From the NCBI GenBank assembly GCA_000934665.2, contig KZ539115.1:1-33086 (forward strand): a DNA stretch of 33,086 nt, read 5' to 3'. The position numbers were made by a program, and so were the translations under genes. Source of the DNA: Catajapyx aquilonaris (Eukaryota). This document shows, one piece after another, positions 1 through 33,086 of this stretch (its first letter is position 1; each line of letters begins with the position of its first letter). Under the pieces are notes generated by a model. That model was given only the letters and a program-made list of their open reading frames with translations, was not told where the DNA came from and ran no database searches.

Positions 1-813
1 TACCATTGCACTACACTGGTACTGCTAAGTTAGAAGTAACTAGTAGTACGACAGAAATTCCAAAGATTTGTTTCAGAAAGAAGATTTCATGAGCAGTGAA
101 TTGGTAATTGCTTGAGTAAGACCTATGGTACAGCTTAAATCAATTGGTGAAGGTCTTACGTGCGCCTGCCTTGTTTCAGTACCTTCATTCCGCCGCGGAG
201 GTCTTACTTCTCTTTTTTTTACTGAAGGGAAAGTTTTTCATCTAATATAACCTTCAAATGTGCGGCACGACATGGCTGCCCACCGTTTACTTATGGCCTG
301 GATGCTCGATTCACACATATCGTGTGCGGCTTTCAATCGCAATGGTGAACATCTTTCCAGGAATGGGCCACCGTCTCAAAAATTAAAACCTGAATTTCCC
401 ACGAAACGTACACACATAACCAATATATACCAAAAATGTTTTGCAACCTGTCCTTTACATAGTATTTAAATATTTCCACCCTGATATCACTGGCATAATT
501 CGGGGTTATGATAATACAAAATGGCACGGATACTTGTGTTCTGCATAACTGAGGGGACTCCCCCACAATTAATTACGCCTATTGCCAGAAAGAGACGGGG
601 AAATGATATGAAGACAATTTCTACGTCGTTCCGTCATTTCCAGATGTATGCCGTAGAAAAAAAGACAATACGCTAAAGGTACACTGCGAGTATTCCTGCG
701 ACAAACTGCGGCTGAGCTGCCCACTTGTCCCTTTGTTAAAAAACATGGCGGTCAATCTTATTACCTATACAGTTTTACAGGGAAACTGATTTGTAGTGTG
801 ACACAATAATTGC

Positions 814-866
814 ATATGACGACGAATGTCATTAATAATAATTATTAATGACATTCGTCGTCATAT
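814..866. repeat. Perfect palindrome (26-bp arms, 1-nt centre) about 90 nt downstream of the SETDB1 stop codon, probably in its 3' UTR
   Basis: ATATGACGACGAATGTCATTAATAAT (814-839), A at 840, then ATTATTAATGACATTCGTCGTCATAT (841-866), the exact reverse complement of the first arm. Confidence 0.95.
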
Positions 867-955
867 AAGCTTCCTTACTGATGCAAAAATCCGAGTAAAA
901 AATGAATTAGTTTCATCCAATGTTGGGGCGGCTGGTCCTTTCTTTCTCCAGCGCT

Positions 956-3900
956 TTACAAAAGCCTCCCTCTGCAATCGGTGGACCCGCAATAGCAGTA
1001 CATGACTTTTCCTGGAACGCTCCCGACATCGTAGTTGTAGTCCCAGGTGAGTTCTGTTCCAGCTCGGATGTACGTCAGAGCGAAAAAGGCGACCCACGGG
1101 AATCGAAGATCCTGAGTGTCGACAAACACATTCTGGACGAACACGTTAGGCGAACATGAATGCTGTCGACGGGGAAAAAAAAACAGGTTAAGAAATGCTA
1201 CGAATGTTACGCCACGAGAGGAACTCACATTGAGGTATCGCCCGATGTTTCCAGTCGTTTTCGCGTCCATTATAAAGACCTCCTCGTTCCCAAAAAAATT
1301 CCGAACGGACACAAACTTATGCCTCATTATCTGCTCTTGCTGCTTATCCGGCTTGCTCTTGGCGTCAGGCAGTGCGGAGAAGCGCGATGGTTCACGTACA
1401 GCTTTTAAAACAATTAATTACATGTTATTAGTAATAGAGCAGCTGTCGGCAATTTAACGTACCTTCATTGGAGTCCTCTTCATCTGCGAGCCCACTGCCA
1501 TCTTCTCCGCTTTCAGACTTCTTCACCTTGCTTCTGGCCCCTTTCTCTTCGTCAGCCCCTTCCTTCTGAGCCTCCCCCTTCTCGTCTTGCGTCGACGTCA
1601 CTGGCTCACCCCCACTCTCGCCAGACGTCCTCCTCTTCCCGTTCCCGCCAGTCTTGCTCCTGGTGGCCCTTTCCATCCCGCCAGTGACTGTGGCTTGACT
1701 CGCTTGACCTCCAGGGATGCGAAACTCCTCGTCCGAATCAGTGCGTCCCGAGCCTCCAACCCACTCCTCTTCCGTGGTGCCTCCGTCTGACTTGTCCGAA
1801 TCATCGCCTATATAGGCCAGAAAAAAATACTCATGACATGTTCATTGAGTAACGCATGCAACATAATCGGCCAACATCAACAAAAGGCGAGGGTTAGTCG
1901 GAAAATTAGATTCATAATAATTAAAATGAAACACGCTGTAACAATAAAAGCACCAAATAACTTCACGGCAGTGAAAGCGAGAGAGAAAAACCGTATCCAA
2001 AGGCCATAATTATCTACTTCATTCGGTTAGTAATGTACGTAATGTCATAACGTATGTCAAGTCATAATGTCGTTATGTACGTAAAGTCATAATGTCGTTA
2101 TGTACGTCAAGTCATGATGTCGTTATGTACGTCAAGTCATAATGTCGTTATGTACGTCAAGTCATAATGTCGTTATGTACGTCAAGTCATATCATAATGT
2201 ACGTAAAGTCATGTCATAATGTACGTAATGCCGTAATAAAGCACCAAGCATGAGACAGCACGAGCCCAGGCTGTAAGCTGCTTCTCGGACAATGTTCTGG
2301 TTAATTAGGTGAGGTTGTTAATTAAAATCATCAAATCATAAAAAAATAAATACCTTCATCTGGATTTGGGTTCTTAGGCACAGCTTTCTTACCATCCGAA
2401 CCCTGACGATGGGAGTCTGACCCGCCCATGTCGTCCACTACGTCGCTTTCGTACCCTTCCTTGAATCGCTCCACGACTTCGATGTAATCCAATTCGGCCA
2501 GGTACTCGTCTCCGTAGGTCTTTCCGCCCTGTCGATTGAAACTGCGGTTAATACGCTGATCTTCCGCTGATCTTCGTTGTGCCGTTATACTGACCTCATT
2601 TGCTCCTTGCTCCGTCAGCAGCTGTCCGGCGTAGATGCAGATAAACCCGCCCCTGGGGATGTCGTGCAAGCAGCGTATCCCCCAGCCTCGCTTCTGCGTC
2701 TTGAACACCTGCAACTGCAGCTGCAAAGGATTCTGCACCACTCGGTTCAGGCAGGTCTTGCGGCACTTGCACCTTGCGTTGCACTCGTAAATTCCGGTCA
2801 CCACCGGTTCTAGAAGGCGGCGATACACGAATCCCACGTTCGGGTCAGCCGTAGCTCCGGGGCAATACGTCGTGCCTTGAATTGTGAGCTGCCAACAGGC
2901 GCACTTGTCTTTCGACTGGCAGTCATCCGTGCAGCTGCAGCCGATCAGGAATTCCTCGTCCAGATTCAGGTGCACGCCCTCCGTCGGCATGCGCTGGGTG
3001 CGGTACTCCAGGTACTCGGGGTAGCTACGATCCAGGCAGTTCACACAAGACACCGGCACATTTTCCTTACCATAAGAAAGGTCCTGCAAATGAGAAAAGA
3101 ATATTCGACCAAACTGTAACTGGCCACGCTTGAGCGATTCGCTCAGTGGTTTGCATCATGGAGCGATGAAACCAATTGTTCGGGGCGAAAGTAACAATCG
3201 CATTTCACTCCCAAACAATTACTTTCAATCACCAGCGATGCTCAAGGATGCAAATCACTCGCATGTAAACCCCGCATCATACGCAACTTTGAAACCCAGA
3301 CAATTTCAAGTACCTTCAAGTAGAAAATGTTCTCGGGGGGATGAAACTGGGCAAAAGCGTGGACCCAGAAGTCGAAGCAAAACAAGTCTATGCCGATTGT
3401 GGAATTAGTTATCCGCAAGTACAGATGAACCTCCTCGATGCTTCGCAGACGCCTGCCGCACGGGGTGTGGTAAATGATTTGGCGCTTTCCCATCCGGTAC
3501 TTCACCAGCTGCCTGAATGGAAAAAAAGAGGCAACGTTATCATGGGAACGCGTCGGCGATGCTCGAAACCCACCGTTTCCAGCCGCAGAGGATGGGTACG
3601 GCCAAAGGATTATTCTCTTTCATCTCCTCCATGTTGTACGGATGATTCCTGAGGCAAGAAGGATCGCACATGTGCGGGTAGAACTTGACGTGAGGCTGCT
3701 GCTGGTTCTGCACATACTGTAATTATAGAGCAAGCGACATGTAATTAATTATGTAGCGCTCATTCACAGATTAATTCCGGTATTTACATCTACTTAGCTT
3801 CATGTAGTGTGATCGCATCTAATTACGCACCATGTTATCGACACTTACGTTAATAACTCCTTCATGCTCTCCGAGAGGCTGCTCGTAAGAAGACGGCTTA

Positions 3901-6900
3901 GTTGCGACTGGCGAGGTGTTCAGAGTGGAAAGGCCAGGGACGCTCATGTTGCTCTCGATGGACAACATCTGGGGCTTCTTCGCAGTGCTCTTCCTGGCCA
4001 CCGCAGTCTTGGCCGCAGTCTGGTTAGCCCCCATCGTCAACACCTCCACTTCCAAATCCTCGTCGCCTGAAATGTGCGGATTGTTACAATTCGGCAGTTG
4101 AAGCTGGAAATCGACATGTGCTTTTCCTCTGGAAGCGTCCGCGGCGTAAGGCAAGTACTTACCGCTGACTTCCCGAACCTCGTCTATTCGGGTGTACTCA
4201 ACGTACGGTCCTTTTTGCTGAAATATTTAAAGAGCACCCATTACGACATTCCCTGGTGCACAACCAGATGAAAACCTGGCAATCAGATGAGGCCTAACCT
4301 TGCTGACAGTCGTGAGCTGTCTTCTCCTAACATGACCGGAACCTCCGCTTTCCTTCCTGGCTTCGGCGTTGGCCAACTCGCTAAAGAGCGGTCCCAGGCG
4401 AGTGGATCCGCGGTAAATCCATTCCGTGCGGTTGTCCGCATCGAAATGCATCTTCACGAGAGAGGCATCCACTTCCTCCACACGTGCCACCCACCATTTA
4501 GCTGCGAAAAGGTATTCCTTAAGTCCCCATCTTTTCCCGCAACACTGTAACTTCGCATGCTCGTACAATACGATCCAGGCCACGTTTACACGTGAGCGAT
4601 TCACTCAGCGATTAGTTTGGGAGCAAAGTGCGCTCCAAACAATGAGCGAATCGCTCTCATGTGGCCCACATACCGTTCCACTCAGTCTTGACGACTTGTC
4701 CTGGCTGCAGCTTGACCATGGGTCTCTCCGGAAACACCTCCAGATACTTCTGGATGAAAATCTGTGAGTCCGGATGCACGTCTTCCCAGACTTCCTTTGA
4801 ACTCTCGGTGACCAAACGGATCAGATCGTGCGGCACGTACTGGGCGTAACCATCGTCGAAGAAGACCAGGTAACGGAACTTGTTGGTGACCTTGGGAGGC
4901 TCGGCCACGATCCCCGAGTAATAGCTGTAGTTGCCCTTCCCGGTCCCTCCGCTCACGTCGTCTTGAAACACGGCCACGACTCTGGCTCCAACTGGTATGC
5001 GGTGGACTGCAGGGCCGTAGTACGCCAGGTGCTTACCGGACAAGACCTTGACCAAGGCGTACTTGCGGTTTGCGATGTCGAACTTGATCTTGTAAGTAGA
5101 CTAAGGGGAACAGAGATTAATCCAGTGAATTCATGACTCAAAGTGATCAATTGAACAGCAATTGCAACCTCGGTCCCTCTGTGTACGGCTTCCAACACGT
5201 GTGCTTTAGCCCAGGGAGTGAAGCAGCTCTGCCTCATAGCGTAACACGATTCTGAGGCCTTCAACTTCGGCCGAAGCATCGGTCCCTGCGGTGGTAGCGG
5301 AGGAGGCTGCAGAGGAACACGATCCACTTGCACCACGTCCTTCTGCGGAAAGAAGCAAACGGTAGCACCGAAAGTGTCGGAACACGTGCCGCACTTACTT
5401 CAGGGTTAACTTCGTTGAGCCGCACAATCTCAGGTTGTTCTCCGGGCGACTGTGGGTTGCGAATCTGGGTCACTTTTTTCATTGCGACGCCACCTGCAGG
5501 TACACAGACGTTAATATTGTTGCGTTACATACACAAAACGGCAGAGCACTCACCGTACTTCCGCTTCAGACCAGGGATTTTCCTGCGGCCCGGACCTTGG
5601 TTCTCACCATCTCCAGAGTGACGCGACTTGAAGCTCTGGTAATAACTCCTTGCTAACACAACGTTGCCACTCTCAGCAGACGAGTCATCCGACTGGACAT
5701 CCGTTATCTGCAACTCTGGAAGCTCCTGCAAAACAATAACGTGATTACTGCCTACTCATTTCAAATAACGACGTCCGACGCTTACTTTGAATCTAGGCTG
5801 AAAGTCTCGGTACAGCTCGTCTCTGAGGCTGTCCAGACTTTTCTCCAGCTTCGTAAACATTTCATCAACAATGACCACGCTCGCTTTATTCTTCTTAGTA
5901 CGTTCGGCTAAAATCCGATGGCTTTCTTCAATCTGGAAGCCAACGTCGTACTTTTTCATGACCAACGACATCGCCTCTTCGACGGAAATTTCAGTTTCCA
6001 CCGAATCCTCGTCGATACGACGAAGTTCTGGAACAGAAAAAGGGCAACTGTGAGCTGCTGGATAACTCGTAAGCTTGTCATAAAATTGGAAACAATGTCC
6101 TACTAGGACAATGAGGAAATCAACCATATTTTCACACGACAAGAAATATTTAATGATATTTGATACCTTCTTCGTCATCGTCGGACTCGTCCGTATCCAG
6201 TGAAACCACATTCGGCTTGTAAATTTTAATCTTTTCATTCACGACCGGCCGATGAGCTTCGGCCGCTTCGGTCAGAGCCTGTAAGAAAATGAAGATGAAG
6301 CGCTGACCAAAAAACGTGACGGAACATGCGATCGTACCTCTGTAAATTGCAGTGCGGGAAACAAGCAGGTCTCGCATATCTTTGCGACTTTGAGCAGCTG
6401 AAACTCAATCCTGTAGTAGTTCAGTGCATAAATTGGCGCAATATGCAAATTAGAGCTGGTACCGCAATCGGGATTGCAGCATTTCTTCCCAACTCGTCTC
6501 TTCCTATTCGTGGGCTTGTCGTCAACTTCAATCACTTCGAGATCGTCGTCGTCGTCGCTTCTGGCAATGCTAAGCGTGCTCCTTAGTATGCTGGCTTCAG
6601 GAAGAGCTCCTGTGTCCATTCCCATAATATCATTGATGGACGCCAAGGCCGAGTTTAGGATGGATTCGGGAATCAAGGCTTCGCCGCTTATTTTCCCCGA
6701 TTCGTTATCTTCCGTGTCCATCGAGAAGGCTTGATCCAACACGTCTCGTTCGGCTTGGCTCAGATCCTTGTAGTCGTCACCCTTTTTGGTACTGGACGCC
6801 TCCAGGATTTCAATATCAGTGTCTGGATCTGTGTCCGCGGCTTCCATCGCTTCGTCTTTCCCGGATTTTGAAGCCTCAGTTTGCTTTCCATTTAGCTCGG

Positions 6901-7189
6901 GAGCACTGACGGTGGGCTTGTCTTTTCGTGCCTCCCCGTTTTCCGCAGGCTCAGCTTCATTCTTGTTTGGTGCGGCCTCTTCAAGGTCCTTACTTTGCGA
7001 GGTGGCAATCGCATCTTTCGTCTCCTTGTTTGGGTCTGGCCCATCATTCGTTGTCGACGTAGTTTCCAGTGCCTCCGTTTCTTTCGCAGCTACGGACTTG
7101 CTGTCCGACTGTTGGGCACCATTTCCTTTTTCAACGGCCGCAACATCCTTGTCGATAATAGCGATCTCATCATCGCTATCGACATCCAT
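956..7189 (-). CDS. SETDB1: Histone-lysine N-methyltransferase SETDB1/eggless (Tudor region, MBD, pre-SET, bifurcated SET, post-SET), 17 coding exons
   Basis: Exons in transcript order: 6338-7189, 6167-6278, 5786-6027, 5554-5725, 5399-5493, 5169-5342, 4674-5100, 4299-4501, 4163-4217, 3849-4066, 3574-3716, 3314-3512, 2595-3083, 2354-2528, 1463-1807, 1229-1401, 956-1162. All introns are GT-AG and the exons sum to 4281 nt (1426 aa plus stop). Motifs: Tudor [23 protein letters not shown] and [24 protein letters not shown]; pre-[55 protein letters not shown]...GDEYLAELD, an insertion, then [22 protein letters not shown]; post-[16 protein letters not shown]. Confidence 0.97.
2031..2232. repeat. Minisatellite, about 25-bp unit (GTCAAGTCATAATGTCGTTATGTAC) with degenerate ends, in SETDB1 intron 1808-2353
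   Basis: About five near-identical units at roughly 2056-2190, flanked by decayed copies. Confidence 0.9.
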
Positions 7190-8442
7190 ATTTTCCCTCA
7201 GGCTGTCAGACCTATTTTTAAAAAAACGTCAAATTATGCGCTACCCAGTGTAAACATGTACTGGGGTCGTGCCCTCTCATTATAATTGAACGGGGTGGGA
7301 ATGTGACAACCACATGCACGTTGGTGATGAGTCAACGACTAGTGCGCTTCAACGCTGATTATCTCTGCAATGAGTCTGCTGAGCCCAAACATGACCTCTA
7401 CAAAATGTGTTTGTCTCGCTCAGAGGAGTCCGTCCTGCAAGTTTGGTCCGAAGCCATTGTGTCCACCCGGGGTCATACACAGACCGCGTTGTCCATACCC
7501 AGCTTCCTACTGGTCGCCAGTCCAGGGCTGGACCCCCAAATCGGCTCCTTCTTCTCCCGAGGATCCAACAATGGTCGGCTTGTCCAAGTCGTCCCAACAA
7601 TGCAAACCCGGCAACAAACGAAAGAGACTTGTCGTCGGAGTGGGTGGGCGTGGGTTGGAAATAAAAAAAGCAGGGTTGCCAGATGAACGGAGCAATGACC
7701 AGCTTGGGTGGTTGTACTACAGTACGTACATTCCCCTCATTATTTATAAATTGAATTGTACCGTCCATTATAATTACGCATTAAAATGTAATGAAATGGC
7801 TGCGGTCTGTGCCTCTGTTTGTCAGAAGGATATTCGCCACCTATGTGAGATGTATGGTAGTACGTTCATTGTTCGTCATGGGTTGCCAGGTTGTCCACTC
7901 ACTCATTTAGAGCCTCTCAAATTTAAATAAGTGCAATTGCATCTATAATAATTCATTCCATTATTTTATATATCATTTTCGATTATTTAAAAAATATATA
8001 TTTGTACCATGTAGGTTACCCTGATATCCTCCAGATTACCCTGTTCCACCAGCGGGGGACATTCGAATTCACATTTTTTAACTGTTTGTTCCCTAAATTC
8101 AACCAACAAATATGCTGTAAAATTATGTGTCGTAATTAATTTTATAAACAAATTGATGAATAATTGTGGAGACGTTCCAACCGTTCCTTCAGTCACAACT
8201 GGGTTGTATAAAGCGGCGGCCTGAATGCGCCCAACATGGCTGCCTTCTGAGTCTCCGAGATGATTTGTGGTCAACAAAATATTCTTGATTTTTTTATATT
8301 TTTTCGTGGATATATTTTGGTTGTTGCATGCCCGAAATGCTGCCAAAATTTATCAGCTAATATTTCTGGAGAGTTGTAAATTGTCTACACTAGTTATTTT
8401 TGATTGAAAGGTAGAAAAGAAAAGAAAAAAGTTTTTTACTTG

Positions 8443-8790
8443 TACGAGGGAGGGTCAAAAAGTTATTTACCTAGGTATGAAGGAGATGGCTTAGCGGCAG
8501 AATTTTTTAATTAGAGGAAGGGTAAACCATACAGTTATGGGCCACTTAAGAAATTTTCCAAGTTCACATCGTCACATGACCCACAGTAATTACATCTGCA
8601 GTTGGATTTTTTTTCTTCTTCTGAATCATCAGAATGTTCTCTTTCAAGGAGCAACTGTAATTTTGAAATTCTCCCTTACTGTCATTTTTGGTCATGAAAA
8701 GTTCCAAAAAAGTCACAAAAGTAATAGTTATGGGCCACACTCTTCACAGTTATGGGCCGTCTTTGGGACAGTTATGGGCCCCCCTAATTG
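8443..8790 (+). mobile_element. Probable remnant ends of Tc1/mariner- and pogo-like DNA transposons
   Basis: TA|CGAGGGAGGGTCAAAAAGTT at 8443 resembles mariner-type termini. AGGGTAAACCATACAGTTATGGGCC near 8520 follows, with AGTTATGGGCC repeated at 8533, 8726, 8748 and 8770 like subterminal repeats. I found no partner TIR. Confidence 0.4.
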
Positions 8791-9960
8791 TAGTGACCCT
8801 ACTGTTGTTTGCCGCACTTTCGTGGTGCAGGCGGCGGGTGTTGCCCAGGATTGCTTCCTACTGCCTCAGCAGTTTTTCAAGTTTTTATGACCACCCGCCT
8901 AGCCTCTGTCGTCATTTGCGTGAAATCTGGATGAGATAATATGGTTCCTCGATGAACAGCAGAACTGGGGTTTTCTCCAAAAATGCAAACACCTGAGAAT
9001 AAAATAATTATCAAGGCTGCACCATATAAATTTATGCCTATTTATTTCCAGTTTTGTTCTCGTTTTTTGAGGTTATTTTATTTAGACGGTTACATTAGAA
9101 AGAAGATACTATTATTTAATGAGTTTTTCAGACATCTGTTTTTCTGGCAAAGTGGACCATTGCAGGTGTGAAATGTTGTAGAAAATTATGACAATAAGAC
9201 CATTTTTTCCTGTCAGTAAAAGATGTGGCAATTCAAATTTTACTTAATTGGACTTAATTGTGCAAGCAAAGTCTTCATTCATTTCCGGGTGTCAAAAATA
9301 ACCAGAAACAAGTTCTGCACAGCATTGTTGTGGGCTGTAAACGTAGTGGTTCTGCATTCATGGGTAGAACTTGGGTAGAACGCAGGTGCAAGCAAAAAGA
9401 CATGTCTATACTGGATAGTCTTTAAGAACTTCAACAATATGTTTACTATCAACAAATCCTTCCTGCAGCACTGTGGAGACAATAGTAACCATGGGACATT
9501 ATTTGGAACTCATAGGTCATTATTGACAGGAAGCCTGACCACACGAGTCCGGTACTCACATTATTGTCATCCCTTGACTGGCACCGCAGTTGCAAATGGC
9601 TGCTGCTTAGAGGAAGGCTGCTGCCTCTCTGGAGTCTGGTCATTCACCTCAGTAGGTCACGCCTTGACCATACTCCTCCTATGATTTATGAGCATGATTC
9701 CCCTCCTAAAGTTTCATAGTAGGTGCCTTTCCCCTAGGGAAATATGCAGCTTTGTTTGGGTATTTCTTTGCCCACATTTGATTTGAAGAAATGAATCTGA
9801 GTTTTCTCTCATTAGATCCGCAACTGGGAAGTCCTGATGTGATTTAATTACTTATTACATCAAACTTTATTAAAAGAAGGTGTGGCCGAATAATGAGGAT
9901 CCCATTGCGATTTTTTTTTTGTACAAAACAATGCACTATACTCTCCTCATTCCACAGACC

Positions 9961-11472
9961 ATGCCCAGAAGGAAGCAGCCAAGAAGCCTCGAGAACCTGA
10001 GCCTGCGCACATTGGCCAACAATGCAGTGAAAGCCTGCAAAAGAAGCAGAGGCCGTCTCGAAAAAGAGATTATTTCACAGTATGTCTGCAGCATCCCAAA
10101 CATTCTTGCAAATGATTATGTGGTGGAGGTTCTGAGGGTGTGTTCAGGGTTGGATGAAGATTGCAACATTGCCAGTGCTCTTCATTGCAAGTGCACTGAG
10201 ATTATCCGCAGAGATTACATTGCAATCTCTACTAAATGGTATCATAAGTTGATTTCCAGTCTCCACGTCATGAGTGATTTACAAGTGCTTCAAGATGTCA
10301 GTGATGGTTGTAAGCAGAAAGGTAGAAGACGCAGAAGGCCCCATTCATTCCCTGGACTCGCCAAGCTGCGGATAATTGAAAGTCCCTTGATGACTTCCCA
10401 ACCTCTCTTGACACCAATAGTCCAAAGCTCTCCACAGCTGGAGGAGATTGTAATGAGCGGCATATCCACACCACCACAGGATTTGTGTCCTCTGGCAAAC
10501 TTGAAACGCCTGAGAAAAATCATATGTGTTACAGCCATCCAGCCCAGAGATGTGGTGCACCTACTGGAGAATCTTCCCAAATTAGAAGTGTTGACAATTA
10601 GTGATGTGAAAGGCGTTCTGTCACTGTGCCAGCACCCCTATCCTTGTTTGAAGGACTTTGCCGCATGGACCTATGTGGAGGGCATCATGCTTGAAAAGGT
10701 TGCAATCTACTTCCCAAACCTGGAGAACCTTTTCCTGCAGTTGGGTGAACAAGAAGCAGATCTAAGTCCAGTAAACATACTAACCAACCTCAAGAGTTTA
10801 ATGATTCAATCAGCAACAGCTTCCCTTCTTCTCTGCTTGTTGGACAATTGCATGAGCCATCTTACCAGCTTGGCTTTGTTCAATTTGCATGGACTCGATC
10901 CCGTATTTGGACCGAACAGAAACCTATCCTTCCCCCTACTTGAGTGCCTGATTATATACTCCTGCTATGGAGTCAACCTGGCAGCCATTGGGGAGATCTT
11001 CCCTAACCTAAAGTCACTTCAGGCTAATTATAATGAATTCACTGGATTGCATCTGTACCCAACTGCTCATGCCTTTCAAGCGATTGAAGATTTTATAGTG
11101 GATGCTACAATGCCAAGGAGATATATCCGACATATCTTGTCCAGGGAGAATCTGAAGAACCTTCAAATAATGTGCAATGATCATGAGTCACTTATTGTGT
11201 GCACTGAACTTTTTCAAGACATGAGACAGGAAGCTCTGCAAACACTGACGATCCATGACAACTGCATGACAAAGGAAGTGATTCCAGTGATTTTGGGTTC
11301 AAGTGGAGATGATTTGCAATATGTGTGTTTGGGTAGCGAAAGGGTCATTTTGTCGAGTAGTGAGTGTGAGGAATTGTCCTATCAATTGCAGCCTTATGAC
11401 ATGATTTTCGATATTCATTTCTGTAAATACCCCCAACGCCAGACCTACTTCAAGTATGATTCACATAAATAA
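9961..11472 (+). CDS. Leucine-rich-repeat protein (503 aa) with N-terminal BC-box-like motif; PRAME/ZYG11-like candidate cullin substrate receptor; intronless CDS
   Basis: An acceptor (CTCCTCATTCCACAG|ACC) directly precedes ATG 9961. The N-terminus is MPRRKQPRSLENLSLRTLA. LRR units include SPQLEEIVM, LPKLEVLTI, FPNLENLFL, LTNLKSLMI, MSHLTSLAL, FPLLECLII and FPNLKSLQA. The ORF is an uninterrupted 1.5 kb with AATAAA downstream at 11621. Confidence 0.85.
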   Translation: MPRRKQPRSLENLSLRTLANNAVKACKRSRGRLEKEIISQYVCSIPNILANDYVVEVLRVCSGLDEDCNIASALHCKCTEIIRRDYIAISTKWYHKLISSLHVMSDLQVLQDVSDGCKQKGRRRRRPHSFPGLAKLRIIESPLMTSQPLLTPIVQSSPQLEEIVMSGISTPPQDLCPLANLKRLRKIICVTAIQPRDVVHLLENLPKLEVLTISDVKGVLSLCQHPYPCLKDFAAWTYVEGIMLEKVAIYFPNLENLFLQLGEQEADLSPVNILTNLKSLMIQSATASLLLCLLDNCMSHLTSLALFNLHGLDPVFGPNRNLSFPLLECLIIYSCYGVNLAAIGEIFPNLKSLQANYNEFTGLHLYPTAHAFQAIEDFIVDATMPRRYIRHILSRENLKNLQIMCNDHESLIVCTELFQDMRQEALQTLTIHDNCMTKEVIPVILGSSGDDLQYVCLGSERVILSSSECEELSYQLQPYDMIFDIHFCKYPQRQTYFKYDSHK

Positions 11473-11620
11473 GAACACTTGGCAGTTAAATCCCCCATCA
11501 GGTACCTGTGACCAAACCCATGCGAATGTAATTGAAAATGTTGTTATCATTAATATTTAAAATTTAGGGACTGCTAATAATATGTCATTGAACATCAACC
11601 CCAGACATCATTATTTTGGC

Positions 11621-11626
11621 AATAAA
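11621..11626 (+). terminator. Putative polyadenylation signal of the LRR gene
   Basis: AATAAA about 150 nt after the stop, followed by GT/T-rich sequence. Confidence 0.55.
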
Positions 11627-13499
11627 AGTGTCTTTCCTGTCAGCAAATTCATATGTGGAATTGGAATATTTTCCCTCTTAATATCAGGCTTGTAGCAGGG
11701 AGCATATACTGTACAGTAATTGTGGTTTACTACTTTCAACAGGGCAGTGTTGCTTTAAATACCTGACAAGGTATGAAAAATATTGTTAATATCCGGGGTG
11801 TCCAGAATTGACCAATACATACTCACACGTCATAGTCAGTCCGATATTGTAAGGCCAGCCGCACTTGGAATAAGTATGTGCAGTGCAACTAATGTCATCC
11901 TCACAGTTCAGACTCAACAAAATATATCTTCCCGGTTCCCCAAAACCTGGATTGGTATGCTTGGCTAGTTGCCCTTGAAGCACCAAGGTCCTGAAGGAAA
12001 TATTATTCCCCACAGACCGCCCAAGACCTATGGACTCAAAAAACAGACTCAAAAGTAAAACAAGAAAAAAAAAAGACAGGTTGATTATAATTAAACTACT
12101 TAGTATTTTCTGTAAATAGGTCGAGTTAAATGAAATAAATTGACTACATATAAATGGAAAAGGTTAAAAGAAATTGAACTGAATAATTTTTCAAAAATGA
12201 ATCAGGATTTATTTAGAAAAATCATGTAATGAAATGGGATTGAACATATATTACTGTAAATATCCAAATGATTGGAAACTGATAATGAGAGTGCATGATT
12301 GTAAATTTCATAATGGAAGTTGATAGAAAGGATTTAAATCATTAGCTTCAGAGTGAACGGTGACCATCACGGCACTGCTAGCCTGTAAACAACTGGCAAA
12401 AAATTAATGCAATTTTTCTTTAAAATAATTTGGGGAAGATAAATACACACCTGTGTAAGAAAAATACCCTTGTGTACGAAAAATATAATGAAGATAAATA
12501 CACTTGGGGAATATAAATACACTTGAAAAATTTATGCAAAATTATCACTAGGCTCATGAGCAAAAATTAACCAGAGTTTAAGCCATAATAAAATTAAGGC
12601 AAGTTTAAAGGCACCATATATATTCATTTCTGAGCCTGTTCAAAATTTAAATGCATTGCTAAATATATTCAAAAACTTTTTAAATGCATTGTTCAATTCA
12701 AAACTGAAAAGCCAGATTTCATCATAGTGCCGGATTCAAAAGGTTTAAAGCAGGGCTTCATGCAGCAAAAATTAATTTCTGGCAATAATTACATTTAAAA
12801 AGTGAGAGTGTGTCATCTGAAGAATGTTATACGTTAATTCAAAAAAATCAGTTTTCTTTTCACTCTCTCAAGAAGATGAAAAAAAATTTCAGAACACTCG
12901 CCAATCCTCTTGCGCACTGGAAGAGACAAAAACAAACACAAAAACATCGCATCCCGAGATTTGATGGTGACCATAAACACCCGAATTTAATGAATGCTTA
13001 ACTTTAATCGACATTACATAAATAGGAAATTATTCAGAGCACTTGAACTGATTAATTATTCGAATAATTAAGAATCAGCAGTTTCAAGAATTTAAATTAA
13101 AATCAGTATAATTGGTGATTGCTGTAAATATGCAAATTGTGGATTTAATTGACTGGAAATTGATAGTATAATTACAGCCTGATTGCAAATTGAATTTGAC
13201 GTAATGCGTAATTTCGTTTCAGAGTGAACGGTCACCATCACAGACCTGCTACCTAGAGAAAAATCAATGCAATTTTCTTTCAAATCATTTCAAATTTTAA
13301 AATTATTTCAGCGCAAAAAAAAAATTAATCCAAAAATTTACTATTTTTTTCTGCCAAAATTACTGCTTTAAAATTCCTGACATCTGTCAGTATAAATTAA
13401 TATGTGGAATTGCAATTTTTTTTACCACTCTTAATATCGGCATTGTTGGAAATTTCTTTTGAAATGCAAATTTTACGATGATAAAAATATATTGTTTGA

Positions 13500-13852
13500 A
13501 AATATCTACGATAGCGTTAATAACGTTCGTACGAGTAGCAGCGACTTTTCAGGAGTGATTAATCGCGCTTTATTTTGGGATTGGTTCACGTTCCCTCAGT
13601 CAATAATGTTCATTCAGCCATCGGAATCGTCTTAATCATAATTATTTCCATCCGATTTTTTGAAGCAAAATTATCATCCCGTCGTTTAAGTATGTGATCA
13701 GATAAATAGTTATTACATACTCTTTGGTAAATATAACGTTCCATCCTTGGCTGTTCCTTGGGCGGCCGTCGGAATGCACCCGGAATTGATGATCTGCTTC
13801 ATCTGCTTCAAGTTTGTCCAACTTTGAGCGATAATTATCATTAAAATTCCAG
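13500..13852. promoter_or_regulatory. Probable promoter and non-coding first exon of the repeat/zinc-finger gene, possibly bidirectional
   Basis: CpG content rises locally against the AT-rich, CpG-poor flank. A perfect donor CAG|GTAAGT at 13852/13853 and an acceptor TCTTTCCCCAG ending at 13911 define a 59-nt intron just before ATG 13917. Confidence 0.5.
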
Positions 13853-13916
13853 GTAAGTCTCTCAATTAATTACGTGCCACATATTTTTAACGTTGCATTG
13901 TCTTTCCCCAGACGAG

Positions 13917-16477
13917 ATGGCGCCGCCTAAGAAATCAGTTGCCGCACTGCAGAGGTCTGCTGAACGACGCAGGACGTACCAGAGGGTTTACATGCAAGGT
14001 GTTCGTAACAGTAACTCTGATTACCGGACTTTGGAGAGGCAGCGAAACGCCGAGGTTCGTCGTCTGCTGCGTCAGGACCCGGCGTACAGAGAGGACGAGA
14101 GGCAGCGCAACACAGAGGCACGTCGCCTGTTGCGTCAAGACCCGGCGTACAGGGAGAGAGAAAAGCAGCGCAACGCTGAGGCTCGTCGTCTGTTGCGACA
14201 AGACCCGACGTACAGAGAGAGGGAAAAGGAACGCAACGCTGAGGCACGTCGCCGGTTGCGTCAAGACCCGGCCTACAGAGAGAGAGAAAAGCAGCGCAAC
14301 GCTGAGGCACGTCGCCGGTTGCGTCAAGACCCGACATACAGAGAGAGGGAAAGGCAACGCAAAGCTGAGGCTCGTCAATTGTTGCTCGAAGACCCGACGT
14401 ACAGGGAGAGGGAAAACCAATGCAACACTGAGGCTCGTCGTCTGTTGTGTCAAGACCCAGCATACAGAGAGAGGGAAAAGCAACGCAAAGCTGAGGCTCG
14501 TCGATTGTTGCGTCAAGACCCGGCGTACAGGGAGAGGGAAAAGCAGCGCAACGCTGAGGCACGTCGCCGGTTGCGTCAGGACCCAGCATACAGAGAACTA
14601 GAGAAGCAGCGCGACGCAGAGGCTCGTCGGATCAAACGCAAAGCAGCGAAACAGCAGGAGCATGACGCTGTGGCTCATCGCAAGGCACTAGAAGCTGCAC
14701 TTCCATGGGAACATGTAACTCATCATTTTCAACAACATAATACTCATAGGTCCAGATCAGCCGTACACATGCTGCTCATTAAAGGTCCTTTCGAGGGAAA
14801 CGTTCATCAGATCCCAACCAGCAAGGGGTTAGTCACTTGATAAAATAGCGCACAACGGACTTTACAAACTACGACTGGACTTCAAGAACTTATTGTCCAC
14901 TTCAGTCATACTTCACAAACGTGTCCGGACTTCAGCCGGATTTCAGTCTAGGTGTACAATATAGATTCATAAGTGACTAACCCCTTGGCAACTGGTCTGA
15001 AGATAATCAAGGGATTTTTTTTTCAATGTGTCATGATGTCAGAATGGATCTCACAAGTTTTGCTTCAGATGCTAACAATGCAGGCTTAAATGGTTGGACA
15101 CCATGATTTTGCATTGCTAATGGTTTTTAAATCCATCATTGTTCCAAAAACAAGTATGTGACCTCATGCCTGGTGTCAGGACATCACCTTTTTCCATCTA
15201 TTTGGTGTGTTAATGTACCGGACAATTGCGCACCACAGGACGGATGTAATGTCCCATAAGGATAGGCATGTGTCTATGTGTTTTGATGGGTTTGATGTGT
15301 TAGGATCCGCAAAGAGGACAAGAAGCCTGTCATGGAGTAACCAATTACAGGTTGAGAATCATTTATCTGAAATACTTGGGACCAGCAGATTTTTGGAATT
15401 CTGATTTTTTTCGGATTTCGGACTACTGTATGTGTATTTGCATCTATGAAATGGGACAGATTTGGGATGGGATAAATGGCGTAACACGATATCCATAAGC
15501 ATTTCTTATCCCCTTCACTACCAGAACCACGTAGATTTCGGCTTACGCCTACTCCAAAGATACGAACAAGATATTTGACTTGTAATAACAGCTACCGGTT
15601 CAGGGAAAACGCTATGAATGTGTCTGGAACAATTCCACTCGTCTGGAAGTCCCTCAATTAACTTCCAAAAAAAGGCTATAAAGACTGGAAATTAGAGTAC
15701 TGCTGACCAACTGTTAGGCTGATTTAATTGTTAATTGTGTGAAAATATGCGGAATAACAACCTTGAAAACCATGGCAGACGAATTTGCTGAAATCGTCGT
15801 ACTTCATGAGAAGCAAATAAATTTGAGAGTTTGTGATGTTTCACGTCAGCAGGTATGTTGTTATTAATACATGTTGTTTTTTACAGCGTGAAGATGCCAT
15901 TGGTTGCTTAAACCATTGCATGCCTACCATATCTACAGATGCGGAGATTAAAACAGAGAATGCCAGTGATGAGTGCATTGGTTGTGTTCCAACTGCAAAG
16001 ATTAAAACAGAGGACATAAGTGATGAGAGCATCAGTATTACCGAGACGTGGCAAGAGCAATTGCAGGAAAATCCAGTGCCCCTAGGGTCACTGGTGGATG
16101 AGGAAATTACAGTGGAGGAAGGTGCTTGTGAAGTGAAGCTGGAGGTCACTGATGAAGAAATGCTGGTGGAAGTACCACAAGTGACCGATGAAGAGCAAGA
16201 CCCACTTGAAGTCAATTCCGCTGACGTGAACTGCAATGAAACATCAGCGACTGGTTCTGATCCTAATTGTGATAGAAGCTGCAATGTGCCAGGCTCAAGA
16301 TATGTGGATAAGTGGTTTACATGTGGTGTATGTCAGACTTCATTTTTGACGGAAGGCCTTTTGACTCTGCACATGGGTATCCATGCGAACGAGAAGCCTT
16401 TCACTTGTACCTTCTGCGGGAAAGTGTTTGCCTTTCATGAAACTTGGGCGATTCATGTGAAAAGTCACATAAATTGA
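13917..16477 (+). CDS. Putative two-coding-exon protein (about 462 aa): 21-aa charged tandem repeats, an acidic region with IKTE/VKLE motifs and two C2H2 zinc fingers
   Basis: Exon 13917-14714 ends at a phase-0 donor CAT|GTAACT. Exon 15887-16477 starts at a phase-0 acceptor TGTTTTTTTACAG|CGT. Fingers FTCGVCQTSF..LHMGIH and FTCTFCGKVF..IHVKSH are joined by an ANEKP linker. Each exon is well supported; their joining is inferred. Unspliced, the first ORF stops at 14840. Confidence 0.65.
14034..14630 (+). repeat. Coding tandem repeat, 63-bp/21-aa unit (EKQRNAEARRLLRQDPAYRER), about 9.5 copies
   Basis: Nine full units plus a partial unit, read directly in the ORF, with no indels between units. 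Confidence 0.97.
14822..14987. mobile_element. MITE-like element with 17-bp inverted repeats
   Basis: CAAGGGGTTAGTCACTT (14822-14838) and AAGTGACTAACCCCTTG (14971-14987). No clear TSD. Confidence 0.65.
15348..15510 (+). mobile_element. Left end of a pogo/Tigger-type element resembling Tigger4/MER46
   Basis: TA|CAGGTTGAGAATCATTTATCTGAAATACTTGGGACCAG...GATTTTTTTCGGATTT...TATTTGCAT...TTGGGATGGGA. This matches my recollection of the Tigger4/MER46 terminus and has the TA target at 15346-15347. No right end seen. Confidence 0.65.
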
Positions 16478-17629
16478 TGTGTGAGAGTGGTTGTAGTTAT
16501 GTCACAGCCACATTTTATAACAACTATGTAATATAAATATGTAACAAATATCTAATATATATGACGTTAAGAATGTAGCAAATCCTATGGCAAAATGTCA
16601 CTCATCTTTCTTTCATTCATGACATTTTATTGGAAATAGTGTAAGCGTGTTACAGGGCAATATGTTGTATACAATCGCAATGAATTTTGCACTGGAATGT
16701 CTCACTCCGTAACTTAGCTTGGCTCTGCATCTAATTATGCGTACAGGTTATTTTTATATGTGCAAACAGGATGTGACACTGCATACCAGAAATTGCTTGT
16801 GCCCTATGCATCGCCTAAATGCCAGGCCTGTAACTGCAAGTGTAATAAGTACGTACCACTTCTTATAGGAGTACTGTACTGTACAGTACAGTTAGTAGTT
16901 TGTTGTAGAAATCATGAGTCCTCTTGTCAGCTGCCAATATTAGCCCCTTCCAGTTATGTGTCTTGGCAAGTCGAGGGAGGAACTTGGGTTGCGGATGTGC
17001 CAGGATGAATATCCAATCACTGTACATCTGAACGTGCACATGAAGCATGATCACGTCTGCTGGACTTTGTCATGCAATCAAAATCATTCAAAATTGCAAC
17101 GAGGTTAATAATTTCACACACTGCAAAGGTTTCTTCACTCAAATATCACTTGAATATGAGCTGCGATGGGACTCAAACAACAGTAATTAAGCAAATGCAT
17201 ACTTAATTATTTTTTATTATTAATTTTAGTGAATTTCTTGTCACATTCTGGTTACATATCATCATTTCATGTTCACATTGGACGTTACCGTCCTGTCGGT
17301 CAAGTCTGTAGGAACCGTGTACGACGCATGTTGCACTGTGTGTTATTGTAGCATATGTTAATAATAAGTGTGTCTTATAACAACTAATATGCCATTCAAT
17401 AATTTTATGAGCAGATCTATAAGAGCGGATCACCCAAAAAAAAAAAAAAGAAGCACAACTCGGCCACAACTTTCACAACAAAAAAATTGGATTTCTAAAA
17501 ATTTAAGTGCAAAAAACAGAATAAATGCAATGAAAGTCACTATCCAAAAAATTAATGCGGCTTATTTCTATCCCTCACAAAAATAGCAGTTACATATGTA
17601 CGATGGCCTATTTATTGTTTGCTGCTTAT

Positions 17630-20600
17630 TTATGTGTTGTTGTTTATCTGTGTTTCCTGAAGCTGCGCCTGGGTCTCATCGTACTGCTCTTCTGTCGGGG
17701 CTGACCCTGTCACGCGAAGGGTCAGTCGCTTCGGAAGGGTGGTCAGAGCCTTGCGGGTACCTGGGGTCAAAGGGTTGTCCCTGAGGTCAAGCTCTTGCAG
17801 GGACGTGCGTGTCCGTACTGCCTCCACATCAATTTCTGTTGGCATAAAACAGTGTGTCATGTTCATTGCTAAATTGAGCAGATCTGCTACCTTACTCATT
17901 TACCCAACTATGTGCGTCCTCGGTTGACAATGAGTAACTTAGCAGACCTGAGTCTCTCATTTGAGCTATAAGTAAAAGTGTGTTCGGACTCACCAGCGAT
18001 GTGGTTCTTGAAGGCTATGATGTTAGCGATGCAATTCAATTTCGTCAAAGCCTTGGGCAGAGTCTCGAAGGAATTTCGAGCTATGTTGACAATACGAAGC
18101 CTGTTCAATAGACCCAACTCATCCGGTAGTTTGGTCAACCTGTTCTTATACAGGTTCAGTTCTAAAGATAAAATTAAAACCAACACATTAATTAACCCTC
18201 TAATTAGTTGATGCCTTTGATGTGTCTACATGTGGCTTACATTAAAGGTGTCAGACCCATGCAAATTGTGATGATACGCTGTCAAAAATGTCACGGTGTG
18301 CTGTCAAAAAATGTCATGGTGTGTAGTTGTTGCAAACAAACTATTTTGTATGTAGGAAATATGCCAAATTTTTTTTGCGAATGAAATAATTGTTATATTG
18401 GCCACTTTTTTTCCTGAAACAACAGGTTCCAGACGGCCAACGTCATTCTAATGTGTATTTATAGAAGCACTTTTAAGACACTTTGCCAAGGGCTTGTGAT
18501 GAAGAACCTGCGAAGGGGCCTCTGGAATTGCTTCTTTTTTTGTGGTGGTGGTGGTGGTACCCCCATACCCATGAAGATACTTGTTACCGACTCACATAAT
18601 TTGGCTAGCATCGCAGGACAGGAGGAGGTGAAAATAAGTTGGATGGTGTTATGCTAATCGCTTCTTCCGTTCGTTTGTTGTTACCAACTGTTTGGCCACG
18701 GTACAAAAGGCACGACGTGTGAGAATAAAGTAGAAGAAGAAGTGTGACGCCAAATGTGAGTCAACCTCTGTGTGCAAGGTCGCAGAAAAGGATTCGTCAA
18801 CGACTGTGAATCTGATTAATTATTATTGGTCCAAGATAAAGATCTGATCTGTTAATTGCCCATATTTATTTCATATTCACAGTTTTGATCGACATCTACA
18901 CTCGATTTGTTTGTTTTCTTATTTATTTGTTACTAAGCTTAGTTTCTCCTCCTCACCCACCAGAGGCGCTGTTTCCTCCCATTGCGCAGGCGCAGAACGG
19001 GGCCAATCAGACGCCTTGGTCATACAACAAAATATTTAAATGCTATTCATTCAATTGTCTGTTTGCTTTCTTATTTATTGTATTTTATTTTATTTATTTT
19101 AGTTCCTCCTCACATCCACCCGAGGCGCTGCTTCCTCTCATTGCGCAGGCGCAGAACGTTTCTCAAACAATACTGTATACGGCGGGCTGATCAGAATAAG
19201 CCTCGATCATACAAATGAGGATATTTATTTACTATCAGGATACCCAGCGTTGCTCGGGTAATGAAATACTTTGAATGAATCGATGTATCGATGCTACATC
19301 CGGGGTTCCTGATTTTCCTCCCTTTCGCCTCATGTGGCCAAGGATGACCCCGGAGGTCACGTCCAATGTGCTAAAAACCTTCCCCGTTAAAAACTACCCC
19401 TAATGATCACCCTGGGGCATACTTCAAGGCCTCCATATTGATTTGCATCGGAAACAAGGGGACATACTTTGTGAAATATGTATAAGATTTATTTATTTAT
19501 TTACTTACTAATGGAGTTAGTTTGTTAGTAGGGCTGTGCGATATTTCGATACATCGACTGTCGATACGATATTTTCCTGATATCGAAGCTGCGATATCCG
19601 ACGCTTGGCACGTTCGATGTATCGAATATCGCGATTTTTCGATGTCGGTTCGATGTCGGTTTTCGATATCGGTTTCCGATATATTTCGATGTCGGTTTTT
19701 CGATTTTCGATTCGATATTTTTTAAGTATCGAAAGTCGATATGTAATTTCGGATATCGCACAGCCCTATTTGTTAGTTTGTCTGCGTGCTTGCTTATAAA
19801 TGCCTCCTCCCACCCACCAGAGGCACTGTTTCCTCCCATTGCGCAGGCGCAGAACGGGACCAATCGGAAGCCTCGGCCGTACAACGAAGGATTTTTTTAT
19901 TCATTTGCTTGCTTATTTATTATTTATATTATTATTAGTTTCTCCTCCCGCCCACCAGAGGCGCTGCCGCGCGTTGCTTACTCCCATTGCGCAGGCGCAG
20001 AACGGGACCAAACGGAATCGTCGCTCAAACAATATACGGCGGGCCTATTAGAAGTCATATACTGATATCCAAGGATTTCAATGCTATTAATTAATTAATT
20101 AAGACGAACGCCTTATTTGCCGAATGGCACATGCTATTTGACTGCAATTCTCTGAATACTTTGTGCGCGCCTAATTAATCGGCTGATGCTTCAACAGCTT
20201 AATTAGTCTGGTCACATGGCCAACTATGCGTAGTTCCTGACTTTGCTATGTGTGATAGTAAAAAATAGGAATGTCATTTCATGGCTGGAAGCCTCGACCT
20301 TTTCTATTTCTTTTTTTTTTTTTAACACTCGAATGAAGTGGAATGCAGACGGGTCGACCTCGGGTAGGCCTATTTTAATTGCGCATAAGTTAGGTACAGA
20401 AGTCTCGATTAAATTAAATTTGTCAAATAGTGTCATTCGAAATAGTTATAACATCGCATTTGTGATAGGCTAATCATAGCTATTTCGAATGGACGTCTAC
20501 AATTTTTTTTCAAGAAAAGATTGGGAAATCGAGCGTGATTCTAGTATACTTTTCTCATAGAGCCTCATAAGCCTTTTTTTCGACGATAAAAACGGTCAGC

Positions 20601-21634
20601 TTTCTTTTGAAGCTGATTACAGAGGACTTTGAGCGATTCTGACATTTACAAACCTATTCGCGTCACAGTTTCGCAATAAAAGTCATTTTGAATGTCCCGT
20701 ACGATAAGCGTCTTAAAGTTATCCCCATGGTGACACCACCTTTCGGCCAGTGATTTTTTTGCCCAATTCTCCGCCGAATAGCACCCGGTACTCCTCAGTC
20801 ATTCGGACGTTTTCATCTACGCGTGCACCTCGAGGTGACATAAATTCTGTCAAGGAGAATGTGCCAACAGTGCACAGGAGTATGTACTTAAGGGTTTGGA
20901 AACACTCGAAAGGACCACCCTCTCACATCATCAGCTCGAAAGATATATAGGATTACTACACTTGCATGCCGACCGATCTAAGAATACCTTCTGGATCAGA
21001 CAACTACATGTGTGTTATATTTAAAAAAGAGGCGACCAGGGGGGGGGGGGTGTTGGGGGGTGGAGTTGTGTATTTTTATCGCCAATTTGTCTGGGAATGC
21101 GACATTAACTCAAATTAATTGCTGATGCGCATAATAGTTGAGTTTTCCTCATATTTGAGGCATATTAATCATTTTGGGTCATTTTTATTTACAAATTTGA
21201 TAATTTTTGCTCAATTATTTTTAAGTTTTCAAACCTATTGGTAGTATACCCACTTTTTGAATAGTTGTTTTGTTAAATGCTATTTCAAATATTTATTTTT
21301 ATAAATTTCAGCATTTATTAAATGACCGAAGCAGTGGTAGCGGAGGGGATATGGTATCCGACTGCTAATCGGGAGGTCCTGGGTTCGAATCCCGGTGGCC
21401 GCCGACCCTGACTGTGGACTATTCTGTGGTTTCCCATGGTCTCACCAGGAAAATTCCGGGGTCGTGTCCGTAATTATAGGCCACAGCCGCTTCCTTCCGT
21501 CCCTATCCCATCCCCATATACGAGAAGTAAAAACGAAAGCAAGAGTTCCAGATTTAAAAAATTGGTGGTATCCCACCCCCCTAAGAGGGCCCATGGCTCT
21601 AGCACGGGGTACAAATTATTATTATTATTATTAA

Positions 21635-21692
<58 letters not shown>

Positions 21693-23644
21693 TAGATGGG
21701 AATGAATATTCATTCATTCATACATATAAATCATAAATGCATAAATATGTAAATAAATATGCAAATAAGTAAATGTGTAAAAATAATTGTTAAAATATGA
21801 ATGCATAAATATGTAAATGAATAATTTTTAAATCAATAAATATGTAAACAAGTAATTTTAAAATCAATAAATATGTAAATAAATAATTTTTAAACCAATA
21901 AATATGTAAATAAATAATTTTTAAATTCCCCCTATAATAATAGCCTTATATTTTCCGCCTCCGGAACGCTCCGGAAGGAGAACGGTCCCCGGTGAGTGCT
22001 GCCACCTTCTGATCACGGCACTAAATGATCAGGCCTTGCCAAATTTTGGCTACGGGTGCGCTAGTTAATAAATATGTATACGTAATTTTTAAATGAATGA
22101 AGGAATGAATTAATTAATTGGTAAGTAAAGAAATAAGTTGGTAAATAAATAAATAAATTTGTCAATAAGTAACTATTAATTAATAAATTTATACATACAT
22201 AAATAAATAAAATACAATATTCATTCCAATTATTAAACAAAATAATGGGAATGAATATTATACAATGTAAACTTATTATTAATTAGGGAAAATTTCAGAG
22301 TTGTTTTTTTTTGTATGTTGATGGCTACTAATTAAGAAACATGATTGTGACCCCCCCATACCTGTGATTTGCGTAAACTTGAAGGCAAATATCGCTGGAA
22401 TCTTTGTGATGACATTTCTGGAGAGGTTGCATCTGACCAGTTGGGTGTGACGCATCAGGTAGAAGATCTTCTCCGGGATCTCGATCAAGGTGCATTCGGA
22501 CAGATCTGCCAAAAAAATTGAGATGGGAACATTCCTTTCGTTGATGAGTTAGGCCCACCCAGGACGTGCAAGCATAATTACTAATGAGATTACAACTGGT
22601 GAAGGATTCCTAGGTTGAAGAGAGAGTGACGTGATATGCAATCTTGCATTTCGACGTCAGCTTTTCCGACGGATCTCAAGGGCGACCAGCAAGACTACTG
22701 TCGTTTTGTCAGTGCCTGTCACCTTTTAACAGATGTGCACTTAGACCCAGATATTTGTAGAGTTCAACGGTGTGAAGAGACACGATTATTCAGCAGACTG
22801 ACTCTAGTTGAAGAGGGTCTGTTTCTACACAACAGGTTGCTTCACTAGGCTAATATTTACATTTACAATAGGTCTTTTCACTATTCGTTCTTGAGAAGTT
22901 GAGACAGAAATCTTACAATTGAAACACTCAACAATAAGTAAAGAGAATTTATAGATTTCGTAGTCCATCTCCTAACAAAATTAACTTTGACAAACGAACA
23001 TTTAGTTCAACTATGGCTGACTCTACAAACTACTTGCGCCAAAGCCTATATTTCCTACACTTTGTTGACTCCACCGAAATAAAGATGTTTGTTGTCTCAA
23101 CCCCTTTTAAGTTGACAACAAACTGGAACTGTTTTCACGACCATAAATCAATGCCCTTCTCGCCACAAACACTTATATCAACCCAGTTTTACCAACCTTA
23201 CTAACGAAAAAGCTTGCAACAATGATCAGCAGGTCATTATGGTATCAAAAATTGTGTTAATTTTTAATTAGACAAACTCTACATTCATATTTCCAATGTA
23301 TGGAACATTTTCACCTGGGTATACCCACAAAATGAAGCACCAATAAATAAGTGTCTGGCTACATCCCTACGAAAACAATTGTCTACAAAAATAGTCCCAA
23401 AATTTATGATCTTAATAACAATTTTGCCTATTTTTTGAATCTATAACATGTTGACCATTATCAAATCTTCAGTTATTGTTAATCTTAGGTTAATGTTGGT
23501 TGACCTCTGACCTAGGTCGAGTGAAAGAGTTGCGTCCTGGCATCTCTTGACCGCCCTGATGGTACCGATGGCCGTCTCTGCCGCAGGTACGTCGATCTCT
23601 TCGTCGTCCATGGTCCCATCGTCGTTGGCCGTCTCGCTCGCCAT
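17630..23644 (-). CDS. LRRC20: Leucine-rich repeat-containing protein 20-like, 4 coding exons, 216 aa
   Basis: Exons 23512-23644, 22362-22505, 17994-18161 and 17630-17835 are GT-AG with phase-1 junctions and sum to 651 nt. The protein reads RAVKRCQDA..LDL|DLSECTLIEIPEKIFYLMRHTQLVRCNLSRNVITKIPAIFAFKFTQIT|ELNLYKNRLTKLPDEL...LQELDLRDNPL, typical of arthropod LRRC20. There is an in-frame stop upstream of ATG 23644. Confidence 0.88.
19231..19488 (+). mobile_element. Non-autonomous Helentron/DINE-1-like rolling-circle element
   Basis: The 5' end ACTATCAGGATACCCAGCGTTGCTCGGG carries a short stem-loop and the 3' end is TATGTATAAGAT. It is inserted in a (TTTA)n tract between array units with no TSD. 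Confidence 0.55.
19529..19768. mobile_element. hAT-superfamily MITE, 240 bp
   Basis: TIRs TAGGGCTGTGCGATAT / ATATCGCACAGCCCTA, perfect 8-bp TSD TTTGTTAG (19521-19528 and 19769-19776), and dense internal TCGAT repeats. Confidence 0.93.
21324..21692 (+). mobile_element. tRNA-derived SINE with (TTA)n tail
   Basis: A-box-like TGGTAGCGGAGGGG, anticodon-loop-like CTGCTAA and perfect B box GGTTCGAATCC (21382-21392). The body contains GGCCACAGCCGCTTCCTTCC, a motif common in arthropod SINEs. A GC-rich 3' segment precedes an about 78-bp (TTA)n tail. Confidence 0.88.
21720..22260. repeat. AT-rich degenerate tandem repeat (about 31-bp unit AATAAATATGTAAATAAATAATTTTTAAATC)
   Basis: Several copies at about 21800-21925, resuming after 22064. 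Confidence 0.8.
21926..22064 (+). mobile_element. Miniature Helitron-like element (139 bp)
   Basis: A GC-rich insert between A and T of the AT-rich repeat; removing it restores a repeat unit. It begins TTCCCCCTATAATAATAG and ends with hairpin GCCAAATTTTGGC followed by CTAG. No TSD. Confidence 0.65.
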
Positions 23645-24009
23645 CCTAGCCACTTCTGAAGGTCCAACATTCCAGAAGACTGCTTTTTGGGGACACCTGA
23701 TTTATTCTTGGGAGCTCTCCCAGGGGTGTCTCCCCCCACCCCTTCTTCTACTTCTGAATTAAAGTTGATGCATAGTGTGCACAAATCTTTCTTGGCCACG
23801 TTTCGCAATAATAATGCGTTGCATCACATATACCGCATAAAGAATGTTTCTTACCGCTTTAAACTAAATGTCATTAGCTGTGTCAACAACTGATGAAGTT
23901 CGAAAATGAGACAGAAACAAACTTATAGAGTTATGATTTTAAAATGTGACGTTGAGGTCAAAATGTTCCAACGTCATTGCCCGTCACTGATGTGTTGTGA
24001 TGAAATGTC

Positions 24010-24140
24010 GGTATGGTTCTGTGGTATGGTATATGTCGTTTTGTGGTGTGGTATGGTATGTCATTCTATGGTAAAGTAAGTCATTCTAATGTGTGGTATG
24101 TCATTCTATGGTATTCTTATCATGGTGTATGTTGGTATTA
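24010..24140. repeat. Degenerate pentanucleotide microsatellite (TATGG/TGTGG/TGTCA)
   Basis: Five-bp periodicity is directly visible. Confidence 0.75.
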
Positions 24141-24732
24141 TGTCGTAACACCAGGATTTCATCAGAATCTTACCACTGATGCAATCACCAAAAACCCACG
24201 TCTTCCGGTTAACTCATAACCATGCCAACACTTATTACGCACACTGGAAACTGATTACCACAACTTTATCCAATGTGGAATCAGCAGAAAATACTGGGAC
24301 AAGTGATGCTGGTGCAGTGTAAGCACTTCTAACACCTCTACTAATATAAAAGATTGTGAGCAGACTTGAGAGAAAAACTAAGGGAGAGAAGCCAAAGGAT
24401 GAGTCTAACTAGTTAATGAACGATCTAAGAACCATGCCAAGAAAGAATTCTTCTAACTCCAGAAGCCACCCACAAAATAATCCAGGGGGCTATACATCAC
24501 TAGACAATTTTCCCACTGATATAATCCCATCCGAAACATTTGTCTGGTGGTGCCAAGTCACCATGGCCGCAGTACATCATCATGGCGACGGCCTCAAGAT
24601 GTCGCAAGATTATTATTACTTCACTGTGTCGTCCCTGGGAAGATGCTGGAGGATTTTCATGTCTTTTGGCGAAAGGTATACACAAAAGGCCTCAAAAAGA
24701 CGGTTTTTTTGGTGAAGCAGCACCTGAACCAT

Positions 24733-24952
24733 AAGGTGAAGTGGGGTAAGTGCATACACGGGGTAAGTGCATATACACGGGGCCGCCATATTGAAATGAA
24801 AATGGCTGACGACAACAAAACGTCAGGCACTCTTTTGTGTAACTGCACATCACATCCCCACAAGAGGTGAGCAATGTCAGCCATTTTCATTCCAATATGG
24901 CGGCCAGTTTATGCATACTTACCCCGTGTATGCACTTACCCCACTTCACCTT
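24733..24952. mobile_element. MITE with about 78-bp imperfect TIRs, possibly pogo/Tc1-like
   Basis: AAGGTGAAGTGGGGTAAGTGCATACACGGGGTAAGT...GGCCGCCATATTG..ATGAAAATGGCTGAC, mirrored at about 24876-24952. The flanks are TA-rich and the TSD is ambiguous. Confidence 0.85.
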
Positions 24953-25049
24953 TATATCAAACAAAAAATAAAATAATGGAATATTCAATTATATTTTATT
25001 TTTTTGTTTGATATAATTGTTTTTAAATATTTTCTTATGGATATTTATG

Positions 25050-25445
25050 TGAGGGTTATGGCCTCAAAAGGTCCGGGAGGACCACCACCAGGCTCCTTCC
25101 TGGCTCTTTTCCAGTCGGATTTTTCTGGAGAACCTGAACCACTCTTTAGATATCCCAGCGACACAGCCTGAATTATATTTATGTGTAATTTGTTAATATT
25201 TAATAAATTATTAATTCATATACTATTTTCTTAACGTTTTCTTTGAGGGTTATGGACTCGAAAGGTCCGGTTGCACCACCTCCAGGAAAGTTTTTCTGGG
25301 TCTTTTCCATCCGGATTTTACTGGAGAACCATTCTTTAATTTTGCTTAATTTTTTAAATGTTTTCGTTGAGGGTTATGGACGCGAAAGGTCCGGTTGCAC
25401 CACCTCCAGGAAATTTTTTCTGGCTCTTTTCCAGCCAGATTTTTT
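25050..25445. repeat. Three copies of an about 75-bp GC-rich unit separated by AT-rich spacers
   Basis: TGAGGGTTATGG(A)C.CGAAAGGTCCGG...CACCACC.CCAGG...CTGG.TCTTTTCCA..C.GATTTT near 25050, 25244 and 25368. Confidence 0.85.
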
Positions 25446-26443
25446 TTCTTGTAGCCAGAAACTGTACGACATTCCCATGTCATACGGATGCTTGGAACCT
25501 ACTTCTTAGCACAGATTCCATCGCGATCATATCTTTACTATCTCACGTTTTGTCGCACTTTTTGCGGCGAAGTGTCACACACTCTACATCAGATAACCAC
25601 TCCCCAGCCCCCCACACACACACGCAAAACCCTGCTGCATATTTGGGACGTCATATGGCGGATGTGTCTGAAAATAATTAAGATGTCTCCTATATGCAGC
25701 GGTGTATAATTGGATGCAAGTTATGAAATCGTCCCTATTTCAATGTGTGTCAGGTAATAGCTGGAATGTGTTTATTCCTTATTGCACATACTTTTCCTCA
25801 AACTTTTTCCTCAAAAACGAAGCAAAATTGTTCGTTTAAATTTATGGGCAAGTTATAGATACAGTCATGTCTGTAGTGTTATTGTACATTTTTACGTAAT
25901 TTTCAAAAATACATTTTTTTGAAATATCAAAGGTCATGGATTTTGACCCCCATAAAAATGTCTTGAAACATAGCTTTTTTTAAATTTAAAATATAGATTG
26001 CAAAGTAGTTCCCTTTCCTAAAAATTTGATACTAAAATAATTAAGGTAAGATAAATAACTACTCGGGAATAAATCCATTTCGAAACACGTGTATTCGATT
26101 TTTGGAATTTTTCATTTGCTTGTAACTTGTGAACTACTGACCCCAAGATTCAAGAATGTATATGTTATATTTCATTGTTATGGTGTAAGTTTATATTCCA
26201 ATTTTCAGTTTTATTTAAAAATAGAGGGGGTGAATCTTAGGTTTTTTTGGGGGGTGAATCTTAGGTTTTTTTTTGGGGGTGATCTCACATTGAATTACCC
26301 AACCCTGCGACCAGTCTGCAATCCCACCTTTGCATTGGCTGGGAAATATGCATTTGCCCACCTCACAACCTACCCATACCTTTGCAATTTTGAAAAACCC
26401 AAATTTATTATTGTATGAACAGAAATTCACTACCTCTATACCG

Positions 26444-26492
26444 CAGTGGTTTCCAACCTGGGGGTCGCGGGCAGGGTCACGGGGGGTCGCGA
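26444..26492 (+). mobile_element. hAT-Charlie-like terminal fragment
   Basis: CAGTGGTTTCCAACCTGGGGGTCGCG...GGGGGTCGCGA is a typical Charlie/Buster-type end. The other end was not found. Confidence 0.55.
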
Positions 26493-26567
26493 GCCTTTGT
26501 TCGACTTGTTTCTTTTCTTTTGAAATTTCTGTGTAAATTGAACCATTTTTGCTGCCGTACAGAGTGT

Positions 26568-26783
26568 GGGCCGAATTCAGAGAGGTTGCTTAACGTAAAC
26601 GCGCCCGATTAAATCCTTTAGTCAGCCTCTATTATCAAATTTAATTAACCTGCTAATACAAAGACGGCGATTAGCGCTAAACGCCCCCTAATCGCACTTG
26701 CTATAGTACTTTTTGCTAATCGAGGATGACTAAAGGATTTAATCGGGCGCGTTTACGTTAAACAACCTCTCTGAATTCGGCCC
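26568..26783. mobile_element. PIF/Harbinger-like MITE with about 70-bp TIRs
   Basis: GGGCCGAATTCAGAGAGGTTG.TTAACGTAAACGCGCCCGATTAAATCCTTTAGTCA.CCTC with its reverse complement ending at 26783. GGGCC termini; the 3-bp flanks TGT and TAT differ by one base. Confidence 0.88.
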
Positions 26784-26790
26784 TATATAT

Positions 26791-26930
26791 CGTACCAAGA
26801 GCTAATGATCGTACCCATACCCCCTGCGTATCCGCTGAAGATAGGCGTGTATCCGCTGAAGATAGGGCTGTATCCGCAACGAAGGAAGGTTAGGTTAGGT
26901 TGGGTTAGTACATCGTACCCCTACCCCCTG
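26791..26930. repeat. Short element with tandem GTATCCGCTGAAGATAGG units and an interstitial (TTAGG)n-like tract
   Basis: Direct repeats ATCGTACCC(A/C)TACCCCCTGC flank about 2.5 tandem units and AGGTTAGGTTAGGTTGGGTTAG (about 26887-26908). Confidence 0.7.
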
Positions 26931-27212
26931 CCACACGAAACAGCGACAATGAATATTCCAGGACTGAAATATTGGCACTCTTGCTATATGTATTTAGTAC
27001 TACAGTGTATACACTTTGATGCATATAATATATGCACACAAGATGAATTTAAACAGAGGAAGCATACATGAAGTAATGTAGGATGCTACGATTACAGTAA
27101 TTTTATGAAATAATTGACTTACAAGCAGTTACAAGTAATATTCGATGCATAGCAAAGCTGTAGGGGCCGAGCATTTGGGCTGCAGCAGTGATTTTTTTTT
27201 TAAGGTATATAG

Positions 27213-27800
27213 TAGGGTGGTTCCATTTCAGATCAGCCAGTGAGTGAAAAAAGGTGTCAGGTCATAGTCATCGTTTTTTTTGAAAAAAAAATACATGTGA
27301 AACCCAGATCCAATTGAACCCTTATGGAGCAATCAGTTTTACCAGATTAAATTTAGTTATCGAGATATTAATATTTCTTTCAAGGGGTACCAAAATCACA
27401 ATCACGCGAAGACGCACTTTTTCCCGCTTCTTCCATTGCTTTCAATGAGGATATCTCGGGAACTGTTCTGAAAAGCAACATGAAATTTTAAACTCATGCT
27501 CTTGGAATAACACACTGTCATTTAATGCATAAATTTACTATATTTAATGATACAGTCACCTGCAAAAAAAAATCACCAATCTTGCATATTTTGGTCAAAA
27601 TGCGCATATTTCGCAATTTATTACGCCGTTTGATGGTTGTGCTGATTATATTTTGTGATATACTCGGTGACCCCCTCCAGGCTATGAAATAAAACCTTTG
27701 TTAGCTCCGCGTGTAGCTGAGATATGAAAATATGGCAACAAGCGAAAACATGCATATTTCAAAAATGATTTTCTCAAAGAAGCCATTTTTAATATTTTAT
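27213..27800 (+). mobile_element. Possible left arm of a DNA transposon with a hATm-like TAGGGTG terminus
   Basis: Begins TAGGGTGGTTCCATTTC and contains CGAGATAT/GATATCTCG/GAGATAT motifs common in long-TIR elements. No right end was identified, so the end coordinate is approximate. Confidence 0.3.
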
Positions 27801-28423
27801 TTTTATTTTTATTTTACAAGGACGGACATGTTATAAAATTAACTGGTGTCAAAACCCTGTATATATTTTTTACACGTGAGATACAAATTTTTGTAGTCAC
27901 AACTTTCGTAATAATTGTGCTACAGTATATGCACGCGACGCAGTCAAAAGATGAGTGCTTCATTCTCTATAGCTGCTGCCCATATGTCACCGAAATAAGC
28001 CGCCACTTGGCGGCCTCTTTCGCCACAGCAGGGCTATTGTCATCCATCCACTTGGGGTCATCCAGACCTGCAATAAACCACATCATCATTACACTCTGTT
28101 TTAGGTAGTAGTGGTCTACACCTGTGTGTAGCATGTAATTCACACTCATACAGTAGATAAAATGTATGCTACTCACCAAATGGGTCTCGGTTTGGCCTGT
28201 AGCACCTCCAGCATTGGCAGAATGGTGATAGCGGAGCACCTCGCCCTGTACACAGAAGGTCAATCATTGAGTTAGTATTCGTTGTATTAGAATTATTATA
28301 TTGGAAGGACATTCCATCGAGAAAGTGCCGTTGTTTCTAATAGTTTTGAGGTCAACCTATGGGTGATAATAACCCTCACAACCTGGTGGCCTCAAAGCCT
28401 TCTCCGGGGGGGGGGGGGGGGGG

Positions 28424-28433
28424 NNNNNNNNNN
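28424..28433. other. Assembly gap
   Basis: Ten Ns preceded by a poly-G run. Confidence 0.99.
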
Positions 28434-28692
28434 TCGAGGGTGGCCGCGATCGTGTTAATGAATTTAAAAATAACTATATCCTCCTGAGACCTGATGTCCA
28501 AAACGAAATAATATTTATGATGTATGTATACTTTGATTGGTTTATAAGCTCATTCACATCTTCATCTCATAGAAAAGACCTATTACCTATGACTTTATCA
28601 TGATGAGCACCATGATCTGCTGACGATGGAAAGTTGGGAATCTTTGACCCTAGATGACCTCCTACAACACTAAAATTAATAATTATAAAAAT

Positions 28693-29931
28693 GGGTCATT
28701 CCATGTCAATTCAGGAAATTGCTGTGGCTCGACCCCTTTCGATTTTGTTTAAAAAAATTACATGTGTATAGCCATGCAGGACTTAATGTCAAATCCAAAA
28801 CTGTATGCCTACACTCCTGGAGTTATATTTCACCGAGATATAAGCATGACAATCTCAACAATGTACACACACCGCCATAATTTTTTTATAATTTTCGTAC
28901 CGGTACTTCATCTTCAGTTGTCGCCAGAGCCTTCAAGTTTCGCAATTTTTGCGAGAACAACACATATTACATTATGCAGCACAATTTTTGTCCATGGAAA
29001 TTCATCGCAATGTCCATGTTGGTTAGGTCACTCGTAACTCATTATTGACCGTTCATTTTGTCTGGTATTTGTTTTTGACCTTGGGGCAGTTGCAGTCAAA
29101 AAACCAAATTCCTCGAAATAGTGCATGTGGGTCATTCCGAATCAAGTGGGCCGAAATGTTGCTAGACCATCTCGGAATTTGCTGAAAAATATCACCGCTG
29201 TACATGACTACTATGCCATAACACGTCATGCCCAGTTTCAGCCAAATTACGCAATACCATTGGGAGGAGAAAAAAAATCGCGAAATTGAGGAAAATAGTG
29301 AAAATCAGGCCCTTTCGGATATTTTTTTCGGTTAGTGGAAATGGTCAAACACTAATAAGGAATGCATCAAATGAAAGAGAATCATGAGGGGAATGCACCT
29401 ATGAAATTAGTTTTTCTCTAAAGTGTAACCAGAAAATTTCAAAATTCTTGGACATGTGACTTAGCATGTGACCCAAGATGTGACCGATGGAATGCCACGC
29501 ACATATTTCTGGTCACATCTTAGAGGAGAACTAATTCGATAGGCGCATTCCCCTCGTGATCCTCTTTCATTTTGATGTATTGCTTATTGGTGTTTGACCA
29601 CTTCCACAAACCGAAAAAATTATCCAAAAGGGCCTGATTTTCACTAATTTCCTAAATTTCGCGATTATTTCCCCCTCCCAATGGTATTGCGTAATTTGGC
29701 TGAAACTTGACATGACGTGTTATGCCATAGTCATGTACAGCGATGATATTTTTCAGCAAATTCCGAGCTGGTCTAGCAACAGTTCGGCCTACTTGATTCG
29801 GAATGACCCATACACAGTATTTCGAGGAATTTGGTTTTTTTGACTGCAACTGCCCCAAGGTTGATGCATCATGTAAACAAAATCGAACCACAAATTTTCT
29901 GAGAATTTACTGAATTGACATGGAATGACCC
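28693..29931. mobile_element. Sola1-like non-autonomous element containing a nested related element within a long fold-back
   Basis: Outer TIRs GGGTCATTCCATGTCAATTCAG with 4-bp TSD AAAT (28689-28692 and 29932-29935), fitting the AWWT TSD of Sola1. Inner GGGTCATTCC...GGAATGACCC ends at 29129 and 29809. Inverted arms span about 29078-29435 and 29507-29861. Confidence 0.8.
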
Positions 29932-31501
29932 AAATAATAAAATATTCTATACAGTACCTGATGTAGGCCTAGTAACAGCAACAGCAACAGCAACACCAGC
30001 AGCAACAACAAAAGAAGTAAGCATGATTTCTACTGATGACTGCTGTCAATCGCTCCAGACCAACTACTGGACAACTACTCTCTTCAACGACTGCTCCCTC
30101 GTTCCTTTTATGTCCTCAAGAATACGGTAGTTCCTATATCTGATGGTTCCCCATGCTCAATTTCGGATATTCCCAAGATCATTATCTCTGGAGAGTGGAT
30201 GCTCTTGGTATAGTCTATATATATTTATCACGCCTACTTAATCCACTTCCTGGCTACCGAGAGAGCACTGGAATTTTTGGGCCTAAATTTGGTTCCAGCA
30301 AAATGCGGCGGAAAGTGAAACGGCGTAAAATGAAACAACATTATAATATGGCAAGTAATAAATGAAGATAGGTTCCAAAAATTTCCAAAAATTTCTCTCA
30401 GACAGTACGGGATTTTGTTGGTATGAGGGAAGGGGCCGGCGACAGGTTTGGAATGCCTTTCTTTCCCGACCTGAGGCCAAGATGAACCAAAAATAGGATG
30501 AGGTCAACGGCTGGACCAGGCCGGTTTGGGCGCTAGTTTCATGACATGTATTGCAGGTTGATCACCAGTAGTCCAACAACAGCAGTCCAAATAAATTACC
30601 CCTCAACTACAAATGAACAATGAATTAGTGCTGCATTAATTGACTATAGGGTCTAGTTGCCAAAATTGGGCACAAAATTAGGCAAAAGGACGAAAGTGGA
30701 GGGTGCTGGAAGCCGCGACATCCGACGGTGATGCGCAGAAGTAAGCGAGTCGGCCGTATCCAGCCGGTAACGCCACCTAGCCCGTAACACCAGAAATGGG
30801 AATTCCGTGGTCGGCCTTTTTCCGTTTTTTTTTCATTCTTTTGAGCTTTACGAAGTTCCTCGGCACTGTTTCCAAAAAAAAGAAGTTTATTACAAATATA
30901 GAAAACGCGGGCTAAATTTTGACACCATTCCTAATGCTGTAAGCCGTACACAGCGGGAGGAGTTGCTCTCACAGTAGGGTATTAATAATTATATTTAAAA
31001 AGCATACTAGAAAACCCCCTCGAATTTTTATATGGCGCTGGCCAAGTAAACCCCTCGCTTCGCTGGTTTTTTTCTAGGCCTGCGGCCTGTGGTGGAGGAG
31101 GATTGTGTTTCAAAAATAGCGTATATCATTGTAGCGGCGATTTTTAGCGGTTACGATACCGGGCCGTTTTTCAATAGCGTTCCGTGTCCAAACTGCAGCC
31201 ACCGGAATGCGGCCGCAATTTTTTTAAAGATGGCTGCTATAATTAGTAAGGTTCTGCAAAATCTTGTTTAACTTAATTTCGGTGCAGTAAGATAGTTACC
31301 TTCCAAGGATAATCGTGTTTAGCGTGATGCTGGCTGCTGTGTTGGGGTAAAATAGGGGGTGATTGTTGCACAGGAATTGCGTACTGCAAGTAACACATTG
31401 AAACGACATCAACTGCTTTTGTGTAATGTGCACATAAGCATGTGAATATATATTTAAAAAAAAAATATTTTAACAGGTAGATGACGTCTCTTGAGGAAAA
31501 C

Positions 31502-32481
31502 ATGGCTGAAAACAAGAGGCCCAATTTTTCTACAGCAGAACGTATGTTTATATTGGATCTGGTGGCGGGAAGTACTGGAGCATCATTGACGATAAGAGGA
31601 CGGACACACCCAGTAATAGAAAAACGGAGGCATGGTGGTACATGATAGGTGAAGCGTACAACAAGCATTTTACATACACCCCCAGAAGTTGGAAACAACT
31701 CTGTCGTTGTTATCAGGTACATGCTGTAATATTAGCACATGACAATTCCGCAGTTAGGCATGATGCAACAGTGGTTTCTGCGATAACCTCAACAGAATAT
31801 GAGGAGCATTGCTAGAAGAGAACATGCAGATGACAATTTGGGGAAGAAGACAATGGGTGCAGCGTGTGTGTCCAAAGTCACCTTCGTTTCAAAGAGAGTC
31901 GGGCAAATGTGTCAAGACTTTAAGTCTCGTAAACCCGAGAATCGCAACACATTCATTGTGGCAAGTGACGTTATTGAGGAGTAGCATATGACATGAGCAG
32001 TTTATGTTAATAACTATTTCTGGATATTAGGTGAAAATCAGGAGATGCAACTGAAGGTTGAAGATAATCTGCCGGAGATGGTAAGATCAATCAGTTCCTT
32101 GTTAAATTAAGCTGCGAGACATGCTGTACATTTTTCTTTAATACACAGGATGAAGATTATCCCTTGGGCATTAACGAGTGGAGATTGCACGAAATAGAAT
32201 CCGGCAGTAACCCCATGTCTGATTTGGACCAAACTGCATGCAACGCGAGGCCATCATCGGCCATAACCAAACAGTTCAGTACAGTCGCAACCAATACTTC
32301 AGTCCAAGCAATGACAATCAACGAGGTGCGTCTGATGCACATGGAGGAAGTAGAGCACAACCTGAGGATGTCCCATATGAGAACCGAGCATGACTTGCGT
32401 GTACGCCTTTTAGAAGCGCAACTGAAGCAAGTGGAAGCTGTGTGTACTCTGCTCAGTATTAAATTGCGATGCCAAGAGTGA
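31502..32481 (+). pseudogene. Myb/SANT-like DNA-binding domain protein (MSANTD3/FSBP/Harbinger-type), 4 exons, one frameshift at about 31568
   Basis: Exons 31502-31716, 31796-31856, 32031-32080 and 32149-32481 are GT-AG with consistent phases. The corrected translation is MAENKRPNFSTAERMFILDLVA/KYWSIIDDKRTDTPSNRKTEAWWYMIGEAYNKHFTYTPRSWKQLCRCYQ|NMRSIARRE, with a C-terminal coiled segment EVEHNLRMSHMRTEHDLRVRLLEAQL. The gene could be intact if the indel is a sequencing error. Confidence 0.8.
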
Positions 32482-33086
32482 CGCTATGCACCTTGACAAA
32501 CACTGCGGAAATCATGTGACTTGTGTTCAAAAAATGGTATTCATCAGCCTGATTGGGTATAATAAGGTACCTTCAATTATTATCCGCCAGGCTGATGAAT
32601 ACAGGGGTATCGCTGCCGGGTAATCTGAAGGGGGTTCTAGGACTACAAAAGTGAGGTATTAATAGGTTTTTAAATGAACTACTGTACACATCACTGCTTT
32701 AAATTATGTTTAATCAAAATAATGAATCTTCAGAAAAAAAAAGTCTAATATTTATTTCTTTGCAATGATTTTTACCGACTTATTTATTTTACTATGTTTT
32801 TAACAATGCACGGATAATCGAGAGTACAGTGCATTAGACTATTAGAGCGTAACATGCAGTGAAATAGGTTTTTTTTGGTCCCGTATTAATCAGTCCGTTC
32901 CGCTGTCTTATCCGTGGTCCGTTCCTTTTTCCCACAAGCGTCAGTCCGAACACGCCCGACATCACAAAAATGGCCGCCAGATGGCTTGGCATAAAACATT
33001 AATTAAAAAACTTTAATATCGCCCCGTTTTAAAAATAATCCCGATTAGGCTGGATGGTGTTGATATTTAAGTTGTTAACGAGTCGA

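Follow-up and report, generated by a model that had tools for sequence, protein, structure and literature searches.

A transcribed gene of Catajapyx aquilonaris that probably joins the N-terminal repeat module of a Helentron transposase to an acidic C2H2 zinc-finger exon

The genome of Catajapyx aquilonaris (GCA_000934665.2) contains what is probably a transcribed three-exon gene in which the N-terminal module of an HLE2 (Helitron2/Helentron) transposase is spliced in frame to an acidic exon with ψKxE motifs and C2H2 zinc fingers. We put the probability of this reading at about 0.6. The product would be a 462-residue chimera, with a basic helical repeat array followed by an acidic tail, three ψKxE motifs and two fingers, and it is likely that the locus is a host gene built from the DNA-binding part of a transposon. 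The DNA examined, referred to here as the window, is the 33,086-nt stretch of contig KZ539115.1.

Results

A spliced gene with two open coding exons

Transcript evidence was taken from Logan contigs of one public run, X1, the kind of which is unrecorded; the run behaves as RNA, as a third X1 contig removes an intron of the neighbouring minus-strand gene. A 912-nt contig joins position 14714 to 15887 with GT..AG borders and 0 mismatches (depth 6.89, shorter side 140 nt), uniting the transposase-derived and finger exons in a mature transcript represented by this one contig. The upstream joint lies on a 312-nt contig that passes from 13848 to 13908 and equally fits 13852/13912 (cut moved by +4; GT..AG, no mismatch, depth 4.2). 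Each junction is thus supported by one contig, from one run of unrecorded kind, at a depth of 4–7. The resulting features are as follows.

13787..13852, plus strand: 5′ UTR exon; the first X1 contig record covers 13787-13848/52 and jumps to 13908/12, and the 5′ end is the contig end
13853..13911, plus strand: 5′ UTR intron of 59 nt, GT..AG, from the X1 contig joint; CAG/GTAAGT ... CCCCAG/ACGAGATG
13912..14714, plus strand: first coding exon (exon 1); coding sequence from the ATG at 13917-13919, 266 codons (266 aa, P0001)
14715..15886, plus strand: intron of 1172 nt, phase 0, GT..AG, with GT at 14715-14716 and AG at 15885-15886; spliced in the 912-nt contig
14822..14987, no strand assigned: MITE-like insert in the intron, 166 bp, with 17-bp perfect terminal inverted repeats (inverted repeat I3)
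15887..16477, plus strand: coding part of the terminal exon; 196 codons at 15887-16474 (P0002), stop at 16475-16477
16478..16658, plus strand: 3′ UTR to the end of the contig; the second X1 contig record is unspliced to 16658

Both coding exons are open and the 14714/15887 junction is phase 0 on both sides. A preliminary description, made from the DNA letters, had placed an LPWEH motif ahead of a phase-0 donor at 14714/14715, a phase-0 acceptor at 15887 and a 5′ UTR intron at 13853-13911. All of these coordinates hold on the sequence, one X1 contig has the 5′ UTR intron spliced out, and the spliced transcript across 14714-15887 that it proposed to look for is the 912-nt contig. It had also considered that the finger exon might splice from a different upstream exon; no such joint was found among the X1 contigs, which as a search of one run is weak evidence.

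Read-through past the donor would be closed at 14838-14840 by a stop inside the MITE-like insert. X1 contigs of 90–95% similarity have loose ends at 14824 and 14985, near the edges of this insert. The neighbours of the gene in the window comprise a SETDB1-like gene, about 7–13 kb upstream, and LRR genes.

Repeated sequence at the locus bears on whether the array exon, intron and finger exon travel together as cargo of a multi-copy, non-autonomous Helentron and do not form a fixed host gene. One 90–95%-similar contig would fit such cargo: from a loose end at 15740 it covers the sequence to about 15886, immediately before the finger exon. No contig of that similarity falls on exon 1 or the finger exon, however, and the depth there is that of a single exact contig. 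A search for inverted repeats that could be transposon ends near exon 1 returned the intronic MITE and no bracketing pair, no terminal structure enclosing the whole unit was found, and the neighbours are ordinary host genes. Mobile cargo is therefore a highly improbable account of the locus.

A 21-residue basic repeat with a predicted helical fold

P0001 consists of a 41-residue basic leader, an array of 21-residue repeats and a 37-residue tail that ends in LPWEH.

14039..14629, plus strand: tandem array, 9.4 copies of 63 bp (TRF: period 63, 82% matches, 0% indels, score 732)

These values agree with the roughly 9.5 indel-free 21-residue repeats of the preliminary description. The unit reads DPAYREREKQRNAEARRLLRQ. 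Its net charge is about +3; that of P0001 as a whole is about +32 (80 K+R against 48 D+E). Differences from the consensus among nine units fall mainly in third codon positions (14/10/39 for the three positions), and pN/pS among these units is 0.23 in the reading frame; when the frame is shifted the values are 1.26 and 1.74. A low ratio between units is no proof of selection in the host, since it may date from the time when the array was part of a transposase.

AlphaFold2, run on the single sequence of P0001, predicted helices of 20 residues, the Asp of each DP being the only point of interruption, with a pLDDT of 90.3 and a pTM of 0.38. Searches of Pfam, PHROGs and NCBIfam assigned P0001 to no real family; InvH and FF were considered and discarded, their matches lying below the respective cut-offs. 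At E ≤ 10 there were 0 matches among PDB sequences and 0 matches of the model against the PDB in Foldseek, and the ESM Atlas gave no match at 0.9 or more.

High helix confidence in a model that lacks tertiary packing (pTM 0.38), an R/E-rich composition and the lack of a match to a solved DNA-binding fold would all suit a stiff single α-helix or coiled-coil spacer, or else an RNA-binding or nucleolar-targeting region, in place of a DNA reader. Single α-helices rich in E, R and K are near-neutral in charge, unlike the net charge of about +32 here, and an Asp-Pro break every 21 residues would give ten short helices and not one long one. In addition, the module is part of transposases and homing-type nucleases, enzymes that have to locate DNA. 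We consider a spacer or RNA-binding role very unlikely.

Kinship of exon 1 with HLE2 transposases

A phmmer search with P0001 against 1.84 billion representatives gave 278 matches at E ≤ 1e-3, 54 of them at E ≤ 1e-10, and Pfam was then run on the best 150 of the 278. DUF6570 was found in 27 of these 150, Helitron_like_N in 6 and PIF1 in 6; 29 of the 150 carry at least one of the three, as do 13 of the top 30. True P0001 scored at least 40 bits on all 29 marked proteins, whereas reversed or shuffled P0001 did so on 0/29. The Helitron-like character of the repeats, which the preliminary description had recommended checking, is therefore upheld. A GPxYxCxxC motif, which follows the array in marked proteins, occurs in five further relatives among the best 150. 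We place these relatives in HLE2 because DUF6570, OTU and Herpes_teg_N are given as markers of that group in an extract of PMC11417382.

Four proteins (P0016, P0025, P0064 and P0128) show the array, DUF6570, Helitron_like_N and PIF1 in that order, with the array N-terminal. Named full Rep-helicase relatives come from Calliphora vicina (XP_065370889.1), Chrysoperla carnea (XP_044742323.1) and Pinctada imbricata (KAK3105661.1), and have in common with the C. aquilonaris protein a period of 21, the residues D1, Y/F4, R/K5, E8, N/D12 and R20, and an array at the extreme N-terminus behind a short basic leader. Among 91 units, which come from 22 of the 29 marked proteins, E8 is present at a frequency of 0.98, R20 at 0.97, Y/F4 at 0.97 and D1 at 0.80. 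The unit in the window shares the HLE2 signature D1, Y4, R5, E8, N12 and R20; prokaryote-like units lack E8, N12 and R20. The likeness extends into the tail, (L/V)PWE, where ...LPWE aligns with ...VPWE of P0030, a protein in which GPMFPCFSC and DUF6570 come next. Resemblance of the leader to Helitron N-termini (MAPPKKS... against MAPRKKKS and MPKLKKQTAAQ) is suggestive, a hint only, as its score is reached by 17 to 148 of 500 shuffles. Taken at the level of sequence, the evidence supports exon 1 as the N-terminal module of an HLE2 rolling-circle transposase.

The remainder of such a transposase is what distinguishes the gene from its relatives: GPxYxCxxC, DUF6570, Helitron_like_N (Rep) and PIF1 are missing, and their place is taken by the spliced acidic C2H2 exon. 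Pfam detected no Rep (HUH, Helitron_like_N) in P0001 or P0002, and a PIF1-type helicase is absent from the 33-kb window by Pfam on these two proteins and by tblastn. With 153 relatives as queries, tblastn of the window gave no match beyond exon 1 except the finger exon, and a DUF6570/GPxYxCxxC profile built from 18 proteins and run against 1354 six-frame window pieces had its best match, with an E of 0.76, at an unrelated position. A candidate relic of the Helentron reading frame past the donor (VTHHF...IKGPFEGN, resembling the HLE2 pattern F..I..GP) was rejected, as its alignments are due to repeat slippage; in the profile search the stretch 14719-14829 has an E of 4.9, which is not significant.

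The repeat also occurs outside Helitrons. The closest units by identity sit in proteins with no Helitron domain (P0018, P0008/P0154 and P0004), and 21-residue DPxY repeats are found in prokaryotic or phage HNH or homing-endonuclease-like proteins; the direction from Helitron to host is for this reason a matter of parsimony only. P0008 is located in a eukaryote-like contig (L001). A metagenome scan with P0008 found L001 and a second contig, L002, neither with Helitron or finger domains, and one with P0010 found no locus.

Such a distribution could reflect the opposite history, in which the DPxYRE array began long ago as a DNA-binding repeat of cellular proteins, the present gene, P0018 and P0008 form a host family, and HLE2 elements captured the array. 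The extension of the repeat type into prokaryotes fits that history as well, and HELIANO argues for repeated domain capture by HLEs (extract of PMC11417382). Against it, HLE2 proteins from insects, from a mollusc and from a nematode record have the array at a fixed place, the N-terminus ahead of DUF6570; resemblance to HLE2 proteins extends to the tail and, with less certainty, to the leader; and C2H2 fingers are present in only 1 of the 150 best relatives. Many of the matches that lack a domain are short fragments, maybe pieces of Helitron reading frames. Capture from the host is distinctly improbable in our estimation, and we retain the derivation of exon 1 from an HLE2 transposase.

Comparison with STPR arrays

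The preliminary description had drawn a parallel with the STPR repeats of FMBP-1. STPR, in Bombyx FMBP-1 and in ZNF821, is a strict 23-residue repeat with Glu1, Thr/Ser2 and Arg9 (extract of PMC4856987), and Pfam STPRs are reported in HLE1 Helitrons, the other Helitron group, where the arrays likewise lie upstream of RepHel (extract of PMC11417382). In both types each repeat forms one short basic helix begun by an acidic cap residue, and the helices follow in tandem, as judged here from the AlphaFold2 model. ZNF821, which we take to contain C2H2 fingers, would also pair such an array with fingers. The parallel therefore stands for architecture and only for that. The array is no STPR: its unit has 21 residues, not 23, and starts with Asp-Pro; Pfam STPRs had no match to P0001 at E ≤ 1 and to 0 of the 150 best relatives at E ≤ 1e-5, and the PDB sequences, which include FMBP-1 STPR chains, gave none.

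The acidic zinc-finger exon

The first 140 residues of P0002 have 34 D+E against 7 K+R. IKTE occurs at 15947-15958 and 16001-16012 and VKLE at 16133-16144, each followed by acidic residues, and three ψKxE motifs were reached in 27 of 20,000 shuffles of the residues of the exon. These motifs resemble the SUMO consensus and are candidate SUMO sites. Two fingers follow, with all zinc ligands intact.

16322..16384, plus strand: C2H2 finger 1 (CGVC...HMGIH), by the regular expression C-x2-C-x12-H-x3-H and Pfam zf-C2H2 and zf-H2C2_2
16406..16468, plus strand: C2H2 finger 2 (CTFC...HVKSH), by the regular expression; best stretch of Pfam zf-C2H2, residues 172-194

The Pfam scores of P0002 are 26.9 bits for zf-C2H2 (cut-off 25.2) and 29.8 for zf-C2H2_4 (cut-off 27), and the motifs and fingers listed in the preliminary description are all recovered by regular expression and Pfam. 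In the ESM Atlas, P0002 matched generic C2H2 clusters only. A host origin of this exon is assumed. The proposal that a transposon module had been exonised onto a host finger exon is accordingly borne out for the Helitron-like array and for the splice, and its host half keeps the standing of an assumption.

The layout recurs in P0018, a protein of 753 residues known from Logan contigs only. Behind the MAPP leader and an array, its tail is collinear and is followed by an acidic region and C2H2 fingers, and it too has three ψKxE motifs. It differs in having 4 units (63% identity) and 5 finger-like motifs; identity between the fingers is only 31%, a generic level. P0018 is similar in layout only.

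The transcript might still be a fortuitous chimera, in which a dead Helentron 5′ fragment came to lie upstream of a finger exon; the spliced RNA would then be the product of the fragment's promoter and an accidental donor and would serve no selected host function. This is the alternative we take most seriously, and it is unlikely. It would explain the low contig depth (4–7) and the MITE within the intron; a word-based search among longer proteins gave 0 matches for an orthologue of the finger exon, the product of the gene is absent from a collection of 5.8 billion protein clusters, and the selection signal of the array could predate its capture. It sits poorly with a reading frame that is intact and in phase over both exons, with the intact finger ligands, with the enrichment of ψKxE, with the layout of P0018, and with the finding of no decaying remainder of a Helentron reading frame in the intron or the window.

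Discussion

If the gene is a host gene of the kind proposed, the donor would sever exon 1 just ahead of the point where HLE2 proteins continue into the Cys4 motif, DUF6570, Rep and the PIF1 helicase. The transposon would have contributed the start codon, the putative DNA-binding array and the donor site, and the downstream exon the effector tail, the fingers and the 3′ end. Each unit may form one 20-residue basic helix begun by an Asp-Pro cap, and a string of about ten such helices could, by analogy with STPR arrays, lie along DNA and bind an extended site. The most plausible site would be of the sequence type recognised by the parent transposase, Helentron/HINE DNA. Further contacts may come from the two fingers, and the acidic SUMO-motif region may recruit chromatin or transcription cofactors.

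It is known that new regulators can arise as genes that incorporate the DNA-binding domains of transposases, and to our knowledge the catalogued transposase-derived fusions all stem from cut-and-paste transposons. In the usual orientation a host KRAB or SCAN domain comes first and the transposase forms the 3′ exon, whereas here the transposon would give the first coding exon and the donor. KRABINER-type fusions share with the present gene a transposase DNA-binding part spliced to an exon of another gene, yielding a candidate regulator, and differ in the source, which here is a rolling-circle Helentron and not a cut-and-paste transposon (extract of 10.1101/2020.05.07.082677); the word Helitron occurs 0 times in the full text of that vertebrate catalogue. 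Fungal host–transposon fusions also place Helitron-derived coding sequence inside host-type proteins, using Helitron helicase, PIF1 and Helitron_like_N domains (extract of PMC10799480), whereas here the N-terminal repeat module alone is retained. What is new in C. aquilonaris is that the front module of a Helentron would have been kept by itself, in a fusion backed by a transcript contig, with a look-alike protein, P0018, elsewhere.

A bolder scenario, which we hold to be speculative and rather unlikely, is that arthropods repeatedly turned the Helentron array against the element itself. The 21-residue repeat would read Helentron/HINE DNA and finger exons with SUMO motifs would recruit SUMO-dependent heterochromatin machinery, giving a small family of repressors comparable to KRAB zinc-finger proteins; the repeat would then be a new class of modular DNA reader common to HLE2 transposases and prokaryotic homing-type nucleases.

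Irrespective of the fate of the gene, the array brings to light a 21-residue helical repeat of HLE2 transposases for which Pfam has no model and which parallels the STPR arrays of HLE1. The repeat may read DNA with one helix per few base pairs, and would in that case be relevant to transposon targeting and to modular DNA binders.

Gene structure and expression

The window has a G+C content of ~40% and is animal DNA. Its features are as follows:

956-7228, minus strand: multi-exon gene for a SETDB1-like histone methyltransferase with Tudor_5, MBD, Pre-SET and SET domains
9874-11472, plus strand: 532-aa open frame, perhaps intronless, with weak LRR matches
13917-14714, plus strand: coding part of exon 1 (product P0001), 266 codons from the ATG at 13917, ending ...LPWEH
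14039-14629, plus strand: tandem array (Tandem Repeats Finder), period 63 bp, 9.4 copies, 82% matches, 0% indels
14715-14716, plus strand: donor GT, directly after LPWEH of exon 1
14822-14987, within the 1172-nt intron: MITE-like insert of 166 bp with 17-bp perfect terminal inverted repeats
15885-15886, plus strand: acceptor AG preceding the finger exon
15887-16474, plus strand: finger exon (product P0002, 196 aa), stop codon at 16475-16477
17462-18225, minus strand: LRR gene, with intron 17836-17993 removed in a contig of run X1

The repeat array, the only one that Tandem Repeats Finder reported, is present at these positions as proposed in the preliminary description, together with the LPWEH end, the phase-0 donor and acceptor and the acidic finger exon. 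With phase 0 on either side of the splice, joining would give a 462-aa product. The first 140 residues of P0002 are acidic (D+E 34 versus K+R 7), and the exon carries all the motifs earlier ascribed to it: IKTE twice and VKLE once, each a SUMO-consensus psiKxE motif followed by acidic residues, and, at the C-terminal end, two C-x2-C-x12-H-x3-H fingers. Three psiKxE motifs were attained in 27 of 20,000 residue shuffles of this exon, and the region of both fingers exceeds the curated Pfam cut-offs. A sequence search among longer proteins found no orthologue of the finger exon.

Only one public run, X1, contains this stretch; it comprises 32 million letters of Logan contigs and has no recorded kind. 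Ten of its contigs aligned to 12500-18500, five at ≥99% identity and five at 90-95%. A 912-nt contig joins 14575-14714 to 15887-16658 without mismatches (GT..AG), bearing out the predicted splice from exon 1 to the finger exon (14714 to 15887). A 312-nt contig joins 13787-13848 to 13908-14157; its cut can be shifted 4 nt rightward to give exactly the 59-nt 5′ UTR intron previously claimed, 13853-13911 (GT..AG). In a third contig, the CT..AC intron of the adjoining minus-strand LRR gene is removed. Since three introns are removed with correct strands, the simple reading is that X1 is RNA. Each junction is supported by a single contig at a depth of 4-7, and the middle of the array (14158-14574) has no X1 coverage, as expected for short-word assembly across a repeat.

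Relatives of the repeat exon

P0001 has no fitting model in Pfam, PHROGs or NCBIfam. An exhaustive phmmer search of 1.84 billion representative proteins identified 278 relatives at E ≤ 1e-3, of which 54 reached E ≤ 1e-10 and 3 reached E ≤ 1e-30, and the best 150 of the 278 were scanned with Pfam (E ≤ 1e-5). Of these 150, 27 carry DUF6570, and Helitron_like_N and PIF1 are each present in 6; 29 proteins, including 13 of the top 30, have at least one of the three and are termed “marked” here. Other domains were OTU (4), Herpes_teg_N (4) and HNH (2); C2H2 fingers were present in one of the 150 (P0018) and Pfam STPRs in none. Four relatives of 1784-2474 aa (P0016, P0025, P0064 and P0128) are full-length Rep-helicase proteins; in each, the matching array occupies the extreme N-terminus, upstream of DUF6570. 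Named examples of such proteins are from Calliphora vicina, Chrysoperla carnea and Pinctada imbricata, and shorter marked relatives from Polypedilum and Frankliniella. The GPxYxCxxC motif, which follows the array in marked proteins, occurs in five further listed relatives. In the HELIANO study (PMC11417382), DUF6570 and Herpes_teg_N are described as almost exclusive to HLE2 (Helitron2/Helentron), with DUF6570 proposed as an HLE2 marker, and Pfam STPRs as almost confined to the other group, HLE1. Given this near-exclusivity, the relatives of exon 1 are, judged by domain content, Helentron-type transposases. The Helitron/Helentron origin proposed for the repeat exon is thus supported by this search of the protein library, both through the marked relatives and through the Rep-helicase proteins.

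In eight relatives (P0035, P0039, P0040, P0107, P0055, P0056, P0089 and P0143) an OTU or Herpes_teg_N-type cysteine protease precedes the array and DUF6570 follows it, which gives the order protease, array, C4, DUF6570 for the N-terminal part of HLE2 proteins.

DPx[YFW] motifs recur at 21-residue spacing, the same period as in the window, in many relatives, marked ones included. Across 91 units, drawn from 22 of the 29 marked proteins, the conserved positions are E8 (0.98), R20 (0.97), Y/F4 (0.97), D1 (0.80) and N/D12 (0.67), all matched by the window's unit, DPAYREREKQRNAEARRLLRQ. True P0001 scored ≥40 bits on 29/29 marked proteins and reversed or shuffled P0001 on 0/29, a control that addresses composition only, with targets picked using true P0001. 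The exon 1 tail, ...RKALEAALPWE, aligns with ...RKFKRQQLVPWE of P0030, a relative that continues with GPMFPCFSC and DUF6570. Many relatives, some marked, start with the leader pattern M-[APG]-P-x-K-K-(K)-S (MAPRKKKS in P0043, for example), a likeness that is statistically not firm, its score being attained by 17 to 148 of 500 shuffles.

In 13 prokaryote-like relatives, the units retain D1, P2 and F/Y4 and are without E8, N12 and R20. The 21-residue DPx[YF] repeats of the prokaryote- or phage-like proteins P0005, P0077, P0153, P0106 and P0003, without the same three residues, adjoin HNH, homing-endonuclease-like and restriction-type nuclease domains; Pfam gave only off-target GerD and STI1-DP matches on the repeat. 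The repeat may be a widespread DNA-targeting module without an existing model.

Constraint and predicted fold of the array

Compared with their consensus, the nine in-frame units have 14, 10 and 39 changes at codon positions 1, 2 and 3, respectively, and a pooled pN/pS of 0.23 (1.26 and 1.74 in shifted frames). The array has thus diverged under protein-level constraint, which could date from service in the transposase. AlphaFold2, run on the single sequence P0001 (pLDDT 90.3, pTM 0.38), predicts one 20-residue helix per unit, with breaks solely at the Asp of each Asp-Pro. Exon 1 has 80 K+R versus 48 D+E, a net charge of ~+3 per unit. The comparison with the STPR repeats of FMBP-1 made in the preliminary description holds for the predicted array architecture, but not for the repeat itself: by the definition in PMC4856987, an STPR always spans 23 residues and has Glu1, Thr/Ser2 and Arg9, whereas the window's unit has 21. 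Lacking these defining features and any Pfam, PDB-sequence or Foldseek match, the array was rejected as an STPR.

The surrounding locus

Searching the 33 kb by tblastn with 153 proteins, P0001 and P0002 included, revealed no other Helitron part; beyond exon 1, the only matches fell on the finger exon, from its own product P0002 and, generically, from the fingers of P0018. A C4 + DUF6570 profile found nothing in the window (best E 0.76, at an unrelated place). By these empty searches, the locus is not a full Helentron in decay. It lies among ordinary host genes (SETDB1-like, LRR). Recruitment of SETDB1 through SUMO is a known theme; the position of the SETDB1-like gene, ~7-13 kb upstream of the gene for the SUMO-motif product, is probably coincidence.

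The open frame continues for 41 codons beyond the donor and is closed by a stop supplied by the first bases of the MITE-like insert; as a relic of an F..I..GP motif, this read-through frame was discarded, the likeness not being significant. X1 contigs 90-95% similar to the insert, with loose ends at 14824 and 14985, indicate a multi-copy, transcribed family. Another 90-95% similar contig overlaps 15740-15886, the ~150 nt with which the intron ends just before the finger exon, where a short ATG-led frame (15772-15853) ends in a strong CAG/GTATGT, 33 nt before the acceptor. These may reflect a paralogue or an alternative first exon.

Recurrence and direction of transfer

P0018 (753 aa, from Logan contigs only) has a MAPP leader, four units at 63% identity and a collinear tail that is 40% identical across 42 residues. 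An acidic region is also present, along with five finger-like and three psiKxE motifs; the fingers share only generic similarity (31%) with those of P0002. The best single match to P0001, P0008/P0154 (E 5e-40), is encoded by a large G+C-rich exon without Helitron or finger domains at 2106-3983 of L001, a eukaryote-like metagenome contig of 5848 nt and 40% G+C. Together, P0018 and P0008 place the array module outside transposases more than once. An open frame carrying IKLE and VKEE motifs lies ahead of the P0008 exon, which appears to start at an acceptor-like site (...FFFQ/G) and may be another capture of the module with the exon order reversed.

Because HLE2 proteins from several animal phyla have the array at a fixed N-terminal position, and only 1 of the 150 listed relatives carries fingers, transfer from a Helentron to a host gene is the parsimonious direction. 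Passage of the array from non-Helitron proteins to HLE2 retains some weight, as the units closest to the window's are in proteins without Helitron domains.

Known cases and proposed function

Fusion by splicing of a Helentron N-terminus to a C2H2 exon, the central proposal of the preliminary description, is supported by the library relatives and the X1 junction contig. A search of article text yielded no account of zinc fingers joined to the N-terminal array of a Helentron, and “Helitron” does not occur in a vertebrate transposase-capture preprint (10.1101/2020.05.07.082677). Fungal Helitron fusions (PMC10799480) involve helicase and Rep domains, whereas the window's gene keeps the N-terminal array. 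It is best filed as a further case of host-transposase fusion genes. By analogy, we infer that HLE2 transposases home on DNA through the array, which would keep this ability here. The array would bind DNA as in the parent HLE2 transposase, the two fingers would supply extra contacts and the acidic SUMO-motif region would recruit cofactors; the fusion may act as a host regulator.
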